Of a stretch of 64,000 nt of DNA, positions 1-64,000 are shown in pieces. The number at the start of each line of letters is the position of its first letter. The first letter of the stretch is position 1. The position numbers and the translations under genes are program-made. Under the pieces are notes generated by a model. It saw nothing but the letters and a program-made list of their open reading frames with translations. It was not told where the DNA came from and did not search any database. The stretch is taken from the IMG/VR virus record IMGVR_UViG_3300037067_002413, positions 32,001 through 96,000 of that record; one strand, given 5' to 3'. Source of the stretch: a virus. Lineage: Duplodnaviria; Caudoviricetes.

Positions 1-79
1 GTCCTAATGGACGCCGTTAAGAAGTCGGGGGCTGATTGCTTTTTACAACAACGAATCTGTCCCTTTTGGAGACAACAAG

Positions 80-1516
80 ATGAACCCGTGGTATCTTTCT
101 GTAGCGACTGTTGCCTGTTACGGCATCAGTGTCACCGGCTACGCCGCTGACGCAGGCAATGACGCTTTTATTCCCGAGATGTGGGCCAACGAAGGTTTGG
201 CTATTCTCGAATCCAACATGGTTATGGCCAATTTGGTCTACCGTGATTTCGAGCCGCAAGTGCAGAACTACGGCGACGTAGTGAACACTCGCCGGCCCGG
301 TACGTTCGCCATCTCTCGTAAGCGAGACGGCGACACCCTGGTTGCGCAAGAGGCCAACGCCACGAATGTGCGCGTTCCTCTGGACCAGTGGTTCTACACC
401 AACTTCGTCATCAAGGATGGCGAAGCTACTTTGTCCTTCCAGGATTTGGTGGACGTGTACTTGGTTCCGGGTATGCAGACGATCGCTAAGTCGGTCGATC
501 GTGCCATCCTCGGCCGTGTCCATGCCTATCTGACCGGAAGCACGAATCGTGCCGGCAAGTTGGGTGGATTGACTTCCGCCAATAGCCAGGACTACGTGCT
601 CGAAGCCCGTCAACGCCTGAACGAGAATCTCGCTCCGATGCAAGGTCGGAACCTGGTGCTCTCGCCGGCCGCCGAAACCGCTCTCTTGAAGAACACCATG
701 TTCATCAAGGCCAACGAGCGCGGCGACGGTGGAAGTGCTCTTGAGAATGCGGTCCTTGGTCGCATCCTCGGCTTCAATACCTACCTGGACCAGAACGTGA
801 ATTCGTACACGTCCGGCGGCGAGACCGAAGCTCTGGCCATTACCGAACCGGAGCCGGCTGGTTACGCAGGCGCGCTGACGATTGCCATCACTGGTGCTGC
901 TGGCGAGTACCTGGTGATTGACGGCAACGATCAGCCCACGTACATGACCGACGCCACGACTGGCGCGGTGGTCCTCAACGAGGCTCTCAAGTACGCCGTT
1001 CTGGACAATGCCGTGGTTACGCACTACAAGGCTTGTGACGTTGATGCTTCGGCGGAAACGGGCACGACCTTCGCGGCCGGCTACACCAAGCCCATCGCGG
1101 TGGACGGCTTTGCTGCTGGTACTGCACCCCAAGCGGGTCAGTTGATTGCGTTCGGAACCAGCACTCGGCACACCTACACGATTCTCGAAGTGACGACTGT
1201 CAGTTCGACCGCGTGCAAGGTTCTGTTGGATCGTCCGCTGGAGTATGCCGTGGCTGACGCCGCTTTGGCGTTCCCTGGTCCGAAGGGTTCGCTCAACTGG
1301 GCATTCCATAAGGAAGCCATTGCGTTGGTTTCGCGTCCCTTGGCTATGCCGAACAACCGGATGGGCGTGCTCACCCAGGTTGGCGTGCATAACGGAATCT
1401 CGATGCGTGTTGCGATGCAATACGACATCAATCAGGGCGGAACGGTCGTGAATCTCGACCTGCTCTGCGGTGTCGCCGTGTTGGATACTCGTCTCTGCGT
1501 GCCGTTGCTCGGCTAA
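80..1516 (+). CDS. Major capsid protein, P22 coat (HK97-fold) type, with internal insertion domain
   Basis: FIPEMWANEGLAILESNMVMANLVYRDFE...GDVVNTRRP N-terminus and NWAFHKEAIALVSRPL...DLLCGVAVLD C-terminus typical of P22-coat family; GGAGA RBS; first gene of virion module. Confidence 0.85.
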   Translation: MNPWYLSVATVACYGISVTGYAADAGNDAFIPEMWANEGLAILESNMVMANLVYRDFEPQVQNYGDVVNTRRPGTFAISRKRDGDTLVAQEANATNVRVPLDQWFYTNFVIKDGEATLSFQDLVDVYLVPGMQTIAKSVDRAILGRVHAYLTGSTNRAGKLGGLTSANSQDYVLEARQRLNENLAPMQGRNLVLSPAAETALLKNTMFIKANERGDGGSALENAVLGRILGFNTYLDQNVNSYTSGGETEALAITEPEPAGYAGALTIAITGAAGEYLVIDGNDQPTYMTDATTGAVVLNEALKYAVLDNAVVTHYKACDVDASAETGTTFAAGYTKPIAVDGFAAGTAPQAGQLIAFGTSTRHTYTILEVTTVSSTACKVLLDRPLEYAVADAALAFPGPKGSLNWAFHKEAIALVSRPLAMPNNRMGVLTQVGVHNGISMRVAMQYDINQGGTVVNLDLLCGVAVLDTRLCVPLLG

Positions 1517-1531
1517 GCGTGTGTTTTCAAT

Positions 1532-1568
1532 CCCCTCGCCTCGGACCTCCGAGGCGAGGGGCCTTTTT
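1532..1568 (+). terminator. Intrinsic terminator after capsid gene
   Basis: CCCCTCGCCTCGGA / TCCGAGGCGAGGGG inverted repeat followed by CCTTTTT. Confidence 0.7.
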
Positions 1569-1596
1569 CACCCGCCTAGCTAGAGGACACTTTGAT

Positions 1597-1848
1597 ATGC
1601 CTACCTTGTTTGCTTCCGGCGAGTTTTCGGACGCCATATTGCTAATCAAGCAATTCGGTCCCTTTCTGCTCGCTGTCGTGTTTTTCCTCTGGCGCGATTA
1701 CAAACGCGAAGACCGTCTTTCCAATCGGTTAGACCATTTGGAGGACGAACAGCGGGAGGTAATTCTTCCGCTGGTAAAAGACTGCTCGATCATCATTGCC
1801 AAGAATACAGCCGTGATGGAGCGAATCGAAAAGTATCTTGACCGTTAG
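1597..1848 (+). CDS. Small single-TM membrane protein, holin-like
   Basis: ATG 1597 after GAGGA; one hydrophobic helix (FGPFLLAVVFFLW) then charged coiled coil. Confidence 0.5.
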   Translation: MPTLFASGEFSDAILLIKQFGPFLLAVVFFLWRDYKREDRLSNRLDHLEDEQREVILPLVKDCSIIIAKNTAVMERIEKYLDR

Positions 1849-1856
1849 GAACTGCC

Positions 1857-2441
1857 ATGCGTCCACCCATCAATCGCAATCTCAATCAACGGATTCGGCA
1901 GGCACTCTATCAGTTGAAGAAAGACTATGGCGCGCCTATCGACATCTACAAGTTGGTGTCGAGTGAGACGAATGTAAGGACGGGCGAGAAAGTCATCACC
2001 AAGACCGTGACGCATGTGCGAAGAGCGGTCGTTGTGCCCGCAAGGATTGATCGAGTCGCTCAACGAACGATCTCGATCATTTCGGCGAACAAACAGTTCG
2101 TCACCGGCGGAACCTACGATGCAAGTCAACGCGACTTCATCATCGACCGCCGCGATGTACCAGCACTACCGGAACTCAGTGCTGACGATTGGATTATTTA
2201 CAACAATCGCAAGTACCAGGTCAAGACAGTAGAAGCCTTTGAGGTTGACGCCGGCTGGGTCGTTTCGGCCCGTGAGTTGGTTGGCGAAGTGCCCGAGTTG
2301 TTCCTTGAGGAACGTGTGAAATCCACACTTGCTCTCACGCCCGCCCAGCAAATGGTCGGCGAACTCTCGGAGAAAGTCTTCCGCGTTGCGTCCAATGAGA
2401 CCCTTGACCTTCAACACAGTGCTGTTGCGGCTACGGAGTAA
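1857..2441 (+). CDS. Head closure / head-tail joining protein
   Basis: Position; D..I.YNNRKYQVKTVE beta-rich pattern typical of head-closure proteins. Confidence 0.55.
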   Translation: MRPPINRNLNQRIRQALYQLKKDYGAPIDIYKLVSSETNVRTGEKVITKTVTHVRRAVVVPARIDRVAQRTISIISANKQFVTGGTYDASQRDFIIDRRDVPALPELSADDWIIYNNRKYQVKTVEAFEVDAGWVVSARELVGEVPELFLEERVKSTLALTPAQQMVGELSEKVFRVASNETLDLQHSAVAATE

Positions 2442-2446
2442 GCCGA

Positions 2447-2893
2447 ATGGCTAGACGAAAACGAACTACCTCAGAGTTGCAGCAGATGCGCCTTCTAAAA
2501 GGCCAAGAAACGTCAGATACGCGGGTTTGCACAATCTGCCTCACACTCAAACCATTATCACTCTTTCCAAAGAAGAGCAATATGCGTAAGGGTGTAAGTT
2601 CAACCTACAAACAATGCGAAAATGATACTCGCATCCGGCGTCGATTTGGAATTACAAATGCTGACTATCAACGAATTCTGAATAGTCAGGATGGTAGATG
2701 TGCAATTTGTAAATCACCTTCTGCCAAATATACGGTTCGTTTTCACATTGACCACGATCATGCCTCCGGGCGTGTGAGAGGTCTTTTATGCTCGGATTGT
2801 AACACAGGCATTGGCCTATTTCGGGATAGCATTCCTTTGCTATCCGGTGCCATTGCTTATCTCTCTAAACAGGAGGGTGGCAATGTCTGCTAA
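2447..2893 (+). CDS. Endonuclease VII-family HNH endonuclease (probable free-standing homing endonuclease)
   Basis: QDGRCAICK...HIDHDHASGRVRGLLCSDCNTGIG motif; interrupts structural operon. Confidence 0.85.
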   Translation: MARRKRTTSELQQMRLLKGQETSDTRVCTICLTLKPLSLFPKKSNMRKGVSSTYKQCENDTRIRRRFGITNADYQRILNSQDGRCAICKSPSAKYTVRFHIDHDHASGRVRGLLCSDCNTGIGLFRDSIPLLSGAIAYLSKQEGGNVC

Positions 2894-3398
2894 CAAAAAC
2901 TGGGCGCGCTGGATTTTCCATTCGGTAGCCAGCCAACTAAAAGAGGTTGCTACTGATGCCAATTTGCCAGTCCTCATCGAACATTTCGACGAGCGCACCG
3001 CCTCTTTCGAGCGTGCGACTGACAAAGCGGAAATCCGCATTACCGGACCTTTCGATCAGGAACTATCGAAGGGTTATCACCGCATCTATGTGGATGTCAA
3101 CGTGTTGCTGACCAGTCGTTACGACGGGGCCAGCAAGAACGCTGCCACCATCCTCAAGAACGCGGGTTTATTCCACGAGGCGATGTCCGAGCCAATTCCG
3201 GTTTACAACTTCGGCGGCGAACCAGGCGATTACGTCGAAGCGGACTCCTCTTCACAAGTGTTTTTGGGTTGCCTTACCCCACGGCCTGGGCGAAACGATA
3301 GTGTGCGAGTTATGAACTTCGGTCAATTGGATAATGTTGACAAAATTAAACAGACCGAAGTTGATGCCCGCTTTGTGATGGAGTTGATTGAACCCTAA
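2883..3398 (+). CDS. Tail terminator / tail completion protein (putative)
   Basis: ATG 2883 after AGGAGG; size and position just upstream of tail tube. Confidence 0.5.
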   Translation: MSANKNWARWIFHSVASQLKEVATDANLPVLIEHFDERTASFERATDKAEIRITGPFDQELSKGYHRIYVDVNVLLTSRYDGASKNAATILKNAGLFHEAMSEPIPVYNFGGEPGDYVEADSSSQVFLGCLTPRPGRNDSVRVMNFGQLDNVDKIKQTEVDARFVMELIEP

Positions 3399-3419
3399 CC
3401 TTTGCCAGTGGAGTAACCT

Positions 3420-4484
3420 ATGGCCAGGATTGATTTACGAAATTGTACCATCCTTCTTCGGGATGGTTTGGCGGGCACTGCCGCAAGTGCCAAGAAGACA
3501 AACGAAAAACAAACGATCACGGTGACCGACGCCACCAGCGGCACGTTTACTGTGACCTACGCGACTAAGGAAACCGGCGTTTTGCCGTGGAACTTGACGC
3601 CTGCTCAATTGCAGTCTGCCCTCGAAGGGCTGACTTCGATTGGCGAAAATAACGTGAGTGTCACCGGCACGGCTGGAGTCAGTTACGTTGTGGAGTTCAT
3701 TGGCACCCTGGGCGAGACGAGTTTGGCTCTGATGACCATCGACGATACGCTCGTCACTGGTGGTGCCGGGGTCGAAGTCACAATTGCCGAGACCGTTGAC
3801 GGTGGAACTGGAAGTGCTCCGGCTCAGACCAATACTAGCCTGTCGATTGGCACTGTTGCATTGAATTCGATCGACCCGGACCTAGTGCCCGTGGGTGCTC
3901 GATTCACGATCGCTGGCGAAGCCGTTGCTACGACCAAGCATGTGGTCACGGCACGGACGCCGGCTAGCACCAGCCCGACAACCAGCATTACGTTTACGCC
4001 GGCTCTTGGTGCTCCGGCGACTTCGTACTCGACCGGCGCGGTGCTGACGTTTGAGGCCAATGAGGTTGAGATTACCATCGGCGATGGCGATCTCAAGTAT
4101 ACGGAAGCCGACCAGTTCAAGTACGACTTGGATCGAGGCGAACTCGATACCGTGCGCCGTGGCGACGACCAGCCGATGGAAGTCACCACGAATTTCACCT
4201 TTGACCAGGTGAAGTCCGGCACCGGCGAAGCGATCACTCCGATCGAAGCCCTCAAGGGCACCGGCGCGGCCTCCGAATGGGTCACGTCGTCTTCCGACTT
4301 GTGCGAGCCGTATGCGGTGGATGTGGTGGTTAATGACGTGCGGCCTTGCGGCAGTGCGGCTTCGTCCACGTACACGTTCCCCGATTTCCGTAGTGAGAAG
4401 CGCGATTACGACATTAAGAATGCGACGATCGCGGTCTCTGGGAAGTGCAATGCGTTGGAACCCATTATCGTTCGTGGCGCATAA
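3420..4484 (+). CDS. Major tail (tube) protein with Thr-rich accessory domains
   Basis: Position before chaperone and tape measure; Thr/Gly-rich beta composition; followed by terminator. Confidence 0.7.
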   Translation: MARIDLRNCTILLRDGLAGTAASAKKTNEKQTITVTDATSGTFTVTYATKETGVLPWNLTPAQLQSALEGLTSIGENNVSVTGTAGVSYVVEFIGTLGETSLALMTIDDTLVTGGAGVEVTIAETVDGGTGSAPAQTNTSLSIGTVALNSIDPDLVPVGARFTIAGEAVATTKHVVTARTPASTSPTTSITFTPALGAPATSYSTGAVLTFEANEVEITIGDGDLKYTEADQFKYDLDRGELDTVRRGDDQPMEVTTNFTFDQVKSGTGEAITPIEALKGTGAASEWVTSSSDLCEPYAVDVVVNDVRPCGSAASSTYTFPDFRSEKRDYDIKNATIAVSGKCNALEPIIVRGA

Positions 4485-4497
4485 CAGTGTGCTTTAG

Positions 4498-4535
4498 GCG
4501 GTGCCGGCATTGATTGCCGGCACCGCATTATTTTA
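4498..4535 (+). terminator. Intrinsic terminator after tail tube gene
   Basis: GCGGTGCCGGCA / TGCCGGCACCGC 12-bp stem followed by ATTATTTT. Confidence 0.65.
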
Positions 4536-4554
4536 TCTTGCAAGGGAGATTTGT

Positions 4555-5028
4555 ATGAAGATTGGTGGAATTGAAACCTCGACCCTTCCGGTTGAGGAAG
4601 TGTTGGTTTTGCCGCGCGGCGACGAGAATCTTATTTTTCGCGCCACTGGCATGAAGGACATGGAGACCTTTAAGAGGCTTTGTCCCGAGCCGGAACCGCC
4701 CAAGAAACTGATGAAGGGCGGCGTGACGGTTGCGGATGTTGAGGACAAGGGATACAAGGAAGCCTTAACAAACTTCCACAAGTATCGTATGGCTTACATC
4801 GTCGTCAATTCGCTTATTCCAAGTCAGATTGAATGGGATACGGTGAACGTCAACGACCCCGCATCGTGGACGAATTGGGACGTTGATCTCAAGAAGGCCG
4901 GCCTTTCCGAGTTCGAGTGCAGTCGCGTTCTGGGCTTGGTGTTGGAAGCGAACTGCTTGGATGAAACCAAGTTGCGGAAGGCCCGCGAGGTTTTTCTACG
5001 TGGGACGCCGGAAGCGCAAGTCGCTTAA
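4555..5028 (+). CDS. Tail assembly chaperone (gpG-like)
   Basis: ATG 4555 after GGGAGA; lies between tail tube and tape measure; G GTT TTT slippery-like site at 4989-4995. Confidence 0.65.
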   Translation: MKIGGIETSTLPVEEVLVLPRGDENLIFRATGMKDMETFKRLCPEPEPPKKLMKGGVTVADVEDKGYKEALTNFHKYRMAYIVVNSLIPSQIEWDTVNVNDPASWTNWDVDLKKAGLSEFECSRVLGLVLEANCLDETKLRKAREVFLRGTPEAQVA

Positions 5029-5231
5029 TTTGGCCGGAATATCACACCGGAATGTACGCCGTTTGGAAAGCGTGCCTTCGGGTTGGCATACGTCCGCCGG
5101 GAATCCCTGAGTCATGGGATGACTGCGGAGTTGTCATGCAAGCGATGATTCTGGCTTTCGATCAGACCTGTTCGCACGACGAGGATGAACGTGCGGTGCA
5201 AATGCCAGGGGCAGGGATGCCCTTGGGGTAA
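4995..5231 (+). CDS. -1 frame extension of tail chaperone (gpGT-like C-terminal part); absent from ORF track
   Basis: -1 frame open from 4965 to TAA 5229-5231: STWDAGSASRLIWPEYHTGMYAVWKACLRVGIRPPGIPESWDDCGVVMQAMILAFDQ...; fills the gap before the next gene. Confidence 0.6.
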   Translation, partial: STWDAGSASRLIWPEYHTGMYAVWKACLRVGIRPPGIPESWDDCGVVMQAMILAFDQTCSHDEDERAVQMPGAGMPLG

Positions 5232-5241
5232 GGTACACACC

Positions 5242-5781
5242 ATGCACTTTTCAGGCACCTTTCGACTTCCCAAAGTTGACATGAATGAATTTAACAAGTT
5301 GCTTGACGAGCGACTTGTGAGGGCTATCACGCAAGGAGCGCGGGAGTGGCTAACGGCAGTCATTGAGGATTCCACGCCACGGGTAGGGATGCCTGTTTGG
5401 AGTGCGGCATCTCGCGCAACCTTTTCACCACTGGCAAGCCAGGCGGAATTTGCCCTTGGCTATGCACCCGTACCCGATGCACCCAATCGCATTGATATGG
5501 GAATCGGCGCGAGTCCCGGCGACAACGGCACGTTTGAGCGTGGCGAGACGCCTGGCATGTATTCGTTCACCTACAGTACGAGTTTGCGTCACCTGATTAT
5601 CAACGAATACAATAATGCCAACACGTTTCTCAACAAAGATGGAAAGCAATACTTTCATCTTACGGACCCTGGACCGTATCACTTCCAGGAAAAGGGTAAG
5701 GCGGCATTTCTAAAATATGCCGCCACTGTATCACTTCCCGACGTTCCGGTATTCACCGCTACCACGATTACGATAGGCTAG
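5242..5781 (+). CDS. Virion morphogenesis protein, HK97 gp10-like (putative)
   Basis: MPVWSAASRATF resembles the PVxTGxLRxS motif; C-terminal PYHFQEKG. Confidence 0.45.
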   Translation: MHFSGTFRLPKVDMNEFNKLLDERLVRAITQGAREWLTAVIEDSTPRVGMPVWSAASRATFSPLASQAEFALGYAPVPDAPNRIDMGIGASPGDNGTFERGETPGMYSFTYSTSLRHLIINEYNNANTFLNKDGKQYFHLTDPGPYHFQEKGKAAFLKYAATVSLPDVPVFTATTITIG

Positions 5782-5785
5782 CAAA

Positions 5786-8700
5786 ATGGCTGACGAAGGC
5801 GTAATTCGACAGAAACTCGGTTTCGACGCACAAGAAGCGATCGACGAACTGGCGAAACTGAATACGGCACTTTCCACGTTGGGCACCCAACTGGGAGGCA
5901 TGGGGGGTGCATTGAGTTCGTTCAACTCAAGTGCCAGCCAGACTGTTTCTTCGCTCAAGCAAATGTCAACGGCGGCGGAAACTACGCTTGCATCCATGAG
6001 CAAGTTATCCAGCGGAACTGGCGGCAATGTCAATTCGGCGTTGGGCATGGGTAAAGTTACCGAGAGCATCAAGCAGATGCAGAACGCCGCGAATCTTGGA
6101 TTGGGCACTTATAGTGGTGCATTGACCGCGATGTCAAGCCAAACCAGGACCGCTTCGTCTTCGATTGTAGAAGCCACCGGGCGGACGAACGAATGGGTTG
6201 TTAGCTGGAATACTCTGAGCCGGGTCATAATGACCCAGTTCATCGTTCGGGCATTGAGTCAAATCCGCGATGCCTTTTCGGAGGCATACACTTCTGCACT
6301 GGCTTTCTCAAAAGCGGTGAGCGAAATTCATGCCATCAACCCGGAGCGCAGCTTTGGGGAGATTGCTGACAGTATCCGTAAGGTATCGGACGCTTTCAAC
6401 CAACCGTTGAGTCGCGTTGCCGAAGCCAACTATCAGATCATTTCCGATCAATTCGTGAAGGTTGCCGATCAGGCCAACATTATGACTGCCGCCAATGCGT
6501 TGGCGAAGGTTGGTGCTGACGATCTTGCGGCATCCGCGCAACTCCTAACTGGTGCCTTGAATGCCTACGGCGAATCGTCGGATATGGCGGGGATTCGCGC
6601 TGCGCAGTTCTTTACATCAGTAAACTTAGGCCGATTCCGCATGGCTGAATTAGGAACGGCAATGGGGCGTGTTCAGTCCATTTCCCACGAAATGGGTATC
6701 AGCATGGAGGAAGTGCAAGCCTCCTTGATTGCTATAACAATCGGCGGCGTCAAGGCAAGTGAAGCTGCCACGCAACTGCGTAGCATGATGACTGCGTTGA
6801 TGAAGCCATCAGAAGCTATGACCAAGGCTTTGCATCAAATTGGTGCAGACTCCGGTCAGGCTGCTATTGCAACATGGGATTGGTATGGTGCATTGGAAAA
6901 ACTTCGTGGAACGACGGATGGATCGGCCGCCGCGATGGCAAAGTTGATTCCCAATGTTCGTGGTGTTGCAGGTGCCATGCGTATATTAGGCGAAGGTGCT
7001 AAGGCTTATAAGGAGTCCTTGGAGACACTTAAACAGCAGGACTTGAGCACGCTCCAGAAGCAACTCAAGGATTTTATGAATACACCTGCCGAACAATTGA
7101 CTAAGGAGTTAAACAAACTTGCTAACTACTTTACGGTAGATTTTGGCTTGAAGATGATTAGTATGCTTAATACCCTGATTCAATTGATCGGTGGTGGAGG
7201 CGGACTCATTGGCATATTTAATACTTTGGGCACTGTAGCGACTGCGGCAACATTTGTCGGTTTAGTTGCTGGCCTTGCTAAGTTGTATGAATGGTCTAAC
7301 TTCTCCGTGGTAGGTTTTGCAAAACTCCGAATGGGGATAGGGTCAGTTATACCAAATGTACTGTCTCTCCGTGGCGCATTGGCTACGTTGGCTTTGTTTG
7401 AGGTTGCCGCGCTTGTTGGAAATAAGATTGGCACCTGGATTCAGGAGTCGATTGCTGCTCCACAGGAGGCTATTCGGACTGCTTTGGACGCACAAATCAA
7501 AATGCGAGAGGCACAAACTGCCGCTACCATTCGGCTAGAACAAACCAAGTCTACAGAATCCATTCAGATTTTACGACAACATTTTGCAGCAGCTAACGCA
7601 CTCTACTTGAAAGATGTTGAGAATTATAAATCGGCGATGAAGGTGCAAGTCGATTCTGTTAAGAATTCCTTCGACAAGATCATGCAGATGCGTTACAAGC
7701 TAACGCAGGAACTTGGTGCCCAGGCCGAGGCCGCATCGAAGAGAGCTATTTCTAACGATCAGAAGGTAGCCGAAAACAAGCAGAAGATGGAAGATCGGAC
7801 GTTCAATACCAATCTGGCTGAACGTAATCTTAGTCCCGAGTGGCAGTATCAAGAAGAAGTCAATCGGATGCGGCAGATTGCCGATCAAGCCGCCAAACTT
7901 CAAGCAACCGCCAAGGATTCCGATCAACAAAAACTTGCCGACGACGAATGGAGACGCGCCGAGGCTTATGCTCAGATGGCTGAACAGTCCGCTAAGGCGA
8001 GCGGTAACATCAACCTTCAACGGGAAGCTGCTAGGTCAATTAACGATTTGACTCAGAAGCAAAACGACGCTCTCAACAAGCAGTCGCAGATGGAGAGACA
8101 GATCGCCAAGGACATGGAAGCCCGACAGCGCGAAGCCGAGAAGAATAATGCTTCGCTGGAACGCGATCGAGATGCCATCGAGAAGAAACTGATCGCGTAT
8201 GCTAAGAGCGACACTGGGGAAACAGTCGAGAAGACTAGCCAACAGAAGAAAGCCGACTTGGCTGAGTCCTACCAGATGATTCAGGACTTCATCCAGAAGG
8301 TCCAAACCACTACTAAGGGCGATTTCCTCAAGAACTACATGGGTGATGCAGGTGCTTTCAAGCAGATGCAGCGCGATGTAGAACACCTGTTGTCAAGCAC
8401 CTATCTCAAGGAGTTGAAAGCGGCACCCGAGGCGATGGCCATGCTGCGTACTCAACTCCAGGAAAGCCTTGATAAGGCTGGACTCACCGTTCCGGTAATA
8501 GCCAAACTCGAAAAGTATACTGGAAAAGAAGCAATCATCGACGGTGTAAACGCCGTGTTTAATGCGGCTGAGAAACGGTTGCATGACTATACGGCTCAGG
8601 CGGAAAAGTATGCGGGCGGGCTTGCGAAGCAACAAGATGCCAGGAATTCCTACAACGAAGCTAGGAAGTCTATTGACAATACCCCGATGACTCCTGCAAT

Positions 8701-9625
8701 TGGAGTTGAGGGTCGAGGTTACTCGGTCGAGCAGGCTTTGGCGATAAATGTTGCACAAGATCAAGTTCGCAAACTTGTGGCTGAGATGGATAAACTCAGC
8801 AAGGCCACTAGCATGTCAGATTTGGAGCTTGCTCAGTTTAGTAAAGACCTAAAGAATTACGATTTGGATAAGGCATTTCCCAATTTTATAAATGCTGGCG
8901 CGCGTGAGAAATATAATCAAGCGATTCAGTCGATGATCCACTCTCTTGAAGAACTTAATAAGGCTCAAAGAGAGTCAGGCACAGAAGTTCCTGAGAAGGA
9001 ACGTAAGGAAGCCGAGACAATCCAAGGGACGATTGACGAAATCCGATTGAAAAAGGAAATACTTGGTCAGTCGGCTGATACCATGCAACGAGAGACGACT
9101 GCCGCTGATGCTGGGAAATTAGCAATCGACAGTCAGTTTACTTCGGTCAATAGTGGTCTTGGTGCAGTTGCTACCCTTGAGCAGTCTTGGTGGCGTGTTG
9201 AAGCTGCGGCTCGTGCTGCGGCTGCGGCTGCTGCTGCGGCTTCATTGGCTAGTAGCGGCGGTGGCAGCAGTGGCGGTGACAGTTACGACTACAGTGGGGG
9301 CGGAGGAGAAGGATACGTCGCTCTGGGTGGTCTGATCCGTCACTTCGATGTTGGAGGTTTTGTTCCACGCGGTACGGATACCGTGCCAGCCATGCTTAGT
9401 CCCGGCGAGTTCGTGATGAATCGTGGTGCCACCCAACGGTGGTTCTCGCATCTTGTCGCCATGAATGCTGGTAGTAATGCGTCCTACCGATCGCAGGGAG
9501 GCAACGTGGCCAACGTCAATGTTGGCGACATCAACATCAATGGTTCGGCTCAACCGCGCGAGACCGGCCGTGAAGTCTTGAAAGTCATCAAGCGTGAATT
9601 GCGGCGCGGCACGAGTGTTTTGTAA
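5786..9625 (+). CDS. Tape measure protein (TP901-family core)
   Basis: 1279 aa helical Ala/Gln-rich; GVKASEAATQLRSMMTALMKP core; C-terminal GTDTVPAMLSPGEFVMN. Confidence 0.95.
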   Translation: MADEGVIRQKLGFDAQEAIDELAKLNTALSTLGTQLGGMGGALSSFNSSASQTVSSLKQMSTAAETTLASMSKLSSGTGGNVNSALGMGKVTESIKQMQNAANLGLGTYSGALTAMSSQTRTASSSIVEATGRTNEWVVSWNTLSRVIMTQFIVRALSQIRDAFSEAYTSALAFSKAVSEIHAINPERSFGEIADSIRKVSDAFNQPLSRVAEANYQIISDQFVKVADQANIMTAANALAKVGADDLAASAQLLTGALNAYGESSDMAGIRAAQFFTSVNLGRFRMAELGTAMGRVQSISHEMGISMEEVQASLIAITIGGVKASEAATQLRSMMTALMKPSEAMTKALHQIGADSGQAAIATWDWYGALEKLRGTTDGSAAAMAKLIPNVRGVAGAMRILGEGAKAYKESLETLKQQDLSTLQKQLKDFMNTPAEQLTKELNKLANYFTVDFGLKMISMLNTLIQLIGGGGGLIGIFNTLGTVATAATFVGLVAGLAKLYEWSNFSVVGFAKLRMGIGSVIPNVLSLRGALATLALFEVAALVGNKIGTWIQESIAAPQEAIRTALDAQIKMREAQTAATIRLEQTKSTESIQILRQHFAAANALYLKDVENYKSAMKVQVDSVKNSFDKIMQMRYKLTQELGAQAEAASKRAISNDQKVAENKQKMEDRTFNTNLAERNLSPEWQYQEEVNRMRQIADQAAKLQATAKDSDQQKLADDEWRRAEAYAQMAEQSAKASGNINLQREAARSINDLTQKQNDALNKQSQMERQIAKDMEARQREAEKNNASLERDRDAIEKKLIAYAKSDTGETVEKTSQQKKADLAESYQMIQDFIQKVQTTTKGDFLKNYMGDAGAFKQMQRDVEHLLSSTYLKELKAAPEAMAMLRTQLQESLDKAGLTVPVIAKLEKYTGKEAIIDGVNAVFNAAEKRLHDYTAQAEKYAGGLAKQQDARNSYNEARKSIDNTPMTPAIGVEGRGYSVEQALAINVAQDQVRKLVAEMDKLSKATSMSDLELAQFSKDLKNYDLDKAFPNFINAGAREKYNQAIQSMIHSLEELNKAQRESGTEVPEKERKEAETIQGTIDEIRLKKEILGQSADTMQRETTAADAGKLAIDSQFTSVNSGLGAVATLEQSWWRVEAAARAAAAAAAAASLASSGGGSSGGDSYDYSGGGGEGYVALGGLIRHFDVGGFVPRGTDTVPAMLSPGEFVMNRGATQRWFSHLVAMNAGSNASYRSQGGNVANVNVGDININGSAQPRETGREVLKVIKRELRRGTSVL

Positions 9626-9673
9626 GTCTTTCTGGCAGGGTTTCTCCTGCCATCCACCAATAGGGAGAATCCC

Positions 9674-10237
9674 ATGCAAGATTGTCTAGCGTTATTTGAT
9701 TGTGGCGAGTACGCCATTGAGAAGGCACGCAATGAGTTGCGAAGTGCCTTTGCTCCAAAGGGTCGTTTCAAGGTTGAACATTTCCGTGATGGCAAGGTCA
9801 TCGGAGAATACGGGTTCAACAACGGCATTACCGACGTAGGATTGAACAGCATCCTGGACGTTCATTTTGGTGCCGGCAGCCAGATTACTGTCTGGGACAT
9901 TGGTCTGATCGACAGTGCCAGTTACACGACCGGCATTCTTGCCGCCGATGTGATGAACGGTCACGCCGGCTGGATTGAGAATGAAGACTATACGGAAGCC
10001 GCGCGCCCTGCTTGGGGTGCTGGCACGGCAGCCGCTCGTCAGATTACCAATGCCTCGACCACGGATTTCTCGATGGATGCCACCGTGACGATTAAGGGCA
10101 TGTTCATCGTCGGCGGCACTGGTTCGGCTACGAAGGGCGGAACCACTGGTACACTTTGGTCTACAGGACTCTTCGGCACTCCGGTCGCGTGCAACTCTGG
10201 CGACACTCTCAAAGTGACCTACACGATTGCCGGATAA
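9674..10237 (+). CDS. Tail structural protein
   Basis: NGITDVGLNSILD...GDTLKVTYTI pattern of small tail/fibre base proteins; position. Confidence 0.6.
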   Translation: MQDCLALFDCGEYAIEKARNELRSAFAPKGRFKVEHFRDGKVIGEYGFNNGITDVGLNSILDVHFGAGSQITVWDIGLIDSASYTTGILAADVMNGHAGWIENEDYTEAARPAWGAGTAAARQITNASTTDFSMDATVTIKGMFIVGGTGSATKGGTTGTLWSTGLFGTPVACNSGDTLKVTYTIAG

Positions 10238-10254
10238 TCTTCTCCCTTGCCAAC

Positions 10255-10296
10255 CGTCCAGGCGGGTTCTTGCGAATCCGCCTGGACGTTCTTTCT
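10255..10296 (+). terminator. Strong hairpin / probable terminator
   Basis: CGTCCAGGCGGGTTC / GAATCCGCCTGGACG followed by TTCTTTCT. Confidence 0.55.
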
Positions 10297-10311
10297 CTTG
10301 GAGGCACTATC

Positions 10312-11343
10312 ATGGCTTTATTGTGGGTAGATGGTTTTGATTATTATGGCAATACAGTGCTTAGCGGTGTAAACCCAAATATAATCCTAGATATGAAGTA
10401 TCCGACCAGGAATGGTACAAGCAACATGCTTGTTCAATCGCCTCGGGTTGGAGGCGGCCACTCACTACGAAATTATAATAATCAAAGCTGGATCGACCCT
10501 GGCGCGTTGACCACTGATCGAACTACTATTTTGGGTTTAGCGTTCAAGATCAGTGAAGACGCATCGGACCATTATCTATTTGGAATCGTCGATGTCGATA
10601 ATCATGGAACGAAGCTGCACATGACGCCAGCAGGGGAGTTCGCTGTTTTCTTAAATGAGGATGTGGCTTATACCACATCTGGTTTGGGACTTGTGAAGAA
10701 CACTTGGTATTACATGGAGTTGAAGGTTTACGTTCATTCAACTGCTGGCACAATTGAACTCAGAATTGACGGTGATACGGTATTAACAGAAACAGGCGTC
10801 AACACCAAAACAGGTTCTAACGATTACAATTCGGAATTCTCTCTTGGCGGTCACTATATGTACTGCCACGCTGATTATGATGACTTGTATTTTCTTGACG
10901 GTACTGGTTCCACCAATAATGATTTTTTAGGCATCGTTCGAGTTGTTTCCATCTTGCCGAATGCTGCTGGAGATTCTACCCAGTTTACTCCAAGTGTTGG
11001 TGACAATTATTCGTGTGTCAATGAAGAAGTAACCAGCGGCGACACTTATGTTACAAGCGCAACGAGTGGCAACCTTGATCTCTACAACTATACTGATCTT
11101 TCTGGAATTACGACAGGCATCCTGGGTATTCAGATCAATACAGACCTTGGCCTAACGGATGGAACTCCTTTCGGTTTGATTACGGAATGCAAATCAAATG
11201 GGGTGACGAGCGACGATTCTGCACAGACGGTCTCCGGCAGTTGGTATACTAAAAAGCGTGTCATGCAATTGAATCCTGATGGTTCAGTTGCATGGACTCC
11301 AACTACAATAAACGCCGCTCAATTTGGCATAAAGGTAGGGTAG
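10312..11343 (+). CDS. Minor tail / receptor-binding protein with lectin-like (LamG/ConA-type) domain
   Basis: ATG 10312 after GGAGG; MALLWVDGFD, NTWYYMELKV...GTIELRIDG, YDDLYFLDGTG motifs. Confidence 0.6.
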   Translation: MALLWVDGFDYYGNTVLSGVNPNIILDMKYPTRNGTSNMLVQSPRVGGGHSLRNYNNQSWIDPGALTTDRTTILGLAFKISEDASDHYLFGIVDVDNHGTKLHMTPAGEFAVFLNEDVAYTTSGLGLVKNTWYYMELKVYVHSTAGTIELRIDGDTVLTETGVNTKTGSNDYNSEFSLGGHYMYCHADYDDLYFLDGTGSTNNDFLGIVRVVSILPNAAGDSTQFTPSVGDNYSCVNEEVTSGDTYVTSATSGNLDLYNYTDLSGITTGILGIQINTDLGLTDGTPFGLITECKSNGVTSDDSAQTVSGSWYTKKRVMQLNPDGSVAWTPTTINAAQFGIKVG

Positions 11344-11347
11344 TTGC

Positions 11348-12457
11348 ATGTCGCTTCTTGTTACTCGCCAGTATGTGGAGGTATTGGTTTCTCCTACGGG
11401 TGGAGCACAGACCTACGAAGTATCGGTCACCAGCACTCTTGCATTTAGCGAAACAAACGGAATAGCTAAAGCGGCATCGGTTACGGATAGCCTGGAGTTT
11501 GTTGATGAAGCAATAGGTGCTGCTTCCAAAGTAGTCAAAGATACGTTGGCGTTGACTGACAGTGCCTCGTGCGTTCGTATAATTTCTAATACGCATCTTT
11601 TTGATACATTGGCATTTACAGATTCCGCCGAATGGTTGGGTCCTCATTATTTTCAACTAAAGCATGTCCTTCCGTTTGTGGAAGACCCTTATGGTCACCT
11701 ATCTGTAATCAACCTTTCGGTAAACGATTTGCTTGTGTTCGTCGAGAGTATGCCCAAGGTTTTCGAGGTATCGGTAACCGATACGTTGATTCTTGGTTCG
11801 GTTGGAATTAAGAAAGATGCTGTAACCAGCACGATGGCTCTTACCGAAACGATAAATGCCGGTAAGGGTAAAGACGTGACAGATGCGTTGGCATTAACGG
11901 AGACCGTCGATTTGCTTGGAATGTTTTGGCGCACGGTCAGTCATAATCTTGGGTTGGTGAATTCTGCTGCGTTTCAATTTACAAGTTTGTCGTGTGCCAA
12001 AAAACAATTTCAACCCCAGGTTGGCTTTACGACCGATACCGGCGTCCTGGTTCCCAGCGGTATAGTTCCAAGTCTTCCGGGCGGAATTTTGACACTTACA
12101 TTCCCATACGTTTCGCCTACAACGACGCTCGTTCTTCGGAATCCTGAATTTGGAAATAAGGACAGCCTGAACTTCAATCGAATCAACCGGACGACTCGCG
12201 GCGGTGAGTTGATCGTTTATTCTGACCCCCAATGGCCAAAGACACAGAAGTTGGCATTGGAGGTTCGGTCACTTGTTCCATCGCAAGCGGCTAATCTTTT
12301 GACGTTCTTTGACCAGTCGTTAGGATTGGAGATTGGATTGCTGGACCAAGAAGGTCGGCAATGGCGTGGAATTATTACAAATCCTGATACGCCGATCATT
12401 AACCCGGAACGTGGCGACTACGCTGTGTCCTTTGAATTCGAGGGCGTCTTATGTTAA
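11348..12457 (+). CDS. Tail protein with V.DTL.LT.S repeats and distal-tail-like C-terminus
   Basis: Repeated VTDSLEF/VKDTLAL/VTDTLIL motifs; position. Confidence 0.55.
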   Translation: MSLLVTRQYVEVLVSPTGGAQTYEVSVTSTLAFSETNGIAKAASVTDSLEFVDEAIGAASKVVKDTLALTDSASCVRIISNTHLFDTLAFTDSAEWLGPHYFQLKHVLPFVEDPYGHLSVINLSVNDLLVFVESMPKVFEVSVTDTLILGSVGIKKDAVTSTMALTETINAGKGKDVTDALALTETVDLLGMFWRTVSHNLGLVNSAAFQFTSLSCAKKQFQPQVGFTTDTGVLVPSGIVPSLPGGILTLTFPYVSPTTTLVLRNPEFGNKDSLNFNRINRTTRGGELIVYSDPQWPKTQKLALEVRSLVPSQAANLLTFFDQSLGLEIGLLDQEGRQWRGIITNPDTPIINPERGDYAVSFEFEGVLC

Positions 12458-12861
12458 TGCTTCAAGCTCCTCTTCCTGGATTGGTTGCGACGACTGTATT
12501 GCCTAATCCGCAATTCAATGATTCCCATCTGAAACAGCATAGTGTGACGATCAAACGTGCGATGGATGGAACTTGTTACACCCATGTTCAGACAACGGAC
12601 GGTCGCCATAAATTGACCTACGAAATCAGAATGTCTCGAATGAAGGCACTCGAATTGCGAGGATTCATCACAGCCTATTTCTCCTCGCAGATGCGTTTGA
12701 CGAATCATAAAGGCGAGATATGGCGCGTGTGGTTGGTTAGTAACCCATTTGAGTTTAACACCGCCGAACGGGCCGATGGGCAACCGGGAAACGAATTCGT
12801 TGTAATTACTATTGAGTGCGAGGGGTTTTTGATTTCAGCCCCGGCCTTACCTAGCTGCTAG
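12451..12861 (+). CDS. Distal-tail-like protein
   Basis: Resembles the C-terminal domain of the preceding ORF (LPNPQFND vs LRNPEFGN; GEIWRV vs GRQWRG); precedes tail tip gene. Confidence 0.5.
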   Translation: MLMLQAPLPGLVATTVLPNPQFNDSHLKQHSVTIKRAMDGTCYTHVQTTDGRHKLTYEIRMSRMKALELRGFITAYFSSQMRLTNHKGEIWRVWLVSNPFEFNTAERADGQPGNEFVVITIECEGFLISAPALPSC

Positions 12862-12874
12862 TGGAGTTCTACAG

Positions 12875-15800
12875 ATGCGAGACGTTACTGCTGCCCAAAC
12901 GACGCTGAACACCCAGTATGGAACTGAACCTATTATCATCGTGGAGATTCAGTGGAGCGACGGTCTAAATCGTATTGCCTATGCTGATCGAAAGATCGTG
13001 GTTGGCGGCGTTACCGTAGTGAACGGGCAAATTGTAGACATCGGAAGTATTGACTCGGCGGCCAAGGTGGACGGAACCTCCGATTCCAGTCAGGTTCAAT
13101 TGACATTGGAAGATACGGGCGGCACGATCAAGACACTCTGCGATTCTCTTAATCTCCATAAGAGGCCGGTTTGGGTCTACCAATGGTTTCAAGGTCTTGC
13201 TCTGGCCGACAAGTTTCTTTTATTCCAGGGAGAAATCAACAGTCCATTCATCTGGAATGAAGGTGATCGAACCGTAACCTTTGATGTGACCACAAAGATC
13301 GAGGACGTGGAAGCAGGGTTCTCGATGGAGGAGGGCGATTTTCCCCTCGTTCCTCCAGACGCTCTAGGCAAGGCTTGGCCGTTGGCTTTCGGTTCGGTGT
13401 GCGATATTCAAGCGGTTCAAGTACGTGCCCCCCGGTCTGGGACTCTCGTCTCGGGTGAGGGCATCCACGATTACACCCTCGAATCTCGTATTTGCCAGTC
13501 ACGTTACATCCAATGCGCAAATGTTCCTCTTGGAGAAGCGGAGTATATTGACCCGAGTACGCAATTCAATTATGACGATGAGGGTTTAGTTGTTATCGTA
13601 GCTAAAAAGTTAGATACTTGGGGTCCAGATCAATCATGCGTTGAGTCTCGTTTCTTTTCCATCTGCGACCTGATGTATCAGTTGGAACAACAGGAAGCCT
13701 ACGAACATCCTACGATGACCATCAACGATGGAAATCGTTTGTTTCCACAGAATGAAACGATTACGCTGAACATCGAGGGCGGACTATTCACAGGTCATTT
13801 TGTCGGCGACGTATTCCATATTGATTACCGTAAACATCCCGACTACGACTTGAATCCGCCGACAAAATGTGGGCCGATTGCTGATCGGTACTTTGCGGTT
13901 ACAGGTGTACTGGATCAATCAGACTGGGTACGAACGGAATCTGGGTCGGCTTGGTATGATGCTTCGGTTTACAACGGCTCATCTGGTGGCGTAGATATTG
14001 ATCCGAGAGAAGTTCACGATTTCTGTAATACGACAACCCAAACGGGAACCGGCCGAGCATCCGAAGGCGGACCTGCCGATTCTCAAAAGGCTCTCGATGA
14101 CATGATAACGAGTTCCTTCTTCTGGGCAAGAGCCGGAAGCAAGGTCTACATGGAAGATGAGGCCGAGGTACTCTATATTGTGAATTTGTTGCCTTGCACG
14201 ATTACTCGTGTGGCTGCAATGAAAACGGTTAATGGCATATCCAAACTTATTTCCGTTCCGTCCAGTTTTTATACGATCTATGAAACAGACTACGATGGGT
14301 ATACGGTAACCGAAATTGGGATGACGAAACCATTAAGCGAACGATCGGAAGTCATCACTGAACTTGACGGCACAAAACGAACGGTTTCCTCAAATTGGTC
14401 CGACGAACTTTATGTTTCGGTAACATCTTCGATTGGTCCAAATCCTGTAAACATTATCGCTTGGCTTCTTGGTAAATACACATCGTTATCCGTAGACACA
14501 GCATCCTTTCTTCATGTCTATAATCGGCTTCTGAACTATCCGTCCAATTTCGTTCTTATGGAACGTAAGAACGTGATGCAACTCGTCGAGGACATCGCTT
14601 ACCAAAGCAGGTGTGTTGTTTACGTTCGAGATGGCATAGCGTTTATAAAGTATCTTTCGGAGGAGCCGACCTCTGCCGCCACTATTTCGGCGAGCGACGT
14701 ATTGGCCAATACGCTTAAAATCACATTAAGCAGCACTGACGACGTGGCTACAAAGCATGTCATCAGTTGGTCACGTAGTCAGTCCGAAGGAGACTTGAAC
14801 CTCATACTCAAGCATAATGTTGCTAAGTATGGAACTCACGATAAGAGCACATCTTACTACACGCAAAACATCTATGATAATGTTCTCAAGAGCGCAACAT
14901 TCTGGATGATTCGAGACGCCAATGTTTGGAAGCAGGTGGAATTTTCCACTCCCATCAAACATCTAGCCCTTGAAGTGTTTGATTGTGTTACACTCGACTT
15001 GCCTGACGTGGCTCCCGCGCCAGTAAAAGCCATCATCACGTCAATGGCGTATGACGTAGGTGCTCAAGAAATCGCGTTCATTTGTTGGACGCCTATCAAG
15101 GCTGGTCAGAATACGCCGTATACCTTCGCGTGGCCCGCTGATATTCCGGCAGGAACGTCATTTCCGCCAGACGAAGAACGACTTGCCGGACTTGGTTACA
15201 ATTTCGTAGTTGCCCCGCCGGACGGTCATTTGCTATACGTCGCGCCGGAGGATAACGGTCTACCGAAATTGACTCTAACATCCGGTGACCCTAGTCCTTC
15301 TGATCTTGATGATACTCTGGCAACGTGTTTCTGTCCAACGGCCGATGATGCCGTGGTAGAAGAAGTTGACCCGGTGTTTAATGCCTTGAAGAAGGCACAA
15401 AAGGCAAATCAGGACGCTCAGCAAAACTTAATTGATACGCCCTTAGTTGTTGACTCAATCGTAGCGGCAGGAAGTGGTGGTGGTAGCGGCGGCAGTTCCA
15501 AAGACAAAGACAAAAAGCCGACTGGTTCGTGCGATTGCGTTATTGATCCATCCCAGCCGGATCACGATTGCAAGTGCATTGTCAAGGTCATGTACTCCAC
15601 ACCTGATTTAGTTGGTCCAGGTTGTCACGGACCATGCAATTGTAAAGATAAAGGCATGAACTGCGCGTCGGACTTGTTTACCTATTGCTATACGATGGGT
15701 GATAACGCTAGTGCAATATCAATGAAAAGTCACCTAGATTATGACAGTTGGGCGCGGGGTTGCAGTTGGACATGCGGAGGGACAGCACCACTAATGACAA

Positions 15801-15886
15801 GTGTCACTTGCTGTGGAACTTGTGCCTCAATGCCAACAGACCCACCTGGTCCCAAAGGCCAGGTCAAAGAACCAAAGCAACAATAG
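12875..15886 (+). CDS. Baseplate hub / tail tip protein with Cys-rich C-terminal domain
   Basis: 1003 aa; GKAWPLAFGSV and NPVNIIAWLL hub motifs; last large tail gene. Confidence 0.75.
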   Translation: MRDVTAAQTTLNTQYGTEPIIIVEIQWSDGLNRIAYADRKIVVGGVTVVNGQIVDIGSIDSAAKVDGTSDSSQVQLTLEDTGGTIKTLCDSLNLHKRPVWVYQWFQGLALADKFLLFQGEINSPFIWNEGDRTVTFDVTTKIEDVEAGFSMEEGDFPLVPPDALGKAWPLAFGSVCDIQAVQVRAPRSGTLVSGEGIHDYTLESRICQSRYIQCANVPLGEAEYIDPSTQFNYDDEGLVVIVAKKLDTWGPDQSCVESRFFSICDLMYQLEQQEAYEHPTMTINDGNRLFPQNETITLNIEGGLFTGHFVGDVFHIDYRKHPDYDLNPPTKCGPIADRYFAVTGVLDQSDWVRTESGSAWYDASVYNGSSGGVDIDPREVHDFCNTTTQTGTGRASEGGPADSQKALDDMITSSFFWARAGSKVYMEDEAEVLYIVNLLPCTITRVAAMKTVNGISKLISVPSSFYTIYETDYDGYTVTEIGMTKPLSERSEVITELDGTKRTVSSNWSDELYVSVTSSIGPNPVNIIAWLLGKYTSLSVDTASFLHVYNRLLNYPSNFVLMERKNVMQLVEDIAYQSRCVVYVRDGIAFIKYLSEEPTSAATISASDVLANTLKITLSSTDDVATKHVISWSRSQSEGDLNLILKHNVAKYGTHDKSTSYYTQNIYDNVLKSATFWMIRDANVWKQVEFSTPIKHLALEVFDCVTLDLPDVAPAPVKAIITSMAYDVGAQEIAFICWTPIKAGQNTPYTFAWPADIPAGTSFPPDEERLAGLGYNFVVAPPDGHLLYVAPEDNGLPKLTLTSGDPSPSDLDDTLATCFCPTADDAVVEEVDPVFNALKKAQKANQDAQQNLIDTPLVVDSIVAAGSGGGSGGSSKDKDKKPTGSCDCVIDPSQPDHDCKCIVKVMYSTPDLVGPGCHGPCNCKDKGMNCASDLFTYCYTMGDNASAISMKSHLDYDSWARGCSWTCGGTAPLMTSVTCCGTCASMPTDPPGPKGQVKEPKQQ

Positions 15887-15894
15887 AGGACTAT

Positions 15895-16356
15895 ATGATT
15901 TGTAATAATCACAACCAAGTCGTAATCCGCAAGAAGGACGGCGATCGAAGAACGATCATTCGATGCGCGGATGTTGGAAGTCCCTATTTTACGAAAGAGG
16001 TCACGGATGACCAATGCGGGCAATGTCCACGGCATTTGGAAGCCGTGGAAGCGGCTGCCCGATTGACAGCCAAATGTTCATCACGAGATTCGGAACCAGT
16101 TCCTACGACGCCGAGTCTCGCTCGTCGCAGTTTGACTTATGCCGAGGCGGTGGCTGGCTGGGTTAAGTCTGGGCGACCGGAACGGACTGACGAGGAGACC
16201 CAACGTATTTTCACGGACCATTGCTCGAAATGCGGTTGGTATGATCGAGATCAACAAATATGCCGTGGATGCGGTTGTAAGGTGAGCGGCATAGGGCACG
16301 CTATCTTCAACAAGATCAAGATGGGAACTCAACATTGTCCACGGAAACTTTGGTAA
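15895..16356 (+). CDS. Cys-rich metal-binding protein
   Basis: ATG 15895 after GAGGA; CGQC, CSKC, CRGCGC, HCPRKLW. Confidence 0.6.
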   Translation: MICNNHNQVVIRKKDGDRRTIIRCADVGSPYFTKEVTDDQCGQCPRHLEAVEAAARLTAKCSSRDSEPVPTTPSLARRSLTYAEAVAGWVKSGRPERTDEETQRIFTDHCSKCGWYDRDQQICRGCGCKVSGIGHAIFNKIKMGTQHCPRKLW

Positions 16357-16365
16357 AGGAGAAGC

Positions 16366-16605
16366 ATGGCACGTTTTATTCCAGTCGGTGGCGAACCACA
16401 AGAAGAGAAAGAGATTTTCGACCTTATGGTGCGGTATGCCAATAATGGGAAAAGGGTAACTTTTCTACACCTAGAAGGCGACATGGGAATTGCCTTTCAC
16501 GGTGAAGCACGGGAAATCAACAAGACGGCTACTCAACTGGCCGGCGGTGAGACCGTGTACGGAGACGCTGTTATTTTTCATCGCAGCGAAGCCCCTGCGT
16601 TTTAA
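16366..16605 (+). CDS. Hypothetical protein
   Basis: AGGAGA RBS; tight operon packing. Confidence 0.6.
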   Translation: MARFIPVGGEPQEEKEIFDLMVRYANNGKRVTFLHLEGDMGIAFHGEAREINKTATQLAGGETVYGDAVIFHRSEAPAF

Positions 16606-16629
16606 CTGTTACAAACAAGGATAATTATA

Positions 16630-16806
16630 ATGGCAAAGAAGTGGATTCAGGGTGCGATTAAGCATCCAGGTGCGCTGACTCGCAAGGCGAAGGCCGCCGA
16701 CATGAGCACGTCGGCATTTATGGCTCATCCGCCCAAGGGTATTTCAACGACCACGAAACGTCAGATCGCTTTGGCGAAGACCTTGAAGGGACTTCGCCGG
16801 GGCTAG
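16630..16806 (+). CDS. Small basic phage protein (58 aa, MAKKWIQGAIKHPGAL...); absent from ORF track
   Basis: AAGGA RBS; KWIQ.AIK.PGAL...LAKTL pattern seen in small phage proteins. Confidence 0.7.
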   Translation: MAKKWIQGAIKHPGALTRKAKAADMSTSAFMAHPPKGISTTTKRQIALAKTLKGLRRG

Positions 16807-16811
16807 TGCGC

Positions 16812-16853
16812 AAAAGAAAAGGGTGGTCAGGCCGAAGCCTGACCACCCTTTTT
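16812..16853. terminator. Bidirectional intrinsic terminator between convergent operons
   Basis: AAAAGGGTGGTCAGGC-CGAA-GCCTGACCACCCTTTT. Confidence 0.9.
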
Positions 16854-16867
16854 CGTCTCATCGTTGT

Positions 16868-17485
16868 CTACAGGAGTTCCATCGTCAACATCGCTCGGTA
16901 GCATTCTGCCTCGGCGATCGCATCACAGAGAGCATCGTGCGGACCAGGATTGATGATATTGAAATGTTTGCAGATTGAGCCTAGTCCGACTTTGGGAAAC
17001 GGCGGAGGGACTCCAAGGAATGCTGACTTGTCGTTCATACTAAGTGCAAATAGCATTGCGTCCCGCGCGTGACCGTGGAATAAAGCAGACGACAGTTCGA
17101 CGCCCATCCATGCTTGCAGAAACTTGGACTCAAATGCCCAATTGTGTGCCAACGGAATAAGCGTCTTGCCGAATGGCAAGTCTAGGTTTTCCCACCATTC
17201 GACTAGAAGGTCTTGCACCTTGCCGGCATCCGGCGAGTGAAGGATTAAGTCCTCCATTTTGAGACCGTGGACGTACCCTGCCGCTCCTTGTCGCTCTGGG
17301 TATTCAGGACGAATCGTAGTGTAGAACGGTCGAACGCCCTCCAATGGCCTAATATCCGAATTGAGGGGAACGACAGCAATCTGAATTGGTTCGTGGTAGC
17401 CGGCCTTGAGGCCAGTGGTCTCTAGGTCGATTGCCGCCAGTAGGTTTCCATTCAGATGCACCAAGCCAGAGTAGGTCTTAACCAC
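16868..17485 (-). CDS. DEDDh 3'-5' exonuclease (DnaQ-like)
   Basis: IDLETTGL, AHNWAFE, HDALCDA motifs. Confidence 0.9.
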   Translation of the reverse strand: MVKTYSGLVHLNGNLLAAIDLETTGLKAGYHEPIQIAVVPLNSDIRPLEGVRPFYTTIRPEYPERQGAAGYVHGLKMEDLILHSPDAGKVQDLLVEWWENLDLPFGKTLIPLAHNWAFESKFLQAWMGVELSSALFHGHARDAMLFALSMNDKSAFLGVPPPFPKVGLGSICKHFNIINPGPHDALCDAIAEAECYRAMLTMELL

Positions 17486-17870
17486 GGCGTTTCCTTTTTT
17501 GGATTGGCGAATAGTTGGGCATGTCGTTGAGTTCAGCCGGCAGCACGCCTCGCTCGATCATTTCCTGATAATGGATAATAGCCATCGAGTTGAACATGAT
17601 TGCAGCCAGGTGATCTTCGTCATTCATGCCTTGCTGGAATTTCATTACATGCCGCTTCAATGAGGCAGCACACCTGGAGAAGGGCATTCCCTTTTCCCAG
17701 TTGCGCTCCGCGTACTTGCGAGCACCCATGCGCAACCAGTGACCAAGGCGATCTTCGGCAAATGGCGAAATCAGATCAGGCCGGGACTTATCATCCGACG
17801 TGTCTCGGATTGCCATGTTCTTGCCAAAGGATTGACGTTTGCCGTTGTCTTTCATTTCATACTTACTCAT
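17478..17870 (-). CDS. dATP/dGTP diphosphohydrolase domain protein (DUF5664-like)
   Basis: KSRPDLI...GARKYAERNWEKGM...LKRH...DHLAAIMFN. Confidence 0.8.
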   Translation of the reverse strand: MSKYEMKDNGKRQSFGKNMAIRDTSDDKSRPDLISPFAEDRLGHWLRMGARKYAERNWEKGMPFSRCAASLKRHVMKFQQGMNDEDHLAAIMFNSMAIIHYQEMIERGVLPAELNDMPNYSPIQKRKRRG

Positions 17871-20626
17871 TCGTTACCTCGTTTAATTGATTCTGTTTCC
17901 TCGTTTCGATCCTTTTTTACCAATCGACCATCAATAGTAATCCAGGGTTTTGCGTTCTCGTTCGGAGATTTGTTCTCGAATGAAAGATTGCCAATCATTC
18001 GCTTGTTGAAGTTGTGAGCACCATAAGCGAACCGTTGTTTGATTTCATCGAGCACGAGGCTTTTCTTCCAGTTGTACCGTTTTTCGGGCGGTAACCACAT
18101 AATGAACTTGTCATAGAAAGCGGTGAACTCAATCATCTCTCCGACTATTTGGAAACATTGCTCATTGACAAACGTCTCCAACGGATTACTGTTTATTTCC
18201 TCTGCCCGTTCCTTATTGCGTGTTCGTAATGGAGGTAGACCCATTCGACTGTAAGGAGACGGCAAAGTGAGGTCCATAATGGTTCGCATAAAGTGCGGTG
18301 CTTCCTCCTTGAGCTTCGTAATCAATTCGTTCTTCGGAATCTCTTCACCTGGTTCCAAGTCGGGAACGAACATAACAACGATTCGCGTGTCGCCCGATTC
18401 CAGGTATACGTTTTTGAGTTTGTTTCCTGTTTGGATGAAGTGAAGAGTGTTACGTTGCTTGTAGGCGTCCGTCCGCATTCGGCGAATCCACAGTTCGTCG
18501 TTCGTTGTCCAATCCTTGATTCTGTTGTAGGATTTACCATCGTTTGACGATAGGTCTGTTTCCTCAATGTAGGCCAGGACGCAGTTGGCTAGTTCGCCGT
18601 TAAAGTCATTGCCGCTACTCAAGGCTCGATCAGCCGATGCTACTCCTTTGCTGATAAGTAGACCAAAAGCCTGGTGCAGAATTGATTTTCCGCTGTTTTG
18701 TGCTCCGTAAAGAAACAGGTAGGGCAACGGTTGAAACGGATCGCGTAGAAGAAAGGCAATCCAATAAAGTAGGTAATCTGCGCCGGATTTTAAGTTGTTC
18801 GTCTTGCACCAGTCATCATCCCTAACAACGCCATCCAGGTCTTGACCACAATGACGAAGAACGCTATCCCAATGAGGATGGAACGGCGTTTGGTCATAAT
18901 CCAAATTAGCCGGTGGGAAATTATATTGAGCCGCATCGACGTTCCATTTTCGGTCGCCTGGATATTCCGATTGGAAAGGCACGTTGACTAACTTCCAAGC
19001 CTTGCCGATGGTGCTACCAAGGATCAATTCAACTTGCGGCTTCGGATGACCAAGCGCGACCAGACGCAACTTGACTTTTTCCGTTGAAAATCGTTGCCAC
19101 GTTTTATCCTCAGCATGTAGATACCATCCAGCGTCTTCGTGGGATGGCGTTACCAACTGGCGGATAAGGTGGTCGTTTTCGGCTTGGTCTATTTCGTCTT
19201 GCTTGGTCTCTGTAAGCACGTCGAATAGTTTCACCCATTTATCCGGCTTGCTTATCCATCCTTTGAGCGTCTTGTCTTTTTCACCTGGATTCTTGCTGAT
19301 GTGCATAATCAGCCGGCCGTCTTTATGAGCCTTGAGACGTGCCTTGCGTTTTGATTTGTCATCCAGCAAGGATTTAGGTAGTTTGATTTGTTGACCTAAT
19401 GCCTCGGCCGCCTTGGCCGCTTCGGCAGAGTTATTGAAAATGAAACCGCCATGATCCGGGTCTTCCTGTCCGCCCATTGCCTTGGCGGCGGTTGACAGGT
19501 TTGGTGCGCAGTTGAAGTAGCAGGTGGTCCATCCTTCCTTGTCCTGAGTCCAGGTCTCGTCTTCGCGGATGCCAGGCGAGAATCGGTAGACCTTCCAACC
19601 GCCTTTGTCCAATGGAAACATGAAGCAATTGGGACTCCCCGTGTCTTTACCCTTGGAGTTCGTCTTGAAGATGCCGTTGGCCTTCTTCTGTTCGATCATC
19701 TTCGCCAGCGCGCATGTGTGCGTCTGGAGCAAATGATGGTCGGGAACCCAGATCGTGGAAAAGTCAGAATGGGTGAGTTCGTCCATGAGGTCTTTATGGC
19801 TTTTATCAAGTGGAACGATTTTGCGGGCAGACGTGAGAGCCTCAAACGGGTCAAGGTTCTCGTCCGCTAGTTCAGTCGAGACTCGAACCTTGGATCGTCG
19901 TCGTGTAACGACTTCGATGTGGTCGTGCCAGTTCGATGGCAGGTCGGCTTCCATCAGTGTTTTGTCGGCAGCCTTGAGGAGTTTGAGACCCTCGTTTTGA
20001 GCAGTCATCTTTCGATGCCAAAACCACATATTGGAACCACAGGCGTCGATCTGGCTGGCAAAGTCAAATCCTGTTTCCGAGGACATCATGCCCAGGATGC
20101 AGCGGGCTAATGCGGCATGTTCCGTGTGATTCGACGTGGGGACGCCCGCTTCATCAAAGTATACATATAAATGGATACCGCCGCCGCCCGTGCTACGCCG
20201 GACCTCGACGTAGGGCAGTTTCATGGCGGCCTGTTTGATTCGCTCTAATTCCTCATCACTCACGCCAATGCCCTTGGCATGGCCTGTGATGGCGTCGAAG
20301 TCAAATCCAAACGCTCGACTACGCCTGGCCGACCAATCCCACCCGGTCCACCCAATGGCCTCTACGTGAAGATCGAGCGGCCATTTGAGTTCGTAATCGC
20401 GGAACTCCGGCTCGCCGGCCGCATTCTTGGGAATGCGGATATTGAAATACTCATACTCGCCGTCGTAATAGGTGGAACGCTTTCCGTCTACGGGTTCGCC
20501 GTTATCGGCGGCCACATTGATCTGAGTTTCCATGAAGGGGTTCCAACGATCCAACAATTCTGGGGCGTTGTGTGTCGTCCGGCGGGCGTTGATGAAGTTC
20601 TGAATCGCTTCGGTAACTTTGGGCAT
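17867..20626 (-). CDS. Primase-helicase (prim-pol N-terminus + SF3/D5-like helicase)
   Basis: FDFD and STGGGGIHLY primase motifs; Walker A GAQNSGKS, FNGEL, IEE, TGN. Confidence 0.85.
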   Translation of the reverse strand: MPKVTEAIQNFINARRTTHNAPELLDRWNPFMETQINVAADNGEPVDGKRSTYYDGEYEYFNIRIPKNAAGEPEFRDYELKWPLDLHVEAIGWTGWDWSARRSRAFGFDFDAITGHAKGIGVSDEELERIKQAAMKLPYVEVRRSTGGGGIHLYVYFDEAGVPTSNHTEHAALARCILGMMSSETGFDFASQIDACGSNMWFWHRKMTAQNEGLKLLKAADKTLMEADLPSNWHDHIEVVTRRRSKVRVSTELADENLDPFEALTSARKIVPLDKSHKDLMDELTHSDFSTIWVPDHHLLQTHTCALAKMIEQKKANGIFKTNSKGKDTGSPNCFMFPLDKGGWKVYRFSPGIREDETWTQDKEGWTTCYFNCAPNLSTAAKAMGGQEDPDHGGFIFNNSAEAAKAAEALGQQIKLPKSLLDDKSKRKARLKAHKDGRLIMHISKNPGEKDKTLKGWISKPDKWVKLFDVLTETKQDEIDQAENDHLIRQLVTPSHEDAGWYLHAEDKTWQRFSTEKVKLRLVALGHPKPQVELILGSTIGKAWKLVNVPFQSEYPGDRKWNVDAAQYNFPPANLDYDQTPFHPHWDSVLRHCGQDLDGVVRDDDWCKTNNLKSGADYLLYWIAFLLRDPFQPLPYLFLYGAQNSGKSILHQAFGLLISKGVASADRALSSGNDFNGELANCVLAYIEETDLSSNDGKSYNRIKDWTTNDELWIRRMRTDAYKQRNTLHFIQTGNKLKNVYLESGDTRIVVMFVPDLEPGEEIPKNELITKLKEEAPHFMRTIMDLTLPSPYSRMGLPPLRTRNKERAEEINSNPLETFVNEQCFQIVGEMIEFTAFYDKFIMWLPPEKRYNWKKSLVLDEIKQRFAYGAHNFNKRMIGNLSFENKSPNENAKPWITIDGRLVKKDRNEETESIKRGNE

Positions 20627-20650
20627 GAATTGCTCCTAAGAGGTCTACTA

Positions 20651-20696
20651 TCTTCCTGTGCCTATAAGGTTGCGCAGATTTCAGAAAAATGGTCAT
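20651..20696 (-). promoter_or_regulatory. Leftward copy of divergent regulatory repeat
   Basis: Reverse complement TGACCA-N8-AAATCTGCGCAACCTTATAGG-CACAGGAAGA upstream of primase gene. Confidence 0.65.
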
Positions 20697-20786
20697 CGCC
20701 AGAATGGATTCTCATAGAACCGTGATTTGTAGGGTGGGATTGTAACGCCGCGTCAATCTAAGATTGTTCAAGATTTTTGTGGTTTG

Positions 20787-20831
20787 TGACCAAATTGCAA
20801 AAATCTGCGCAACCTTATAGGTACAGAAAGA
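20787..20831 (+). promoter_or_regulatory. Rightward copy of divergent regulatory repeat
   Basis: TGACCA-N8-AAATCTGCGCAACCTTATAGG-TACAGAAAGA; 21-bp core identical to leftward copy. Confidence 0.65.
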
Positions 20832-20842
20832 AAGGATTTTGC

Positions 20843-21706
20843 ATGGACGATAAGGTCGAGTTCTTGCCGACCCAAGTCCTGCGAGAACCCAAGGTCAAGT
20901 TGCGAGAAGTGAATCGGGAGAGCCTAGAATACCTGGAGATGCGTGACAGCATCCGGGACAAGGGAATCCTCCAATCACTGCTTGTGAGGCCCCAGGGTGA
21001 CGTATACGAGATCATTGAAGGTCTCCACCGTTATACCTGTGCCAAAGAAGTTGGCCTCCAAACGCTTCCCTGCATCATCAGGGAGTGTAGCGATGATGAA
21101 GTGTTGGTCCTGCAACTCGCGGCGAATGCGATCTCGCCCGAGACCAAGTTGGCGGAATACGCCCATCAGATCAAACGACTGATGAAGCGGAATCCCGACT
21201 TGACGATCGCTCAGGTGTCGTGCCTCATCCGCAAGGCACCCGCGTGGATCGGTAAATGTCTTAACCTGGTGAACCTCCTGAACACAATTCAGGTGATGGT
21301 AGACCGGGGAGAGATTCCAGCAGAGAACGCCTACATGCTGGCCAAGATTCCCAAGTCCATGCAAAAGGACTATGTGGATCGGGCCAAGCTCATGCCGCCC
21401 AAAGAGTTCAGACCGATTGCGGCGGCCTGCGTGAAGCAGTTCACGGAGGCGGTAAAGCAGGGAAAGATGGACGCCTTCTACTCGGATAAGTTCGAGCCGG
21501 TGGCCCATCTGAGATCGTTGAAGGAGATTGAGGCGATGAACGTGCAAGCACTCGTCTGTACGAGCGAGGGATGTAAGACGGTGCTTGACGGTTTCAATGC
21601 GGGCCTGCGTTGGGTCTGCCATCTCGATCGCCAGAGTGTGAGAGAGCAAGAGGATGCAATACGCCAGCAGCGGGAAAGGCAGGTGCTTGATGTGCAATTA
21701 GAATGA
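20843..21706 (+). CDS. ParB/Srx-domain protein 1
   Basis: SIRDKGILQSLLVR...YEIIEGLHRY motif followed by HTH; ATG 20843 after AAGGA. Confidence 0.85.
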   Translation: MDDKVEFLPTQVLREPKVKLREVNRESLEYLEMRDSIRDKGILQSLLVRPQGDVYEIIEGLHRYTCAKEVGLQTLPCIIRECSDDEVLVLQLAANAISPETKLAEYAHQIKRLMKRNPDLTIAQVSCLIRKAPAWIGKCLNLVNLLNTIQVMVDRGEIPAENAYMLAKIPKSMQKDYVDRAKLMPPKEFRPIAAACVKQFTEAVKQGKMDAFYSDKFEPVAHLRSLKEIEAMNVQALVCTSEGCKTVLDGFNAGLRWVCHLDRQSVREQEDAIRQQRERQVLDVQLE

Positions 21707-21764
21707 CTGAATCATTTTGTTAGATAAAGATTTCCAATTCCAATTTTAATTTCAAGAGTATTTT

Positions 21765-22508
21765 ATGAGTAACGCTTTGCAAACCGTCGATCTCAACCAG
21801 CTTCCTTCCACCCAACTCGGCACTGACGAACAGTTCGAGCAGATGTCTAGGAGCACCGGCTTCCTTGGACGCCTTCAACTGTTCACCAAGGGTAACGCCA
21901 TCGACGAGGGCTTGATTCCTCCGGGCACCTATGGTATTCCCGAGTCGGACAAGAAGATCATCAAACTCGGAAATTCGGTTGACATTCTTCCGTTGGCTCG
22001 TCGCCTCAAGGCACTCGATCTGAGTGACAAACAAGCGATCGTCGATAATTACGACGCCAAGTCCGATACCTTCAAGGACATCGCTGCTCGCAGCGAAGAG
22101 ACCAACTCGAACTGCATGTACGGCACCAGTTTCCTGGTGTTGGAGAAGAGCACCGGCCGGTTCCTCGAATTCTTCTGCGGGACCAAGAGCACCCGACCGA
22201 TCGCCGGCGACATCGCCGTCTACATGACCGTGACCCAAGCGGACATCGACCGCAAGAAGGCTGCCGGCGCGGACGTGTCGAAAATGGAGCCTCATGGAGT
22301 TCAGCCCTGCACATTGAAGGTGCGGTTGGCCAAGAACAAGCGCGGTAATTCGTGGCACGTTCCCGATGTGCAACCCTGCACGTCTCCGTTCATCAATCTT
22401 CCGTCGATCGAATCCATCGTCGATGAAGTCAAAAAGTTCCTCGCTGAAAAGAACGGCGGCGTTGAGGTTGTGCCGGAAGATACGACTAAGAAGGCTCGCG
22501 CCCATTAG
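21765..22508 (+). CDS. Hypothetical replication protein, possibly ssDNA-binding
   Basis: Strong codon bias; KNKRGNSWHVP beta-hairpin motif seen in phage SSB-like proteins. Confidence 0.4.
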   Translation: MSNALQTVDLNQLPSTQLGTDEQFEQMSRSTGFLGRLQLFTKGNAIDEGLIPPGTYGIPESDKKIIKLGNSVDILPLARRLKALDLSDKQAIVDNYDAKSDTFKDIAARSEETNSNCMYGTSFLVLEKSTGRFLEFFCGTKSTRPIAGDIAVYMTVTQADIDRKKAAGADVSKMEPHGVQPCTLKVRLAKNKRGNSWHVPDVQPCTSPFINLPSIESIVDEVKKFLAEKNGGVEVVPEDTTKKARAH

Positions 22509-22589
22509 TCCGAAGTTTGTCCACTACCAACGGTAGTTGGACCTGCAAAGGCTTATCGCTGAGCCAGCCTGGCAAATCAGCGAAGCTCT

Positions 22590-22720
22590 AGTGACGCCTG
22601 ACCCGAGGAGCAAGGTCTGCCCGTGGGAAGCTGGTATAGGTGTGCCACGGCCTCAATCACAGGATTAGATTCAAGCGGGCTGTAACCCGCGTGGTGAAGG
22701 GGATTCCAGCAGGCGTCATT
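22590..22720 (+). ncRNA. Unassigned structured intergenic RNA
   Basis: AGTGACGCCTG / CAGGCGTCATT closing stem enclosing CCGTGG/CCACGG, AATC/GATT and GCGGG/CCCGC hairpins. Confidence 0.45.
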
Positions 22721-22747
22721 CATTTTCTTGTTATTTGGAGAAATATC

Positions 22748-22903
22748 ATGCGATACCTTTTACTTTTGTTCGTGCTGCTGAGTGGTTGTCAGGCTGCTCT
22801 CGATACGAGACCGCCGCAACAGCAACAGCAATATGCGCAGCCGCAATATCAACAGCAACAGCAATTGCGATTCGATCCGTACACGGGTCAACTACTCCGT
22901 TAA
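22748..22903 (+). CDS. Small Gln-rich lipoprotein
   Basis: GGAGA RBS; MRYLLLLFVLLSGC lipobox. Confidence 0.65.
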   Translation: MRYLLLLFVLLSGCQAALDTRPPQQQQQYAQPQYQQQQQLRFDPYTGQLLR

Positions 22904-23105
22904 TCACACTCGCCGCGCCGCTCTCACGTAAAGTGATGACGCGCATAATGGGCGAGTTTCACGAGAGTCGCTGAGGGTGGTCGCCCACATTTCGGTAATA
23001 GGCGATCCAGGGTGGGAATCATTATTCAAGGGCGTGTGGACTAGCGGAGATACTACCGACGCCAGCGAAACACGCAGTAAGCGACTTTCACTTTTTGGAG
23101 CATTT

Positions 23106-23333
23106 ATGCGAAACCTAGACGAAGAGTTTATTTCGGAAGTTATTCCGTCTGACCTGCTTGAAAGTGTCATTGCGTGGATTCAGGAGAACATGAACCCGCG
23201 CGACGTGTTCGAGGAAGAGACAATCTTTGATTGGTGCAAGGAGAATGTAACTGACGTGGAAGATGTTTGTCCAGAACGCCTTTTGGACCTTTGGGCAGAG
23301 AACAACGGCCTCGGATACGTGGGGGAAGAATGA
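23106..23333 (+). CDS. Acidic hypothetical protein
   Basis: ATG 23106 after GGAG; overlaps next start (ATGA). Confidence 0.6.
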   Translation: MRNLDEEFISEVIPSDLLESVIAWIQENMNPRDVFEEETIFDWCKENVTDVEDVCPERLLDLWAENNGLGYVGEE

Positions 23334-23566
23334 AACTCTGGCTGTTACGACCTGTTAGTACGGAATCCGCACCTTGGCAACCTTGGTATGACCGGGTATT
23401 CGGATTCGTAGTTTGTGCCATCGACGAGCAGACTGCTCGTACCTTGGCTGCATCTGATGCTGAAAATGAAGGCTCGGATGCTTGGATTGATCCTGCAATG
23501 TCCTCCTGCACGGAGTTATTGCCAGGAGAAGAAGGGATTATTTTACGGGACTTCGCTGCCGCGTAA
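23330..23566 (+). CDS. Hypothetical phage protein
   Basis: MKLWLLRP...PWYD...GFVVCA; coupled start. Confidence 0.6.
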   Translation: MKLWLLRPVSTESAPWQPWYDRVFGFVVCAIDEQTARTLAASDAENEGSDAWIDPAMSSCTELLPGEEGIILRDFAAA

Positions 23567-23574
23567 GGGACATT

Positions 23575-23880
23575 ATGAAATTCGTGAATTGTCGAATCAT
23601 CCTCTATGAAGGGAACTGGGAAAAGACACTTTCCGAGGATGCTATCCATCTTCTGATGAAACGAACATTTCCAGAAACAGGCGAATGTTCCCTAGACTCT
23701 TTGGATTTCGTGAAACCTGACGAAGATGTTGCTTTCGAGATCGAAGCCGGAATAGTTACCGACTGGTCTGACAAAGAGAACGTCAGCGACAGGATCATTG
23801 AAAAGGTGCTTGCTCATTTCGAGCCTGAATACGAAACCATGATTGAAGTTGAAGTCTGGGAGACTGATGATGCCTGTTGA
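23575..23880 (+). CDS. Acidic hypothetical protein
   Basis: AAGGGA RBS; operon packing. Confidence 0.55.
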   Translation: MKFVNCRIILYEGNWEKTLSEDAIHLLMKRTFPETGECSLDSLDFVKPDEDVAFEIEAGIVTDWSDKENVSDRIIEKVLAHFEPEYETMIEVEVWETDDAC

Positions 23881-24391
23881 AGCCGTACTCATTACTGGGC
23901 CAGCAATTGATTTCGCTTCCCTGGTAAGTCTCACGCACGAAGCGTTGGGGTATAGCATTGCCAGTGCTGCCGACTCCAGTCACCGAAAAATGGTTGATGC
24001 CGAAAAGTTCCTTTCCTGTTTGGCATCGTTCAAGGAGGAAGGCGGCGAGATTACGCCCAACCTATTGTCGCATGTTTCGTTTAGCGTCCTCGTGATTGCT
24101 GACGAACACGATCTATTTGATATTGTGGATCAAACATCCGGTATGTCGTGCGTTCGAGCAGAGACAAGGATTCCCAACGTCAATGTAGCCGTCCTTACCG
24201 GAACTCTCGCCCAATGGCGAGATGCCGTGGCTTCTGGGACTAACGAAGTCTCACCGCCAACGGTTCGTACCTGTTATTCCAAAATCCTTCTGCTGTTTGA
24301 TCGTGCCGGCTTGACCTCCGTGTGGAGCAACTTCGAGCGGACTACGGCACCTGATCGCAGCGGTTTCCTACTTGAATACCACCATGCCTGA
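23867..24391 (+). CDS. ThyX-fold-like protein, apparently degenerate
   Basis: LLSHVSFSVLV and VLTGTLAQWR resemble ThyX segments; RHRxxSxxxxSxR motif absent. Confidence 0.4.
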   Translation: MMPVEAVLITGPAIDFASLVSLTHEALGYSIASAADSSHRKMVDAEKFLSCLASFKEEGGEITPNLLSHVSFSVLVIADEHDLFDIVDQTSGMSCVRAETRIPNVNVAVLTGTLAQWRDAVASGTNEVSPPTVRTCYSKILLLFDRAGLTSVWSNFERTTAPDRSGFLLEYHHA

Positions 24392-26387
24392 TATTGTTGA
24401 ATGCAAACTTACGACTCGCACGACCAACGGCAAACTGATTCGTTCGGCTGCCACCTTGGAATACAAGAGCGGTCGCATCTGGTTCCTAAAATCGCCCTTC
24501 TCGTTGAAAGATGAGATCAAGGCAATGAAGGGATCGCGCTGGCACGGGCGCGATGATGACGACGATGGACGCAAGATATGGTCGATAGAGGACTGCCCAA
24601 GAAATCGTTTCCAACTTGGATTCCTCATGGGCGAGGATGTCTACGCCTGGTTCGATCGTGATCTCATTAAGCACGAGTATTCGGCAACGCTGAATGGCGA
24701 ACCAACGCTATTGATGCCTCACCAATGCGATATGGCTGATAGTGGATTAACGTACCACTACCAGTTGTGGGCGGCGGAAATGGGCACGGGGAAGACACTT
24801 TCAGCCCAGAAGGTTATCGAAAAAAGCGGCGTCCTTAATTGGTTGTGGGTTGGACCAAAAGCGTCCTTGCCAAACATCAAGCGTGAATTCGCCAAGTGGG
24901 GTTTTGACTTTAGCGGTCCAATCCGAGTTGAATTCATTAGCTATGAAGAATTGACTCGGCGGGTTGACGAATGGCAGCCCGGCACGGAACTTCCGAAGGG
25001 CGTTATCTTCGACGAATCCAGCCGGCTCAAGGGCGATACAAGTCAACGAACGCAGGCTGCCCAACGCCTGGCGGATTGGATTCGTGAGAAGTATGGCTTC
25101 GAGGGTTTTGCGATCGAAATGAGCGGCACGCCGTCGCCGAAGACTCCGTTGGATTGGTGGAGTCAGTGCGAGATTGCCTGGCCTGGTTTCCTCCGAGAAG
25201 GAAGTCGAAGGGCACTCGAACAGCGGTGCGGTTTCGTCGTCATGCAACAATTCGATGCAGGCATGTACCCGAAGCGAATTGGTTGGAAGGACGATGAACG
25301 GAAGTGTCGGCATTGCGGCGCAATGGAAGCGGAAGGTCCGCACGAACTTGACGGCATCGTTGATCCTGACGAATACCACGAGTTTCAGCCCAGCGTCAAT
25401 GAAGTGGCTTATATCTACGAGCGACTCAAGGGTCTCGTAGTCATCAAGCACAAGAAGGACTGTCTCAATCTTCCTGATAAGAGATACCGCAAAATTATCT
25501 GCAAACCCAATCCCAGCGTGTTGCGGGTGGCTCAGGCGATTGCGGAAACCGCTCCCAATACGATTACGGGTTTGACTTTGCTTCGTGAATTGAGCGATGG
25601 CTTCCAGTATCGGGATGTGGAAGATGGCGAAGTTCGCTGCCCTTATTGTCCCGATAGTTGCGGCGAGGTCGCGGAATGGTTTGACCCTAATGATGATGAC
25701 GCTACCTATAGCATCATCGACATGCTCAGTCCTGAATTCGCCGCAACGCTCCAGAAACGAATGGTTCCTTGCCCGAGATGCGACGGCGATAAGACGGTTC
25801 CGAAGATCGTTCGAGTAACTAAAGAAATCGCCTGCCCGAAAGAAAAGGCACTGAAACTGTTGCTTGACGAGTGCGAGGAAAATGGACGAATCGTTATCTT
25901 TGCCGGTTTCACGGGCAGCGTCGATCGAATCAAGAATATCTGCCACAAGGATGGATGGTCGGTTCTCCGAGTCGATGGTCGAGGCTATGAAGTCACCGAT
26001 CGTGAAGGCAACATCATCACGAATGACGGTGAAGAAGCCCTGGAGTTCTGGGCAGACCGTGACAATCAAAGAGTCGCATTTGATTCGCATCCAGAATCCG
26101 GCGGCATGAGTTTGACATTGGTTGAAGCCAGAATGGCCGTCTACTGGTCCAACAGTTTCAAGCCGGAGTATCGTGCTCAATCCGAAGATCGAATTCATCG
26201 CAAAGGAATGGACGAAAATCTGGGTTGCGACATCGTTGACCTGATCCATCTGCCAACGGATTCCCGCGTATTGGAAGTCATCCAAGCCAATCGCAAATTG
26301 GAATTGATGACGATGGGCGAATTCAGTGATGCGCTTGATGAAGAGGGCAGCGAAGATGGAACGATCATCGAAGAGCTAGTGTCTTAA
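24384..26387 (+). CDS. SNF2-family helicase with Zn-finger insertions
   Basis: EMGTGKT, DESS, MSGTP, QSEDRIHRKG motifs. Confidence 0.9.
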   Translation: MPDIVECKLTTRTTNGKLIRSAATLEYKSGRIWFLKSPFSLKDEIKAMKGSRWHGRDDDDDGRKIWSIEDCPRNRFQLGFLMGEDVYAWFDRDLIKHEYSATLNGEPTLLMPHQCDMADSGLTYHYQLWAAEMGTGKTLSAQKVIEKSGVLNWLWVGPKASLPNIKREFAKWGFDFSGPIRVEFISYEELTRRVDEWQPGTELPKGVIFDESSRLKGDTSQRTQAAQRLADWIREKYGFEGFAIEMSGTPSPKTPLDWWSQCEIAWPGFLREGSRRALEQRCGFVVMQQFDAGMYPKRIGWKDDERKCRHCGAMEAEGPHELDGIVDPDEYHEFQPSVNEVAYIYERLKGLVVIKHKKDCLNLPDKRYRKIICKPNPSVLRVAQAIAETAPNTITGLTLLRELSDGFQYRDVEDGEVRCPYCPDSCGEVAEWFDPNDDDATYSIIDMLSPEFAATLQKRMVPCPRCDGDKTVPKIVRVTKEIACPKEKALKLLLDECEENGRIVIFAGFTGSVDRIKNICHKDGWSVLRVDGRGYEVTDREGNIITNDGEEALEFWADRDNQRVAFDSHPESGGMSLTLVEARMAVYWSNSFKPEYRAQSEDRIHRKGMDENLGCDIVDLIHLPTDSRVLEVIQANRKLELMTMGEFSDALDEEGSEDGTIIEELVS

Positions 26388-26409
26388 TTCTGAAAGGTTT
26401 CTAAAATAT

Positions 26410-27732
26410 ATGAGCATGAGTAAGATCAGCCTCGCTAAGGCTGCGCGTATCAAGGCTGACATTGGCAGCGGAGAAATGACGCAGACAGCAATTGCGAAGA
26501 AGTATAAAGTCAGCCGTTCGTTAGTCAGCAACATCGCTACTGGACGTGTCCATAAAGATGTCCCTTGGCTTAACGGCGAACCCGTTCCTAAGAGGGCGGG
26601 TGGGCAAAGGAAGAAGCTCGAAGAGCACGATCCAACCAACAAGCGAATCTTGGAACTTGAGGCTGAGGTTATTCATCTGACAGAGGAACGCAACAGAGAA
26701 CGAGTCAAAGTCAAGGCCAGCGCAAAGACCGAAGGTTTGTTTCGAGCCATTACTTCGGAGATGGATCAGCGTATCAGACCTTACAAGGCTCTGCCCTCTC
26801 AAGTCATCCTTCGGCCCAAAGCAAAGATCGTTGAGCATTGCGTCATGCACCTGAGCGACGGGCACCACGATCAAGTGGTCAGACCCGAGGAAGTCGGCGG
26901 GCTGGAGGATTACAATTTCCCGATCTCCTGCGCAAGAGCCGAGCGGTACGTCGATACGGTCGTCGATTGGACCCAGAACACCTTGGCTCCCAAGTTCTAC
27001 TTCCCTGTTTTGTGGGTACTCGCCTACGGTGATTTTACGAGCGGCGAAATCCACAAAGCCTGCGAGCGCAGCTATTATAGGAATCAGTTCAAGAACTGCC
27101 TGGCGATCGGTCAACTTCACGCCTTGATGTACCGCGACTTGGCGGCGCATTTTGCACAAGTCAACGTATTGTATCTGGCCGGCAACCACGGTCGTCGGAC
27201 GCCAAAGAAGGACTACCTGGGTGCCCATGACAACTGGGATTACCTGGTTGGTGAGGTTGCGAGATTGCATTGTCGTGGCCTGAACAACGTCTACTTCACG
27301 ATCCCGGATGCGTGGAGTGCAAACATCAACATCAATGGCGTTGGGTTCAACGTCTCGCATGGAGACGACGTGCGAAGCAATCTCGGCATTCCGTGGTACG
27401 GGATGGTGAGAAGGCAGAAGGGGTTGATCGCTTTAGGAGCGGCGGCCGGTGCTCAACGGTGTCGTTATTTCTGTTGTGGACACCATCATGCTGCCGCCAC
27501 ACTTTCTGACGTTGATGGTGAATTACTTGTCAACGGAAGTTGGCTTGGAACTGATGCCTTTGCCTACAATTCGTTGTCTGGCTATCGAGAGCCGGCACAA
27601 TGGTTTCACGGCGTCAACCCAAAACATGGTTTGACGTGGCGAATGAATGTGAAGTTGCGGCATGAATCTGAAAAGGCTGGACCGCAACGATATATCATCG
27701 ACGGCGGTCGTGATATTGGTCCTCTCAGATAA
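26410..27732 (+). CDS. HTH + calcineurin-like metallophosphoesterase
   Basis: SDGH, GD, GNHG, HGD, GHHH motifs; N-terminal HTH. Confidence 0.85.
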   Translation: MSMSKISLAKAARIKADIGSGEMTQTAIAKKYKVSRSLVSNIATGRVHKDVPWLNGEPVPKRAGGQRKKLEEHDPTNKRILELEAEVIHLTEERNRERVKVKASAKTEGLFRAITSEMDQRIRPYKALPSQVILRPKAKIVEHCVMHLSDGHHDQVVRPEEVGGLEDYNFPISCARAERYVDTVVDWTQNTLAPKFYFPVLWVLAYGDFTSGEIHKACERSYYRNQFKNCLAIGQLHALMYRDLAAHFAQVNVLYLAGNHGRRTPKKDYLGAHDNWDYLVGEVARLHCRGLNNVYFTIPDAWSANININGVGFNVSHGDDVRSNLGIPWYGMVRRQKGLIALGAAAGAQRCRYFCCGHHHAAATLSDVDGELLVNGSWLGTDAFAYNSLSGYREPAQWFHGVNPKHGLTWRMNVKLRHESEKAGPQRYIIDGGRDIGPLR

Positions 27733-27864
27733 CAATTAGCACAAATGTCAGGTGTCCAATTATCCCCCGGTAGGGACTCAAATGGGAGCGACCGTAAGGT
27801 GCCAATGCCCGTAGGTTGGGGAACTACACAGCCTGACTCAACATTATTTCCTCTGGAGAATTGA

Positions 27865-28149
27865 ATGCCTTCATTTCGTGCGAAACCTGTAGTCATAACT
27901 GCTGAACGTCTCATTAAACCGTTGATTATCCAAACCCTTGAGGGTGACATGCAGGGTAATATAGGGGACTGGCTTATCAAAGGAACCAACGGCGAATTCT
28001 ATCCATGCAAGGATGATATATTTCGTAAAAAATATGAACCAATCGACAAGGACGGCGTTCACGCTTTGACGGCTACGGGTCCAGGAGAAGAGTATGATGG
28101 ACCCGCGACTATATCGTTTCCTGTTCGCAATGCAGTGGAGTTAAAATAA
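27865..28149 (+). CDS. Hypothetical phage protein (PGDYG-like)
   Basis: IQTLEGDM...[25 protein letters not shown]. Confidence 0.7.
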
Positions 28150-28349
28150 TGGGGTGGGCAAGTGGTTCAGAATTGGCAGAGGATGTTTGGAACGTGGTTC
28201 GTCCCCTAATACCAGGAAATAAACGAAAGAACGCTGCGGCCTCAATCGTTGAACTCTTCGAGTATTGCGACTGCGATACTTTGTATGAGGCTGAACAATT
28301 AGTCGCGGATTCTGGTTTGCCAGGATACGCTAGGGAGGATGTCGAATGA
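28149..28349 (+). CDS. Hypothetical protein
   Basis: [10 protein letters not shown]; translationally coupled. Confidence 0.6.
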   Translation: MGWASGSELAEDVWNVVRPLIPGNKRKNAAASIVELFEYCDCDTLYEAEQLVADSGLPGYAREDVE

Positions 28350-28567
28350 ATTTACCAGGAGCAAAACGGTTGACGTTTATGATGCCCAAGGAAGTGGCGG
28401 ATCAGAATACAGAAGACCTTCTCATTATGCTTGAAGGTTTTCCGATGCCAGAACCCGATGAATCAGGCATCATTCAATTCGATTTCGTTGGCAGGGATAT
28501 TTCGTTCCAGCCAATTGTCGATCGCATCATGGGTACGCCAGGCGTCAGCGTGTTTCCAGTATTTTGA
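28346..28567 (+). CDS. Hypothetical protein
   Basis: GGAGG RBS; coupled. Confidence 0.55.
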   Translation: MNLPGAKRLTFMMPKEVADQNTEDLLIMLEGFPMPEPDESGIIQFDFVGRDISFQPIVDRIMGTPGVSVFPVF

Positions 28568-28579
28568 CAAATGGAAAAT

Positions 28580-28652
28580 TGCACTGTAGTTCAGTTGGTA
28601 GAACACCGCACTGTTAATGCGATGGTCCCTGGTTCGAGTCCAGGCGGTGCAG
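28580..28652 (+). tRNA. tRNA-Asn(GTT)
   Basis: TGCACTG/CGGTGCA acceptor, GTTC/GAAC D stem, CTGTTAA anticodon loop, CCTGG-TTCGAGT-CCAGG T arm. Confidence 0.92.
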
Positions 28653-28656
28653 CTTG

Positions 28657-28721
28657 CGTCGGAAAGGATGGGGACTGCGGCTCTAGCCGTGATGGAGTGC
28701 CTCATCCGTCCGACGTTTTTT
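28657..28721 (+). terminator. Long hairpin with T-tract after tRNA-Asn
   Basis: CGTCGGA/TCCGACG plus GGATGGGG/CCTCATCC stems followed by TTTTTT. Confidence 0.5.
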
Positions 28722-28738
28722 CGTCTCCAAAGGTGACT

Positions 28739-29536
28739 ATGGAACGGCTTGCTCGATACGATGTTTATAATGTACCACTTGCTGATATTTGGATTGATCC
28801 AGATTTCAATTGCCGAAATGCCTTTACCTTCCAGTCTGTTAAGGGACTGGCGGATAACATCGAACAAACCGGACTTGAGATTCCAGTTATTCTTCAACGA
28901 CGAGAGGATAGTCAGATAGAATTTTCGGAACCATTCCGTTTGGTTGCCGGTTTTCGTCGTTTGGCAGCCGTGAAGACGTTTCTGCATTGGAATTCTATTC
29001 CTGCTAATGTTCGAGAAAACTTGAATGACCGAGCAGCAGAGATTCTAAATCTAACAGAGAATTTGGAACGCGAAGACCTCAATCCGCTGGAACAGGCACA
29101 AGCACTCACTCGTAGATTTCCGCCTGGAAGTTCGTTACGAACGATCGCTAAGGAGATGCACCGGGACGCGCATTGGGTACACCAACGCCTGCGGATTATG
29201 CAATTGCCAGAGGAGTTGCGTGAGAAGGTAGCGGCTAAGTTGCTCACACTCTTGGACGTAGACGTACTCGTGAAACTTCCACCAGAGGAGCAAATCGAGG
29301 CAGCCAAAGAAATTATTATTGCCAGAGGAAAGCGAACACGAAAACTCAACGTCAATCCGAAATTTCGGCGAAAGTTTAAGTATCGTCGTGGAAAGGAAGA
29401 GATCAATTTTAGAATTGGTCAACTGATGGAGGCGGGATTGAGTGGCCTCGTAACACGATTCGGTGCCTGGTGTGCGGGTTATATCAGTGATGACGAGTTC
29501 GATCAGGATATTTTGCAAGAAACACATAAAATATAG
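28739..29536 (+). CDS. ParB/Srx-domain protein 2
   Basis: LVAGFRRLAA, ENLEREDLNPLEQA, HTH; ATG 28739 after AAGG. Confidence 0.88.
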   Translation: MERLARYDVYNVPLADIWIDPDFNCRNAFTFQSVKGLADNIEQTGLEIPVILQRREDSQIEFSEPFRLVAGFRRLAAVKTFLHWNSIPANVRENLNDRAAEILNLTENLEREDLNPLEQAQALTRRFPPGSSLRTIAKEMHRDAHWVHQRLRIMQLPEELREKVAAKLLTLLDVDVLVKLPPEEQIEAAKEIIIARGKRTRKLNVNPKFRRKFKYRRGKEEINFRIGQLMEAGLSGLVTRFGAWCAGYISDDEFDQDILQETHKI

Positions 29537-29572
29537 ACCAGATTTCACCTATTTTTACGTCGTCCTATTAGA
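29534..29572 (+). promoter_or_regulatory. 39-bp repeated element (putative phage promoter), copy 1
   Basis: TAGACCAGATTTCACCTATTTTTACGTCGTCCTATTAGA identical to 54371-54409; ends at the first nucleotides of the Y RNA array. Confidence 0.7.
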
Positions 29573-29633
29573 GGGCCGATGTGGATGGGTTATCTTGGAA
29601 CGACTCCCCACCCGCACAAACTTGCCCTCTTTT
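29570..29633 (+). ncRNA. Y RNA 1 (free-standing)
   Basis: AGAGGGC-C-GA-TGTGGATGGG-TTATC...CCCACCCGCA-CAAAC-TT-GCCCTCT: bulged-C helix, second stem and UUAUC; upstream of Ro60. Confidence 0.85.
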
Positions 29634-29635
29634 AT

Positions 29636-29760
29636 GGATGCCGTAGTTCAGTTGGTAGAACACTAAAACCGCTGACCAACCTTTGCCCTGCAAGGGCCAA
29701 ATGGAAAGCGTTATCACCTGTTAAGTGAGAGGTCGCGGGTTCGAGTCCCGCCGGTATCCG
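29636..29760 (+). ncRNA. tRNA(Asn-derived)-Y RNA chimera A
   Basis: GGATGCCG/CGGTATCC acceptor, canonical D and T arms, CTGTTAA loop; 50-nt insert 29665-29714 folds as TTT-GCCCT/AGGGC-C-AAA...GCGTTAT(C). Confidence 0.8.
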
Positions 29761-29766
29761 TTTTAT

Positions 29767-29893
29767 GTACGTTGTAGCTCAGCGGTAGAGCACAAGTCAA
29801 AGAACCGCTTTCAAGTTTCTTGCCCTATGGGCCGAACTGAAAGCGTTATCAACAAGGAACTTGTGGTCGTGGGTTCGAGTCCCGCCAACGTGC
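29767..29893 (+). ncRNA. tRNA-Y RNA chimera B
   Basis: GTACGTTG/CAACGTGC acceptor; CAAGT/ACTTG anticodon stem whose loop is replaced by CGCTTTCA..TTGCCC-TAT-GGGC-C-GA..TGAAAGCG-TTATC. Confidence 0.8.
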
Positions 29894-29896
29894 TTT

Positions 29897-29993
29897 GGGT
29901 GTGAAGCTCAATTGGTTGAGCACCCGTTTTCACCATTAACTCGAAAGGGTCGAATGAAAATGGTTATCGTAGGTTCGAGTCCTATCGCACCCG
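29897..29993 (+). ncRNA. tRNA-Y RNA chimera C
   Basis: GGGTGTG/CGCACCC acceptor; anticodon arm replaced by CCGTTTTCA..ACTC-GAAA-GGGT-C-GA..TGAAAATGG; TTATC occupies the variable loop. Confidence 0.75.
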
Positions 29994-29995
29994 CT

Positions 29996-30059
29996 CCGGG
30001 CCGATGCTGATTGGTTATCACATCTTTATTGTCAAACACCAATCGCACACCTTGCCCGG
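29996..30059 (+). ncRNA. Y RNA 2 (free-standing)
   Basis: CCGGGC-C-GA-TGCTGATTGG-TTATC...CCAATCGCA-CACC-TT-GCCCGG. Confidence 0.85.
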
Positions 30060-30066
30060 CAATATA

Positions 30067-30159
30067 CTTGGACCGTGGAAGTTCGTTTATTGACGGCCAT
30101 TTCCGAAGTTGTACTTTAGAAATGGCCGCCCATAACGATTGTCCAACTTTTTGTCCAAG
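30067..30159 (+). ncRNA. Y RNA 3 (free-standing, extended internal hairpin)
   Basis: CTTGGAC-C-G-TGGA...TCCA..T-GTCCAAG; GTTTATT variant; CGGCCATTTC/GAAATGGCCG inner stem. Confidence 0.65.
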
Positions 30160-30168
30160 CCTTGGATA

Positions 30169-30245
30169 TTTGGGCCGTCGCTGAATCCGTTATCTATGTC
30201 ACTCATAATGACTCCAGTATCCCGGACCAGCACCTTTTGCCTGAG
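30169..30245 (+). ncRNA. Y RNA 4 (free-standing)
   Basis: TTTGGGC-C-G..GCTG..TCCG-TTATC...CGGA-C-CAGC-ACCTTTT-GCCTGAG. Confidence 0.75.
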
Positions 30246-30257
30246 TCATTGAATGTG

Positions 30258-30314
30258 TGGGCCGACGTTCGTGGGTTATCAGGCATAAGACACCCACGGC
30301 AATTTTCTAGCCTA
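30258..30314 (+). ncRNA. Y RNA 5 (free-standing)
   Basis: TGGGC-C-GA..TCGTGGG-TTATC...CCCACGG...GCCTA; ends just before the Ro60 RBS. Confidence 0.7.
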
Positions 30315-30329
30315 ACCTTTGGAGAAAAC

Positions 30330-31928
30330 ATGAAGACTTTAGCCAAGCACGTTTCAGTTCGGATTACTCCGCAGACTCGACCGATTCCTGGAAAGAATCA
30401 AGAGCAGAACAACGCAGGTGGGTATACGTTCGTTCTGGATTGTTGGGGACGACTTCAACGGTTTTTGATTCTCGGTTCCGAGGGCGGGACGTATTATGTC
30501 GGCGAACAAAAGTTGACGGAACAAAATGCGTCCGCCGTTGCTGAATGTGGTGAAGAAGACGCGGCCAAAGCCGTGGAGATGATCGCCTCGATCAGCGAAT
30601 CGGGCCGTGCTCCAAAGAATGATTCTGCTATTTTCGCCCTGGCACTTTTGGCGAGTCAGGCGGACGATACTGTTCGACGACTGGCATTGGCTGCGTTGCC
30701 GCGTGTTTGCCGCACGGCTACCCATTTGTTCCAATTCGTTGCGAACTGCAAGGAACTGCGCGGTTGGGGCCGTGGATTGCGTGAGGCGGTCGCCGGCTGG
30801 TACAACGAGAAGCCGGTTGACAAACTCGCCTATCAGGTGACGAAATACAGGAACCGTGCCGGCTACACGCATCGGGATATTCTCCGGCTTAGTCATCCGA
30901 AGACGGGCGATTACGAACGAAACAATCTATACCGTTGGATTACGAAGGGGACTCTCCCAGACGAAATCACGGTTGCGTTTAATCCGTTGGCTTTGATTTT
31001 TGGCTTGGAAGCAGCAAATGCTCTTTTGCCTACCGACGTGAAGGGGATGATCGGACTGATCGAACTTTACGGGTTGACTTTGGAGCATGTGCCCAATCAT
31101 TTCCTTAGCAGCCCGGCTGTATGGGAAGCCTTGCTTCCGAATCTGCCGCCCACGGCAATGATCCGAAATCTGGGTAAGATGACCAGCGTCGGCCTTCTGA
31201 AACCACTATCGGTATCTGCGAATATGGTTTGCAACGTGCTGACCAATCCCGATCGCCTTCGTGGTGCTCGCGTGCATCCACTATCCGTCTTGATTGCCAC
31301 CGACACATACAGTCAAGGCCACGGCGTCAAGGGGTCGCTGACATGGCAGCCGGTGGGACAAATCAGGGACGCCCTTGAGGAAGCATTTTATTCTGCCTTT
31401 GACGCCGTGGAGTTGACGGGTAAACGACATTTGTTGAGTCTGGATGTGTCCGGTTCGATGGGCTGGTCGTTACTTGCCAACACTAGATTGAGTGCTGCCA
31501 AGGCCGCCGCTTGCATGGCGATGGTTACGCATCGACTTGAGCCGCAAACTCATGTGATGGGTTTCTCCAACGATCTGGTTCCGATCGACATTTCCAAGAA
31601 GGAACGTCTCGATGCCTTGGTAACCAAGATTGGTCGTATTCCGATGGGCGGAACTGATTGTAGTCTGCCCATGCTCTACGCGGCTCAACAGAAGTTGGAC
31701 GTGGATGCCTTTGTGGTATACACGGATAACGAGACTTGGGGTGGGAAGATTCACCCCATTCAAGCTCTCAAGATTTACCGTCAAGCGAGCGGCATCAACG
31801 CCAAGTTGATTGTCGTCGGAATGACCGCCAGCCAGTTCACGATCGCCGATCCTTCTGATGCCGGCATGTTGGACGTTGTTGGTTTTGACGCTTCCTGCCC
31901 AGCCGTAATGGCTGATTTCGTTCGTTGA
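30330..31928 (+). CDS. rsr: Ro60 / TROVE-vWA RNA-binding protein (Rsr)
   Basis: NNAGGYTF, RFLILGSEGGTYY, GWGRGLR, KYRNRAGYTHRDILRLSHP, vWA DVSGSM, GGTDCSLPM, YTDNETW, MLDVVGFD; ATG 30330 after GGAGA. Confidence 0.97.
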   Translation: MKTLAKHVSVRITPQTRPIPGKNQEQNNAGGYTFVLDCWGRLQRFLILGSEGGTYYVGEQKLTEQNASAVAECGEEDAAKAVEMIASISESGRAPKNDSAIFALALLASQADDTVRRLALAALPRVCRTATHLFQFVANCKELRGWGRGLREAVAGWYNEKPVDKLAYQVTKYRNRAGYTHRDILRLSHPKTGDYERNNLYRWITKGTLPDEITVAFNPLALIFGLEAANALLPTDVKGMIGLIELYGLTLEHVPNHFLSSPAVWEALLPNLPPTAMIRNLGKMTSVGLLKPLSVSANMVCNVLTNPDRLRGARVHPLSVLIATDTYSQGHGVKGSLTWQPVGQIRDALEEAFYSAFDAVELTGKRHLLSLDVSGSMGWSLLANTRLSAAKAAACMAMVTHRLEPQTHVMGFSNDLVPIDISKKERLDALVTKIGRIPMGGTDCSLPMLYAAQQKLDVDAFVVYTDNETWGGKIHPIQALKIYRQASGINAKLIVVGMTASQFTIADPSDAGMLDVVGFDASCPAVMADFVR

Positions 31929-31932
31929 TTTA

Positions 31933-32066
31933 GCGGGGCTTCGGTGTGTGCAAAAGCACTGAACCTATAACCGCACGGTTGATGACTAGGACTGCCTCAG
32001 CCAGGCTGTAACGGTAACATACGCAATGGCAATGCGAACGCCGTGCGGAATATACCGAAGCCCCGC
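31933..32066 (+). ncRNA. Unassigned structured RNA immediately downstream of Ro60
   Basis: 17-bp closing stem GCGGGGCTTCGGTGTGT / ATATACCGAAGCCCCGC; inner CCGCACGG/CCGTGCGG stem. Confidence 0.55.
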
Positions 32067-32095
32067 GTTTTCTTAGAAGGCGAGTTGCACCGCTG

Positions 32096-32494
32096 ATGTT
32101 TCAACAATATGAAAATGACTTTCAATTTCGTATTAAACTCCCAAATGGGAAATTCATCTATCGGTTGGAAGAGGATGAGGCTGATGCCGTCAAGGAAGCA
32201 ATAGCCCAGAAAAAATCAATTCCGCCACCGAAGTATCGTCGTCTATTGCCGTTTGGCGAAGGCGTCGAAGTTGTGGGCGATCGTATTTTTGCCTACTACA
32301 AAGGTGCTAATCTTGGAATGTTTCCCACGCTCAAGAAAGCCCTCAAGGCTTGGGATGGCGCGGAACGGTACGAGAGGTTTTCTTTGGAGCAGGAAGCCGA
32401 ACAGCAAGCCATTGATAAACGCTACTATTCGGATTTAACTTTTGATGAGAATGGGTACAAGATTTTCAAGCCGAGGCCAGCACCAACACCATGA
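32096..32494 (+). CDS. Hypothetical protein
   Basis: Coupled to polymerase start (ATGA). Confidence 0.6.
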   Translation: MFQQYENDFQFRIKLPNGKFIYRLEEDEADAVKEAIAQKKSIPPPKYRRLLPFGEGVEVVGDRIFAYYKGANLGMFPTLKKALKAWDGAERYERFSLEQEAEQQAIDKRYYSDLTFDENGYKIFKPRPAPTP

Positions 32495-35067
32495 GTAAAG
32501 TTTATCTTGATACAGAGACATGCGGCCTGCATTCGCAGATGGTCTTGCTCCAATATGCAGAGGAAGATGGACCAATTGTTCTGCACGAGGTTTGGCGTCG
32601 TCCAATCCACGAGACCCTGGCTATCATTGAATGGCTTTGCCAACATACGGTCGTCGGATTCAATCTGGCATTCGACTGGTTTCACATTGTAAAATGCTAC
32701 ACCACGTTTCGACTTGCCGATCCGAATTGGATTCCATGCGAACACATCGAAGAGATAGCGATGCTGGAACCCAAGGGTCAAGATGGACCTTGTGTGAAGC
32801 CAGCAAGTGCTCTTGACTTGTTGCTTCATTCCAGGAAGGGTCCATACCAAAGCCTGATGGCTCGTGAAGACATCAGGATTCGGAAAGTTCCCGCCGCACT
32901 TGCTTATGCTTTGGCACAGGAACTCGAAGGCCGCATTGAACTTGATGCCATCTACTTTGCCAAGAGTGCCGACAAGGATGCTCCGAAGTGGCAGGTATTT
33001 GATCGTCGAAATAATGACGGAACCGTGGATGCCACGTTCAAGGATGTATGCCTACGATTTAATCCGGCCGGAGGGTTGAAGTTTTTGGCTGAACATGCAA
33101 TGGGATTAAAGCCAAAATACCATTACAAGGATGTTGAACCTGATCCGACATGGCGACCTTACGAAGTTGGATATGCTCCAACCGCCCTGGCTGTCAGCAG
33201 TCCTGAAAAGAATTGGGAAGTTTGGATCGAGAAGGATGGAAAACAGAAACTTGCCGGTCGCGCGTGGCCTGCGGTCATTAGCAAATTCATCGACCACTGG
33301 GCGACTCGACCAGACGCCCGCGATTATGCCTCGGACGATATTGTCTACACGCGAGCACTCGATAAACATTTCGGTTGCCCCACACCTGGCGATGATGACT
33401 CGATTCTTGCTTGCATGGTTCCGGTGATTCGATGGCGTGGATTTACGATCAACATTGAGGGAATGAAAGAACTGTTGGAAAAAGCCAAGGCGGTAGTTGC
33501 TGCCTCGCCGGTCAACATCAATAAACCCGCCGCTGTACGATCCTACATGCTGGAGGTCATGGATGATACTGAAAGCCTAAAGATTCAGGAATCAACGAAG
33601 AAACAGAATCTTGAGAAGGCTGAAAAGTATCAAGTCAAAGCCGATGAACTGATTGACGAGGATGAAGAGGACATCGGCACCGCCGGCACCGAGAATTGGG
33701 ATGGAATTACAGTCCATGAATTCTGCCTCAAGTGCAATGGCACTGGAAAATTGGAGACTGGCACCTGTTTACGATGCGAAGGTCGTGGCTTCCTAAAGCC
33801 GGGTCAAAAACATCCAGCGTCCATTCGGGCGAAGCAATTGCTGGACGTAAAACATGCCGTGAAGGAAGTGGAACTTTATAAGAAACTAATCTTTGCCAAG
33901 AAATTTCACGCAAGTTTCAATATCGTTGGCACGTTAAGCAATCGCATGAGCGGCGGCGATGGATTGAATGCTCAAGGAATTAAGGGGTCGGATGAAGTTC
34001 GGTGCATGTTCCCCTTGGCTTGGCCGGGGTATACCTTATGCGGCGGTGACTTTGATTCATTCGAGGTTACGATTGCCGATGCAGTATACAACGATCCAGA
34101 GTTGCGAAGGACTTTGGTAACGAAGACGCCATGTTATGATTGTGGTGGAACTGGAAAATGTGCAGATAAGAAGTGCAGAAAATGTCATGGCACTGGAACG
34201 CATGAATGCAAAGAATGCGATGGCACCGGCACTGCAACGAAAAAGTTACACGCTCTGTTCGCAATGATTCTCTTCGAGTGTACCTATGAACAAGTCATGG
34301 CGGACAAGGAGAAGTACAAGAAGGGAAAGGGTGGTGTGTTCGCCGAGATTTATGGTGGCAATGAAAAGACACTTGCCCGTAACTTGAGTATTCCTGAATC
34401 CATTGCAAAGAAGGCGCACGAGGATTGGGCAAAGAAATACAAGGGAATCGGAAAGGCTCGTGAACGAACCATCAAAAGGTTTTGTTCGATGAAACAGCCG
34501 GCCGGTATTGGCTCACAAGTGATCTGGGATGAACCGGACGACTTTGTGGAAAGTTTCCTTGGATTTCGACGGTACTTCACCCTGGAGAATAAGATTTGTC
34601 GGGCGTTGTTTGATCTTGCCCGGAAACCTCCCAAGGGCTGGCGTGATAGCAAGATCAAGGTGAATCGTAGTGCATCACGAGTGCAGACCGCCGGCGGTGC
34701 CGTTGCCAGTGCTTTGTATGGTGCGGCATTTCAGATTCAGGCTGCAAACATGCGTGCGGCTGCTAACCACGAGATTCAATCTCCTGGTGGACAGATAACA
34801 AAGCATGTTCAACGGGCAATCTGGGATATTCAGCCAATTGGAGTTCACGAACTTCTGGTTGGACCTATGAACGTGCATGACGAGTTGATGTGTAGCACTC
34901 ATCCCACAGTCATTCACTTGGTTACGGCGGCAGTACGCCAAGTGGTTGAATCCTATCGAGACAAGGTTCCTTTGATCGGCATGAGTTGGTTTGAGGCAAT
35001 GGACAACTGGGCCGAGAAAAAAGACGGTGCCGAGAAGGTGAAGATTCGTGCTCCAGAAATGATGTAA
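32491..35067 (+). CDS. polA: Family A DNA polymerase with 3'-5' exonuclease and CxxCxGxG Zn-finger insertions
   Basis: DTETCG, GFNLAFD, YASDD exonuclease motifs; GTLSNRMS, DFDSFE (A), KGGVFAEIYGG (B), NVHDEL (C). Confidence 0.92.
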   Translation: MSKVYLDTETCGLHSQMVLLQYAEEDGPIVLHEVWRRPIHETLAIIEWLCQHTVVGFNLAFDWFHIVKCYTTFRLADPNWIPCEHIEEIAMLEPKGQDGPCVKPASALDLLLHSRKGPYQSLMAREDIRIRKVPAALAYALAQELEGRIELDAIYFAKSADKDAPKWQVFDRRNNDGTVDATFKDVCLRFNPAGGLKFLAEHAMGLKPKYHYKDVEPDPTWRPYEVGYAPTALAVSSPEKNWEVWIEKDGKQKLAGRAWPAVISKFIDHWATRPDARDYASDDIVYTRALDKHFGCPTPGDDDSILACMVPVIRWRGFTINIEGMKELLEKAKAVVAASPVNINKPAAVRSYMLEVMDDTESLKIQESTKKQNLEKAEKYQVKADELIDEDEEDIGTAGTENWDGITVHEFCLKCNGTGKLETGTCLRCEGRGFLKPGQKHPASIRAKQLLDVKHAVKEVELYKKLIFAKKFHASFNIVGTLSNRMSGGDGLNAQGIKGSDEVRCMFPLAWPGYTLCGGDFDSFEVTIADAVYNDPELRRTLVTKTPCYDCGGTGKCADKKCRKCHGTGTHECKECDGTGTATKKLHALFAMILFECTYEQVMADKEKYKKGKGGVFAEIYGGNEKTLARNLSIPESIAKKAHEDWAKKYKGIGKARERTIKRFCSMKQPAGIGSQVIWDEPDDFVESFLGFRRYFTLENKICRALFDLARKPPKGWRDSKIKVNRSASRVQTAGGAVASALYGAAFQIQAANMRAAANHEIQSPGGQITKHVQRAIWDIQPIGVHELLVGPMNVHDELMCSTHPTVIHLVTAAVRQVVESYRDKVPLIGMSWFEAMDNWAEKKDGAEKVKIRAPEMM

Positions 35068-35086
35068 CAGTCTGCATTGGTGACAC

Positions 35087-35497
35087 ATGACAGTCTTTAA
35101 GTTACAAGTTTGGCTTGATGCTCAAAACGCCTATGACGGCGTGCAGTCATTTAGTCCAGATTATGTTTGGACAGTAGAAAAGATTTGGCGGCATTGGTAT
35201 TGCCCGTGGCCGCGAATCGAAATCGGCGTCATTGAGAACATGCGTCCGGCTGAATTAAAGGCTGCCCGCATAGCGATTTTGTATGGACGTATTCGTCGTC
35301 GCAAACAGAAGGTTCGCGTCATGCGGGTTACAGAGATTGATGGTAAAGAGACAAAGACAGTGGTATGGGATAACGGAAAATATCTTGATACCACGATCCT
35401 TCCTTGGTATTGGCGTCTGCTCCGATGGATTTTCGTATCGAAGCCAGCCAAGAAAACTCCAGAGAAAACTCCAGAGAAGAAACCGGAGAAGAAATGA
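35087..35497 (+). CDS. Hypothetical protein with C-terminal KTPE repeats
   Basis: ORF packing; coupled to next gene. Confidence 0.55.
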   Translation: MTVFKLQVWLDAQNAYDGVQSFSPDYVWTVEKIWRHWYCPWPRIEIGVIENMRPAELKAARIAILYGRIRRRKQKVRVMRVTEIDGKETKTVVWDNGKYLDTTILPWYWRLLRWIFVSKPAKKTPEKTPEKKPEKK

Positions 35498-35688
35498 AAG
35501 TTCGGATTGAGAAGGACATTGTTATACCGGCGGGCATGATCTTGAATGATGCTCCCCGGCGAAGTGTGAGGTATGAACCCTTTGGCGAAGCCTTGATTGG
35601 TTTTGGCAAAGATCATACCGCGAGATTCACCATTGACCTTGACGCCATCAAAGCCCACCCCAGGCAGTTCAAGGTTATTGAAGAGTGA
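35494..35688 (+). CDS. Hypothetical protein
   Basis: ATG 35494 after GGAGA; ATGA/GTGA overlaps at both ends. Confidence 0.6.
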   Translation: MKVRIEKDIVIPAGMILNDAPRRSVRYEPFGEALIGFGKDHTARFTIDLDAIKAHPRQFKVIEE

Positions 35689-36104
35689 AACGAATCCGGC
35701 GACCTAAGCACGGGCCGGAATGGTATATCCAGCGCGATCTCATTTCCTATCTTAAAACAAGGAAATGGCTCGTTGAAAGAATGGTAGGAAATGCCTTTCA
35801 ATTCGGCATACCTGACCTCTATTGCCACCATCCAAAATGGGGCGGTCGCTGGATCGACGTGAAGAATCCTGGAAAGTATAGCTTCACGCGAGAACAAAAG
35901 ATTAAGTGGCCCGTGTGGGAACAGTTTGGTTGTGGCATTTGGATTCTTACCGCTGCAACGCAAGAAGAATACGACAAGTTGTTTGCGCCGCCTAACTGGC
36001 GCGAGTTCTGGAAAGAGTCTTGGGGTGACGTTCCAGATATTGATGAACTACTTGATGAAATCAACCGTTTGGAGAATGAGCGTGAAACTGCAAACTCAGA
36101 ATGA
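35685..36104 (+). CDS. VRR-NUC-like PD-(D/E)xK nuclease
   Basis: E..IQ, GIPDL, WIDVK, T.EQ. Confidence 0.75.
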   Translation: MKRIRRPKHGPEWYIQRDLISYLKTRKWLVERMVGNAFQFGIPDLYCHHPKWGGRWIDVKNPGKYSFTREQKIKWPVWEQFGCGIWILTAATQEEYDKLFAPPNWREFWKESWGDVPDIDELLDEINRLENERETANSE

Positions 36105-36570
36105 ACGATGGCAATGTGTGGTTACGGCCGTCGCAATGGTCTTGAACATCGAAGTCCAAGATTTAATCCGCCTGGTGGGTCACGACGGAAGCGAGATTGC
36201 TTTCCCTGATCTTCCTGAGCCAGAGCGGAGACTAGGACACAACATCTATGAGATGATTCGGGTAGCCGTAAACCTCGGCTATGCGGTCACTCCTATCCCG
36301 CTTCGGCCGGCAACCTATCCGGCTAACAATCCTTCGCGGGAAATAGTCATTGGTTCTGTTGAAGGAAATTGGAATGATTTCAGCGGTCAACTTCAACATT
36401 CGCGTGGCGTGATTGAATGTAGTGGTCCCTACGGATACCACGTAGTCGCCTACGATCACGGACGCATTTATGACCCTCGCGGACAAGAATTCTCATACAC
36501 GCGCGAGACCTGCGAACAAAAGAATCTTTACACCTATCGCTTGTGGCGGGTAGATCGGATTACGCCATGA
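36076..36570 (+). CDS. Papain/C39-like peptidase-fold protein
   Basis: QCVVTAVAMVL and HVVAYD...IYDP (Cys-His-Asp). Confidence 0.55.
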   Translation: MSVKLQTQNERWQCVVTAVAMVLNIEVQDLIRLVGHDGSEIAFPDLPEPERRLGHNIYEMIRVAVNLGYAVTPIPLRPATYPANNPSREIVIGSVEGNWNDFSGQLQHSRGVIECSGPYGYHVVAYDHGRIYDPRGQEFSYTRETCEQKNLYTYRLWRVDRITP

Positions 36571-37322
36571 ATCTAATGAAACCTAGCGATTCAGTTGGCC
36601 GTGGTGAACCATTTACAATAGAACAGAATGATGAAGTCTACAAGCGTTTAGTCGCTGGTGATATAAAGGCACGCGATGAAATGATGGTAGGCAATGTTGC
36701 CTTAGCGATTTACCGTGTTGAGGCTTATCTACGCGGCGCATCACAGATGTCTTATTATAGGGATGAAATGATTTCGGCCGGCATATTGGGACTTTGCAGT
36801 GCAGTCGAACGTATGCAGAAAAGGGGCATAGTTAAAAATCCGAAACCGACAGGTTGTATCACAAAGGCAATTGATAGGTATATTTCGCATTGTGCGGATG
36901 AGGCCAACACGATTGTCGTATCAAGTCGTGTTCAACAGATGGCAAGAGCGGTAGGTGAACCCATAATTCTGCCACATACGGTGTCGGAAAAGACACTGAT
37001 TAGCGTTGATGATACTTCGATTCGTGATAGGGAAGAAGTATCTGAACTCAAAGAAGAAGCGTTGGCATGTTGCAAGGATGAAGTCGAAAAAACAATTGTA
37101 ACCATGCGAGTAGATGGATATACCGATGCACAAATCGGAAAATCACTTAATCTTGTAAGACGGCGCGTCTCCCGTTTACGACAGGATATTTTTAAGCGTT
37201 TCAATGAACGCTGTCCTGAATACAAAGAAACGGAACGTGCCAAAATCAAAAGACTGACTAAAGAAACCTACGAAAAGGCTAAACGAGCGACAAAGAAATC
37301 CGTCAAGGAGACTGCCAAATGA
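36567..37322 (+). CDS. Sigma70-like factor
   Basis: GDIKARDEMMVGNVALA, DEMISAGILGLCSAVER (region 2); GYTDAQIGKSLNLVRRRVSR (region 4 HTH). Confidence 0.75.
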   Translation: MNLMKPSDSVGRGEPFTIEQNDEVYKRLVAGDIKARDEMMVGNVALAIYRVEAYLRGASQMSYYRDEMISAGILGLCSAVERMQKRGIVKNPKPTGCITKAIDRYISHCADEANTIVVSSRVQQMARAVGEPIILPHTVSEKTLISVDDTSIRDREEVSELKEEALACCKDEVEKTIVTMRVDGYTDAQIGKSLNLVRRRVSRLRQDIFKRFNERCPEYKETERAKIKRLTKETYEKAKRATKKSVKETAK

Positions 37323-37879
37323 TTGACAATGTTCTGCTAGACATAGATGGAGTTTGCAACAGATTTCATTATCATGTCTTCAATCATTTCGGACTTCCGT
37401 ACCATGACGACTCGTATTATCCAGTGGAATGCGGTTGGGATATGGTTGCCGCTGCGAATAAGTTAGCTGGGTGTAATCGGTTTACGACAACCAGTTTTTG
37501 GAAGTCGATTACGCGAGAGGTTTGGGCGACCGCTCCGGTATCCGAGGAATTCGATCTGTTACTCGAATGGTCTAAAGATCAAGTGGGACAGGAACATATC
37601 TTCTTTCTGACCAGTCCGACTCTTGATGCCGATAGTGTCGCCGGGAAACTCGAATGGATTCAACGATGTGCCCCAAAATGGATGCACCGTCAGTACATGA
37701 TTGGCCCGCCGAAGCATTTACTTGCTAGATCGAATGCGTTGCTTTTTGACGACAGCGACAAGAACGTGAAGGCATTTAAGGAACATGACGGCGAGAGCGT
37801 CTTGATTCCTAGACCGTGGAATTCAATGCACGGTAAAAACGTAATTGAATATCTCGAAGAAGTTTTACCTTGGTTCTAA
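37319..37879 (+). CDS. HAD 5'(3')-deoxyribonucleotidase-like protein 1
   Basis: DIDGV, LTSP, K.EW, LFDD, RPWN. Confidence 0.85.
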   Translation: MIDNVLLDIDGVCNRFHYHVFNHFGLPYHDDSYYPVECGWDMVAAANKLAGCNRFTTTSFWKSITREVWATAPVSEEFDLLLEWSKDQVGQEHIFFLTSPTLDADSVAGKLEWIQRCAPKWMHRQYMIGPPKHLLARSNALLFDDSDKNVKAFKEHDGESVLIPRPWNSMHGKNVIEYLEEVLPWF

Positions 37880-37900
37880 CTTAATTCATAAGGTCTAAAA

Positions 37901-38155
37901 ATGACAAAGAAAAATTCTCCGTTGGTTTTGACAAAAGCGATTCGTGATCGTTTCACAAAGAGTGCAGAGTCTAAGGCTTTGCGAGATGAAATAGCTCTGG
38001 CTCGTTTTGCCTTGGAGTCTCTCGTGAACACAGCGGACAATGGGCACAATTTGTATATGAGGGCATCTGCCATTGACAGTTTGCTCAACACCATCCTAAG
38101 ACTCGTTGAAGCAAACGCTCGAATTGAGAGTCGGCAATTCCTCACAAAGAAATAA
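37901..38155 (+). CDS. Hypothetical protein
   Basis: AAGG RBS; helical. Confidence 0.55.
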   Translation: MTKKNSPLVLTKAIRDRFTKSAESKALRDEIALARFALESLVNTADNGHNLYMRASAIDSLLNTILRLVEANARIESRQFLTKK

Positions 38156-38157
38156 TC

Positions 38158-38331
38158 ATGCCAATTCAACGAACGACGAAGAATGGAAAGCCGGCGTATC
38201 AATATGGTTCCGAAGGAGCCAAGTATGCCTACATTCCTGGAAACCCGGCAAGCCGCAAGGCTGCCAAAGCGAAGGCTATTAAGCAGGCCCTTGCGATACA
38301 GAATCGCTCTGGACAACCTGCACATTTTTAA
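38158..38331 (+). CDS. Small basic phage protein (57 aa, MPIQRTTKNGKPAYQYG...); absent from ORF track
   Basis: Open frame filling the gap; GK..Y.YG..GAKY...KA.KQALAI pattern. Confidence 0.65.
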   Translation: MPIQRTTKNGKPAYQYGSEGAKYAYIPGNPASRKAAKAKAIKQALAIQNRSGQPAHF

Positions 38332-38349
38332 CCCATAGGAGTGCTAAAC

Positions 38350-38472
38350 ATGGCACCGAAAGCGACCGTGAAGAAACCGACCAAGGGAACGACCAAGGGA
38401 ACGACCAAGGGAACGACCAAGGGAACGAAGGCTACCAAGGGCGGCATGAAGGCTGGCGGCAAAGGCTGTTAG
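38350..38472 (+). CDS. Lys/Thr-rich histone-H1-like micro-protein (40 aa); absent from ORF track
   Basis: AGGAG RBS; MAPKATVKKPTKGTTKGTTKGTTKGTKATKGGMKAGGKGC. Confidence 0.65.
   Translation: MAPKATVKKPTKGTTKGTTKGTTKGTKATKGGMKAGGKGC
38380..38427 (+). repeat. Tandem repeat (ACCAAGGGAACG)x4
   Basis: Four exact 12-bp copies encoding TKGT. Confidence 0.9.
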
Positions 38473-38556
38473 TCAAGAAGGCTACTAAGCAGACCCTTGC
38501 GGTACATAACCGCTCTGGAAAATCTGCACATTTTTAACCCCATAGGAGTGCCCAGA

Positions 38557-38739
38557 ATGGCACGCAGTACGAAGACGGCGGGCAAGCCCGCCACCAAGAA
38601 GGCCACCAAGGCCACCGTGAAGAAGTCCACCACGAAGAAGTCCACCAAGGGCACCAAGAAGGTTACCAAGGCTCGCACGGCGAAAGTCGCCACGCAGTTG
38701 CCTCCGGCTTCGATGGCCAGTGCTGGCATGATGATCTAA
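38557..38739 (+). CDS. Lys/Thr-rich histone-H1-like protein (60 aa)
   Basis: AGGAG RBS; MARSTKTAGKPATKKATKATVKKSTTKK... Confidence 0.7.
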   Translation: MARSTKTAGKPATKKATKATVKKSTTKKSTKGTKKVTKARTAKVATQLPPASMASAGMMI

Positions 38740-38748
38740 ATCGTCAAA

Positions 38749-38822
38749 GCCAGCGTACCTCAATTGGATAGAGCCGCTGACCTCTAATCAGCGCGTTGTA
38801 GGTTCGAGTCCTGCCGCTGGCT
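38749..38822 (+). tRNA. tRNA-Arg(TCT), C33 variant
   Basis: GCCAGCG/CGCTGGC acceptor; GCTGA-CCTCTAA-TCAGC anticodon arm; GTAGG-TTCGAGT-CCTGC. Confidence 0.85.
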
Positions 38823-38838
38823 TCTTAGGAGAATTCTA

Positions 38839-39837
38839 ATGGATATTAAAGCAGAAGTGTTGATGCGCAACATGCCTGATGACACGTTACTGGAAAATGT
38901 TGAGTATGTACTTAGTAGGGCAGCGGCAGAGTGGCTTGACCTGGATCATCATCCACAGGATTTGGAAGTTCGAGTAAACACGAATGTCCCATTGCTTGGT
39001 CAAGCCTTGAACACGATAGAAAAAGGCGTTGATCTGAGACCGCCCCAGAAGGCTCCGATTTATGCAATCAGCGATTTGCACATGGGGGACGGTGGGCCTC
39101 GTGACAATTTTTCCTATTATGGATTACGCGAGAAGTATCTGATGTCCTTCCTCGATTTTGTTGAGGAGAATAACGGACAACTTGTGATCTGCGGCGACTT
39201 ATTCGAGTTGTGGCAGAGCAATATAAGCAAGGTACTGACGAAACGTATTTGGTTACTCGATCGTCTGGCAAGGATGCAGGCTATCTACATTCTTGGAAAT
39301 CACGACGCCGATCTTCGATATTTCCTTGGACAACCAGGTTGGCTTACGCATCCGTTCTTCGAGCGAATGTGCAACGGTTGTCATCTGAATCTTGGTGGCA
39401 AATCATTCGAGTTTATTCATGGGCACGAGGCTGATCCATATTGCGTCAGTGATACGCCGGGGTTGGGTCGAATAACAGCCATCTATTCTGGACTTGCCGA
39501 AGACCGCAACGGCGGCCCGATGTTCGATGAATATACCACAGTAGAACAGAAGGTAATTGGTCCTCTGGAGCGAGTCGTAAGCGTGTTGAATTGGTTTCGT
39601 GGAAAACCTGACCGATTCACAGAGATCAATCGCAATCTTCGAGACCTTTTGGTATCCGACGTTTTGATTTGCGGGCATACCCACCATCCTGGAAGAATTG
39701 CCGGTTGGCATTACAACTGTGGCACTTGGGCTGAGGAAACGAATAGTTTCCTTTGCATCCAGCGAGACGGCACCGTTGGCGCATTTGATTGGAAAAACAA
39801 TCAGGCAATTCCAAATGATTCGGAGCTTCCGATATGA
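38839..39837 (+). CDS. Calcineurin-like metallophosphoesterase (LpxH-like)
   Basis: ISDLHMG, GDLFE, GNHD, HGH, GHTH. Confidence 0.88.
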   Translation: MDIKAEVLMRNMPDDTLLENVEYVLSRAAAEWLDLDHHPQDLEVRVNTNVPLLGQALNTIEKGVDLRPPQKAPIYAISDLHMGDGGPRDNFSYYGLREKYLMSFLDFVEENNGQLVICGDLFELWQSNISKVLTKRIWLLDRLARMQAIYILGNHDADLRYFLGQPGWLTHPFFERMCNGCHLNLGGKSFEFIHGHEADPYCVSDTPGLGRITAIYSGLAEDRNGGPMFDEYTTVEQKVIGPLERVVSVLNWFRGKPDRFTEINRNLRDLLVSDVLICGHTHHPGRIAGWHYNCGTWAEETNSFLCIQRDGTVGAFDWKNNQAIPNDSELPI

Positions 39838-40121
39838 CGTTGTTTATTCTTGCCGTAATTGGCATGACTCATATTGTCGTTGACAGCGAAATTATGGAAC
39901 CAGTCGAAACTTGGGCAGAGGATTGGCTTCCGTCTAAGTTGCACTATGCCTTGTTCAACTGTTATCAGTGTTCAGGATTCTGGTGCGGCGTGATGCTAGG
40001 ATTGCTGATCGTAAGTTTCAATCCATTTGTTGTGTTTGCCTGTGGATGTGCTGGCAGTTTTCTTGCGGACTTTAGCGAAACCATTTTTCAATCTCTTGAA
40101 GGATTACACCATGCGTCGTGA
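39834..40121 (+). CDS. Membrane protein with CxxC (DUF1360-like)
   Basis: LFNCYQCSGFW between hydrophobic helices. Confidence 0.6.
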   Translation: MTLFILAVIGMTHIVVDSEIMEPVETWAEDWLPSKLHYALFNCYQCSGFWCGVMLGLLIVSFNPFVVFACGCAGSFLADFSETIFQSLEGLHHAS

Positions 40122-41196
40122 GTTTCTCCAACTGGCTGACACTTTCAATCCAGCCAAACATAAGATCGCCGGCTACCTCGTGAGCGAGAAGTTGGACGGA
40201 ACAAGATGCTTTTGGGATGGCGGTCTGAGCCGTGGCGTGAAGACAGAACAAATACCGTGGGCGAGTATCACAGACCCGAAAACAGGTAAGAGAAAATCCA
40301 AACTCAAGCCGCTTGCCACGGGTCTGTGGTCTCGATACGGTAATCCAATCATGGCTCCAGATGATTTTCTGAATGCTCTGCCTTCGTGTCCATTGGACGG
40401 CGAACTGTGGGCTGGTCGTGGGAATTTTCAACTTTGCCGATCAATTTGCGGCGGCGATGAACCTGATCCGCGATTTCACCAAATCACCTATGCGGTTTAC
40501 AGTGCGCCAGCCATTCCTTACGTTTTCGGAACGGGCGAGATCAAAAATACCAATATGGTATGCGATCTCAACTTCGAGGCGATTGAGAAATGGATCACGC
40601 CTCGTCTGGTTCCAGGTTACGGATGGGTCAAGACGCCCGCAACCTTCAATGACGAATTGATGTTTCTCCGCGAATACTTGGAAGTACAAAACGATCGAGT
40701 GTTTGTCCACAAGCAGGTTCGACTACCCGAGAATGAAGAGGAAGCAAGAGCCGTCGTGGACAAGTTCCTTGACAATGTGTTGAGTCAGGGCGGCGAAGGT
40801 TGCGTTATACGAAATCCAATGGCATCCTGGACGCCCAAGAGACACAAGGGATTGCTCAAGTTCAAGCCTTTCAGCGATGCTGAATCGACCGTTACTGGGT
40901 TCACAACCGGCCGTGAGACAGACAAGGGCAGCCGACTTCTTGGAAGAATCGGTGCCTTGATTACGAACTATGACGGCAAACGATTGGAACTTGCTGGTCT
41001 TACGGATGCCGAACGCGAGTTCACAAATCAAGAAGCCGTGGAATGGGCAAGGAGCAATCCGGGGCAAGATGCGCCGGAATGGGTCGATGGCAAACAGTTC
41101 AAGAAGGGTCAGAGCGTTACCTTCAAGTATCGAGAACTTACGGATGACGGGATTCCAAAGGAGGCCCGTTATTGGCGACGAAGGGACGTGGAATGA
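40111..41196 (+). CDS. ATP-dependent DNA ligase
   Basis: SEKLDGTRCFWDG, LDGELW, GGEGCVIR, LLKFK, C-terminal OB fold TFKY..LT..GIP. Confidence 0.92.
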   Translation: MRREFLQLADTFNPAKHKIAGYLVSEKLDGTRCFWDGGLSRGVKTEQIPWASITDPKTGKRKSKLKPLATGLWSRYGNPIMAPDDFLNALPSCPLDGELWAGRGNFQLCRSICGGDEPDPRFHQITYAVYSAPAIPYVFGTGEIKNTNMVCDLNFEAIEKWITPRLVPGYGWVKTPATFNDELMFLREYLEVQNDRVFVHKQVRLPENEEEARAVVDKFLDNVLSQGGEGCVIRNPMASWTPKRHKGLLKFKPFSDAESTVTGFTTGRETDKGSRLLGRIGALITNYDGKRLELAGLTDAEREFTNQEAVEWARSNPGQDAPEWVDGKQFKKGQSVTFKYRELTDDGIPKEARYWRRRDVE

Positions 41197-41633
41197 CAGA
41201 GACGTTAGAGACAGATTACTTGGTAGATGCGATCAGAATAGGGCAGTCGATTCAGAGTTCTTACGATGCTGTCATAGAGCAGTTAAACCAACTCGATGTC
41301 TCTTGTCTCCCTTACGTTGAGGTAACAAACCGGGATGTAAATAAAAATCTTGCAGCATATTCGTGCGTGTACTTTTTGGTTGACAAAGGGAAGTACGAAT
41401 ATGTTGTAAAGTATGTCGGTAAGACAACGAACCTGCATAACCGATGGAATTACCCAAGACGATCTTTATTTGGGCAACCTCATGCGTGTTTTGAGCGATG
41501 TGTAAGTTGGCTCGAACGATATGGTAGGGCTATTCGTATTGCTTGGATTCCTATTGAGCGTCAGTTTCTTGCAGCTACGGAGATGTTTTTGATTGACCGT
41601 TTTGACCCACCTTGGAATGTCCATAAGGCATAA
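41193..41633 (+). CDS. GIY-YIG nuclease-domain protein
   Basis: CVYFL...YVGKTTNL.NRW...E..LI..FDPPWN. Confidence 0.75.
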   Translation: MTETLETDYLVDAIRIGQSIQSSYDAVIEQLNQLDVSCLPYVEVTNRDVNKNLAAYSCVYFLVDKGKYEYVVKYVGKTTNLHNRWNYPRRSLFGQPHACFERCVSWLERYGRAIRIAWIPIERQFLAATEMFLIDRFDPPWNVHKA

Positions 41634-41634
41634 A

Positions 41635-42342
41635 ATGAAACTGACTGTTGGTTCTCTTTTTGCCGGCATTGGTGGCTTTGATCTGGGTTTAGAACGCACT
41701 GGCGGTTTCAAGACTGTTTGGCAGGTTGAGATTGATCCATACGCACGGAGAGTTCTTGAAAAGCAATGGCCAAACGTGTTGCGATGGGATGACGTGCGAA
41801 CCTTCCCGCCTAAACCAATTAAACAATGGAAATGTGACGTAATTTGCGGTGGATTTCCATGCCAGGATATTAGCGATGCTGGAAAGCGACAAGGGATTGA
41901 TGGGGAACGCAGCGGTCTATGGTCAGAGTTTGCCCGAGTGCTTCGCGTATTACGACCACGGTACGTCATCGTGGAAAATAGTGCAGCAATCGTCGGTCGT
42001 GGACTCGGACGAGTGCTTGGTGACCTTTCCGAAATCGGGTTCGATGCAGAATGGTCGGTTGTATCCGCGTGCTCGATGGGTGCCCTGCACCGACGAGAAC
42101 GAATGCTCATTGTGGCCCACGCCAACGTCAAGCAATCGAGACAATGCTGGGGGAAGCGGTTCGCGGAAATCTGCAATAAGGAATGGAACCTATGTAAGTG
42201 GCCGGGTGAATCCGAACCTGTACGAATGGTTGATGGGGTTCCCAATCGGTTGGACCGAAACCACTGTCTTGGAAATGCCATCATTCCGCAAATTGTCCAG
42301 ATGATAGGGAATGGAATTCTAGCAATAGAAAATGTGAAATAG
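41635..42342 (+). CDS. C5-cytosine DNA methyltransferase (alpha polypeptide; no in-frame motif IX)
   Basis: FAGIGG (I), GFPCQDIS (IV), ENS (VI), HRRER (VIII), LGNAIIPQ (X). Confidence 0.92.
   Translation: MKLTVGSLFAGIGGFDLGLERTGGFKTVWQVEIDPYARRVLEKQWPNVLRWDDVRTFPPKPIKQWKCDVICGGFPCQDISDAGKRQGIDGERSGLWSEFARVLRVLRPRYVIVENSAAIVGRGLGRVLGDLSEIGFDAEWSVVSACSMGALHRRERMLIVAHANVKQSRQCWGKRFAEICNKEWNLCKWPGESEPVRMVDGVPNRLDRNHCLGNAIIPQIVQMIGNGILAIENVK
41849..42304 (+). CDS. Nested alternative-frame beta polypeptide of the C5 methyltransferase (start uncertain)
   Basis: LWPTP...GRVNPNLYEWLMGFPIGWT matches motif IX; lies entirely inside the MTase gene. Confidence 0.7.
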   Translation: MDFHARILAMLESDKGLMGNAAVYGQSLPECFAYYDHGTSSWKIVQQSSVVDSDECLVTFPKSGSMQNGRLYPRARWVPCTDENECSLWPTPTSSNRDNAGGSGSRKSAIRNGTYVSGRVNPNLYEWLMGFPIGWTETTVLEMPSFRKLSR

Positions 42343-42358
42343 AAATCGAGGAGAACCA

Positions 42359-42589
42359 ATGAGCGAAGTCGTCATTCTGAGTGTACCTGATAAGAAGGAA
42401 GCCATCTACATTGATGGCACCCTCATTCTGGAGGACAAGTGGATTTCCTGCACGCAACTGTTGGACAAACTCATTCAGCGGAATGTTGTTCACGGTGGCC
42501 GGCGATACGCCAAGGAAGACAGTCTAAATGATGTTGGTCAGTTTCCACGGAGCCTGGCTGAAATCGAGATTCGGGAGAACAGATTCTAA
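42359..42589 (+). CDS. Hypothetical protein
   Basis: GAGGAG RBS. Confidence 0.6.
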   Translation: MSEVVILSVPDKKEAIYIDGTLILEDKWISCTQLLDKLIQRNVVHGGRRYAKEDSLNDVGQFPRSLAEIEIRENRF

Positions 42590-43551
42590 TGCCTTGCATT
42601 TGTTATGTTCCAAAGAAGTTTCACGATAGCAGTCTGATGATTATCGACGACGCGAATAGAATCATTCGTGACTATTCGCGTCAGGGGTTCAAGTTGACCT
42701 TGAGGCAATTGTACTACCAATTCGTTGCGCGTGATCTGCTGCCTGCATCGTGGATCGACCCAGTATACAATCTGAAACAGGGATTGCCGGCCGACACGAA
42801 AAACACATTGAAAAATTACAAACGGCTTGGTGATCTCATCAATGATGGTCGCCTGGCTGGAAAAATCGACTGGAATGCGATTGAAGATCGCACGCGCAAC
42901 TTGCAAAGCGGTGCTCACTGGTCTAGTCCTAATTCAATCGTGCGTGCTTGTGCCAGTCAATACGCCGTCGATATGTGGGATGACCAAGACAATTATGTGG
43001 AAGTATGGGTCGAGAAGGACGCCTTGATTGGCGTACTAGAAGGAATTTGCCAAGAGTTGGACGTTCCTTATTTTGCTTGCCGTGGCTATACAAGCCAAAG
43101 TGAGATGTGGGGTGCGGCACAACGCCTAATTGAAAAAGAGGGCGAAGGCAAGGAAACAACAATTGTTCATTTGGGCGATCACGATCCGTCCGGTATCGAC
43201 ATGAGCCGGGACATTCAAGATCGTCTTGAAATGTTTGGTTCGTCTGCAACCATTAAACGAATTGCATTGACTTTCGACCAGGTACATGAGTACGAACCGC
43301 CGCCTAATCCGGCCAAGACGACGGACGCTAGGTATCGTTCTTATGCAGACCTTTATGGTGATGAAAGTTGGGAATTGGACGCTCTCGAACCTCGTGTAAT
43401 CGTTGACTTAATCCGCGAGGCTGTTGAATCAAAGATTGACCATGAGTTTTGGGAAGACGCTTTAGAGCGTCAGGACACAGGTCGGAAACAATTAAGCCAG
43501 GTGTCTGAGGACTGGGATGGCGTAGTCGAGTACCTCGGTCAGGCTGGATGA
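42589..43551 (+). CDS. Topoisomerase VI-A/Spo11-like Toprim protein
   Basis: TLRQLYYQ, VEKDAL, GYTS, GDHDPSG, ELDAL. Confidence 0.8.
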   Translation: MPCICYVPKKFHDSSLMIIDDANRIIRDYSRQGFKLTLRQLYYQFVARDLLPASWIDPVYNLKQGLPADTKNTLKNYKRLGDLINDGRLAGKIDWNAIEDRTRNLQSGAHWSSPNSIVRACASQYAVDMWDDQDNYVEVWVEKDALIGVLEGICQELDVPYFACRGYTSQSEMWGAAQRLIEKEGEGKETTIVHLGDHDPSGIDMSRDIQDRLEMFGSSATIKRIALTFDQVHEYEPPPNPAKTTDARYRSYADLYGDESWELDALEPRVIVDLIREAVESKIDHEFWEDALERQDTGRKQLSQVSEDWDGVVEYLGQAG

Positions 43552-43561
43552 AAGAAAACAA

Positions 43562-43861
43562 ATGGAAGAAATGATAAACGGTGGTCAGAAAGTAAAACAA
43601 GTCGGGCATGTGGTAACTCATCTTACCAACCGGGCTTTTGCTTATATCAGCGGAGCTTGTGCCCTGATGATCGTGGCGGTCTCGGCTGTTACTGCAACTC
43701 TTTATGCCGTGACTCACAGTTCTGAAACACTTCGCAATCTTGCATCATCCACATTGACGGGCGTTGGCATGGCGATTGGTGGGTGCCTGGGAAGTGCGTT
43801 GATTCTTCGATTTAAGTCAGCCCGCGACTTCATCCGTTCTGTTCTGAAAGATTTGCAATAA
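43562..43861 (+). CDS. Two-TM membrane protein
   Basis: Two hydrophobic segments. Confidence 0.55.
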   Translation: MEEMINGGQKVKQVGHVVTHLTNRAFAYISGACALMIVAVSAVTATLYAVTHSSETLRNLASSTLTGVGMAIGGCLGSALILRFKSARDFIRSVLKDLQ

Positions 43862-43862
43862 C

Positions 43863-44054
43863 GGCTGACCCACGAGGACATCACAGTGCGCGGCCTCTGT
43901 TCAGGTTGTCCGAACGCTCGGCGATAAGGACTCAACCGAAGACATGCTATCTCTGCGTGCCGTCCTACTCTCGCCGTGGAGTGGTTTACGCAACCAGCGG
44001 TGGGCAAGAGTCCGGGGACGCCCGGTGAGTCCTAACGACTCCCGTGGGTCAGTC
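43863..44054 (+). ncRNA. Unassigned ~190-nt structured RNA upstream of RNA ligase
   Basis: GGCTGACCCACG/CGTGGGTCAGTC closing stem; nested AGGACTCA/TGAGTCCT, CCGGG/CCCGG and TGGTT/AACCA. Confidence 0.55.
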
Positions 44055-44092
44055 TATTTTATATCAATCCTCTATGCTAAAGGTATGCGCTA

Positions 44093-45181
44093 ATGTCTAA
44101 CGTATTTGTTGAATTGACCACGATCGACGAAGTGAAGCCGCATCCTAATGCGACCAAACTGGAAATCGCTGTAATCAAAGGTATCACTACCATCGTCGGC
44201 AAAGACGAGTTCCAGAAGGGTCAACGGGTTGTATTCTTCCCGCCTGGAATCTTGCTGCCGCCTGATATTGCTCAGTTGCTTGGAGTTCAGAAATACCTCA
44301 AGCACGCTGAATTTCCAGGGGATGCAGATCATCCGGCTGGCAAATGCCAGTGTCGAGTTGCAGCGTGCCGGCTTCGAGGTGCGCCAAGTTTTGGCTTTAT
44401 TATTCCTGCTCCATCCACGCTGGACGACACTGCCATTGGAACCGATGTCTCGTGCATGTGGGCAGCCCAAAAGTACGAACCGCCTGCTCGTTATTTCTTT
44501 GGTGATATTATGCCAGAGGACAATAGTTTCCACAAATACACCGACATTGAAAATTATTGGCGGTTCAACAATGCCATCCCTGACGGCACACCAGTACGAA
44601 TCACGGAAAAGATTCATGGAACGAACAGTCGAGTTGGTTTGATCGCCATGTACGACGGTGAGTTCGAGTTCATGGCGGGCAGTCATAAAACTCGCCGGAA
44701 GAAACCTGATGGCGAAAACACGTCCATTTACTGGCGACCGCTGGAAGATCGGTGTGTTCTTGATCTTCTGACGTACCTGTGCGATGAGAAGAATTCAGTG
44801 GTCGTCTTTGGCGAAATCTACGGAGTAGGCGTCCAGGATTTGGATTATGGCACCAAGGAGGGTTACGCGGTCTTTGACATCAGCGTCAACGGCAAATATC
44901 TGAACTGGGATCGGGTGAAAACCTTATGCGATTGGTACGGTGTAAAAACCGTCAATCTTCTTTATGAGGGACCATTCAGCAAAGATTTGGTGCAAGAACA
45001 CACCTATGGACCAACAACCATGATAGCACCCGAATTGATCGCCAGTCCGTTTAAGGGACGTGAAGGGTGCGTCATTACTCCGTTGGTTGAGCAGTTCTAC
45101 GCTCCGACCGGCGGTCGGCTGATTCTGAAAAGCGTCAGTGCTGACTACCTCGATCGGAAAGGTGCTCAGGATAACGAATGA
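44093..45181 (+). CDS. ATP-dependent RNA ligase, DRB0094 family
   Basis: N-terminal OB (I.EV.PHPNATKLE, RLRGAPSFG), TEKIHGTN, FGEIYG.GVQ, FDI, REGCVI, LKSVSADYL. Confidence 0.9.
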   Translation: MSNVFVELTTIDEVKPHPNATKLEIAVIKGITTIVGKDEFQKGQRVVFFPPGILLPPDIAQLLGVQKYLKHAEFPGDADHPAGKCQCRVAACRLRGAPSFGFIIPAPSTLDDTAIGTDVSCMWAAQKYEPPARYFFGDIMPEDNSFHKYTDIENYWRFNNAIPDGTPVRITEKIHGTNSRVGLIAMYDGEFEFMAGSHKTRRKKPDGENTSIYWRPLEDRCVLDLLTYLCDEKNSVVVFGEIYGVGVQDLDYGTKEGYAVFDISVNGKYLNWDRVKTLCDWYGVKTVNLLYEGPFSKDLVQEHTYGPTTMIAPELIASPFKGREGCVITPLVEQFYAPTGGRLILKSVSADYLDRKGAQDNE

Positions 45182-45486
45182 AAACTCAAGACATTTACGA
45201 CGTGTTGAATGGTGAACGCGAGTATCAAAAGCGTAGATGGGGAGAACGTCAACCTGATGGTTCTTTTAGGGAATCAAACCACGAGGTCGGCGAATACCTA
45301 GTCTATATGCAAGATTACCTAACTGCGGGATTTCACGCTTTGACTCACAAGGACGGTAGTTTGGATGCTCTTGATGCCCTCCGCAAGGTAGTTACTCTCG
45401 GCATTGGATGTTTCGAGGAACATGGCATTCGTCGCCGTGATTTGTACTCGACAATCATCAATGCAAGGGATGGGTTGAAAGCATGA
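45178..45486 (+). CDS. Hypothetical protein (all-helical, MazG-like fold possible)
   Basis: EREYQ..RWG...LRKVVTLGIGCFE. Confidence 0.45.
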   Translation: MKTQDIYDVLNGEREYQKRRWGERQPDGSFRESNHEVGEYLVYMQDYLTAGFHALTHKDGSLDALDALRKVVTLGIGCFEEHGIRRRDLYSTIINARDGLKA

Positions 45487-45998
45487 GCAGACAAATCTTC
45501 CTTGATATGGATGGCGTTATCGTGGACTTGCAATGTCCTTTGCAGGAATTGCACCACAGGGACGTGAGTTTGGCGTTCCATCGCCATGAATTGGAGTTGA
45601 CGGACGAACAAATTTGGACTGGCACGGATGCAATTTGGTGGGCACATCTTCCGTGGATGGAGGATGGTCGTGCCATTCTAGCCCTCTGTGAAGATGCAGT
45701 TGGCGTCGAGAACGTAATCCTTTGTTCGACGCCTGCTGCCTGGCCTGGTTCTGCCGAAGGCAAGATTCGTTGGATTGAAGAACAGATGCCTAACTACAAG
45801 AGGCGTTTTATTCTCACTCCAAAGAAAGCATGTTGTGCAAACGCTCGCACGCTCCTGATTGACGATTATGAACGCAACAACGTGGAGTTTCACAACGCAG
45901 GCGGTGCGGCATTACTTTGCCCAAGACCGTGGAATAACAATTCTAATCTCAACACTCTGGATTATTTGAGGGAAGGGATAAAGGAGATGTTGGAATGA
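45483..45998 (+). CDS. HAD 5'(3')-deoxyribonucleotidase-like protein 2
   Basis: DMDGV, STP, GK.RW, LIDD, RPWN; paralog of 37319-37879. Confidence 0.85.
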   Translation: MSRQIFLDMDGVIVDLQCPLQELHHRDVSLAFHRHELELTDEQIWTGTDAIWWAHLPWMEDGRAILALCEDAVGVENVILCSTPAAWPGSAEGKIRWIEEQMPNYKRRFILTPKKACCANARTLLIDDYERNNVEFHNAGGAALLCPRPWNNNSNLNTLDYLREGIKEMLE

Positions 45999-46459
45999 AT
46001 CAATACGTCATCTGCTATGCTGCTCCAGACATTACTTGGCAAAAGGTTCTGCTGATCGAAAAGAATCGACCAGCATGGCAAGTTGGTCGTTACAATCTTC
46101 CCGGCGGTCATATCGAGAACGATGAAACGATTCATGCCGCTGCCAGTCGTGAACTCAAGGAAGAAACGAACATTGACTGTCCAGAGGATCGGGTTCGCAT
46201 CATGGGGACAATTGAAGGTGCTGACTTCATTGTCTATGTCTGCCGTTGCGATTATCAAGCCCACAATGTCAATTGTGCTGAAACAATGACTGACGAGCGC
46301 GTCTTCTGGATGCAATTTCCAGAGGCACTCAACCACGAAAAGTTAATCGACAATCTACGTCTTGTCATCTCGTTTTGTAACACGGGATTAGTTGGCTGGC
46401 ATATCGTCAGCGAAAAAGACGGCGTCTTCATAATCACTGACGAGAAAGAAAATGCGTAA
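45995..46459 (+). CDS. NUDIX hydrolase
   Basis: GGHIENDETIHAAASRELKEETNI Nudix box. Confidence 0.9.
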   Translation: MNQYVICYAAPDITWQKVLLIEKNRPAWQVGRYNLPGGHIENDETIHAAASRELKEETNIDCPEDRVRIMGTIEGADFIVYVCRCDYQAHNVNCAETMTDERVFWMQFPEALNHEKLIDNLRLVISFCNTGLVGWHIVSEKDGVFIITDEKENA

Positions 46460-47444
46460 ACCGACTTATCTTAGTCATTCCTCCTTGACCACATGGGGCA
46501 AGGACAAAGAAGAATTCTATATCAAACACCTGGCTGAGACCCGTGCGCAGCATGTGCCGCAAGAAAATTATATGTCCGTGGGTGCCAGTTTCGACGCCTA
46601 TGCCAAATCAGCGTTGCATGAACGACTCTTCGGAAAGGGTACTGATCCGCAGTTCGAGTTCAACACAATCTTCGAGGCGCAGGTTGAACCGCAGAATAGA
46701 GACTTCGCCCTTGAAGCCGGCAAATACATCTATGACTGCTATGTGATGACCGGCGCATTCGAGGAACTCCTTGCTCTGTTGCAAAAATCCAAAGAACCGC
46801 CTCGCTTCGAGTTCAAGGTTGATGGCACCATCAATGGCGTGCCGATCCTCGGCAAACCTGACTGTCGATTCATCCATGAATGCGGCGTTCATGTGATCTT
46901 GGATTGGAAGGTCAAGGGATTCTGCTCGAAGTACGGGGCAAGCCCATCCAAGAATTACCGCTTATGCCGTGATGCCTATGGTCTACCGCATAAGGCAAGC
47001 AAGAGTCACAACACCGCGCATAAGGATTATATGCCCTACGATCATCATGGATTCGAGATCAACAAAACATATTTGGAAGAAGCCAATGAGGAATATGCAG
47101 ATCAGATTTGCATGTACGGTTGGCTTCTCGGCGAACAAGTTGGCGACGAGGAAGTAGTCTGCTGCATTGACGAGATTGTAAGCAAGTACATGCCAACAGG
47201 CAAACCCCTGCTTCGTGTAGCGCACCAGCGCGCACGGGTGAGCAGTGCCCATCAAACGATGGTTCTCGGTCGTGCTACGGAATGCTGGGAAGCGATCACC
47301 AGCGGATGGATTTTCCGTGATCTGACTCGTGAAGAAAACGATGCGAAGTGCCAACACATGGAACAAAAAGTGATGGCTCTCCAATCCGATGGTTCTCTCG
47401 AAGAGAATATGTACGCCAAAATGGCTCGACCGCAAAGGTGGTAA
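46452..47444 (+). CDS. PD-(D/E)xK exonuclease (Cas4/RecB-like)
   Basis: LSHSSL, GKPD, LDWK, Q..MY. Confidence 0.75.
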   Translation: MRKPTYLSHSSLTTWGKDKEEFYIKHLAETRAQHVPQENYMSVGASFDAYAKSALHERLFGKGTDPQFEFNTIFEAQVEPQNRDFALEAGKYIYDCYVMTGAFEELLALLQKSKEPPRFEFKVDGTINGVPILGKPDCRFIHECGVHVILDWKVKGFCSKYGASPSKNYRLCRDAYGLPHKASKSHNTAHKDYMPYDHHGFEINKTYLEEANEEYADQICMYGWLLGEQVGDEEVVCCIDEIVSKYMPTGKPLLRVAHQRARVSSAHQTMVLGRATECWEAITSGWIFRDLTREENDAKCQHMEQKVMALQSDGSLEENMYAKMARPQRW

Positions 47445-47447
47445 TTG

Positions 47448-48056
47448 ATGGCAAGTCCGCTTACTGTAGTACGAAACGATTATCACTCGAATCCGAAACC
47501 GAGCACGGTGCGCACGCCAATCGGTGTTGCGCAATTCCTGTTTGACATTCTGAATCGTGATAAATACCATAACATCTTCGACCCCGCCATCGGCAACGGC
47601 AGGTTGACTGATCCTTGGGCAAAGGCCGGATGCCGCATCGCTGGATGCGACATCAAACCCCAACTCAAACAGGATCAGTACAATGTTGTTTACCGTGGTC
47701 GTTTTGAGGATGCCACGGTCGGTATGTTTCATATACCCGACCTGGTTCTTTGTAATCCTCCGTTCAATGGCGCGGAAGGAAAACAACTTTACCCGGAAGT
47801 GTTTCTGAAACACATCTTTGATCTATGGGGACAAAGAATACCCACGGTCATGTTTATGCCTATGGGTTTTCGACTCAATCAACGATGTAAGAGCAAGCGT
47901 TGGCGTTGGTTGAGGGATTCTAAAGCAAAGATCAAGTCAATCGTTTCCCTACCGCTTGATGTATTTCCTGGCGTCGAGTTTCATGCCGAGATATTGATTT
48001 TCAACGCCACGCGAATCAGACCGCATTACTTCCTACCCGAGGAGGCACTTCGATGA
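47448..48056 (+). CDS. N6-adenine DNA methyltransferase (gamma-type)
   Basis: FDPAIGNG followed by NPPF. Confidence 0.85.
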   Translation: MASPLTVVRNDYHSNPKPSTVRTPIGVAQFLFDILNRDKYHNIFDPAIGNGRLTDPWAKAGCRIAGCDIKPQLKQDQYNVVYRGRFEDATVGMFHIPDLVLCNPPFNGAEGKQLYPEVFLKHIFDLWGQRIPTVMFMPMGFRLNQRCKSKRWRWLRDSKAKIKSIVSLPLDVFPGVEFHAEILIFNATRIRPHYFLPEEALR

Positions 48057-48523
48057 TTGGCTTCCGTGCTACAACCGAAAAGGACACGCATTACCTGATT
48101 GACATTGACCTAAAATGTTTTGACTATGCCTGGCCTCCAGAGACCTGGCGAGCAGCTGCCAAAACTTGTGTCGCCTGCGTGGCGACGTGGAACGATACGC
48201 CGATCGGCATGGCGATCTTCGGCAAGACGCCTGATGGCGATGTTGAAATTCTCAAGGTGGCTGTCAAACCTGCTTTTCGGAATCGAGGGATCGCGCGGCA
48301 TCTTCTTTATAATTGCCTCCTTTATGCTCGGGAAGTCAATGCCTTTCGGATGGTGATGCTTGTGCCCGAGGGACAGTTGCGTCCAGGTGAGATTGGCGAC
48401 ATCAGCCAATGGCTTGGAAAACTCAGGTTCAGAGCACAAGTACCTCTACTCAAAGATTATTTTGTTTTCTATGGTCAGCCAGAAGATGGCGTGATCTTTT
48501 CCTTACCAATACCACAGGCGTAA
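48053..48523 (+). CDS. GNAT acetyltransferase (RimI-like)
   Basis: VAVKPAFRNRGIARHLL acetyl-CoA motif. Confidence 0.85.
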   Translation: MIGFRATTEKDTHYLIDIDLKCFDYAWPPETWRAAAKTCVACVATWNDTPIGMAIFGKTPDGDVEILKVAVKPAFRNRGIARHLLYNCLLYAREVNAFRMVMLVPEGQLRPGEIGDISQWLGKLRFRAQVPLLKDYFVFYGQPEDGVIFSLPIPQA

Positions 48524-48525
48524 AT

Positions 48526-48885
48526 ATGAGACGCACGAGAAAAGAATTTCTTGATAGTATACCGCATCGACCGCGAAAAACCAATTTCAACGAGGTTCTG
48601 GGTTTGGTCAAGAGGCAGATTAAACGGAAAGCAATCGCTGATGGTTTAATTGTTGATCCTGCCACGCGACCGCCTCGATACCAATGGGCGTGGGAGATTC
48701 CTAAGACCGCGACCTTCAATGTGGAGGACGGAAAACTTCTCAGCGTCAACGAAACCAGCGGCATCGTTGAAGCCAATACGAAGGGTGAAGCGAGAAGCCT
48801 CATCAAATCCCAACTGGGTCTGCGAAAGAAAGACCGGCTACCGCTTGCAATTGTCGTCACCAAAGTCGAAAGGAGTGCATCTTGA
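48526..48885 (+). CDS. Basic hypothetical protein
   Basis: ATG 48526; overlaps RNR start. Confidence 0.55.
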   Translation: MRRTRKEFLDSIPHRPRKTNFNEVLGLVKRQIKRKAIADGLIVDPATRPPRYQWAWEIPKTATFNVEDGKLLSVNETSGIVEANTKGEARSLIKSQLGLRKKDRLPLAIVVTKVERSAS

Positions 48886-50612
48886 AGTTTCAATCCGAAG
48901 TAAATCCCATGTTCCGCAGCAAATTCAGCGAGGACATTTTCATTGCGAAGTATCAACATACGGGTTGCGAAACATGGGCCAAACTTGCCGACGTGCTGGT
49001 GGAAGACGTATGCGGCAAACTCCCGGATTCAGCAGACGCAAGGATTAAGGGACCGCATCGGCAACAGATGTTGACTGATGACGAAATGCAACTGCTCAAA
49101 AGTTTTATCCGAGACTTGAAGTTTATTCCTGGCGGTCGATACCTTTACTATGCGGGTAGGTCGCGCAAATTCTGGAATAATTGCTATTTGCTACGAGCAG
49201 AAGAAGATTCGCGCGAGGACTGGGCAAATCTCAGTTGGAAAGCGGAAAGTTGCTTGATGACTGGTGGCGGCATCGGTATCGACTATTCGGTTTATCGCAA
49301 AAGCAATTCCATTCTCTCGGGCACAGGCGGATTTGCCAGCGGACCAATTCCGAAGATGATGATGATTAACGAGATCGGCCGCAACGTCATGCAGGGCGGT
49401 TCTCGTCGATCTGCGATCTACGCTTCACTTAATTGGAAGCATGGCGATGTCGAAAAGTTCTTAAACATTAAGAACTGGCAAGACATTACGGTGCCTGGCA
49501 CAAAACTGACGCTTGCCGACATTAAGTTGCAGGATCAAAATTGGCCGGCACCCCTGGACATGACCAACGTGTCGATCAACTATGACACGTCTTGGTTCCT
49601 CCAGATGTGCCAGACGGGCGACCCAGGGGAACTGTTCAAGCGGAATTTACTTCAAGCCGTATCCACGGCTGAACCGGGTTTTTCGTTCAACCTGTTTGAC
49701 CAGGAGAAAGAAACCCTTCGCAACGCTTGCACGGAAGTTACTAGCGCGGATGATTCCGACGTTTGCAATCTTGGAAGCGTCAATCTTGGCCGTGTAAGTA
49801 CAATCGAGGAGTTTAAGACGATTCTCGAATTGGCTACCAAGTTCCTTCTTTGCGGAACATTACGAGCAGACGTACCGTATGAGAAAATCCTGAAAGTCCG
49901 AGAGAAAAACCGACGTTTAGGAGTTGGTCTGATGGGCATCCATGAATGGATGCTGAAACGCGGAAGTCGATATGAGGTTACTCCTGAACTGCACAACTGG
50001 TTGCTATTTTATCGTGGTATCACCAACAAGGTTGCCAACGAGTTTGCAGATAAGTTGGGAATCTCGCGTCCGATTGCCAAGAGAGCGATTGCGCCAACGG
50101 GCACGATTGGAATCTTAGCGGGCACGAGTACAGGCATCGAACCGATCTTTGCGGTTGCATACAAGCGACGTTATCTGCGGGAAGGAACTAAATGGCATTA
50201 CCAATATGTGGTTGACAGTGCCGCTCAAGAACTGATTAACCTCTACAGTCTTGATCCAGACAAAGTTGAGAGTGCTCTTGACCTGGCTGAGGACTACGAA
50301 CGTCGAATGAAGGTTCAGGCCGACATCCAGGATTATGTTGACCAGGCTATCAGTAGCACGATCAATCTTCCGAAATGGGGAAGCCGACGCAACAATCCAG
50401 ACACAGTGAAGGATTTTGCCCTGACACTGGCGAAGTTTGCGCCAAAACTTCGTGGGTTTACTTGCTATCCTGATGGAGCGCGTGGTGGTCAACCTTTGAC
50501 GATGGTGAGTTACAAAGAAGCCGCTGAAAATCTCGGCAAGGAATTTGAGGAAGCCGTTGAGACGCACGATTGCTGCGTTCTGACTGGCCACGGAGGCGTT
50601 TGTGGAGTTTAA
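48882..50612 (+). CDS. nrdJ: Ribonucleotide reductase, compact class II (B12-dependent) type
   Basis: PGGRYLY, NNCY, QGGSRRSA, NACTE, CNLGS, APTGT, DQAISSTINLP, C-terminal Cys pair; no beta subunit nearby. Confidence 0.85.
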   Translation: MKFQSEVNPMFRSKFSEDIFIAKYQHTGCETWAKLADVLVEDVCGKLPDSADARIKGPHRQQMLTDDEMQLLKSFIRDLKFIPGGRYLYYAGRSRKFWNNCYLLRAEEDSREDWANLSWKAESCLMTGGGIGIDYSVYRKSNSILSGTGGFASGPIPKMMMINEIGRNVMQGGSRRSAIYASLNWKHGDVEKFLNIKNWQDITVPGTKLTLADIKLQDQNWPAPLDMTNVSINYDTSWFLQMCQTGDPGELFKRNLLQAVSTAEPGFSFNLFDQEKETLRNACTEVTSADDSDVCNLGSVNLGRVSTIEEFKTILELATKFLLCGTLRADVPYEKILKVREKNRRLGVGLMGIHEWMLKRGSRYEVTPELHNWLLFYRGITNKVANEFADKLGISRPIAKRAIAPTGTIGILAGTSTGIEPIFAVAYKRRYLREGTKWHYQYVVDSAAQELINLYSLDPDKVESALDLAEDYERRMKVQADIQDYVDQAISSTINLPKWGSRRNNPDTVKDFALTLAKFAPKLRGFTCYPDGARGGQPLTMVSYKEAAENLGKEFEEAVETHDCCVLTGHGGVCGV

Positions 50613-51108
50613 CGCAGAGATCGTTACCAGAACCTATCTTAGGAACGCATATCGGCTCGCCGAAATGTCTTCCGATGATCCTAACACCAAGAACGGTGCG
50701 GTCATCATTAGTGCTGATGCCAGAATCATCGGCACAGGCGTCAATCGTTTTCCCCGTGGCGTCAAAGTCACGGAGGAACGATTGCAACGACCGTTGAAGT
50801 ATGAGTTCATGGAACACGCCGAACGTAATGCGGTGTTTGATGCGTGCCGACGATGCGAGAATACCATCGGCAGTACAATGTACTGTCCTTGGTATGCCTG
50901 TGTTCCATGTGCTCGCGCAATCATTGAGGCAGGCATTATTTGCGTGATCGGACACAAACAAATTTTCGATCGGACGCCTGAGCATTGGTTGGAAACCATT
51001 GCCATTGGCAACGAAATGTTCCGCGAGGCTGGGGTAGAAATAATTCAGTTCGACGGATTTATTGGCAACTGTACCAGTTTTTTCAACAGTGAAAGATGGA
51101 ATCCATGA
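50602..51108 (+). CDS. dCMP deaminase
   Basis: HAERNA and CVPC zinc motifs. Confidence 0.9.
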   Translation: MEFNAEIVTRTYLRNAYRLAEMSSDDPNTKNGAVIISADARIIGTGVNRFPRGVKVTEERLQRPLKYEFMEHAERNAVFDACRRCENTIGSTMYCPWYACVPCARAIIEAGIICVIGHKQIFDRTPEHWLETIAIGNEMFREAGVEIIQFDGFIGNCTSFFNSERWNP

Positions 51109-51341
51109 AGTATTTACAAGGAATTGGCATAGCCTTAGCATTGTCGATCATCGTGATCGTGGCTGGTTATGCAATTCGAGAACACGATACTGCCGTCTAC
51201 CTGCGAGGCCACAACAATGGTTTCACATGGGGAGTACGATCGGTACGAGGAGAAGCCAGTCGTCTTGGACTCGGACACTGGGCCTTTAATGACCACGGCG
51301 AGCCAGAATTCTCATTCAATGACTACAAGGAGATACCATGA
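51105..51341 (+). CDS. Small membrane-anchored protein
   Basis: N-terminal TM; coupled starts. Confidence 0.55.
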   Translation: MKYLQGIGIALALSIIVIVAGYAIREHDTAVYLRGHNNGFTWGVRSVRGEASRLGLGHWAFNDHGEPEFSFNDYKEIP

Positions 51342-51751
51342 TTAGCGTCAAACTTTTACGTCCGGCGGCCCAGTTGCCAACCCGTTCTTACCATTCCGCC
51401 GGCTACGATCTCTATGCCTGCGAAGAGATCGACTGCAAGCCAAGTTCGGTCACGATGATTCCGATTGGAATCGCAACGTCTTTCCCCGCTGGCCACGCCG
51501 CTCTGGTATGGGATCGCAGCGGTATGGGAAAGCGAGGATTCACCATCTTCGGCGGCGTGATCGACGAGGATTATCGTGGCGAATGGTTCGTCATGCTCTA
51601 CAATTCGACGTGCGACACCTACACCGTTCACGTTGGCGATCGTGTTGGTCAATTTGTTTTGCAAGAAGTCAAACAAGTTCCAATCGTCGTGACTGAGGAA
51701 CTGACCGACACGGAAAGGGGCGAGAACGGATTCTCCAGCACGGGTCGATGA
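51338..51751 (+). CDS. dut: dUTPase
   Basis: AGYDL, RSG, GVIDEDYRGE, GDRVGQ, RGENGFSSTG. Confidence 0.95.
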   Translation: MISVKLLRPAAQLPTRSYHSAGYDLYACEEIDCKPSSVTMIPIGIATSFPAGHAALVWDRSGMGKRGFTIFGGVIDEDYRGEWFVMLYNSTCDTYTVHVGDRVGQFVLQEVKQVPIVVTEELTDTERGENGFSSTGR

Positions 51752-52548
51752 TTGCTCCTGTGACTTATCAGGGTGCAAAGCATCGTTATGCGGCTGCAAT
51801 TATTGACAGGATCAAGCCGCGATTCGACGAACCATTCTATGATTTGTGTTGCGGAAGTGGCACTGTCTCAATAGAGTTGGTGAATCGCGGCTTTGATCCT
51901 AAATTGCTCTATATGGTTGATTCAGGCCCGTGGGGTAATCTTTGGTATTCGGTTGGCAAAGGACAATTCAACCTTAATCGGTTCAAGAAGTTTCTGGATA
52001 AGATTCCTGAACGTCCTTTGATTCACGATTACGTTGTAGAACTGGCCAAACAGCCGGCACACATTGATACGCCTTACGTCTATCTGATTTTACAGGCGTG
52101 TGCGTTTGGCGGAAAAGCAATCTGGATTAAGGATGACCAATGGAAGAATACATCCTTCCGTAGTTTTTGGTGGCCCAACGGAATCGCCAAACGGAAGTCC
52201 GTTGTCAATCCAATGATGCCCATGCCCAATACGCTCTATGAGCGAATGAAGATCATCTGCAAAAAGATGCACGGCGTTCACGCCTGTCAATGCAACGTAC
52301 AAGATTTTGGTCCTGGCAGAGGCACGGTCTACATTGATCCTCCTTACACCGGAACGACGGGTTATGGCAACGACTTCGACGTTGTTGCCTATGCCTCCAA
52401 TCGAAACTGTTGGGTGTCAGAAGGTCATGCGTTAAACGATAACGCCGTATTGCTGGCTAATAGCGAGAGTCGATCACGAGGCGGCATTTCCGGTAATCGG
52501 TCCTCGGCAAACGAAGAATGGTTGTCTCATTTTGTACTTGGAGCATAA
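51748..52548 (+). CDS. Dam/D12-class adenine DNA methyltransferase
   Basis: YQGAK, DLCCGSG, YIDPPY. Confidence 0.85.
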   Translation: MIAPVTYQGAKHRYAAAIIDRIKPRFDEPFYDLCCGSGTVSIELVNRGFDPKLLYMVDSGPWGNLWYSVGKGQFNLNRFKKFLDKIPERPLIHDYVVELAKQPAHIDTPYVYLILQACAFGGKAIWIKDDQWKNTSFRSFWWPNGIAKRKSVVNPMMPMPNTLYERMKIICKKMHGVHACQCNVQDFGPGRGTVYIDPPYTGTTGYGNDFDVVAYASNRNCWVSEGHALNDNAVLLANSESRSRGGISGNRSSANEEWLSHFVLGA

Positions 52549-52550
52549 AC

Positions 52551-53600
52551 ATGCAGGTTTACGACAAAGATGACATTCAAGTCTATTGCGACGACTTGCT
52601 CGACGTATTGCCAACTCTTGAAAAGGTTGACTGCGTAGTCACTGATCCACCCTATGGCTTGTCGTTTATGGGCAAGGCGTGGGATTATTCTGTGCCTGGA
52701 CCTGATTATTGGAAAGTAATCAAGGAAGTGTGCAAACCAGGAGCCATGATGTTGGCATTCGGTGGTACGCGAACCCAACATCGCCTGACCTGCGCTATCG
52801 AGGATGCTGGCTGGGAAATACGCGATTGCTTAATGTGGCTCTACGGAAGTGGATTCCCAAAGTCAATGGACATCTCAAAGGCCATCGACAAAGCGGCCGG
52901 AGTGGAGCGCGAAGTTGTTGGGCAAAAAGACGTTGGGCCTGATATTCGCGGCGACAACTTTCACCGTGACGACGGAACGCGGATGATTGCTGATATTACC
53001 GTGCCTGCCACCGATGCTGCAAAACAGTGGAACGGGTGGGGCACAGCGTTGAAACCTGCATACGAGCCGATCATCTTGGCAATGAATGCGCTTGATGGCA
53101 CTTATGTCAACAACGCAATCCAGAATGGGGTAGCGGGAATCAACATTGATGCTTGTAGATTCGGATATTCTACAGAGAATCATTCCAGAAGTGCTGAATC
53201 GGCGGTTAGCAAGGGGAGGTATGGGAGCAGTGCAGAACAGAAAACCCATCAAACTGCCGGACAGGCACTCGGCCGGTTTCCGTCTAACCTATTGCTAGAC
53301 GAGGAAGTTGCTATTCAACTTGGAGATCAAGCACGATTTTTCTACTGTGCGAAAGCCTCAAAGAAGGATCGCGGCGAAGGCAACGATCATGCTACGGTTA
53401 AGCCGCAAGCGTTGATGACTTATTTGTTGCGACTTTTATCAACGCCGACAGGCGGCGTCATTCTCGACCCGTTCGCTGGAAGTGGTACAACCGCTCTGGC
53501 AGCCAAGAAACTTAATCTGCCATGTATCTGTGTTGAGAAAGACCCACACAACTGCGACATCATCGTATCGAGGTTGGAGAATGAACCACAAACTGATTAA
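52551..53600 (+). CDS. N4/N6 DNA methyltransferase (beta class)
   Basis: TDPPY, HATVKP, LDPFAGSGTT. Confidence 0.92.
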   Translation: MQVYDKDDIQVYCDDLLDVLPTLEKVDCVVTDPPYGLSFMGKAWDYSVPGPDYWKVIKEVCKPGAMMLAFGGTRTQHRLTCAIEDAGWEIRDCLMWLYGSGFPKSMDISKAIDKAAGVEREVVGQKDVGPDIRGDNFHRDDGTRMIADITVPATDAAKQWNGWGTALKPAYEPIILAMNALDGTYVNNAIQNGVAGINIDACRFGYSTENHSRSAESAVSKGRYGSSAEQKTHQTAGQALGRFPSNLLLDEEVAIQLGDQARFFYCAKASKKDRGEGNDHATVKPQALMTYLLRLLSTPTGGVILDPFAGSGTTALAAKKLNLPCICVEKDPHNCDIIVSRLENEPQTD

Positions 53601-54330
53601 CGCAGATTGCCTTGACTACCTTTCATCCAGTAATGAAACGTGGACAACGATTTTTGCTGACCCGCCTGACAATATCGGCCTTGGATATAAAAGTTACAAG
53701 GATCGCCAAAGTGAGGCTGATTACGTTGCCCTACTTCGTAAATGGCTAACTGTTTTCGTTCTCAAAGCAAAGACGGTTTGGTTCAGTTACAACTCCAAAT
53801 GGACGTTCGAGGTTGGTGCGATCGTAAAGGACGTGGTTGGTTTGCGGGCTGGCGAACTTGAAGCCAAACCCTGCGTGCAAGTGTTTACGTTCGGTCAGCA
53901 TAACCACCATGATTTAGGCAATAATCATCGACCGTTGTTGCGTTTGCGGTGGAAGGACGCGCCATTACTTCCTGATGCAGTGAGGATTCCCAGTTGGCGA
54001 CAAGAGAATGGCGACAAGCGGGCTGACCCGCGCGGGCGAGTGCCAGGCGATGTATTTGACTTCACAAGAGTTACTGGCAACAGCAAACAACGTCGTCCTT
54101 GGCACCCAACTCAATTGAACGAAGGGCTGGTTGAACGGTGCATTAAGATGACCACCCCGTCTAGTGATTCGGTTCTTGACCCATTCGGCGGCACTGGAAC
54201 AACACTGCGAGTCTGTAAGACACTGGACAACCCATGCACATTGATTGAACTTGATGCCCTCTATTGTGCAAAAATCGCAGAGGAAAACGGACTTATAAAG
54301 GGCGAATCATGCTGGTCGTGCGATTTGTAA
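53581..54330 (+). CDS. N4/N6 DNA methyltransferase (beta class), DPPD variant
   Basis: ADPPDNIG, HPTQ, LDPFGGTGTT. Confidence 0.85.
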   Translation: MNHKLINADCLDYLSSSNETWTTIFADPPDNIGLGYKSYKDRQSEADYVALLRKWLTVFVLKAKTVWFSYNSKWTFEVGAIVKDVVGLRAGELEAKPCVQVFTFGQHNHHDLGNNHRPLLRLRWKDAPLLPDAVRIPSWRQENGDKRADPRGRVPGDVFDFTRVTGNSKQRRPWHPTQLNEGLVERCIKMTTPSSDSVLDPFGGTGTTLRVCKTLDNPCTLIELDALYCAKIAEENGLIKGESCWSCDL

Positions 54331-54370
54331 CGTCTTTGGAAAAGAAAATGTGATTTTTAGTAAGAAAACT

Positions 54371-54409
54371 TAGACCAGATTTCACCTATTTTTACGTCGT
54401 CCTATTAGA
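54371..54409 (+). promoter_or_regulatory. 39-bp repeated element (putative phage promoter), copy 2
   Basis: Identical to 29534-29572; directly precedes AGGAGA RBS of 54421. Confidence 0.7.
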
Positions 54410-54420
54410 AGGAGAATTGA

Positions 54421-54663
54421 ATGCGAGTAGTGGATTGTGTTGACCGCGAGGTCAAAGTAGGTTGTAGCATTTTGTATGCTGTTCGTCGTGGATCGAGTAT
54501 GTGGCTGAAGCGCATGACCGTTCTACAAATTGTTGAGTCAGGGCCGAATGGTCGCCCATACCTTTCTGGCACCACGCCGGAAGGACGACGGGTAAACGTC
54601 CGTAATCTTGACACAGTGGTCGTGATCGTGCCATTGGGCGTCCAATACGAAATTACAACCTGA
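54421..54663 (+). CDS. Hypothetical protein (SH3-like possible)
   Basis: AGGAGA RBS. Confidence 0.65.
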   Translation: MRVVDCVDREVKVGCSILYAVRRGSSMWLKRMTVLQIVESGPNGRPYLSGTTPEGRRVNVRNLDTVVVIVPLGVQYEITT

Positions 54664-54675
54664 GTTTAATGTCTT

Positions 54676-54712
54676 CGCCGGCCGGGTGATCTTCGTATCA
54701 ACCCGGCCGGCG
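54676..54712 (+). other. GC-rich hairpin (processing/stability element)
   Basis: CGCCGGCCGGG...CCCGGCCGGCG; no T tract. Confidence 0.5.
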
Positions 54713-54725
54713 GGCAAAGAGACAC

Positions 54726-54905
54726 ATGAAAGTCAAATACGAGAAAATCAGCGAAGATGAGAAAGTTCAGACTCATTACGAAGAATGCCGCCAAAACGGT
54801 TGCAGTCATCGAATGGCTGAAATGCTTGCCTTCAAGAAACCCCCAGTCGTTCGCAATACCTATAGTCCGCTTCATCCTCGACGCAATCGAGGTCGAGGCT
54901 ATTAA
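54726..54905 (+). CDS. 59-aa protein ending NTYSPLHPRRNRGRGY; absent from ORF track
   Basis: MKVKYEKISEDEKVQTHYEECRQNGCSHRMAEMLAFKKPPVVRNTYSPLHPRRNRGRGY; C-terminus matches 56149-56343. Confidence 0.75.
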   Translation: MKVKYEKISEDEKVQTHYEECRQNGCSHRMAEMLAFKKPPVVRNTYSPLHPRRNRGRGY

Positions 54906-54919
54906 CCCAAGAGGAAGTC

Positions 54920-55837
54920 ATGGATCATCGTGGAAAAATTGTCACCCTATCCCGTTTCGTCGGCGATAAGCCGGCAGATTACATCTGCACGTCGGATGAC
55001 GGTAACATCGTGGAAGTCGTTCCGGTCGCACCCGGCAGTGAATACATCAGTTTCATGCCATTTCGATTGAACGATTGTTGGCACGTCTACAGGTGTTACT
55101 CCGACGAGCAGAAGATCAAGGAAGTCAAAACTCGTTGCGAGATTCTCGTTCAAGAAACGGAACACGAAAACTTCCTGTTGAACGCTATCTTTGGGCTGAC
55201 GGCCGATGACCTCGAAGCCGTTCGGTTGAATCTGAAACGACTTTCCTCGCTCGATGGGGATCAACCCGTCAAGCGCAACGAACCGACGCCCAGCATAGAC
55301 TACCGCGCCGCCAAGACGAACTTTTTTGCCCAAATGTACGGTGGTACGACTTGTCGGCCAAACTACGTTGGCAAGTTGGTTTTCGTCGAAATACCGTTGG
55401 CTTTTGATGACGACGAAAGCACCGAATACATCGTTGTTGAACAATCGGCCGACTCGCTCTACGTGGTAGACACCACCTGTTGTGCCGATGGAGTCCGTAC
55501 CTATCGGATTCCGTTCAGCGACGGCAACGGTGCGAACATCACGATTCTCGACTCCTATGAGGACGACGATTTCATTCGTGAATTCATCGACCGTTTGGAC
55601 GACATGGATACGGACGATTGGGACGTTGATGCCTGCGATGCGGCCGAGACCACCAGTCGCCAATTGGCCCGCATGTTGGAGAAAAAGGCAGAGCAAAAGT
55701 CGTCGTTCGATGATTTGCTCAAGACGCATACGACCGGACTGTTCTTTGGTCCCATCAGCAGCACTTTTGGCGACCCAAAACAGGCCGAAGGCCGGTGCAA
55801 CAGGACTGGATGCAGTGGCATTGGTTGCAAGGTGTAA
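54920..55837 (+). CDS. Acidic hypothetical protein
   Basis: GAGG RBS; 305 aa. Confidence 0.65.
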   Translation: MDHRGKIVTLSRFVGDKPADYICTSDDGNIVEVVPVAPGSEYISFMPFRLNDCWHVYRCYSDEQKIKEVKTRCEILVQETEHENFLLNAIFGLTADDLEAVRLNLKRLSSLDGDQPVKRNEPTPSIDYRAAKTNFFAQMYGGTTCRPNYVGKLVFVEIPLAFDDDESTEYIVVEQSADSLYVVDTTCCADGVRTYRIPFSDGNGANITILDSYEDDDFIREFIDRLDDMDTDDWDVDACDAAETTSRQLARMLEKKAEQKSSFDDLLKTHTTGLFFGPISSTFGDPKQAEGRCNRTGCSGIGCKV

Positions 55838-55848
55838 TGGAGAACAAC

Positions 55849-56145
55849 ATGATTACTCTCTTTATCCTCCGATTGTTGGCTGTTGTTTTCCTATGCTGGG
55901 TCTATTGGAGACAGTGTACCAGGAACCAGAAGTTGGAAAAGATCAAGGAACTCTGGAAAGTTTTGGAGTTGGCAAGAGAAGTTCAGATTGAATGTATTCA
56001 GGACTTCTACACGGTCGTCAACGATGAAGGTTGCATGACTCGAAAAAGACGCCGGGAGAAGGACGTTGAACAGTCCGACAATGCCGAAGACCTTGCTGCT
56101 GGCATCAAAACGACTCTCGTTGAATTGGGCGAGTACAAGGAGTAA
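55849..56145 (+). CDS. Membrane-anchored hypothetical protein
   Basis: GGAGA RBS; N-terminal TM. Confidence 0.55.
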   Translation: MITLFILRLLAVVFLCWVYWRQCTRNQKLEKIKELWKVLELAREVQIECIQDFYTVVNDEGCMTRKRRREKDVEQSDNAEDLAAGIKTTLVELGEYKE

Positions 56146-56148
56146 TCA

Positions 56149-56343
56149 ATGCCGCTTTACGATGTTAGGTGCAGCGCGTGCGGTTCCACCAGCGAAGTAT
56201 TCCAGAAAATGGATACCAAGCAGCCCACGCGCTGCGCCGAGTGCGGCGCGCGAAAAGTTCGCCGAATGATTCTGAAAGCACCCGCGACCTACAACACCTA
56301 CAGTCCCTTGCATCCACGGAAAAACCGTGGGAGAGGATATTGA
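56149..56343 (+). CDS. FmdB-family zinc ribbon protein
   Basis: MPLYDVRCSACG...CAECG. Confidence 0.85.
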   Translation: MPLYDVRCSACGSTSEVFQKMDTKQPTRCAECGARKVRRMILKAPATYNTYSPLHPRKNRGRGY

Positions 56344-56344
56344 G

Positions 56345-56911
56345 ATGGAGACAGCGTTCGCGTGGCTAGGACAAATAATGGAGTGGATTGGGAAATGGTT
56401 TCCCCGACTCCTTATTATTCGATCAACGCACGCCGGAGTCCGTTTCCGACACGGAGACAAAGCATCGGCGTTGGCTCCTGGTCTGCGTGTGTATTGGCCG
56501 TTGGTTACCGAAGTCGAAATTATACCAACTGCACGACAGACTCACAACCTGCCGACGCAAGCATTGCTAACGTCGGACGGAAAGAAGGTTGTCGTCAGTG
56601 GAGTGGTTGTCTATGCGATCAATGACGTTGTGGCAACGATTGCTAGAAATTGGGATGTAAGCGACACGCTCAACGACATCTCAATGGTGGCTATTACGAA
56701 GATCGTCACTACTCACACCTTGGAATACCTGCTGAATCATTTGACGGTTGAAGTGCAAGATAAGTTGACACACGAAACACGACGCCGGCTACGTCGTTAT
56801 GGCGTGTCCGTTTATTGGACAGCATTGACCGATTTCTCTGAATGTATCGTCATCAAAAACATTTCAAGTGGTGGCCAGAACGGCACCATCATTACACATA
56901 ACCTGGACTAA
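56345..56911 (+). CDS. SPFH/band 7 domain protein
   Basis: GVRFRHG...PGLRVYWP, QALLTSDGKKVVVSGVVVYAI. Confidence 0.85.
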   Translation: METAFAWLGQIMEWIGKWFPRLLIIRSTHAGVRFRHGDKASALAPGLRVYWPLVTEVEIIPTARQTHNLPTQALLTSDGKKVVVSGVVVYAINDVVATIARNWDVSDTLNDISMVAITKIVTTHTLEYLLNHLTVEVQDKLTHETRRRLRRYGVSVYWTALTDFSECIVIKNISSGGQNGTIITHNLD

Positions 56912-56914
56912 CCC

Positions 56915-57136
56915 ATGTCAAAAACAGTCTGGAAGAAATCAAAAGCGGGCAATGAGTTTGCCATCATAAATGGAATAAACGTAGGAACATACGCTGATCC
57001 ATTACTTGAAGGACGTTTTAAGTGGAGGGTGGGAAACTGTTTTAGTCAAGGAAGTTATTTTAACTCAGACGATGCCAAAGCCGCTATGCTCGACTGCCTA
57101 CGGGATGTCGTGACTATTCTGGAGTCCGTGTTGTAA
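56915..57136 (+). CDS. Hypothetical protein
   Basis: Operon packing. Confidence 0.55.
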   Translation: MSKTVWKKSKAGNEFAIINGINVGTYADPLLEGRFKWRVGNCFSQGSYFNSDDAKAAMLDCLRDVVTILESVL

Positions 57137-57138
57137 TA

Positions 57139-57879
57139 ATGGAATTCATTCGCAAGAAAATCCGTGGGCAGAACAAAAAGATTCGTAGGACATGGATGTC
57201 CAATGAAAAATATCGAATTGTTTGGCGATCCGAAGCCTACGGAATAGGTCTGCCGGCTGCCTATCAGGCGAACGTCCGCATCATGTTGCCCAATGGCAAA
57301 GAGATGTGGGATTTTGTGAATAACCGCCGGTTGTTCAAGACGATGAAGGCAGCCCAAGAAGCCTGCGAGAAACACCAACGTCTTTGGCAGCAAGTGGCTG
57401 AGGGGACTGGCATCAGAAAACTCGAAGAATTATTCGGCATGGTGCCACTGGGTTATCCATTGTGGGTCAAGTCGAAATTGAATCGAAATATGTATGCCCT
57501 GTTGATGGACATGACCACACGCAATCGTAAGGACATCAGAATATGCGACCTAGACCAAGACGCCCTTATAAGAATTTCGGCCTCTTTTGCCTCTGGTACG
57601 GAAGCGACGGAGGAAAACCTTACCCTTGTCTCGCCTGTAGAGGAAGAGGATTTACCTACGACCCCAGAAATAGAAAGTTCATCGACCTTGGACCTAAAAC
57701 TACCTGCGCCGAATGCAACGGCACCGGCCAAGGTACGAAAGAAGCGTGTCGCCAAGCCTACACCCTCGAAATCGAAACCTACAAAGCTCAAGTCGCGGAA
57801 CACCAAAAGCGAGTCCAAGTCTACAAAGAAGCCCTCGCCAAACTCACGAAAAACGAGAAAGACGCGATCAAAGAATTAG
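57139..57879 (+). CDS. Hypothetical protein whose disordered C-terminal tail overlaps the next gene
   Basis: Globular-looking N-terminal ~135 aa, then acidic and Lys/Ser-rich tail. Confidence 0.6.
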   Translation: MEFIRKKIRGQNKKIRRTWMSNEKYRIVWRSEAYGIGLPAAYQANVRIMLPNGKEMWDFVNNRRLFKTMKAAQEACEKHQRLWQQVAEGTGIRKLEELFGMVPLGYPLWVKSKLNRNMYALLMDMTTRNRKDIRICDLDQDALIRISASFASGTEATEENLTLVSPVEEEDLPTTPEIESSSTLDLKLPAPNATAPAKVRKKRVAKPTPSKSKPTKLKSRNTKSESKSTKKPSPNSRKTRKTRSKN

Positions 57880-57890
57880 GAATGCCATGA
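57543..57890 (+). CDS. DnaJ-type Zn-finger protein
   Basis: CLACRGRG and CAECNGTG; stop overlaps next start (ATGA). Confidence 0.7.
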   Translation: MRPRPRRPYKNFGLFCLWYGSDGGKPYPCLACRGRGFTYDPRNRKFIDLGPKTTCAECNGTGQGTKEACRQAYTLEIETYKAQVAEHQKRVQVYKEALAKLTKNEKDAIKELGMP

Positions 57891-58792
57891 AAAAGTTTTG
57901 TCCAAACTGCGAAGAGATGCTGAAAACCGATAGCAATAATCCCAACATTGGACATTGCAAGGGCTGCGGTTGGTCCGGGCATTTGAGTCAGGCCGATCGA
58001 GAGCCGGGATTGCCAACCAAGAAACCCAAGTTGCCGTATGTCAGCATTGACATCGAGACAACAGGACTCAATCCCGAAACATGCCAGACATTGGAGATCG
58101 GTGCCGTCATTGATGATTGGACCTTACCGATCGACGAATTGCCGGTCTTCCATCGTGTTCTGTCCTACGATGAAGTTTCGGGATCGCCTTTCGCAATGTC
58201 GCTCAATGCCAATTTATTGAAACTCATTGGCAATCGACCGCAGGAAGACCAATTGGACTTGCCCGTTCAGGCTGTCGCTACTTGGATGGAAAAGTGCGCT
58301 TTCCCAAACAAAGACTTTCCACAAGCAACGATACGAAGGTTACTGGGCGAAACACCAATTCATTGGTATGAGATACCAAATGTTCTTTTGATGATAGGGC
58401 GTCGATACGACCTCGCAGAAGCATTGACGCTCGGCGGCAATCCGCCTGGAGTATCCTGTTTCTGCCGCGATTTTGAGTTAGCGGAATTATTTGCTACGTG
58501 GATCGCGGCCAACGGTCTCGATCCAAAGAGTGTCCAGGCTGCGGGAAAGAATTTCTCCAGTTTTGACATGCAATTTCTTAATCGACTGCCCTGGTTCAGT
58601 GAACACATCAAGTTCCGTCATCGAGTAATTGATCCTGCCATCCTTTTCTGGAATCCAGCGGAGGATGATCGGTTACCTGACAGCAAGACGTGTTACGAAC
58701 GAGCCGGGTATGGCGACACGGTGGCTCATACCGCCGTGGAAGATGCCAAAGCAGTCGTCTGGCTTGTACGCCAGGGCGTTAAACGCCTATAG
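57887..58792 (+). CDS. Zn-ribbon + DEDDh exonuclease (oligoribonuclease-like)
   Basis: CPNC..CKGC; IDIETTGL, GKNFSSFD, HTAVEDA. Confidence 0.85.
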   Translation: MKKFCPNCEEMLKTDSNNPNIGHCKGCGWSGHLSQADREPGLPTKKPKLPYVSIDIETTGLNPETCQTLEIGAVIDDWTLPIDELPVFHRVLSYDEVSGSPFAMSLNANLLKLIGNRPQEDQLDLPVQAVATWMEKCAFPNKDFPQATIRRLLGETPIHWYEIPNVLLMIGRRYDLAEALTLGGNPPGVSCFCRDFELAELFATWIAANGLDPKSVQAAGKNFSSFDMQFLNRLPWFSEHIKFRHRVIDPAILFWNPAEDDRLPDSKTCYERAGYGDTVAHTAVEDAKAVVWLVRQGVKRL

Positions 58793-58909
58793 AAACGGAT
58801 AAGCCGCCAGAGTTCGTCAAACTACCAGACCCGGATTTCTCGGGTTGGCATTAGCCTTCTGCCGGGGCGCGTGGATCGGCGGCCGGCAATTTTTAACAAG
58901 GAGAGGTTT

Positions 58910-59101
58910 GTGGACAAGTTCATTGTTGGTTCGTGTGTGATGTTGGTGTTTTTGGTTGTCATCGGATTGTTGGTTGGCTTCCCCATCATGTGGTTGTGGA
59001 ATTGGTTGATGCCGATTCTCTTCCACCTTCCGACCATCGACTTCTGGCAGGCAATCGGGTTGTTTGCTTTGGTCCGTTGCCTTGTGCCAACGCACAAATA
59101 G
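58910..59101 (+). CDS. Small membrane protein
   Basis: AAGGAGAGG RBS; MWLWNWLMP..F.LPTIDFWQAIGL. Confidence 0.7.
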   Translation: MDKFIVGSCVMLVFLVVIGLLVGFPIMWLWNWLMPILFHLPTIDFWQAIGLFALVRCLVPTHK

Positions 59102-59195
59102 GACAACCAGAATCTTTGTGCTAACCGGAAATCTTATGGGATCGTTAGAGTTTACCTAAACCGCAACCGATACCCATTATACCAAAGGAGAGTCA

Positions 59196-59543
59196 ATGGC
59201 TACGACCGCAAGTAAATGGGTTCAAGTCAAGACGCCCACCGATATTGCCTTGAACGGTGTCAACGTCGAACTTGACTACACCAATACCAATATCGTTGGA
59301 GTTAAGGTGACTGACGGTGCCGGCAATGTCCTTCGGATTACCAAGGGCGATTACTCCGAGATCAAAGTCCTTGTGCCCGCAACGGTTGAAAAATATCGTG
59401 TTATTGGAACGTGTTGTGGCATGGCTGTAAATAAGTTGTACGACAACGAGGCCGATGCACAGGACAAGAAGGGCGAGATCGACAATCTTGACAGTCTTGG
59501 TGCTACGAAGGTGGAGATCGAGAAAGTCATGGTGCCTGAATGA
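59196..59543 (+). CDS. Hypothetical protein
   Basis: AAGGAG RBS. Confidence 0.65.
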   Translation: MATTASKWVQVKTPTDIALNGVNVELDYTNTNIVGVKVTDGAGNVLRITKGDYSEIKVLVPATVEKYRVIGTCCGMAVNKLYDNEADAQDKKGEIDNLDSLGATKVEIEKVMVPE

Positions 59544-59758
59544 ACATGAAGATGTCTGAAATTGCACGAGTCTGGGAAGAGTACACACCAGAAGAAAAGC
59601 GCGAGAGCGTCATGTCACGCGCTAAAAAACTCGGGCACTGCGTTTGCAACCGAAAGAAAATGTGCCCATGTGACATCTTTTTGGAGAAGGATGTTTGTAT
59701 CTGTGCCGGCGAGTCATTGGATGACGTTACGACGGCCGAAGTTACCACTCCGAAATAA
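59540..59758 (+). CDS. Ferredoxin:thioredoxin reductase catalytic-subunit-like Cys protein
   Basis: GHCVC...CPC...CIC, three CxC motifs as in FTR-c. Confidence 0.5.
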   Translation: MNMKMSEIARVWEEYTPEEKRESVMSRAKKLGHCVCNRKKMCPCDIFLEKDVCICAGESLDDVTTAEVTTPK

Positions 59759-59769
59759 GGACGTTGACA

Positions 59770-59964
59770 ATGTGCGAATCCAAAGAAAATGAATTCGATT
59801 GGGAAGATGATCCTCTCGACGAGGATGATCCTGATGATCTCGACAACGATCTCGATGACGATCTCGTTGACGATCTCGATGACGATGATTGGGACGATGA
59901 CGATGACTGGGATGATGACGATGACTGGGACGGCGAAGATGAAGCCACTCCCTGGGTTGACTAA
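59770..59964 (+). CDS. Extremely acidic Asp-rich micro-protein
   Basis: AAGGA RBS; DDL and DDDDW repeats. Confidence 0.6.
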   Translation: MCESKENEFDWEDDPLDEDDPDDLDNDLDDDLVDDLDDDDWDDDDDWDDDDDWDGEDEATPWVD

Positions 59965-59984
59965 AACCTGAAAAGGATACTGAC

Positions 59985-60254
59985 ATGCCTGCAATCGAAG
60001 CATTGGCCTTCTTTGCTCTACTGGCGTTCGCATTCATGCTTTACCGATGGTTGATCCACTCCAAGTGGTTTTCGCGGCTGATCGGTGGCGTGAAACCATT
60101 GCCAGAGACGGTCGAAGAAGTCTTGAAAGACCTACACGAATCCGAGCAAGTTGCTTGGCAACGCGCAGAAGATGCCCGAACCACTTCCGTTAGGGAGCGA
60201 AAGACGGCAAGTACGATTCAGCGTCAAGTTCGACGCAAACTCACCCCTTTTTAA
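59985..60254 (+). CDS. Membrane-anchored hypothetical protein
   Basis: AAGGA RBS; N-terminal TM. Confidence 0.6.
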   Translation: MPAIEALAFFALLAFAFMLYRWLIHSKWFSRLIGGVKPLPETVEEVLKDLHESEQVAWQRAEDARTTSVRERKTASTIQRQVRRKLTPF

Positions 60255-60267
60255 TCTGGAGGTTTCC

Positions 60268-61602
60268 ATGAGTGCTGCTACGCAAGTGAAGCTGGCTGCG
60301 GCCGGCATCGTGACCTTTCTCGCCCTGATCCTGGTAGGGATCATGTGGGGTGGCTTGGTCGGACACAACAACATGCAGGATTATCAAATCTACCAGTCGG
60401 TCTACGGCAATGTGTCCGTTATCGACAAGTCCGGTTACTACGGAAAATGGTTTGCCACCGTCTGGACGATGCCTCGTTCGATTCAGTGTTACTACTCGGC
60501 CAGCCCGAAAGAAGGCGGCAAATCCGACGATTCGATTCGAGTCACCTTCAACGATGGCGGCACCGCGCAAATCAGTTCGTTCGTGAAGATTCGTCTACCT
60601 GCGGATGAACCCCATCGGTTGCTGATCCACCAGGATTATGCCTCCAATCGGGATAGCATCATTGACGCCGTGAAGTCGCATCTCACAAATTGCGTGAAGT
60701 CCACTGGTCCGATGATGAGTGCCAGCGAGAATCAAGCAAGCCGTAAAGCCGAATTCAACCAGGTTGTCGAAGAACAACTCTCCAAGGGATTGTTCGAGAT
60801 GCGGCGTACCGAAGTTGAATTGTCCGATATGGGTCAATTGGAGGCAGCCGGCATCGGTGCTGATGGCAAACCCATCATGCGCGAGAAGAAAGCCAAGGTT
60901 GCGGCCACCGAGATCGTGCGTGACGGCAAGAATGCGCCTATTATCGTACAGGAAAGTCCGCTGAAACGGTACGGCATCGAGATCATTCAATTCTCGGTGA
61001 CGGAAACCGAATACGATGGCAAGACTTTGGAGCAGTTCGCCGCCAAGAAGCAAAGTTACTTGGCTGCCGAACAAGCGAAGGCTCAACGCCAAGAAGAACA
61101 ACAGCAAAAGTTGATGATCGTTGAGCGCGGGCTACGCCAGGTCGCCGAAACCGAAGCCGCTGCGAATCTGGAGAAGAAAAAGGCAACCGTCTCGGCTCAA
61201 CAGGAGCAAGAGGTAGCCGTGATTCGCAAACAGCAGGCTGTTACGCAGGCTCAACAGAAGGTCGAAGTCGCCTTGCAGGATAAACAAGAGGCTGAAACCT
61301 TGAAAGCGATCGCTCAGATCAAAGCCGACCGTGCTGAATTGGACAAGAAAGCCGTGATTTCGGCCGCCGAGGCAAAAGCCAAGGAGATCGAGATTGCCGG
61401 TGGATTGTCTGATAGGGATCGCGTTTTGGCTCAAATCAAAGCCGATCGTGACGTGAAAGTTGCGGCTTCCCTGGCTGGTATCCAATCGCCCCGCGTCATT
61501 ATGACTGGTGGCGACGGCAAGGATGGCAAAGGCGTCAACGACAACCTGATGAATCTCATGTTGTTGAAGGCAACCGGCGTACTGCCTAACGAAGGTAAGT
61601 AA
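60268..61602 (+). CDS. SPFH/band 7 (flotillin-like) membrane protein
   Basis: N-terminal TM, VTFNDGGTAQI, long AEA-rich coiled coil; GGAGG RBS. Confidence 0.85.
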   Translation: MSAATQVKLAAAGIVTFLALILVGIMWGGLVGHNNMQDYQIYQSVYGNVSVIDKSGYYGKWFATVWTMPRSIQCYYSASPKEGGKSDDSIRVTFNDGGTAQISSFVKIRLPADEPHRLLIHQDYASNRDSIIDAVKSHLTNCVKSTGPMMSASENQASRKAEFNQVVEEQLSKGLFEMRRTEVELSDMGQLEAAGIGADGKPIMREKKAKVAATEIVRDGKNAPIIVQESPLKRYGIEIIQFSVTETEYDGKTLEQFAAKKQSYLAAEQAKAQRQEEQQQKLMIVERGLRQVAETEAAANLEKKKATVSAQQEQEVAVIRKQQAVTQAQQKVEVALQDKQEAETLKAIAQIKADRAELDKKAVISAAEAKAKEIEIAGGLSDRDRVLAQIKADRDVKVAASLAGIQSPRVIMTGGDGKDGKGVNDNLMNLMLLKATGVLPNEGK

Positions 61603-61608
61603 GTCGTT

Positions 61609-61706
61609 GTTTCTGTCGTCTAATGGCAAAAAGGCAACCAAAAGAATTATGCCTTTTAGGACACCGGCAGCGGTCGGTGATACAGGTTCGATTCCTGTCG
61701 GAAACA
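61609..61706 (+). ncRNA. Aberrant tRNA-like RNA (hairpin inserted in D loop, 4-nt anticodon loop)
   Basis: GTTTCTG/CGGAAAC acceptor; ACAGG-TTCGATT-CCTGT T arm; AAAAGGCA/TGCCTTTT insert; CCGGC-AGCG-GTCGG. Confidence 0.65.
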
Positions 61707-61708
61707 CT

Positions 61709-61885
61709 GCATCGGCGGCGTGGAATGGACACGCAGGGTCTTGGTGGGTTCCTAATTAAGGATGACGCCAGGATGCCAGACCCGGAATGGTAGGACGCCA
61801 AGCGCAGCGTTAGTAACCTACCGGACTACAAAGCCCGTCATTTATGGGTGCGCCTGGGAGCCGGAATCGAATACGGCCCGATGCG
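61709..61885 (+). ncRNA. tRNA-like RNA with large multibranch domain replacing the anticodon arm
   Basis: GCATCGG/CCGATGC acceptor; GCGTG/CACGC D-like arm; GCCG-GAATCGAATA-CGGC T-like arm; three internal hairpins. Confidence 0.55.
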
Positions 61886-61888
61886 TTT

Positions 61889-61964
61889 GGCCTCGTCTAA
61901 TTCTAAATGGTCAGGATACTGGACCTTCAATCCGGGGATGCGGGTTCGAGTCCCGCCGAGGCTA
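61889..61964 (+). tRNA. tRNA-Glu(TTC), C33 variant with atypical D arm
   Basis: GGCCTCG/CGAGGCT acceptor; CTGGA-CCTTCAA-TCCGG; GCGGG-TTCGAGT-CCCGC. Confidence 0.75.
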
Positions 61965-61966
61965 CT

Positions 61967-62275
61967 ATGATGAATAATGAACCACACCAACGACGCCTGC
62001 CACTTAGAATCGGTGGCGTAATGCGATGCTGCATTGAAACGCTTGACAATGCACTTGTGACAGAGAACGAAGGGGACACGTTACATTGCCTCTATTGCAC
62101 GTCCCAACTCCGCGTCCGAGATGGCGCATGGGAGTGGGATTATCCACGGGAACACAATTATGGAAGTACGATTAAGCCGACGAAACCTGCTGACGCTCCT
62201 GGCAAAACTCGACATCCCAGGCGACGATTGCATGTTGATGAAGCCGGACGGAACGGTAGTAATTGCCGAACCTGA
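61967..62275 (+). CDS. Hypothetical Cys-containing protein
   Basis: MRCC...CLYC; 3' part overlaps next ORF. Confidence 0.45.
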   Translation: MMNNEPHQRRLPLRIGGVMRCCIETLDNALVTENEGDTLHCLYCTSQLRVRDGAWEWDYPREHNYGSTIKPTKPADAPGKTRHPRRRLHVDEAGRNGSNCRT

Positions 62276-62414
62276 CGAAGTTCATTATGCAAATCGCCCT
62301 GGTCCAGGTCCATTGAGCGACGAGACGGAAGCAAGGATGGCTGGCACCGAGGCCGCGATCGAAGCCATGCGTCAGTTTTGGAGCGATTCATGCGAGAACC
62401 TGCATTTGCTCTAG
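62160..62414 (+). CDS. Hypothetical phage protein
   Basis: LSRRNLLTLLAKLD...AEPDEVHY..RPGPG. Confidence 0.65.
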   Translation: MEVRLSRRNLLTLLAKLDIPGDDCMLMKPDGTVVIAEPDEVHYANRPGPGPLSDETEARMAGTEAAIEAMRQFWSDSCENLHLL

Positions 62415-62549
62415 TCGTTGTCGAATGGCATGGTCGAGGGCGTATCCTAAAAAGGGTTACAAGTCCAATATGGTGAACGCTGCCAGAAATAAAGGTCCGC
62501 AATATCAAGTTGTTAAGACCAACGGAAAAGTCGGAGATTACGTGAAATT

Positions 62550-62777
62550 ATGACGTTCTACATGCTGCGTGACAAGAAGACAGGAAAATGGTATCGACGT
62601 GGGAGCGAAAGTGGTTCCTGGGTCGATCAATCCAATGCGTCTGTCTGGACCTCGCCGGATGGTCCGCAAGCCTGTAAAGGCGTCATTACAAAACGCAATT
62701 GGCACAGGTCGTCCGTTCGGGAACCGGAGATTGTGGCCATCGAAGTTCCATCCTATGAGGAAACACAATGCGGTTGA
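62550..62777 (+). CDS. Hypothetical protein
   Basis: YMLRDKKTGKWY...W...ASVW. Confidence 0.6.
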   Translation: MTFYMLRDKKTGKWYRRGSESGSWVDQSNASVWTSPDGPQACKGVITKRNWHRSSVREPEIVAIEVPSYEETQCG

Positions 62778-63250
62778 AGTTGCTGTGGACGATCATGCGG
62801 CATAAGTGGTACGTGCTCTACGCGGGCATCCGGCTGGGCGTTTCGCTCAAACGACTGCTCAAACACGATCTGTCGAAACTATCACGGGCAGAGTTTGGAC
62901 CTTATGCCAGATTCCGATATGGCGATCGGGATGATAGGCAAAGTTCACGAGCATGGGCCGAAGCCTGGTGGCACCACTACTTCAATAACGATCACCATTG
63001 GGAATACTGGTTATCGCGCGACCCTAAATTGCGTGGCATTCCGACTGGAGGCAATCTTCCTATGTCGGTGGACGCCGCCCGCGAAATGGTCGCCGATTGG
63101 CTGGCTGCCGGAAAAGTATATGAAGGCAAATGGCCAGACCTGAATGATTTTACATGGTTCAAGAAACGAAGGCACGAGATGCAAATGCACCCGCTCAGTT
63201 GGGCGCGATTGTTTATTGAAATCGACAAGGCGGCGAAACTGAAATGGTAA
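62768..63250 (+). CDS. HD-domain protein (DUF5662-like)
   Basis: HK..V, HDLSK, AWWHH..NNDHHWEYW, EMVADW. Confidence 0.75.
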   Translation: MRLKLLWTIMRHKWYVLYAGIRLGVSLKRLLKHDLSKLSRAEFGPYARFRYGDRDDRQSSRAWAEAWWHHYFNNDHHWEYWLSRDPKLRGIPTGGNLPMSVDAAREMVADWLAAGKVYEGKWPDLNDFTWFKKRRHEMQMHPLSWARLFIEIDKAAKLKW

Positions 63251-63519
63251 ACTGCGGTTGCAACGGAGAGCATTGGTGTCACGAATGCAGGCATCATAGT
63301 TATGACACTGTGTATAACGAAACGGATTGCAAAAAAGGAAATGCAATCGTCAGCGGCCGAGAGACAGACTGCAAGGATTGGGAGTGCGAATATATCGGAT
63401 GGTGCCAAACAAACGGCGACAAAATCAAAGAACTGACAGCAAAGTTAAGCGAGATGGTTGGGTTGTACGAGGCTGAGAAACTTCTGAGAAAGCAAGCCGA
63501 AAAAGAAATTAGCCCATGA
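63244..63519 (+). CDS. Cys-rich hypothetical protein
   Basis: Overlapping starts and stops with neighbours. Confidence 0.5.
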   Translation: MVNCGCNGEHWCHECRHHSYDTVYNETDCKKGNAIVSGRETDCKDWECEYIGWCQTNGDKIKELTAKLSEMVGLYEAEKLLRKQAEKEISP

Positions 63520-63959
63520 TAACCACTTACGATCAACAATACCACATTCCCTGCGAAGTGTGCGGCAAGTGGACGCTCTACATCGGCAAAAGAAGATTGT
63601 GCCAAAATTGTTGGGAGGTAGAAAGCCGACTTGAAGAGTATCTGAAAACCGCCAAAGGACGCGAGTTCGTCGTACAAAAGTTGACCGGCACGGTGTTTGG
63701 TTTACGACCGCCAGAATACGAAAAAGATCACATTGCATTGGATGCCGCTCGGTCTGCAAGTAGAGAAGGTTTTCAAGTTCGTTTGTCCAACAAGGCAGCC
63801 CTCGGATATTGGTGGGCTTATTACGACAATCAAGTTTGTCAAGCCGGCGATCCGGCTGATGCAATTCTCGGAATCTACAAAACTCTGGACGTAACGGTGA
63901 AAGATGAACGAGGCATTGAAATTACTCCACGATCTCAACGAGATTTGCAATCTCGGTGA
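63516..63959 (+). CDS. Zn-finger hypothetical protein
   Basis: CEVCG...CQNCWE. Confidence 0.55.
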   Translation: MITTYDQQYHIPCEVCGKWTLYIGKRRLCQNCWEVESRLEEYLKTAKGREFVVQKLTGTVFGLRPPEYEKDHIALDAARSASREGFQVRLSNKAALGYWWAYYDNQVCQAGDPADAILGIYKTLDVTVKDERGIEITPRSQRDLQSR

Positions 63960-64000
63960 TCTGATTTATCACGTCCGTGAAAACGAAGGACTTGGATGGG

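What the first reader, a model, noticed from the sequence alone, without database searches (positions are those of the whole stretch)
29636..29993. tRNA-Y RNA chimeras: Ro-binding stem grafted into the anticodon arm of normally connected tRNAs
Seen: three consecutive units have their own paired acceptor stems at the 5'/3' ends, canonical D arms and GGTTCGAGTCC T arms. Where the anticodon arm should be there is a circularly permuted Y stem: 3' strand TTGCCC first, a short capping loop, then GGGC-C-GA...GTTATC. Known: in the described YrlA tRNA-mimic Y RNAs, the ends lie in the Ro-binding stem and the acceptor-like stem is closed by a loop. This is the opposite connectivity, and I am not aware of it being described. 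Inference: free acceptor ends could be matured by RNase P and CCA addition, and possibly aminoacylated. That would give tRNA bodies that carry Ro60, acting as decoys for anticodon nucleases or tRNA-targeting toxins, or as tethers to the translation or tRNA-repair machinery.
Basis: partly seen in the sequence, partly recalled or inferred. Interest (0 to 1): 0.95.

Follow-up and report, generated by a model that had tools for sequence, protein, structure and literature searches.

The report
tRNA-ordered Y RNAs beside phage Ro60
Just upstream of its Ro60 gene, a 146-kb environmental phage encodes three RNAs with a tRNA body and open tRNA-type ends that carry the Ro60-docking helix as a capped side arm; this is the known tRNA-mimic Y RNA (YrlA) in the reverse strand order, it is common in phages and several bacterial phyla, and I found no description of it in the papers I could search.

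Summary
Window 29636-29993 has three tandem units with a 7-8 bp acceptor stem made from their own 5' and 3' ends, a D arm and a T arm. Each also has a hairpin-capped Y module: UUGCCC, a 3-5 nt loop, GGGC-C-GA, a second helix, then UUAUC. They lie among free-standing mini Y RNAs, 337 nt upstream of a TROVE/vWA Ro60 gene.

Rfam calls units 2 and 3 tRNAs with 60- and 29-nt inserts. YrlA matches only across unit borders, far below threshold.

I found 95 distinct relatives beside Ro60 genes: 15 of 77 phage loci and 38 of 80 genome/MAG loci, including all 25 classifiable Myxococcota loci. Acceptor positions 1-7 pair in 97-100% with covariation. The Ro helix is capped by 3-4 nt loops, often GNRA or UUCG. 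C74 is kept in 72%. The layout tracks the Ro60 tree.

Unit 1 keeps an Asn-type anticodon hairpin and unit 2 keeps its anticodon stem, so the module is inserted rather than replacing the arm.

I read these as YrlA-type Ro60 partner RNAs in tRNA order. Maturation by RNase P and CCA addition is inferred, and function is untested.

This scan has reported the same layout on other DNA (at least 21 notes). I found no paper describing it.

The parts
28580..28653 (+). Ordinary tRNA-Asn(GTT). Its D-arm region is identical over 21 nt to unit 1, and it has the same CTGTTAA loop.
   Evidence: ARAGORN; Rfam 67 bits; 21-nt identity. A tRNA-Asn also accompanies the Ro locus in L003, L142 and L014.
29570..29632 (+). 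Free-standing mini Y RNA 1: GGGCCGA ... GGGTTATC ... CTTGCCC, ends in the Ro helix.
   Evidence: Sequence; fold -22.9 kcal/mol, z -2.4; sub-threshold match to the nematode sbRNA model.
29636..29760 (+). Unit 1: tRNA-ordered Y RNA. Acceptor 29636-29643 / 29752-29759, D arm 29646-29661, T arm 29735-29751.
   Evidence: Model R1 scores 148 bits.
29670..29713 (+). Unit 1 Y module: helix 2 (CGCT..CCA / TGG..AGCG), Ro helix TTTGCCC / GGGC[C]AAA capped by TGCAA, then TTA of TTATC.
   Evidence: Compensatory CCA/TGG to CCC/GGG in L003. Helix covariation.
29714..29728 (+). Unit 1 anticodon-like hairpin: TCAC-CTGTTAA-GTGA, followed by variable loop AGGTC.
   Evidence: The same kind of 7-nt loop occurs in 63 of 95 relatives.
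29767..29893 (+). Unit 2: tRNA-ordered Y RNA. The anticodon stem CAAGT/ACTTG is kept and the Y module sits in its loop.
   Evidence: Rfam tRNA 45 bits with a 60-nt insert; R1 70.5 bits; fold.
29806..29850 (+). Unit 2 Y module: helix 2 CGCTTTCA/TGAAAGCG, Ro helix TTGCCC / GGGC[C]GA capped by TAT, then TTATC.
29896..29993 (+). Unit 3: tRNA-ordered Y RNA. A 9-bp helix 2 takes the place of the anticodon stem and TTATC is the variable loop. The Ro helix is degenerate (ACTC-GAAA-GGGT[C]GA, 29939-29953).
   Evidence: Rfam tRNA 43 bits with a 29-nt insert; fold z -4.25; orthologue in L005.
29996..30062 (+). Free-standing mini Y RNA 2. It starts 5 nt after unit 3.
   Evidence: z -3.5.
30066..30160 (+). 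Y-like RNA with GGAC[C]G / TTGTCC ends and a long internal hairpin.
   Evidence: Fold -38.9 kcal/mol, z -7.4. The motif reading is my own.
30172..30245 (+). Probable Y RNA 3: GGGCCGT ... CCGTTATC ... TTTTGCC.
   Evidence: Motifs only. The fold of this stretch is not better than shuffles.
30255..30321 (+). Free-standing mini Y RNA 4.
   Evidence: Sub-threshold Rfam Y_RNA match, 19.5 bits; motifs.
30330..31928 (+). Ro60 orthologue, 532 aa.
   Evidence: Pfam vWA_Ro60 6.9e-67 and TROVE 6.6e-45.

Best explanation
Units 1-3 are Ro60 partner RNAs of the YrlA (tRNA-mimic Y RNA) lineage, encoded in ordinary tRNA order. The acceptor stem is made by the RNA's own two ends. The Ro60-docking helix is closed by a small loop and projects from the anticodon side of the tRNA body.

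Proposed mechanism:
1. Inferred: the roughly 760-nt stretch between the ParB-like gene and Ro60 is transcribed as one precursor.
2. Inferred from M. smegmatis YrlA and from the tRNA-like ends: host RNase P cuts 5' of each unit. Host 3' trimming and the host CCA-adding enzyme finish the 3' end. The same cuts release the abutting mini Y RNAs.
3. Inferred from motif conservation: phage Ro60 binds the bulged GGGC-C-GA/UUGCCC helix.
4. Speculative: the tRNA body, with or without its anticodon-like loop, is the effector end. It ties Ro60 to a tRNA-binding factor, or occupies one, during infection.

What is shown: the anatomy, its conservation and covariation, its linkage to Ro60, and its homology to YrlA by exact circular permutation.
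For: **Anatomy.**

**Family.** There are 95 distinct homologues. Acceptor positions 1-7 pair in 97-100%, with all pair types represented. That matches 127 ordinary tRNAs from the same loci.

**Covariation.** 93-94% of cells are paired, against about 40% when partners are slid. 33-34 of 35 pairs change on both sides. No shuffle of 500 reaches the observed value. Both alignments include the ordinary tRNAs that the model also matched; the acceptor figures are for chimeras alone.

**Ro helix.** It is 4-6 bp below the bulged C, and 71 of 89 loops are 3-4 nt. Of 47 tetraloops, 24 are GNRA or UNCG. GGGC/GCCC changes compensatorily to GGGT/ACCC.

**Homology to YrlA, segment by segment.**
- D arm, GCUAA(A/C)AC linker, helix 2, UUGCCC.
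- GGGCCGA, helix 2', GUUAYC, hairpin, GAGAGGUC, T arm.
- Both segments occur in both layouts.
- Each model hits the other layout only across unit borders: RF02553 at 28.7 bits on the window, and R1 at 39 bits across two tandem YrlAs of Gordonia phage Cashline.

**Linkage to Ro60.** Five chimera loci that the DNA pattern recovered and that have enough flank carry Ro60 within about 2 kb on the same strand; four of them (L095, L111, L128, L135) were not among the loci fetched through Ro60.

**Heritability.** The layout changes only 8 times on a 163-protein Ro60 tree, against a mean of 25.5 and a minimum of 21 in shuffles.

**tRNA-type 3' end.** C74 is kept in 72%.

**Co-transcription.** Spacers are 3-9 nt, and no promoter- or terminator-like site lies in the RNA array.

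[quoted passage not shown] Phage phiLo Ro60 binds CGAA-bearing hairpin RNAs and forms complexes with host PNPase.
Against: - There is no expression, end-mapping or binding data for any member, so maturation and Ro60 binding are inferred.
- Binding of Ro60 to a helix capped by a loop instead of free ends is untested.
- In the window, u1 has lost the G of the CGA motif and u3's helix is weak.
- In tandem arrays neighbouring units have similar acceptor strands. [quoted passage not shown]
- u1's 3' helix-2 strand pairs over 7 contiguous bp with u2's 5' strand.
- The large alignments were fitted to my model, which favours its structure.
- Class counts rest on a heuristic script.
- The phage encodes no CCA-adding enzyme, and the window units do not encode CCA.
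Confidence: 0.7

Rival explanations
1. The stretch is a tandem array of ordinary YrlA RNAs misread by one half-unit. Each real RNA would run from GGGCC of one unit, through its T arm, a closed acceptor hairpin made of neighbouring acceptor strands and the next D arm, to the next TTGCCC.
For: - RF02553 aligns this way at 29693-29829 (28.7 bits) and 29863-29923 (28.1 bits).
- u1's GAAAGCG pairs perfectly with u2's CGCTTTC.
- In arrays elsewhere the cross-unit acceptor pairing averages 5.8 of 7.
- Tandem YrlAs do exist, in Gordonia phage Cashline.
Against: - The scores are far below the threshold of 69.
- The array starts with a 5' acceptor strand and ends with a 3' acceptor strand, which would leave two orphan halves.
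- Own-end pairing is 8/8, 8/8 and 7/7. Cross pairing is 6/8 (three of them G-U) for u1-u2 and 3/8 for u2-u3 (counted by hand).
- In L003 u1's own helix 2 pairs at 8 of 9 positions, the cross-unit alternative at only 4.
- 48 of 96 chimeras have no neighbouring chimera within 400 nt.
- The Ro helix is capped by stable 3-4 nt loops rather than spacers.
Confidence: 0.07
2. They are decoding tRNA genes (Asn, Leu and others) interrupted by an intron-like or mobile insert. The insert is removed to give working tRNAs.
For: u1 is collinear with a class I tRNA apart from one insertion, and shares its D arm and loop with the phage tRNA-Asn.
Against: - From my own knowledge: no bacterial splicing system is known for 30-60 nt inserts. 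Bacterial tRNA introns are group I and far larger.
- The insert sits at three different places in u1, u2 and u3.
- It is a covarying, tetraloop-capped copy of the Ro-binding helix and is found beside Ro60.
- The phage already has an intact tRNA-Asn.
- u2 and u3 have no anticodon loop.
Confidence: 0.05
3. The tRNA-like bodies are only processing signals. RNase P and 3' nucleases recognise them to cut the mini Y RNAs out of the precursor, and the released tRNA-like pieces are by-products.
For: - Y1 ends 3 nt before u1 and Y2 begins 5 nt after u3.
- The same tight abutment (CTCC/CTTC then GGGCCGA) occurs in L003, L004, L005 and L008.
- No internal promoters or terminators.
- L008 keeps a u2-like tRNA body whose Ro hairpin has been deleted.
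Against: The embedded Y module is conserved, covaries and is capped in 89 of 95 members. That would not be maintained in a mere punctuation mark. Many chimeras are solitary. This role is compatible with the main explanation rather than exclusive of it.
Confidence: 0.13

Closest known systems
YrlA, the tRNA-like Y RNA of bacteria and mycobacteriophages (Rfam RF02553; Chen et al. 2014, PMC4201824; Wang et al. 2018, 10.1101/312249)
   Same: - Encoded next to Ro60 on the same strand.
- GNCGAA-type Ro motif.
- tRNA-like D and T arms.
- A stem-loop ('V') before the T arm.
- Collinear sequence blocks.
   Different: The strand order is rotated. In YrlA the ends lie in the Ro stem and the acceptor is a closed hairpin. 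Here the ends form the acceptor and the Ro stem is a closed hairpin. RF02553 does not detect the units (28.7 bits against a threshold of 69, and only across borders). Both strands of the Ro helix are recognisable here, as in animal Y RNAs and D. radiodurans Yrn1, unlike the Salmonella and M. smegmatis RNAs.
Processed M. smegmatis YrlA (Chen et al. 2014)
   Same: A Ro-bound tRNA mimic with a 7-bp acceptor, whose 5' end is made by RNase P and whose 3' end carries CCA.
   Different: That RNA becomes two pieces (82 and 65 nt) held together by pairing, with four ends. The phage units would be a single chain, because the Ro stem is closed.
D. radiodurans Yrn1
   Same: Animal-type two-stranded Ro helix, with D-then-T order relative to the 5' end.
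   Different: In Yrn1 the Ro stem takes the acceptor position and the ends lie in it. Its tRNA likeness is weak.
Circularly permuted tRNA genes of red algae and an archaeon (Soma 2007 and others, as cited by Wang 2018), and two-piece tmRNA from permuted genes (my own knowledge)
   Same: Natural circular permutation of a tRNA-shaped RNA gene.
   Different: Those are processed back into standard molecules. Here both orders appear to be end products in different lineages.
b7a-tRNA (Burroughs and Aravind 2016). I know it only from its citation in Wang 2018; the paper itself is not held.
   Same: A predicted tRNA-like RNA in normal tRNA form in RNA-repair neighbourhoods, said to lie beside Rsr occasionally.
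   Different: The citing text mentions no Ro-binding module. I could not check whether any b7a-tRNA is one of these RNAs.
Yrl1/Yrl2 of Thermus phage phiLo (PMC12135203)
   Same: Phage-encoded RNAs upstream of a phage Ro60, in which the CGAA motif sits in hairpins bound by the phage protein.
   Different: No tRNA body is described.

Membership tests
YrlA (RF02553) | Ro-binding motif of GNCGAA type on the 5' strand of a stem | tested here: met
   GGGCCGAA (u2), GGGTCGAA (u3), GGGCCAAA (u1, G to A). GGGCCG in most of the 95 relatives.
YrlA (RF02553) | tRNA-like D and T arms with the conserved tRNA residues | tested here: met
   The Rfam tRNA and YrlA alignments both align the D and T arms.
YrlA (RF02553) | Encoded within 4 kb of Ro60 on the same strand | tested here: met
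   The units end 337 nt upstream of Ro60. The same linkage holds in the pattern-found loci.
YrlA (RF02553) | Order 5' Ro strand, T arm, closed acceptor hairpin, D arm, 3' Ro strand, with the ends in the Ro stem | tested here: not met
   The order is acceptor 5', D, Ro 3' strand, loop, Ro 5' strand, T, acceptor 3'. Acceptor covariation across 95 members.
YrlA (RF02553) | Score at or above the Rfam gathering threshold (69 bits) | tested here: not met
   28.7 and 28.1 bits, both spanning two units.
YrlA (RF02553) | Bound by Ro60/Rsr | not testable with these tools
   Needs a pull-down or EMSA.
tRNA (RF00005) | Cloverleaf scoring above the gathering threshold (29 bits) | tested here: met
   u2 45 bits, u3 43 bits. 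u1 gets only a partial 25.4-bit match.
tRNA (RF00005) | 5-bp anticodon stem with a 7-nt loop directly after position 26 | tested here: not met
   u2 and u3 have no anticodon loop. u1 has a 4-bp stem and a 7-nt GUU loop, but displaced by a 50-nt insertion. Default ARAGORN calls none of the three.
tRNA (RF00005) | Aminoacylation and decoding | not testable with these tools
   Needs acid-urea gels or charging assays.
Animal-type Y RNA / sbRNA (RF00019, RF01656) | Bulged-C helix GG(U/G)C-C-GA / UUG(A/C)CC followed by a second helix and UUAUC | tested here: met
   Present in units 1-2 and in the free-standing Y RNAs.
Animal-type Y RNA / sbRNA (RF00019, RF01656) | The helix is formed by the RNA's 5' and 3' ends | tested here: not met
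   In units 1-3 it is closed by TGCAA, TAT or GAAA.
Ro60 / TROVE protein (the neighbour) | TROVE HEAT-repeat ring plus Ro60-type vWA domain | tested here: met
   PF05731 6.6e-45 and PF25045 6.9e-67.

The most novel reading that the evidence does not exclude
The tRNA-ordered form is the older design: a tRNA (often Asn-type) that acquired a Ro60-docking arm next to its anticodon arm. Classical YrlA then arose from tandem arrays of such genes by re-partition of the units. That is an alternative to the published dimeric-tRNA model.

The mature RNAs would carry CCA and display real anticodon-like loops of varied triplets. They would act as Ro60-tethered stand-ins for particular tRNAs, for example as decoys or sensors for anticodon nucleases, or as guides that bring Ro60 and its nuclease or ligase partners to tRNA-handling machinery. 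Some might even be aminoacylated.
Probability: 0.2. Interest if true: 0.85.

Novelty: new variant of a known kind. Interest (0 to 1): 0.7.

Why it matters
Y RNAs are the obligatory partners of Ro60, and the tRNA-mimic YrlA is the most conserved bacterial one. Its effector and its origin are both unknown.

- **A second layout.** A tRNA-ordered layout is at least as frequent as YrlA in the Ro60 loci sampled here. Current models and tRNA finders miss it or mislabel it as an intron-bearing tRNA.
- **A gap explained.** This may explain why few YrlAs were found in delta-proteobacteria (Chen 2014). All 25 classifiable Myxococcota loci here carry only the new form.
- **Origin.** It gives natural intermediates for the evolution of Y RNAs from tRNA.
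- **Testable biochemistry.** It predicts single-chain Ro60-bound RNAs with free CCA ends, and often an anticodon-like loop. That makes interaction with RNase P, the CCA enzyme, synthetases, EF-Tu or anticodon nucleases directly testable.
- **Phage biology.** It points to a Ro60-based way of handling host or phage tRNA during infection.

Tried and rejected
- **Sequencing runs.** No RNA holder is listed. The DNA occurs in landfill and groundwater metagenome runs that may be its source. Read laying was not used, because contigs cannot show RNA ends.
- **Cultured phages.** Six representatives that encode Ro60 were read: Gordonia Cashline and BlueNGold, Mycobacterium Catera, Streptomyces Comrade and Daubenski, Microbacterium Magritte. 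By eye, Cashline, Catera and Magritte carry closed-acceptor YrlAs. The script calls this layout in Cashline and Comrade only. None has the tRNA-ordered form, so I found no laboratory phage model.
- **DNA pattern scan of viral contigs.** Of 61 matching stretches, about 10 lie in real chimeras and the rest are chance.
- **D-stem and T-stem sequence conservation.** GCUC D stems are 68% in chimeras and 55% in tRNAs of the same loci, too small a difference to use.
- **G-1:C73 'histidine-like' eighth pair.** It is true of the window lineage, but only 28% of relatives have G:C there and 67% have any pair (58% in ordinary tRNAs). It is a lineage trait, not a family rule.
- **D-arm identity between u1 and tRNA-Asn.** The 21-nt identity is not kept in L003.
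- **Unsupervised RNAalifold on a MAFFT alignment.** It recovers the acceptor, D, T and the core of the Ro hairpin. It misses helix 2 because of alignment shifts.
- **Papers not held.** Sim and Wolin 2018, Sim et al. 2020, Burroughs and Aravind 2016, and the supplements of Chen 2014.
- **Host.** The best hint is one 137-kb contig binned with a Thermoguttaceae MAG (63% Ro60 identity). That is too weak to name a host.
- **Not used.** No protein fold or complex job was run, because the question concerns RNA.
Full report
**Setting.** The window is part of a 145,969-bp virus record that is rated complete. Between a ParB-like gene (28571-29536) and a Ro60 gene (30330-31928; TROVE 6.6e-45, Ro60-type vWA 6.9e-67) lie about 790 nt with no long ORF. 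This stretch is packed with one repeated motif set: GGGC-C-GA, a 7-10 bp helix, UUAUC, and the partner strand UUGCCC. Four or five copies are free-standing mini Y RNAs with their ends in the Ro helix (29570-29632, 29996-30062, 30066-30160, about 30172-30245, 30255-30321). Rfam gives them only sub-threshold matches to animal Y RNA and nematode sbRNA models. The finding concerns the three units between the first and second of these.

**Observation.** Each unit has an acceptor stem made by its own ends (8, 8 and 7 bp), a standard D arm and a GGTTCGAGTCC T arm. Each also has the Y module in rotated order: UUGCCC strand, a 3-5 nt cap, GGGC-C-GA strand, helix 2, UUAUC.
- Default ARAGORN calls none of them.
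- Rfam's tRNA model scores unit 2 at 45 bits and unit 3 at 43 bits, with 60- and 29-nt insertions.
- Each unit folds alone into the expected shape.

The junctions differ between units:
- In unit 3, helix 2 stands where the anticodon stem should be, and UUAUC is the variable loop.
- In unit 2 the module sits inside a retained 5-6 bp anticodon stem.
- In unit 1 the module is inserted between position 26 and a retained 4-bp stem. That stem carries the loop CUGUUAA and is followed by a canonical AGGUC variable loop. Apart from one insertion, unit 1 is collinear with the phage's own tRNA-Asn, with which it shares 21 identical D-arm bases.

**Is the tRNA order real, or a frame error in a YrlA array?** RF02553 shows the known order: Ro strand, T arm, closed acceptor hairpin, D arm, Ro strand. 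It matches the window only by bridging two units, at 28.7 and 28.1 bits against a threshold of 69. That reading would leave an orphan half-unit at each end of the array. It needs acceptor hairpins of 6/8 pairs (three of them G-U) and 3/8 pairs, where the units' own ends give 8/8, 8/8 and 7/7.

Relatives settle the question. In the closest phage (L003, 80% Ro60 identity) unit 1's own helix 2 has changed from CCA/TGG to CCC/GGG. The cross-unit alternative falls to 4 pairs there.

I built a covariance model from four unit-1 relatives and searched three sets of loci:
- 80 viral Ro60 loci;
- the loci found by a DNA pattern alone;
- 80 Ro60 loci from genome and MAG contigs.

This gave 95 distinct tRNA-ordered chimeras. 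Their features are:
- Acceptor positions 1-7 pair in 97-100% with every pair type represented, the same as 127 ordinary tRNAs from the same loci.
- All helices of the model covary. 93-94% of cells are paired, against about 40% after sliding partners, and no shuffle of 500 reaches the observed value.
- The helix below the bulged C is 4-6 bp.
- 71 of 89 caps are 3-4 nt, and 24 of 47 tetraloops are GNRA or UNCG. That is a signature of selection for a closed hairpin.
- Half of the chimeras (48 of 96) have no neighbouring chimera that could supply a missing half.

One caveat stands. Adjacent units in arrays tend to share acceptor sequences. [quoted passage not shown] Arrays are formally ambiguous, although co-transcriptional folding should favour the unit's own stem.

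**Relation to YrlA.** The two layouts are exact circular permutations at the level of sequence blocks.
- The first block is D arm, GCUAA(A/C)AC, helix 2 strand, UUGCCC.
- The second block is GGGCCGA, helix 2 strand, GUUAYC, a short hairpin, GAGAGGUC, T arm.

Both blocks occur in closed-acceptor YrlAs, for example in Gordonia phage Cashline, mycobacteriophage Catera and many IMG/VR phages. Both occur in the tRNA-ordered units.

A script that asks which partner the acceptor 3' strand has gave these counts:

| Loci | tRNA-ordered | Closed-acceptor |
|---|---|---|
| 77 viral | 15 | 16 |
| 80 genome/MAG | 38 | 18 |

On a FastTree of 163 Ro60 proteins the layout changes only 8 times, against 25.5 on average and never fewer than 21 with shuffled labels. 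So the layout is inherited, with a few switches. By phylum:
- Myxococcota: 25 loci with the new form only, none with the old.
- Verrucomicrobiota: 12 old, 1 new, 1 both.
- Gemmatimonadota: 4 new.

This fits the remark in Chen et al. 2014 that few YrlAs were found in delta-proteobacteria, and that hits overlapping annotated tandem tRNAs were discarded. Five chimera loci recovered by the DNA pattern and with enough flank carry Ro60 within about 2 kb on the same strand; four of them were not in the Ro60-fetched set.

**How it probably works.** The following are shown: the fold-level anatomy, its conservation, its linkage to Ro60, and its homology to YrlA. The remaining steps are inferred.

*One precursor.* All elements are on one strand, 3-9 nt apart, and no promoter- or terminator-like site lies within the RNA array.

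*tRNA-type maturation.*
- The units present the acceptor/T-arm minihelix that RNase P recognises.
- M. smegmatis YrlA, the one YrlA with a 7-bp acceptor, is cut by RNase P and receives CCA in vivo while bound to Rsr.
- Across the family C74 is kept in 72% of chimeras. In ordinary tRNAs of the same loci it is kept in about 86%, counted from the tabulated pairs.
- The three window units have G, T and C at position 74. The phage has no CCA enzyme, so the host's enzyme would be needed.
- The same cuts would free the abutting mini Y RNAs. Y2 starts 5 nt after unit 3, as in L003, L004, L005 and L008.

*Ro60 binding.* This follows from the animal-type bulged helix. It is also supported by the finding that a phage Ro60 binds CGAA-bearing hairpin RNAs and assembles with host PNPase.

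*Function of the tRNA end.* This is open.
- In 63 of 95 chimeras the hairpin after GUUAYC has a 7-nt loop with a Y32/U33/R37-like pattern and varied middle triplets, GUU being the most common. My loop picker favoured U33 and R37, so those percentages are somewhat inflated.
- Units within one array carry different loops.
- The same hairpin is the 'V' stem-loop of YrlA.
- Hughes et al. 2020 suggested that the YrlA tRNA domain might competitively inhibit an anticodon nuclease.
- The phage carries an Rnl-type RNA ligase 12 kb away (PF09414, 7e-19) and a metallophosphoesterase. These are not adjacent to Ro60.

I therefore treat a role in tRNA damage or decoy biology as a hypothesis only.

**Novelty.** Rfam 15 has no family with this topology. 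Full-text searches did not turn up a description. Nor did the key papers I could read: Chen 2014, Wang 2018, the phiLo Ro60 paper, the jumbo-phage survey and the 2026 tRNA-mimic preprint. Wang 2018 only raises the possibility that some YrlAs might be processed to resemble canonical tRNAs. Two reviews and Burroughs and Aravind 2016 (b7a-tRNA) are not held, so prior mention there cannot be excluded.

Earlier notes of this scan report the same layout in other genomes: giant viruses, cyanobacteria, crAss-like and T4-like phages, and a methanogen virus. I did not re-test those. They agree with the wide distribution I measured independently.

I class the finding as a new variant of a known kind. It is the YrlA/Y RNA system with a different, heritable connectivity.

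Noticed in passing
window 31929-32070: Directly after the Ro60 stop codon lies a very stable branched RNA-like structure: a closing stem of about 15 bp, MFE -61.5 kcal/mol, z -5.0 against shuffles. It has no Y motif and is not a simple terminator.
   Followed up: partly
window 61608-61706 and 61892-61961: Two odd tRNA-like elements far from the Ro locus. The first is 99 nt, with an 8-bp acceptor, a normal T arm, an aberrant D region and two extra hairpins (z -3.6). The second is a 70-nt weak tRNA match (32 bits) with a defective acceptor stem.
   Followed up: partly
window 28580-28653; L003:2315-2389; L142:2482-2555 (-); L014:2780-2852; L145:4307-4379: An ordinary tRNA-Asn(GTT) recurs beside Ro60 in unrelated phages, including Gordonia phage BlueNGold. 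GUU is also the most common triplet in the anticodon-like loops of the Y chimeras.
   Followed up: partly
L008:3750-3837: A unit-2-type tRNA body in which the Ro hairpin has been cleanly deleted. It keeps AGCGTTATC inside a 20-nt 'anticodon' loop and still abuts a mini Y RNA. This is a natural control for the function of the module.
   Followed up: no
L070:3256-3463, L072:3253-3459, L074:3071-3278: tRNA-ordered units of about 208 nt that appear to carry two Y modules in series between the D and T arms.
   Followed up: no
L153:4893-6538 and L157:4845-5534: Polyangiaceae MAG contigs with six and four tRNA-ordered Y RNAs in a row downstream of Ro60. Each has a different anticodon-like loop, and they are embedded in dense tRNA arrays.
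   Followed up: partly
window 30066-30160: A strongly folding element (z -7.4) with GGAC-C-G / TTGTCC ends and a duplicated TTGTCCAA 3' strand. It is probably a further Y RNA with a long hairpin as its effector loop.
   Followed up: partly
window 44093-45181 and 38839-39837: An Rnl-type RNA ligase (PF09414 with a PHA02142 OB fold) and a calcineurin-like phosphoesterase lie 8-14 kb downstream of Ro60. No RtcB search was made and no CCA-adding enzyme was found.
   Followed up: partly

What the first reader, a model, noticed from the sequence alone, without database searches (positions are those of the whole stretch)
29636..29760. Chimera A is an intact tRNA-Asn with a 50-nt Y module inserted inside the anticodon stem
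Seen: removing 29665-29714 restores a perfect CTCAC-CTGTTAA-GTGAG anticodon arm (Asn, GTT). Its 21-nt GTAGTTCAGTTGGTAGAACAC (29643-29663) is identical to the ordinary tRNA-Asn at 28586-28606. Chimera B keeps the anticodon stem but loses the loop. Chimera C fuses the Y stem directly as the anticodon arm, with TTATC as the variable loop. Inference: A, B and C look like a graded series showing how tRNA-mimic Y RNAs could arise from a tRNA plus a Y RNA. A may be a Ro60-gated or repair-activated tRNA.
Basis: partly seen in the sequence, partly recalled or inferred. Interest (0 to 1): 0.8.

Follow-up and report, generated by a model that had tools for sequence, protein, structure and literature searches.

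The report
tRNA-shaped Y RNA with anticodon arm
Just upstream of a phage's Ro60 gene lies an RNA gene built like a complete asparagine tRNA with an extra 50-base arm, the Ro60 docking hairpin, branching from its anticodon stem; it belongs to a widespread class of Ro60 partner RNAs that I did not find described in print, and it is most likely a tRNA look-alike, not a tRNA awaiting splicing.

Summary
Removing 29665-29714 leaves a full class I tRNA frame: 7-bp acceptor, D and T arms with all tertiary-contact bases, and the arm CTCAC-CTGTTAA-GTGAG. It is not chance.

In 32 RNAs of this layout, from phage contigs and from bacterial genome contigs (cyanobacteria among them), all but one beside a Ro60 gene, both halves of the split anticodon stem pair and covary. 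The insert is 48-74 nt (48-59 in all but one) and always fits a break after nt 28.

The loop keeps its tRNA frame (U33 in 61/67, purine 37 in 65/67, A38 in 59/67) while the triplet varies (31 kinds). GTT is kept in the closest relative and is GAT in the next.

The same junction and hairpin occur in ordinary permuted YrlA RNAs, where Chen et al. 2014 called it the "V" stem-loop.

Best reading (0.7): a tRNA-order YrlA-type Y RNA, with the arm as a permanent Ro60 handle and the tRNA body plus anticodon loop as bait. There is no splicing motif and no RtcB. An RNA ligase is absent from one complete phage that has this RNA. Most copies carry G-1:C73 whatever the anticodon. Serine-type copies lack the long variable arm.

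A, B and C are three separately conserved designs, not a caught-in-the-act series. Window A alone has lost the conserved U·G of the docking helix. The scan found this class before on other DNA. There are no RNA data.

The parts
29636..29759 (+). Chimera A: tRNA-order Y RNA, from G(-1) to discriminator C73
   Evidence: Hand parse. Best match to model R1 (130.5 bits). ARAGORN -i calls it tRNA-Asn(gtt) i(33,50).
29637..29643 (+). Acceptor stem 5' strand; pairs with 29752-29758
   Evidence: 7/7 paired here. In 33 aligned RNAs the stem is 100% paired and all 7 pairs covary.
29646..29661 (+). D arm (GTTC / AGTTGGTA / GAAC) with A14, G15, G18, G19, A21
   Evidence: Identical to the D arm of tRNA-Asn at 28580-28653.
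29663..29664 (+). Anticodon-stem nt 27-28 (CT); pair with 29728-29729 (AG)
   Evidence: Helix 3: 100% paired and both pairs covary (U-A 16, C-G 11, G-C 2, U.G 1 at 28:42).
29665..29714 (+). 50-nt Y arm. Linker AAAAC; stem 2 is CGCT/AGCG plus CCA/TGG. The Ro-type helix is TTTGCCCT (29682-29689) / AGGGC(C)AAA (29693-29701), with bulged C 29698, closed by loop GCA. The arm ends in the (G)TTAT linker.
   Evidence: Folds on its own at -15.4 kcal/mol, z -2.4. Homologous arm of 48-74 nt (48-59 in all but L159) in 32 RNAs. Position 29699 is A where 26 of 33 have the G of a U.G wobble.
29715..29729 (+). Anticodon hairpin: 29-31 CAC, loop CTGTTAA (GTT at 29720-29722), 39-43 GTGAG
   Evidence: Unchanged in L001. 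Helix 8 is 92.9% paired with covariation. Loop statistics.
29730..29751 (+). Variable loop AGGTC (G46, C48) and T arm GCGGG / TTCGAGT / CCCGC
   Evidence: T stem is 100% paired.
29768..29893 (+). Chimera B: tRNA frame with a closed 5-bp anticodon stem; the Y module replaces the loop
   Evidence: Rfam tRNA 45 bits with a 60-nt insert. Orthologs in L001, L002, L003, L006, L012, L023, L029, L042, L051.
29897..29993 (+). Chimera C: tRNA frame with the Y stem as the anticodon arm and TTATC as the variable loop
   Evidence: Rfam tRNA 43 bits. Fold z -4.25. Orthologs in L003 and L007; same layout in L012 and L015.
29570..29634 (+). Stand-alone Y RNA 1. Others lie at about 29996-30064, 30170-30250 and 30255-30321.
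   Evidence: Folds. Sub-threshold matches to the nematode sbRNA family RF01656 and to Y_RNA RF00019.
30330..31928 (+). Ro60 (TROVE + vWA) gene
   Evidence: Pfam vWA_Ro60 6.9e-67, TROVE 6.6e-45. 111 relatives in viral contigs.
28580..28653 (+). Ordinary tRNA-Asn(GTT), same anticodon as A
   Evidence: ARAGORN. Rfam 67 bits. The pairing with an A-type GTT unit is kept in L001.

Best explanation
Chimera A is a Y RNA, a partner RNA of the phage's own Ro60, built in normal tRNA order. It is a topological isomer of the YrlA class.

Shown: a complete tRNA frame with free, covarying acceptor ends. A 50-nt side arm leaves the 5' strand of the anticodon stem after nt 28 and carries the bulged-C helix and UUAUC motif shared with the stand-alone Y RNAs next to it. 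Beyond the junction sits an authentic anticodon hairpin whose 3' strand runs uninterrupted into 42-43, so it can stack on the 2-bp stalk as a normal 5-bp stem.

Inferred: the RNA is cut out by RNase P and a 3' end-processing nuclease and receives CCA like a tRNA. M. smegmatis YrlA reaches the same end state through RNase P cleavage. The arm stays in place and docks Ro60. The tRNA body, with an Asn-type anticodon loop, is presented as a bait to proteins that read tRNAs. Candidates are modification enzymes, synthetases, and anticodon nucleases of host defence. It is not spliced and does not normally decode.
For: A lies 570 nt upstream of the Ro60 gene, in an array with four stand-alone Y RNAs that share the module.

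32 RNAs of this layout were aligned, from phage contigs and from cyanobacterial and other bacterial genomes; 31 are within a few kb of a Ro60 gene. Every helix covaries, including both parts of the split stem: 0 of 500 shuffles reach the observed values, and slid partners give 38-48% paired against 87%.

The arm is kept at 48-74 nt (48-59 in all but one) with conserved junction linkers, (U)AAA(A)C and GUUAU. An intron need not keep these.

The same junction and hairpin occur in permuted YrlA units. Their acceptor is a closed hairpin and their ends lie in the Ro stem, so removing the arm could not yield a tRNA. This is the 'V' stem-loop of Chen et al. 2014.

G(-1) plus C73 is present in 22 of 33 whatever the anticodon. 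GCT (Ser-type) and TAA (Leu-type) copies have 4-5 nt variable loops. So acceptor identity does not follow the anticodon as it does in working tRNAs.

The window and L001 each keep an ordinary tRNA-Asn(GTT) as well. There is no RtcB in this or five related phage records. PF09414 RNA ligase is absent from the complete L077 contig.

Known YrlA is a tRNA mimic bound by Rsr and modified by TruB and DusA. M. smegmatis YrlA is cut by RNase P and gets CCA (PMC4201824; 10.1101/312249).
Against: There is no RNA, binding or processing data at all for this RNA; no RNA run holds the stretch.

The anticodon loops look more like real tRNA loops than a mere scaffold would need. G37 goes with G36 (9/15 against 3/52), and C38 goes with GTC, TTC and TCC triplets. 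This fits decoding or charging as well as mimicry.

Window A has A at 29699, where 26 of 33 aligned RNAs have the G of a U.G wobble beside the bulged C. The published GNCGAA motif also has G there, so Ro60 binding of this particular copy may be weakened.

A closed Ro helix has not been shown to bind Ro60.
Confidence: 0.7

Rival explanations
1. A is a working tRNA that keeps its extra arm. It is charged (with Asn, or with His through G-1:C73) and decodes AAY, possibly with Ro60 riding on it or blocking it.
For: The tRNA core and free acceptor ends are complete. The anticodon loops of the class follow tRNA rules: U33, R37, and 36-37 and C38 correlations. In the few copies without G-1:C73, the discriminator often fits the anticodon: TCC/U73, TGT/A73, TAA/A73, GTT/G73.
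Against: The arm leaves the stem at 28/29, beside base pairs 29-41 and 30-40. From my knowledge of ribosome structures, not tested here, the 30S P site contacts these pairs. C73 with a GTT anticodon does not fit the bacterial Asn identity set (G73; my knowledge). Ser-type and Leu-type copies lack long variable arms. Permuted relatives with closed acceptors carry the same hairpin. An ordinary tRNA-Asn is kept alongside.
Confidence: 0.1
2. A is a precursor. The Y arm is cut out and the two halves, held as a nicked duplex on the continuous 39-43 strand, are sealed by the phage's nick-sealing RNA ligase to give tRNA-Asn.
For: Clean removal of 50 nt restores a perfect arm. The phage has a PF09414 RNA ligase with an N-terminal OB domain at 44093-45181 and a metallophosphoesterase at 38839-39837. 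L001 and L002 also have the ligase.
Against: No bulge-helix-bulge motif is seen at the junctions, and 50 nt is too short for a group I intron. No RtcB is present. The complete L077 phage has an A-type RNA but no PF09414 ligase. The arm is conserved in length, structure and motifs like a functional part. The ligase lies 14 kb away. No endonuclease is known for such a site in bacteria.
Confidence: 0.06
3. The real RNA is a canonical permuted YrlA read across two units: the 3' half of A (from 29693) plus the 5' half of B (to about 29829), with the A-B spacer as the acceptor-like loop.
For: Rfam YrlA matches 29693-29829 at 28.7 bits. By hand reading, A's GAAAGCG can pair with B's CGCTTTC (7 bp), and the two acceptor strands can pair 6 of 8 with three G.U.
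Against: The score is far below the gathering score of 69. B's nt 27-28 (CA) do not both pair with A's AG. The in-unit acceptor stems are 7/7 here and 100% paired with covariation in 33 RNAs. Several of those RNAs stand alone with no following unit (L034, L067). Chen et al. warned that tandem tRNA-like genes give false YrlA matches of this kind.
Confidence: 0.06
4. A is a decaying tRNA-Asn copy hit by a chance insertion, with no function.
For: It duplicates the anticodon of a nearby ordinary tRNA-Asn. Its docking helix carries an unusual base.
Against: The ortholog in L001 carries compensatory changes in the D and T stems and an untouched anticodon arm. 32 homologous RNAs covary in every helix.
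Confidence: 0.02

Closest known systems
YrlA (Y RNA-like A; Rfam RF02553; Chen et al. 2014, PMC4201824; structure in Wang et al. 2018, 10.1101/312249)
   Same: It is encoded beside Ro60/rsr. It has a Ro-docking helix with a GNCGAA-type 5' strand plus a tRNA-like D arm, T arm and acceptor. Some members have a 'V' stem-loop before the T arm, which here proves to be the same hairpin at the same junction. M. smegmatis YrlA is opened by RNase P and receives CCA, which gives the same end architecture.
   Different: YrlA is circularly permuted: T arm before D arm, ends in the Ro stem, and an acceptor closed by a loop. It is described as lacking a free CCA end and an anticodon loop. A has tRNA order, open acceptor ends, a loop-closed Ro helix and a full 5-bp/7-nt anticodon arm. 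The Rfam model does not detect it as a unit.
D. radiodurans Yrn1 (Chen et al. 2013, 2014)
   Same: It is a Y RNA with both strands of the Ro helix conserved. It has a tRNA-like part in the other orientation, modelled with an 'anticodon arm' of 5 bp.
   Different: Yrn1 has its ends in the Ro stem, a 6-nt loop, no clear D arm and no acceptor ends.
Intron-containing tRNAs (archaeal BHB introns at non-canonical sites; bacterial group I introns in anticodon loops)
   Same: A gene finder with introns allowed reports A as tRNA-Asn with a 50-nt intron.
   Different: There is no BHB motif and no group I core. The site is inside the stem at 28/29. The insert is conserved as a Ro-type module and also occurs in RNAs that cannot become tRNAs.
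Vertebrate Y RNAs and nematode sbRNAs (RF00019, RF01656)
   Same: They share the bulged-C helix GGNCCGA/UUGNCC followed by a second stem and UUAUC. The neighbouring stand-alone units match these families weakly.
   Different: Those RNAs have free ends in the stem and no tRNA body.
Other tRNA mimics with free acceptor ends (tmRNA, plant-virus TLS)
   Same: They have an L-shaped tRNA-like body with a chargeable end fused to a second functional module.
   Different: They have a different partner (SmpB or replicase) and no canonical anticodon loop next to a protein-docking arm.

Membership tests
Canonical decoding tRNA (Rfam RF00005) | 7-bp acceptor, D arm with G18G19, T arm GTTCRA, tertiary-pair bases | tested here: met
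   Read: U8, A14, G15:C48, G18G19, A21, G22/G46, T54-C56, A58, C61. Acceptor is 7/7.
Canonical decoding tRNA (Rfam RF00005) | Uninterrupted 5-bp anticodon stem with a 7-nt loop | tested here: not met
   The loop and all five pairs are present, but a 50-nt arm interrupts the 5' strand after nt 28.
Canonical decoding tRNA (Rfam RF00005) | Reaches the family's gathering score or is found by a tRNA finder | tested here: not met
   No RF00005 match for A even at E<=10. ARAGORN by default misses it. Only the intron mode finds it.
Canonical decoding tRNA (Rfam RF00005) | Aminoacylation and decoding | not testable with these tools
   C73 with G-1 does not fit the bacterial Asn identity set (my knowledge).
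YrlA (RF02553) | Encoded next to Ro60/rsr | tested here: met
   A ends 570 nt before the Ro60 ATG. 31 of 32 homologs lie beside a Ro60 gene.
YrlA (RF02553) | GNCGAAN0-1G Ro-contact motif | tested here: inconclusive
   Window A reads GCCAAAUG, with A in place of the G. L001 A reads GCCGAAG. The U.G at this place is kept in 26 of 33.
YrlA (RF02553) | Permuted order: Ro 5' strand, T arm, closed acceptor-like hairpin, D arm, Ro 3' strand | tested here: not met
   A has tRNA order, with open acceptor ends and a Ro helix closed by a GCA loop.
YrlA (RF02553) | Rfam gathering score (69 bits) | tested here: not met
   28.7 bits, and the match spans the A/B boundary.
YrlA (RF02553) | Binds Rsr/Ro60 | not testable with these tools
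   No RNA or binding data; no RNA run holds the stretch.
tRNA with a protein-spliced (BHB) or group I intron | Bulge-helix-bulge at the two junctions, or a group I catalytic core | tested here: not met
   The junctions lie in a three-way junction with 5-nt and 4-nt linkers. No intron family matched in Rfam at E<=10. The insert is only 50 nt.
tRNA with a protein-spliced (BHB) or group I intron | A spliced product exists | not testable with these tools
   No RNA run holds the stretch.

The most novel reading that the evidence does not exclude
Ro60 partner RNAs come with a programmable tRNA identity. Each tRNA-order or permuted unit displays a genuine anticodon loop of a chosen isoacceptor (Asn here). 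The chargeable tRNA-order forms use it to bring Ro60 to enzymes that read that anticodon. In phages this would be a decoy or sensor for host anticodon nucleases that cut those same tRNAs.
Probability: 0.2. Interest if true: 0.85.

Novelty: new variant of a known kind. Interest (0 to 1): 0.62.

Why it matters
Y RNAs are thought to tether Ro60 to an effector, but the partner of the tRNA-like YrlA domain is unknown. This RNA and its relatives have three things the published description says YrlA lacks: open acceptor ends, and so a possible CCA end, plus a real anticodon loop.

The anticodon triplet varies between copies, while the loop frame and its 36-37 and 38 correlations follow tRNA rules. 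That narrows the search for the effector to proteins that read anticodon loops or acceptor ends. It also makes the question testable with defined RNAs: Asn-, Ile-, Thr-, Pro-type and others.

The result re-reads the published 'V' stem-loop as an anticodon arm. It also explains why gene finders report odd 'intron-containing tRNAs' beside Ro60 genes.

Tried and rejected
- RNA evidence: no RNA holder is listed for 29540-30340. Only DNA metagenome runs (landfill, groundwater) hold it.
- Promoter and terminator scan of 28300-32200 gave nothing above the shuffles.
- The MAFFT alignment of 13 A-type RNAs (A1) misaligned the arm. It was used only as a seed for model R1. The model-fitted alignment A3 was used for pair counts, so those counts lean towards the model.
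- The apparent A-type in L014/L022 was a mis-parse of two tandem permuted units and was dropped.
- My automatic topology calls for permuted units were rough. They were replaced by hand reading and by a D-arm search with a permutation control.
- Papers: the Annual Review (PMC10870794) and the Microbiology Spectrum review (PMC6047535) are not held, and the supplements of Chen 2014 are not held. A description of tRNA-order forms there cannot be excluded.
- Five literature searches found no paper that describes this layout.
- Rejected: the RtcB-based repair idea, because no RtcB is present.
- Rejected: the 21-nt D-arm identity as proof of parentage, because it is not shared by L001.

Full report
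WHAT IS THERE

The window is part of a 145,969-bp virus record, judged complete. At 30330-31928 it encodes a Ro60 protein with TROVE and Ro60-type vWA domains. The 760 bp before it hold four stand-alone Y-like RNAs and three tRNA-shaped units, A, B and C.

There is a 7-bp acceptor (29637-29643 with 29752-29758) and a D arm (29646-29661). A26 and C27-T28 follow, then 50 nt (29665-29714). After the insert come CAC, the loop CTGTTAA and GTGAG (29715-29729), the variable loop AGGTC, and a T arm with GTTCGAG. All bases that make the tertiary contacts of a class I tRNA are in place.

The insert folds by itself. It forms a 4+3-bp stem and a helix TTTGCCCT/AGGGC(C)AAA with one bulged C, closed by GCA. 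That helix is the Ro-type helix of the neighbouring free Y RNAs, wired the other way round. It is followed by the shared (G)UUAUC.

Standard finders miss A.

IS IT MORE THAN CHANCE?

A search with the Ro60 protein gave 80 viral loci.

The closest, L001 (80% Ro60 identity), has the same array. Its copy of A differs at 17 of 123 positions, several of them compensatory in the D and T stems. The 26 nt from AGCGTTATC through the anticodon arm are unchanged.

The next, L002 (72%), has the insert at the same place. Its arm is CC|CCG CTGATAA CGGGG, so the stem has changed on both strands and the triplet is GAT.

A covariance model built on 13 such RNAs was used together with two Ro60-blind pattern scans of viral and cellular genomes. 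These led to 32 RNAs of this layout in phage contigs and in bacterial genome contigs: Nostocales and other cyanobacterial records, Kofleriaceae MAGs, and two untitled loci. All but one lie next to a Ro60 gene.

On the model-fitted alignment:
- the acceptor stem is 100% paired, and all seven pairs covary;
- pairs 27:43 and 28:42 are 100% paired, and both covary;
- pairs 29-31/39-41 are 92.9% paired, with covariation;
- no shuffle of 500 reaches the observed values;
- sliding the partners drops pairing from 87% to 38-48%.

Two checks that do not lean on the model agree:
- A 3-bp/7-nt hairpin right after GTTAYY is present in 67 of 138 distinct units, against 7.5% of shuffles.
- Once that hairpin fixes the register, nt 27-28 pair with 42-43 in 14 of 16 tRNA-order units, against about 14% expected.

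The insert is 48-74 nt (48-59 in all but L159) and always fits a break after nt 28.

THE LOOP

Across the 67 hairpins:
- position 33 is T in 61;
- position 37 is a purine in 65;
- position 38 is A in 59;
- position 32 is C in 46;
- positions 34-36 show 31 different triplets.

G37 goes with G36 (9 of 15, against 3 of 52 otherwise). C38 appears with GTC, TTC and TCC. These are habits of real tRNA loops. For the triplet it holds only beyond the closest relative.

RELATION TO KNOWN Y RNAS

Published YrlA RNAs are circularly permuted tRNA mimics. Their order is Ro 5' strand, T arm, a closed acceptor-like hairpin, D arm, then Ro 3' strand. They are described as lacking a free CCA end and an anticodon loop.

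Reading related loci by hand showed permuted units that carry the very same junction. After the D arm come N26, two bases that pair with 42-43, then (U)AAA(A)C and stem 2. After GUUAUC comes the 3-bp/7-nt hairpin (L009, L075, L048, L049, L014 and L286). A D-arm search found this in 31 of 51 permuted units, against 18.2 +/- 2.3 in a permutation control.

[quoted passage not shown] Two facts argue for an anticodon arm instead. Its 3' strand runs without a break into 42-43, and a normal 4-5-nt variable loop follows it.

Chen et al. also discarded matches that overlapped tandem tRNA genes. That would have removed tRNA-order units.

I found no paper describing the tRNA-order form, but two reviews and the supplements are not held. 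Earlier notes of this scan report the same class on other DNA, in cyanobacteria, phages and giant viruses, with the same conclusion.

HOW IT MOST LIKELY WORKS

Shown: the anatomy and its conservation.

Inferred: A is released and given CCA like a tRNA. The arm stays and docks Ro60. The tRNA body with its Asn-type loop is the effector-binding module.

Reasons to prefer a permanent arm over an intron:
- The arm is conserved in length, fold and motifs.
- The junction is a three-way junction, not a bulge-helix-bulge, and no intron family matches.
- The same hairpin sits in permuted RNAs that could never become tRNAs.
- RtcB is absent from this and five related records.
- The phage's RNA ligase (PF09414 with an N-terminal OB domain, 44093-45181) is 14 kb away.
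- That ligase family is missing from the complete L077 phage, which has an A-type RNA.

Reasons to doubt ordinary decoding:
- G(-1) and C73 occur in 22 of 33 RNAs whatever the anticodon.
- GCT and TAA copies have short variable loops.
- An ordinary tRNA-Asn(GTT) is kept beside A in both the window and L001.
- The arm leaves the stem next to pairs that, from my knowledge of ribosome structures, the 30S P site contacts.

A caveat specific to this copy: position 29699 is A. In 26 of 33 aligned RNAs this place holds the G of a U.G wobble beside the bulged C, and the published Ro-contact motif also has G there. Its Ro60 affinity may therefore differ.

THE OTHER CLAIMS

B has a closed 5-bp anticodon stem around the module. 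C has the module stem as its anticodon arm and TTATC as its variable loop. Both are as described.

Each type has orthologs in other phages. The three are therefore parallel, maintained designs, not stages of one process.

The 21-nt identity between A and tRNA-Asn is real. It is not shared by L001, where the two D stems differ from each other and from the window's. It points at most to a recent exchange between the two genes.

The Rfam YrlA match across the A/B boundary scores 28.7 bits against a threshold of 69. It reflects the homology of neighbouring units. In-unit acceptor pairing, and stand-alone A-type genes in L034 and L067, argue against that register.

VERDICT

A is a tRNA-order member of the YrlA-like Y RNAs with a complete anticodon arm. 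This is a new variant of a known kind and, within the papers I could search, undescribed. Function and processing remain untested.

Noticed in passing
window 29636 and 29759; 29767 and 29893; alignment A3: G(-1) and C73, which could make an 8-bp acceptor as in bacterial tRNA-His, occur in A and B here. They occur in 22 of 33 aligned tRNA-order units from phage contigs and bacterial genome contigs (cyanobacteria among them), whatever the anticodon.
   Followed up: partly
window 29699 (alignment A3 columns 64/113): A U.G wobble next to the bulged C of the docking helix is kept in 26 of 33 RNAs. Window A is the only one with U-A.
   Followed up: partly
window 29570-29634, 29996-30064, 30255-30321: The stand-alone Y units read GGGCCGA-N-GGGUUAUC ... 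CUUGCCC. They match the nematode sbRNA family RF01656 (27.2 bits) and Y_RNA RF00019 (19.5 bits) below threshold, so they look animal-type rather than YrlA-type.
   Followed up: no
window 61608-61706 and 61888-61964: Two further tRNA-like matches. One is 99 nt with a 46-nt middle part: model R1 scores it 34 bits, and ARAGORN -i calls it tRNA-Gly with an intron. The other is a weak Rfam tRNA hit at 61892-61961.
   Followed up: no
window 28655-28722: A long hairpin (GCGTCGGA...TCCGACG) followed by a run of T lies directly after the ordinary tRNA-Asn. It is listed in part as terminator-like.
   Followed up: no
window 38839-39837, 40027-41196, 44093-45181, 37319-37879, 45483-45998: Nucleic-acid end-processing genes are scattered downstream of Ro60. 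They are a metallophosphoesterase, an ATP-dependent DNA ligase, an RNA ligase (PF09414 with a PHA02142 OB domain) and two NT5C-type nucleotidases.
   Followed up: partly
L286:2975-3100 (genome contigs locus beside a Ro60 gene): A permuted YrlA-type unit carries exactly the anticodon arm of window A (CT ... CAC CTGTTAA GTGAG), with CT after its D arm. The same arm therefore exists in both topologies.
   Followed up: partly
L238:3049-3360 and L250 (reverse strand, 2900-3350 of the printed view): Nostocales chromosomes have two or three tandem tRNA-order units directly upstream of their Ro60 gene. Each is preceded by ATG and ends in C73. This may explain why Chen et al. found few YrlA RNAs in cyanobacteria.
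   Followed up: partly
L006:3751-3837: A B-type ortholog has lost the Ro hairpin. It keeps only a 20-nt loop with GCGTTATCAAGGAA inside the closed anticodon stem.
   Followed up: no
genome C1:15011-15086 (outside the window): ARAGORN reports a tRNA-Cys with the odd anticodon ACA on the minus strand.
   Followed up: no

Follow-up and report, generated by a model that had tools for sequence, protein, structure and literature searches.

The C-terminal tail shared by two otherwise unrelated microproteins in the window, a 64,000-nucleotide stretch of an uncultivated virus of 145,969 bp (~146 kb), is probably a short linear interaction motif that has been kept through the replacement of the head to which it is attached. 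The motif belongs to the microprotein of a conserved five-gene cassette, and comparative data alone separate the part of this microprotein that appears to be functional (a tail of 23 residues) from the part that is exchangeable (the head). No part of phage genomes is less understood than the microproteins, and this one would be a clear-cut natural case of a short linear motif that outlived the complete replacement of its carrier domain. The same comparisons define the cassette itself and support an unannotated 59-codon ORF as a real gene.

The two carriers lie on the plus strand. ORF-A (54726..54905; 59 aa), the unannotated ORF, ends in NTYSPLHPRRNRGRGY, and ORF-B (56149..56343; 64 aa), an FmdB-type zinc ribbon followed by the tail, ends in NTYSPLHPRKNRGRGY. 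The first-pass annotation had reported that the last 16 residues of the two are identical at 15 positions, with synonymous codon differences at 11 of these; both ORFs and both counts were recovered here, the remaining four codons being identical. The similarity is longer than had been noted, beginning upstream at a K-[AP]-P linker and extending over ~23 residues (range 23–27). Taken as the last 23 codons plus the stop, the ORF-A tail (54834..54905, plus strand) comprises a K-K-P-P linker, a [YF]-S-P-[LM]-H-P-R core and a basic R-x-N-R-G-R-G-Y end, and the ORF-B tail occupies 56272..56343 on the same strand. The core can be written more generally as [YF]-S-P-[MLC]-H-P-R-x-x-R-G, and in this virus the end is R-G-R-G-Y. 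Profile–profile comparison (hhalign) aligns the A and B tails over 27 columns with an E-value of 3e-19. They are best read as one homologous module, neither convergent nor widely mobile.

Codon comparisons point to strong purifying selection on the tail and indicate that conservation lies in the peptide rather than the DNA, as had been proposed from the two copies in the window. With pS and pN denoting the proportions of synonymous and non-synonymous differences, the A and B tails of this genome (15 codons) give a pS of 0.90, which is saturated, and a pN of 0.105. For the tail, pN/pS comes to 0.11 (A) and 0.21 (B), at a pS of 0.65–0.9, compared with 0.24–0.50 for the heads, the lower of these values being that of the A head. 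Eight columns are invariant across 39 distinct tail segments; in a codon sample of 38 sequences the invariant positions are each encoded by two to six codons, and the tail serine is drawn from both the AGY and the TCN families. Within the core, S, P, H and P never vary, and Y and M/L are nearly as constant.

The first-pass annotation had also suggested that the motif may be portable and had proposed a pattern search for it. When that search was run, the degenerate pattern back-translated from YSPLHPR matched the window twice (at ORF-A and ORF-B, with 0 matches in 100 shuffles), and no third match was present across the whole 145,969-bp virus. Elsewhere, in scans of viral, metagenome and genome DNA and among 1.84 billion representative proteins, only the A-type and B-type heads were found to carry the tail. 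A 30-column tail profile gave 28 matches in that protein set (1.84e9), of which 27 are proteins of 50–88 aa with A-type or B-type sequence; the other (P0016) is a repeat protein and was set aside as an artefact, and 32 rows of the DNA-pattern scans classed as bad were set aside as chance out-of-frame matches in high-GC genomes. Confinement to two head types in every collection searched argues that the tail is not a widely portable tag, and its two copies are homologous and point to head replacement, not to independent acquisition. No match was obtained by tblastn against GenBank phages with either B or p80 (the cassette protein encoded upstream of the tail gene), the cassette is carried by no cultured phage, and no functional study was found in the literature on FmdB, the zinc ribbon or SPFH. 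Close relatives of the virus were found in metagenome-assembled genomes (MAGs) of Planctomycetota (Thermoguttaceae), and on the strength of three such loci the large uncultivated phages that bear the cassette probably have Planctomycetota as hosts.

The ORF-B head (56149..56271, plus strand) is a CxxC...CxxC zinc ribbon. It matches PF09723 (Zn_ribbon_8) over residues 1–41 with an E-value of 4.7e-13 (49.3 bits, cut-off 34.4) and TIGR02605 with 51.5 bits (cut-off 31.3) over residues 1–43 of a 52-position profile; both knuckles, CSAC and CAEC, are present, which places the protein in the FmdB / Zn_ribbon_8 family. A homologous ribbon from a related locus (L068) is modelled by AF2 with high confidence. 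ORF-B is like that family (PF09723; TIGR02605, CxxC_CxxC_SSSS) in these matches, in being very small and in carrying the annotation 'regulatory', but it departs from it in that its tail lies outside the family models, leaving positions 44–52 of TIGR02605 unmatched, and in that the subfamily to which it belongs goes with a phage cassette. The other carrier, ORF-A, has no zinc ribbon at all.

The ORF-A head (54726..54833, plus strand; ~36 aa) is an orphan for which Pfam, PHROGs, NCBIfam and PADLOC return no match. None of the 17 A-family members matches the zinc-ribbon models (PF09723, TIGR02605), the cysteines of the head vary across the family alignment, and the ESM Atlas gave no usable match for ORF-A; as a guess, the head may be helical. 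The earlier statement that the two N-terminal parts are unrelated holds, with an hhalign probability of 0.5% between the A and B heads, no similarity across reading frames and no sign of homology over the full length. An origin of the A head by frameshift was considered and rejected, given that HMMs of each head, searched against the other gene translated in all six frames, returned only E > 0.5. The family alignment and the pN/pS of 0.24 in its head support ORF-A as a real conserved gene. The virus is present in groundwater or landfill communities, and the public runs listed as containing it include no RNA data.

A and B are interchangeable in the cassette slot that follows p80. B is the usual occupant and A fills the slot in mainly one clade, the A-bearing phages falling mainly within a single p80 clade (95/76). 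Searches of whole records found A alone in two (G001, which is 96% complete, and G002), B alone in a third (G003) and both in a fourth (G004), and there are loci in which one of the pair is decaying: L010 retains A as a decayed remnant beside an intact B, and L090 has a decayed B tail and an intact A. Because A stands in B's usual slot and is the sole tail gene of some phages, a function common to the two would reside in the tail and not in the head. We infer that B, the usual carrier among relatives, is the ancestral one; ORF-A would then derive from it by exchange of the zinc ribbon for the unrelated ~36-aa head, with linker and tail retained. Two divergent A genes (L188 and L076) lie outside the main A clade and have tails resembling those of neighbouring B genes, and their placement makes repeated head swaps inseparable from a single origin of A.

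The cassette runs in the order MT3, p80, the tail protein (A or B), p246 and an exonuclease. It is mostly translationally coupled and recurs in related loci with enough flank (~45 tail-seeded and 26 p80-seeded, some overlapping). In the reciprocal search seeded with p80 the tail gene was found no more than ~0.6 kb downstream in 21 of 26 loci, directly adjoining p80 in 19 of them, and the other five had no tail gene within 3 kb. The first gene, MT3 (53584..54330 from the adopted start, plus strand; full ORF 53482–54330), encodes a protein resembling beta-class N6/N4 DNA methyltransferases and precedes p80 in almost every related locus. It matches Type II methyltransferase models (E 7e-25), and its homologue in L010 carries PF01555; its motif IV is a non-canonical DPPD in place of DPPY, and DPPDN accounts for 38 of the 45 motif-IV matches among methyltransferase-like ORFs of the fetched loci. 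The second, p80 (54421..54663, plus strand), is a basic protein of 80 aa predicted to form a small SH3-like beta-barrel of the Tudor/KOW/chromo class, in which a Y-P-V-R-R-G-S hairpin is conserved; its AF2 model (pLDDT 88.9) has five strands, and the structures it matches (Foldseek, VIA) are SH3-like barrels, with a best Z of 8.9. After the tail protein the usual gene in relatives is p246 (57139..57879, plus strand), which combines a conserved N-terminal domain with a K/S/T-rich basic tail and whose structural likeness to phage integrase N-termini is weak (TM 0.41–0.52, from a low-confidence Atlas model). By synteny the conserved cassette ends with a DnaQ-like 3'-5' exonuclease (57887..58792, plus strand, where 57887 is an in-frame coordinate within the ORF 57713–58792) that matches PF00929 and phrog_192 (E 4.6e-11). 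Like ORF-A, the proteins p80, p246 and p305 (see below) have no match in Pfam, NCBIfam, PHROGs or PADLOC.

Several properties of the tail are those of a short linear motif, in that it is short, predicted to be disordered and more conserved than its flanks. In the AF2 model of a p80-B chain produced in L068 by natural TGA read-through, the tail has a pLDDT of 51–58 (58 and 51 within residues 131–150), compared with 81–97 in the domain cores. The tail would act as a docking motif: its invariant S-P-x-H-P-R core would sit in a specific pocket of a macromolecular partner common to both proteins, and its basic R-G-R-G end would touch nucleic acid or an acidic surface. The earlier proposal of a motif recognised by a common partner is retained in one part, a shared interaction or targeting motif being the best reading of the tail, and given up in the other, that of broad portability. 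The constant neighbours of the tail gene are p80 upstream and p246 downstream, and these co-translated proteins would be the most likely partners, as members of a small nucleoprotein complex that works on the phage DNA; the second candidate would be a conserved machine of the host. Docking on p80 is weakly disfavoured by its being basic, like the tail, and in the read-through chain (a monomer model built on an unpaired, shallow alignment) the tail docks on neither p80 nor the ribbon. The tail is a ready-made bait, and pulling down its partners with the peptide could in one step show what the whole cassette does.

Two classes of known ligand bear on this reading. Class II ligands of SH3 domains have the consensus P-x-x-P-x-R, which the tail core P-[LM]-H-P-R-[RK] fits; the pattern is found in all tails, and the p80 encoded upstream is SH3-like. 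However, the p80-B model leaves the tail undocked, and the conserved surface of p80 is Arg-rich and not aromatic, its conserved residues being Arg, Ser and Asn with no peptide-binding aromatic groove; in bacteria the ligand of such barrels is often nucleic acid. Terminal peptides shared by unrelated proteins are also well known, among them the cargo-loading peptides of encapsulins, the T4 capsid-targeting sequence and the clamp-binding and SSB-tail motifs. As in those cases, a short, flexible and conserved end is found on non-homologous proteins of one genome and implies a common receptor, but here there are two carriers only, they are related by descent, and the sequence is dissimilar.

A doubtful but credible alternative is that the tail does nothing but bind nucleic acid, as an extension of the AT-hook, RGG-box or ribosomal-protein-tail type that keeps either small head on DNA or RNA with no protein partner required. 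The R-x-N-R-G-R-G end with its flanking prolines, the low AF2 confidence of the tail, the DNA enzymes among its neighbours and the conserved Arg-Arg at the hairpin tips of p80 would all suit such a role, as would the observation that in distant relatives the basic part of the tail changes in sequence and remains basic. Tails of this kind occur in HMGA and, as the 'RGR' element, in H-NS/Lsr2, which are small DNA-associated proteins of unrelated folds, and the present tail is like them in placing an R-G-R core within a flexible basic segment on small heads. It is unlike them in having no G-R-P: the R-G-R-P core of the AT-hook is absent from the tails, in which R-G-R-G is followed by Y, F, H or W and never by proline. 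It also has an additional invariant core whose S, P, H and P, the most invariant residues of the tail, are non-basic, which argues for a shaped pocket over plain electrostatics. The tail profile finds nothing among PDB sequences at E <= 10. Mimicry of bL34 was considered in view of the resemblance T-[FY]-x-P...R-N-R-x-x-G-[FY], but a search of the whole virus with PF00468 returned nothing at E <= 10, and the controls were detected.

The gene that follows ORF-B in the window encodes an SPFH/Band-7 protein (56345..56911, plus strand; PF01145, E 2.3e-18) that begins 1 nt past the B stop and is HflK-like, with an E-value of 3.4e-11 to the hflK model that is under the model cut-off. ClpX recognises basic C-terminal motifs and the C-terminus of lambda CII is an FtsH signal, and the tail, which here is C-terminal, flexible and basic, might by the same token be a turnover signal for a host AAA+ protease (FtsH, ClpXP) modulated by the SPFH protein, as in the case of lambda CII and HflKC. 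This is very unlikely. The SPFH gene follows B only in the window and in five relatives (L003, L010, L043, L063 and L088), and by its distribution it is a lineage-specific insertion outside the universal cassette. Most tail-bearing genes have no SPFH neighbour, and the SPFH protein, which the first-pass annotation had offered as a possible common partner, is rejected in that role on this ground. The motif does not need a free C-terminus, as some relatives extend past it (by ~17 residues in P0034 and by >20 in L208 and L210), and the tail has at least 16 constrained residues, far above the need of known degrons. ORF-A, for its part, is followed by the acidic p305 (54920..55837, plus strand) in A-type loci with recovered downstream flank (tblastn synteny), and the homologue in L010 retains an acidic D/E-rich block. 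The start of the next gene overlaps the p305 stop and opens an ORF for a 102-aa protein (55837..56145, plus strand) that is found in the closest relatives only and that, from its hydrophobic N-terminus, is probably membrane-anchored.

Coupling within the cassette is tight on both sides of B. The gap from p80 to B is -4 to +5 nt in most B-type phages, including start/stop overlaps, and 39 of 50 B genes are followed by a gene that overlaps the B stop or starts no more than 5 nt away. The R-G-R-G codons that close the tail have a second use in most B genes, a point absent from the first-pass annotation: they serve the gene downstream as its Shine-Dalgarno site, as they do for the SPFH gene in the window (GGGAGAGGA), and the conservation of R-G-R-G in B could be partly due to this role. 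The shortness of both tail genes and their coupling to what follows are also what would be seen if the tail acted in cis, as a nascent peptide in the ribosome tunnel or as coding RNA serving ribosome binding or coupling, with the microproteins themselves of little consequence. We regard this as highly improbable. With synonymous sites saturated and amino acids fixed, the 12 residues that precede R-G-R-G are not accounted for by an RNA signal; the heads are under purifying selection as well, the downstream gene varies by locus (p305, SPFH or p246), and the extended-tail variants displace the stop codon from the motif.

Two further readings, as remote as each other, are slightly less probable still than action in cis. 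One takes the tail as a signal for packaging or localisation into a capsid or other compartment, formally the same case as the T4 capsid-targeting sequence or encapsulin cargo, where a genome likewise puts one short terminal peptide on unrelated proteins, but the cassette is one of DNA metabolism and not a structural module, only one or two proteins per genome bear the tag, and no linkage to a shell or portal was noticed. The other, modelled on the eukaryotic arginine methylation of RG tails that is read by Tudor domains, supposes a set of writer, reader and substrate in which the DPPD methyltransferase-like protein would modify the invariant His or Arg of the R-G-rich tail and the Tudor/chromo-like p80 would read the product. 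If p80 reads the modified tail only, it would be no surprise that AF2 leaves the unmodified one undocked; a methyl-reader cage in p80 is nevertheless unlikely, as Y19 is its sole invariant aromatic residue and W28 is replaced in several members.

The gap of 62 nt between p80 and ORF-A contains a GC-rich hairpin (54676..54712, plus strand) with a 12-bp stem, a 13-nt loop and no T-run. Relatives in the A clade (L006, L089, L090 and L104) have hairpins in the same gap, and their stem sequences differ.

Two unrelated microprotein heads carry one homologous, strongly selected C-terminal tail in a single conserved, co-translated cassette slot, and either head suffices as the carrier. The window covers bases 32001–96000 of a virus record of 145,969 bp that is rated 100% complete, and in it two open frames on the plus strand, ORF-A (54726–54905, 59 aa) and ORF-B (56149–56343, 64 aa, an FmdB-type zinc ribbon), end in 16 residues that are the same except for one R/K change. 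Codon reading of both tails bore out the first-pass annotation, which had counted 15 of 16 residues as identical and 11 of those as synonymously encoded; the other four use the same codon. A degenerate back-translation of Y-S-P-L-H-P-R matched the window at ORF-A and ORF-B only (0/100 shuffles matched), and across the entire virus the pattern again found only these two genes. ORF-B belongs to the FmdB family by the family's own models (PF09723, E 4.7e-13, residues 1–41; TIGR02605, E 7.5e-14, profile positions 1–43 of 52), but the tail is absent from the family description and, given the reach of these matches, lies outside the known family models. By contrast with B, the orphan ORF-A matches no family of Pfam, NCBIfam, PHROGs or PADLOC.

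In profile–profile comparison the A and B families without their tails scored a probability of 0.5%, and with the tails included 27 C-terminal columns aligned at E 3e-19; the tails are homologous and the heads unrelated. An HMM of each head found nothing when run against the other gene in all six frames, so that a frame-shifted duplicate is rejected as the origin, and the earlier view that the N-terminal parts are unrelated holds in every frame. A degenerate zinc ribbon in the A head was also considered and rejected, as the cysteines vary across the A family.

The tail is the most conserved part of both proteins. By Nei–Gojobori counts the ratio of non-synonymous to synonymous proportions of differences (pN/pS) is 0.11 for A and 0.21 for B over the last 16 codons, and 0.24 and 0.50, respectively, over the heads, with pS of 0.65–0.9 placing synonymous sites near saturation. 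Eight columns are invariant among 39 distinct tail segments, and in a 38-sequence codon sample each invariant position uses two to six different codons, the invariant serine being drawn from both the AGY and TCN families. Low pN/pS, near-saturated pS and several codons per invariant residue all support the initial proposal that the peptide, not the DNA, is conserved. Since purifying selection acts on the A head as well, ORF-A is a gene.

All homologues of ORF-A (70–79% identity) and of ORF-B (68–77%) possess the tail. IMG/VR, JGI metagenomes and one genome per prokaryotic species were scanned at the DNA level with a degenerate S-P-x-H-P-R-x-x-R-G-R-G pattern, and wherever the motif ended an ORF the head was of the A type (16 distinct sequences) or B (28 distinct) and no other; on translation, the remaining matches were chance, out-of-frame hits in GC-rich DNA. 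A 30-column tail profile searched against 1.84 billion representative proteins gave 28 matches, 27 of them proteins of 50–88 aa with A-type or B-type sequence and the last set aside as a repeat-protein artefact. The portable motif envisaged by the first-pass annotation thus narrows to two head types, and the motif is a family hallmark kept through a head swap rather than a widely portable tag. Read from the more distant members, its constant core is [YF]-S-P-[MLC]-H-P-R-x-x-R-G, followed by a variable basic end. One B subgroup (L011, L016, L025, L046, L047, L054, L087 and P0011) has an extended tail ending G-S-G-I-G-R-K-G-x and frequently a core cysteine (Y-S-P-C-H-P-R); the NCBI record of P0011 is labelled as a Candidatus Cryosericum MAG. 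One of the 27, the 81-aa protein P0018, is a natural chimera: an in-frame fusion of about the first 42 residues of p80, the gene product encoded upstream of the tail genes, with B from its second zinc knuckle through the tail. It represents a deletion variant or else an artefact of assembly.

When the neighbours in the window were compared by tblastn with all tail-bearing loci, one cassette emerged: the methyltransferase-like gene MT3 (53584–54330), p80 (54421–54663), A or B, then p246 (57139–57879) and a DnaQ-like exonuclease, with occasional additions before p246 of p305 (54920–55837), a second tail gene B, and the Band-7/HflK-like SPFH gene (56345–56911). In most phages the slot directly 3′ of p80 is filled by B, in others by A, and where both occur the order is p80-A-p305-B (the window, G004, L063, L090 and L104). 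Whole-record searches found A as the sole tail gene in G001 (96% complete) and G002, B as the sole tail gene in G003 (100% complete), and both in G004 (100% complete). On the 223-kb contig L010 a decayed, frame-shifted ORF-A remnant (5007–5162) sits between p80 and a p305 homologue, with the linker and tail start in one frame and R-G-R-G-Y in another, and B is intact; in L090 the B tail is decayed and A is intact. From these single-carrier genomes and decayed copies, A and B behave as interchangeable carriers of one tail. A p80-seeded search returned 26 viral loci, with a tail gene directly after p80 in 19, a short distance downstream in two (L192, whose core has an H-to-N change, and L209), and none within 3 kb in five.

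In the p80 tree 11 of 13 A-bearing phages form one clade with L010 (support 95/76), the two divergent A-bearing phages being unresolved in placement, and these sequences are compatible with a single origin of the A head. The two divergent A tails, which have a Y-H-N-type linker, resemble B tails from neighbouring phages, and B tails in genomes with both genes share the N-T-Y linker state of A. Such sharing is as compatible with repeated recombination as with concerted evolution alongside a shared partner.

The p80–B junction in most phages is an ATGA or TGATG overlap or a gap of 3–5 nt, which amounts to translational coupling, and in 39/50 B genes the next gene overlaps the B stop or starts within 5 nt of it. 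At 56329–56347 in the window a single nucleotide separates the B stop from the start of the SPFH gene, whose Shine–Dalgarno site is supplied by the R-G-R-G codons of B, GGGAGAGGA, a double use repeated in 39/50 B genes. A 12-bp GC-rich hairpin with no T-run (54676–54712) fills the p80-to-A gap; A-clade relatives have hairpins with differing stem sequences at the same site, where in B-type phages the stop codon overlaps the next start.

There is reason to see the tail as a short linear interaction motif in which the function of the microproteins would reside. Because the invariant core is mixed (S, P, H, P and R plus an aromatic), it may bind a shaped pocket, and the basic R-G end could contact nucleic acid or an acidic surface. 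The most likely setting would be a small nucleoprotein complex on phage DNA that includes p80 and p246 from the cassette, and a conserved host machine comes second. A shared partner is likely, as first suggested; the adjacent SPFH protein then named is rejected as a general partner, since only the window and a few relatives have it after B. A tail that purely binds nucleic acid, as its basic end might invite, is less likely for a core of this mixed kind. Also less likely is a degron; some relatives continue beyond the motif (by about 17 residues in P0034 and >20 in L208 and L210), so a free C-terminus is not essential. As for a cis-acting peptide or RNA, likewise less likely, the Shine–Dalgarno role may add constraint on the last four residues of B; it cannot explain the 12 residues upstream, nor the A tail, because the gene downstream of A has its own spacer. 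A packaging signal is also less likely. Cargo-loading, capsid-targeting, clamp-binding and SSB-tail motifs and SH3 ligands present the same phenomenon, a terminal peptide on non-homologous proteins, but this motif matches none of them. No similar sequence was found in the PDB, nor was the motif found in GenBank phage records, and a resemblance to the bL34 N-terminus was rejected when the ribosomal protein family model gave no support. The original observation is confirmed and extended, and its interpretation is upheld in part.

The p80 model is a five-stranded small barrel (pLDDT 88.9) that Foldseek and VIA-align place among SH3-like barrels (BAH, Tudor, chromo, KOW, the PhnA C-terminal domain and myosin SH3), the best matches (E 7e-3, Z 8.9) sufficing for fold class, not family. 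Its conserved residues (D5, Y19, R22, R23, S25, G55 and R56) group at two hairpin tips, an arrangement more suggestive of a site for nucleic acid or phosphate than of a peptide groove. The TGA stop of p80 in L068 is two codons away from the B start and in the same frame, so that read-through would yield a natural p80–B chain. Folded with an alignment of fused, p80-only and B-only rows, this chain had both domains confident (block means mostly 81–97), an overall pTM of 0.54 and a tail (residues 131–150) at pLDDT 58 and 51, which in the model behaves as a flexible segment. No docking of the tail on p80 or the ribbon was predicted, a weak negative, since the model was of a monomer and its alignment was shallow and unpaired. 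The p246 protein has no family match and a weak likeness to integrase N-terminal domains in the Atlas's own low-confidence model. MT3, first in the cassette, resembles beta-class DNA MTases and has homologues in almost every related locus; its motif IV reads DPPD, with D replacing the usual aromatic (DPPY). DPPDN accounts for 38/45 motif-IV matches among MTase-like ORFs of the fetched loci, and this conserved loss of a base-stacking aromatic suggests that the protein acts on an unusual substrate or has a role other than catalysis. The p305 protein, which follows ORF-A in A-type loci with enough flank and is missing from most B-only phages, contains a conserved D/E-rich block of extreme acidity and might pair electrostatically with the basic tail.

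Virus DNA occurs in groundwater and landfill metagenomes, with no RNA run listed. Genome matches fall in Thermoguttaceae and Planctomycetaceae MAGs, and two relatives are classed as proviruses by IMG/VR. The cassette itself is present in Planctomycetota MAGs (L134, a Thermoguttaceae chromosome; L183; L124), once within a 4.2-Mb chromosome, which suggests that the source lineage is one of temperate Thermoguttaceae phages.
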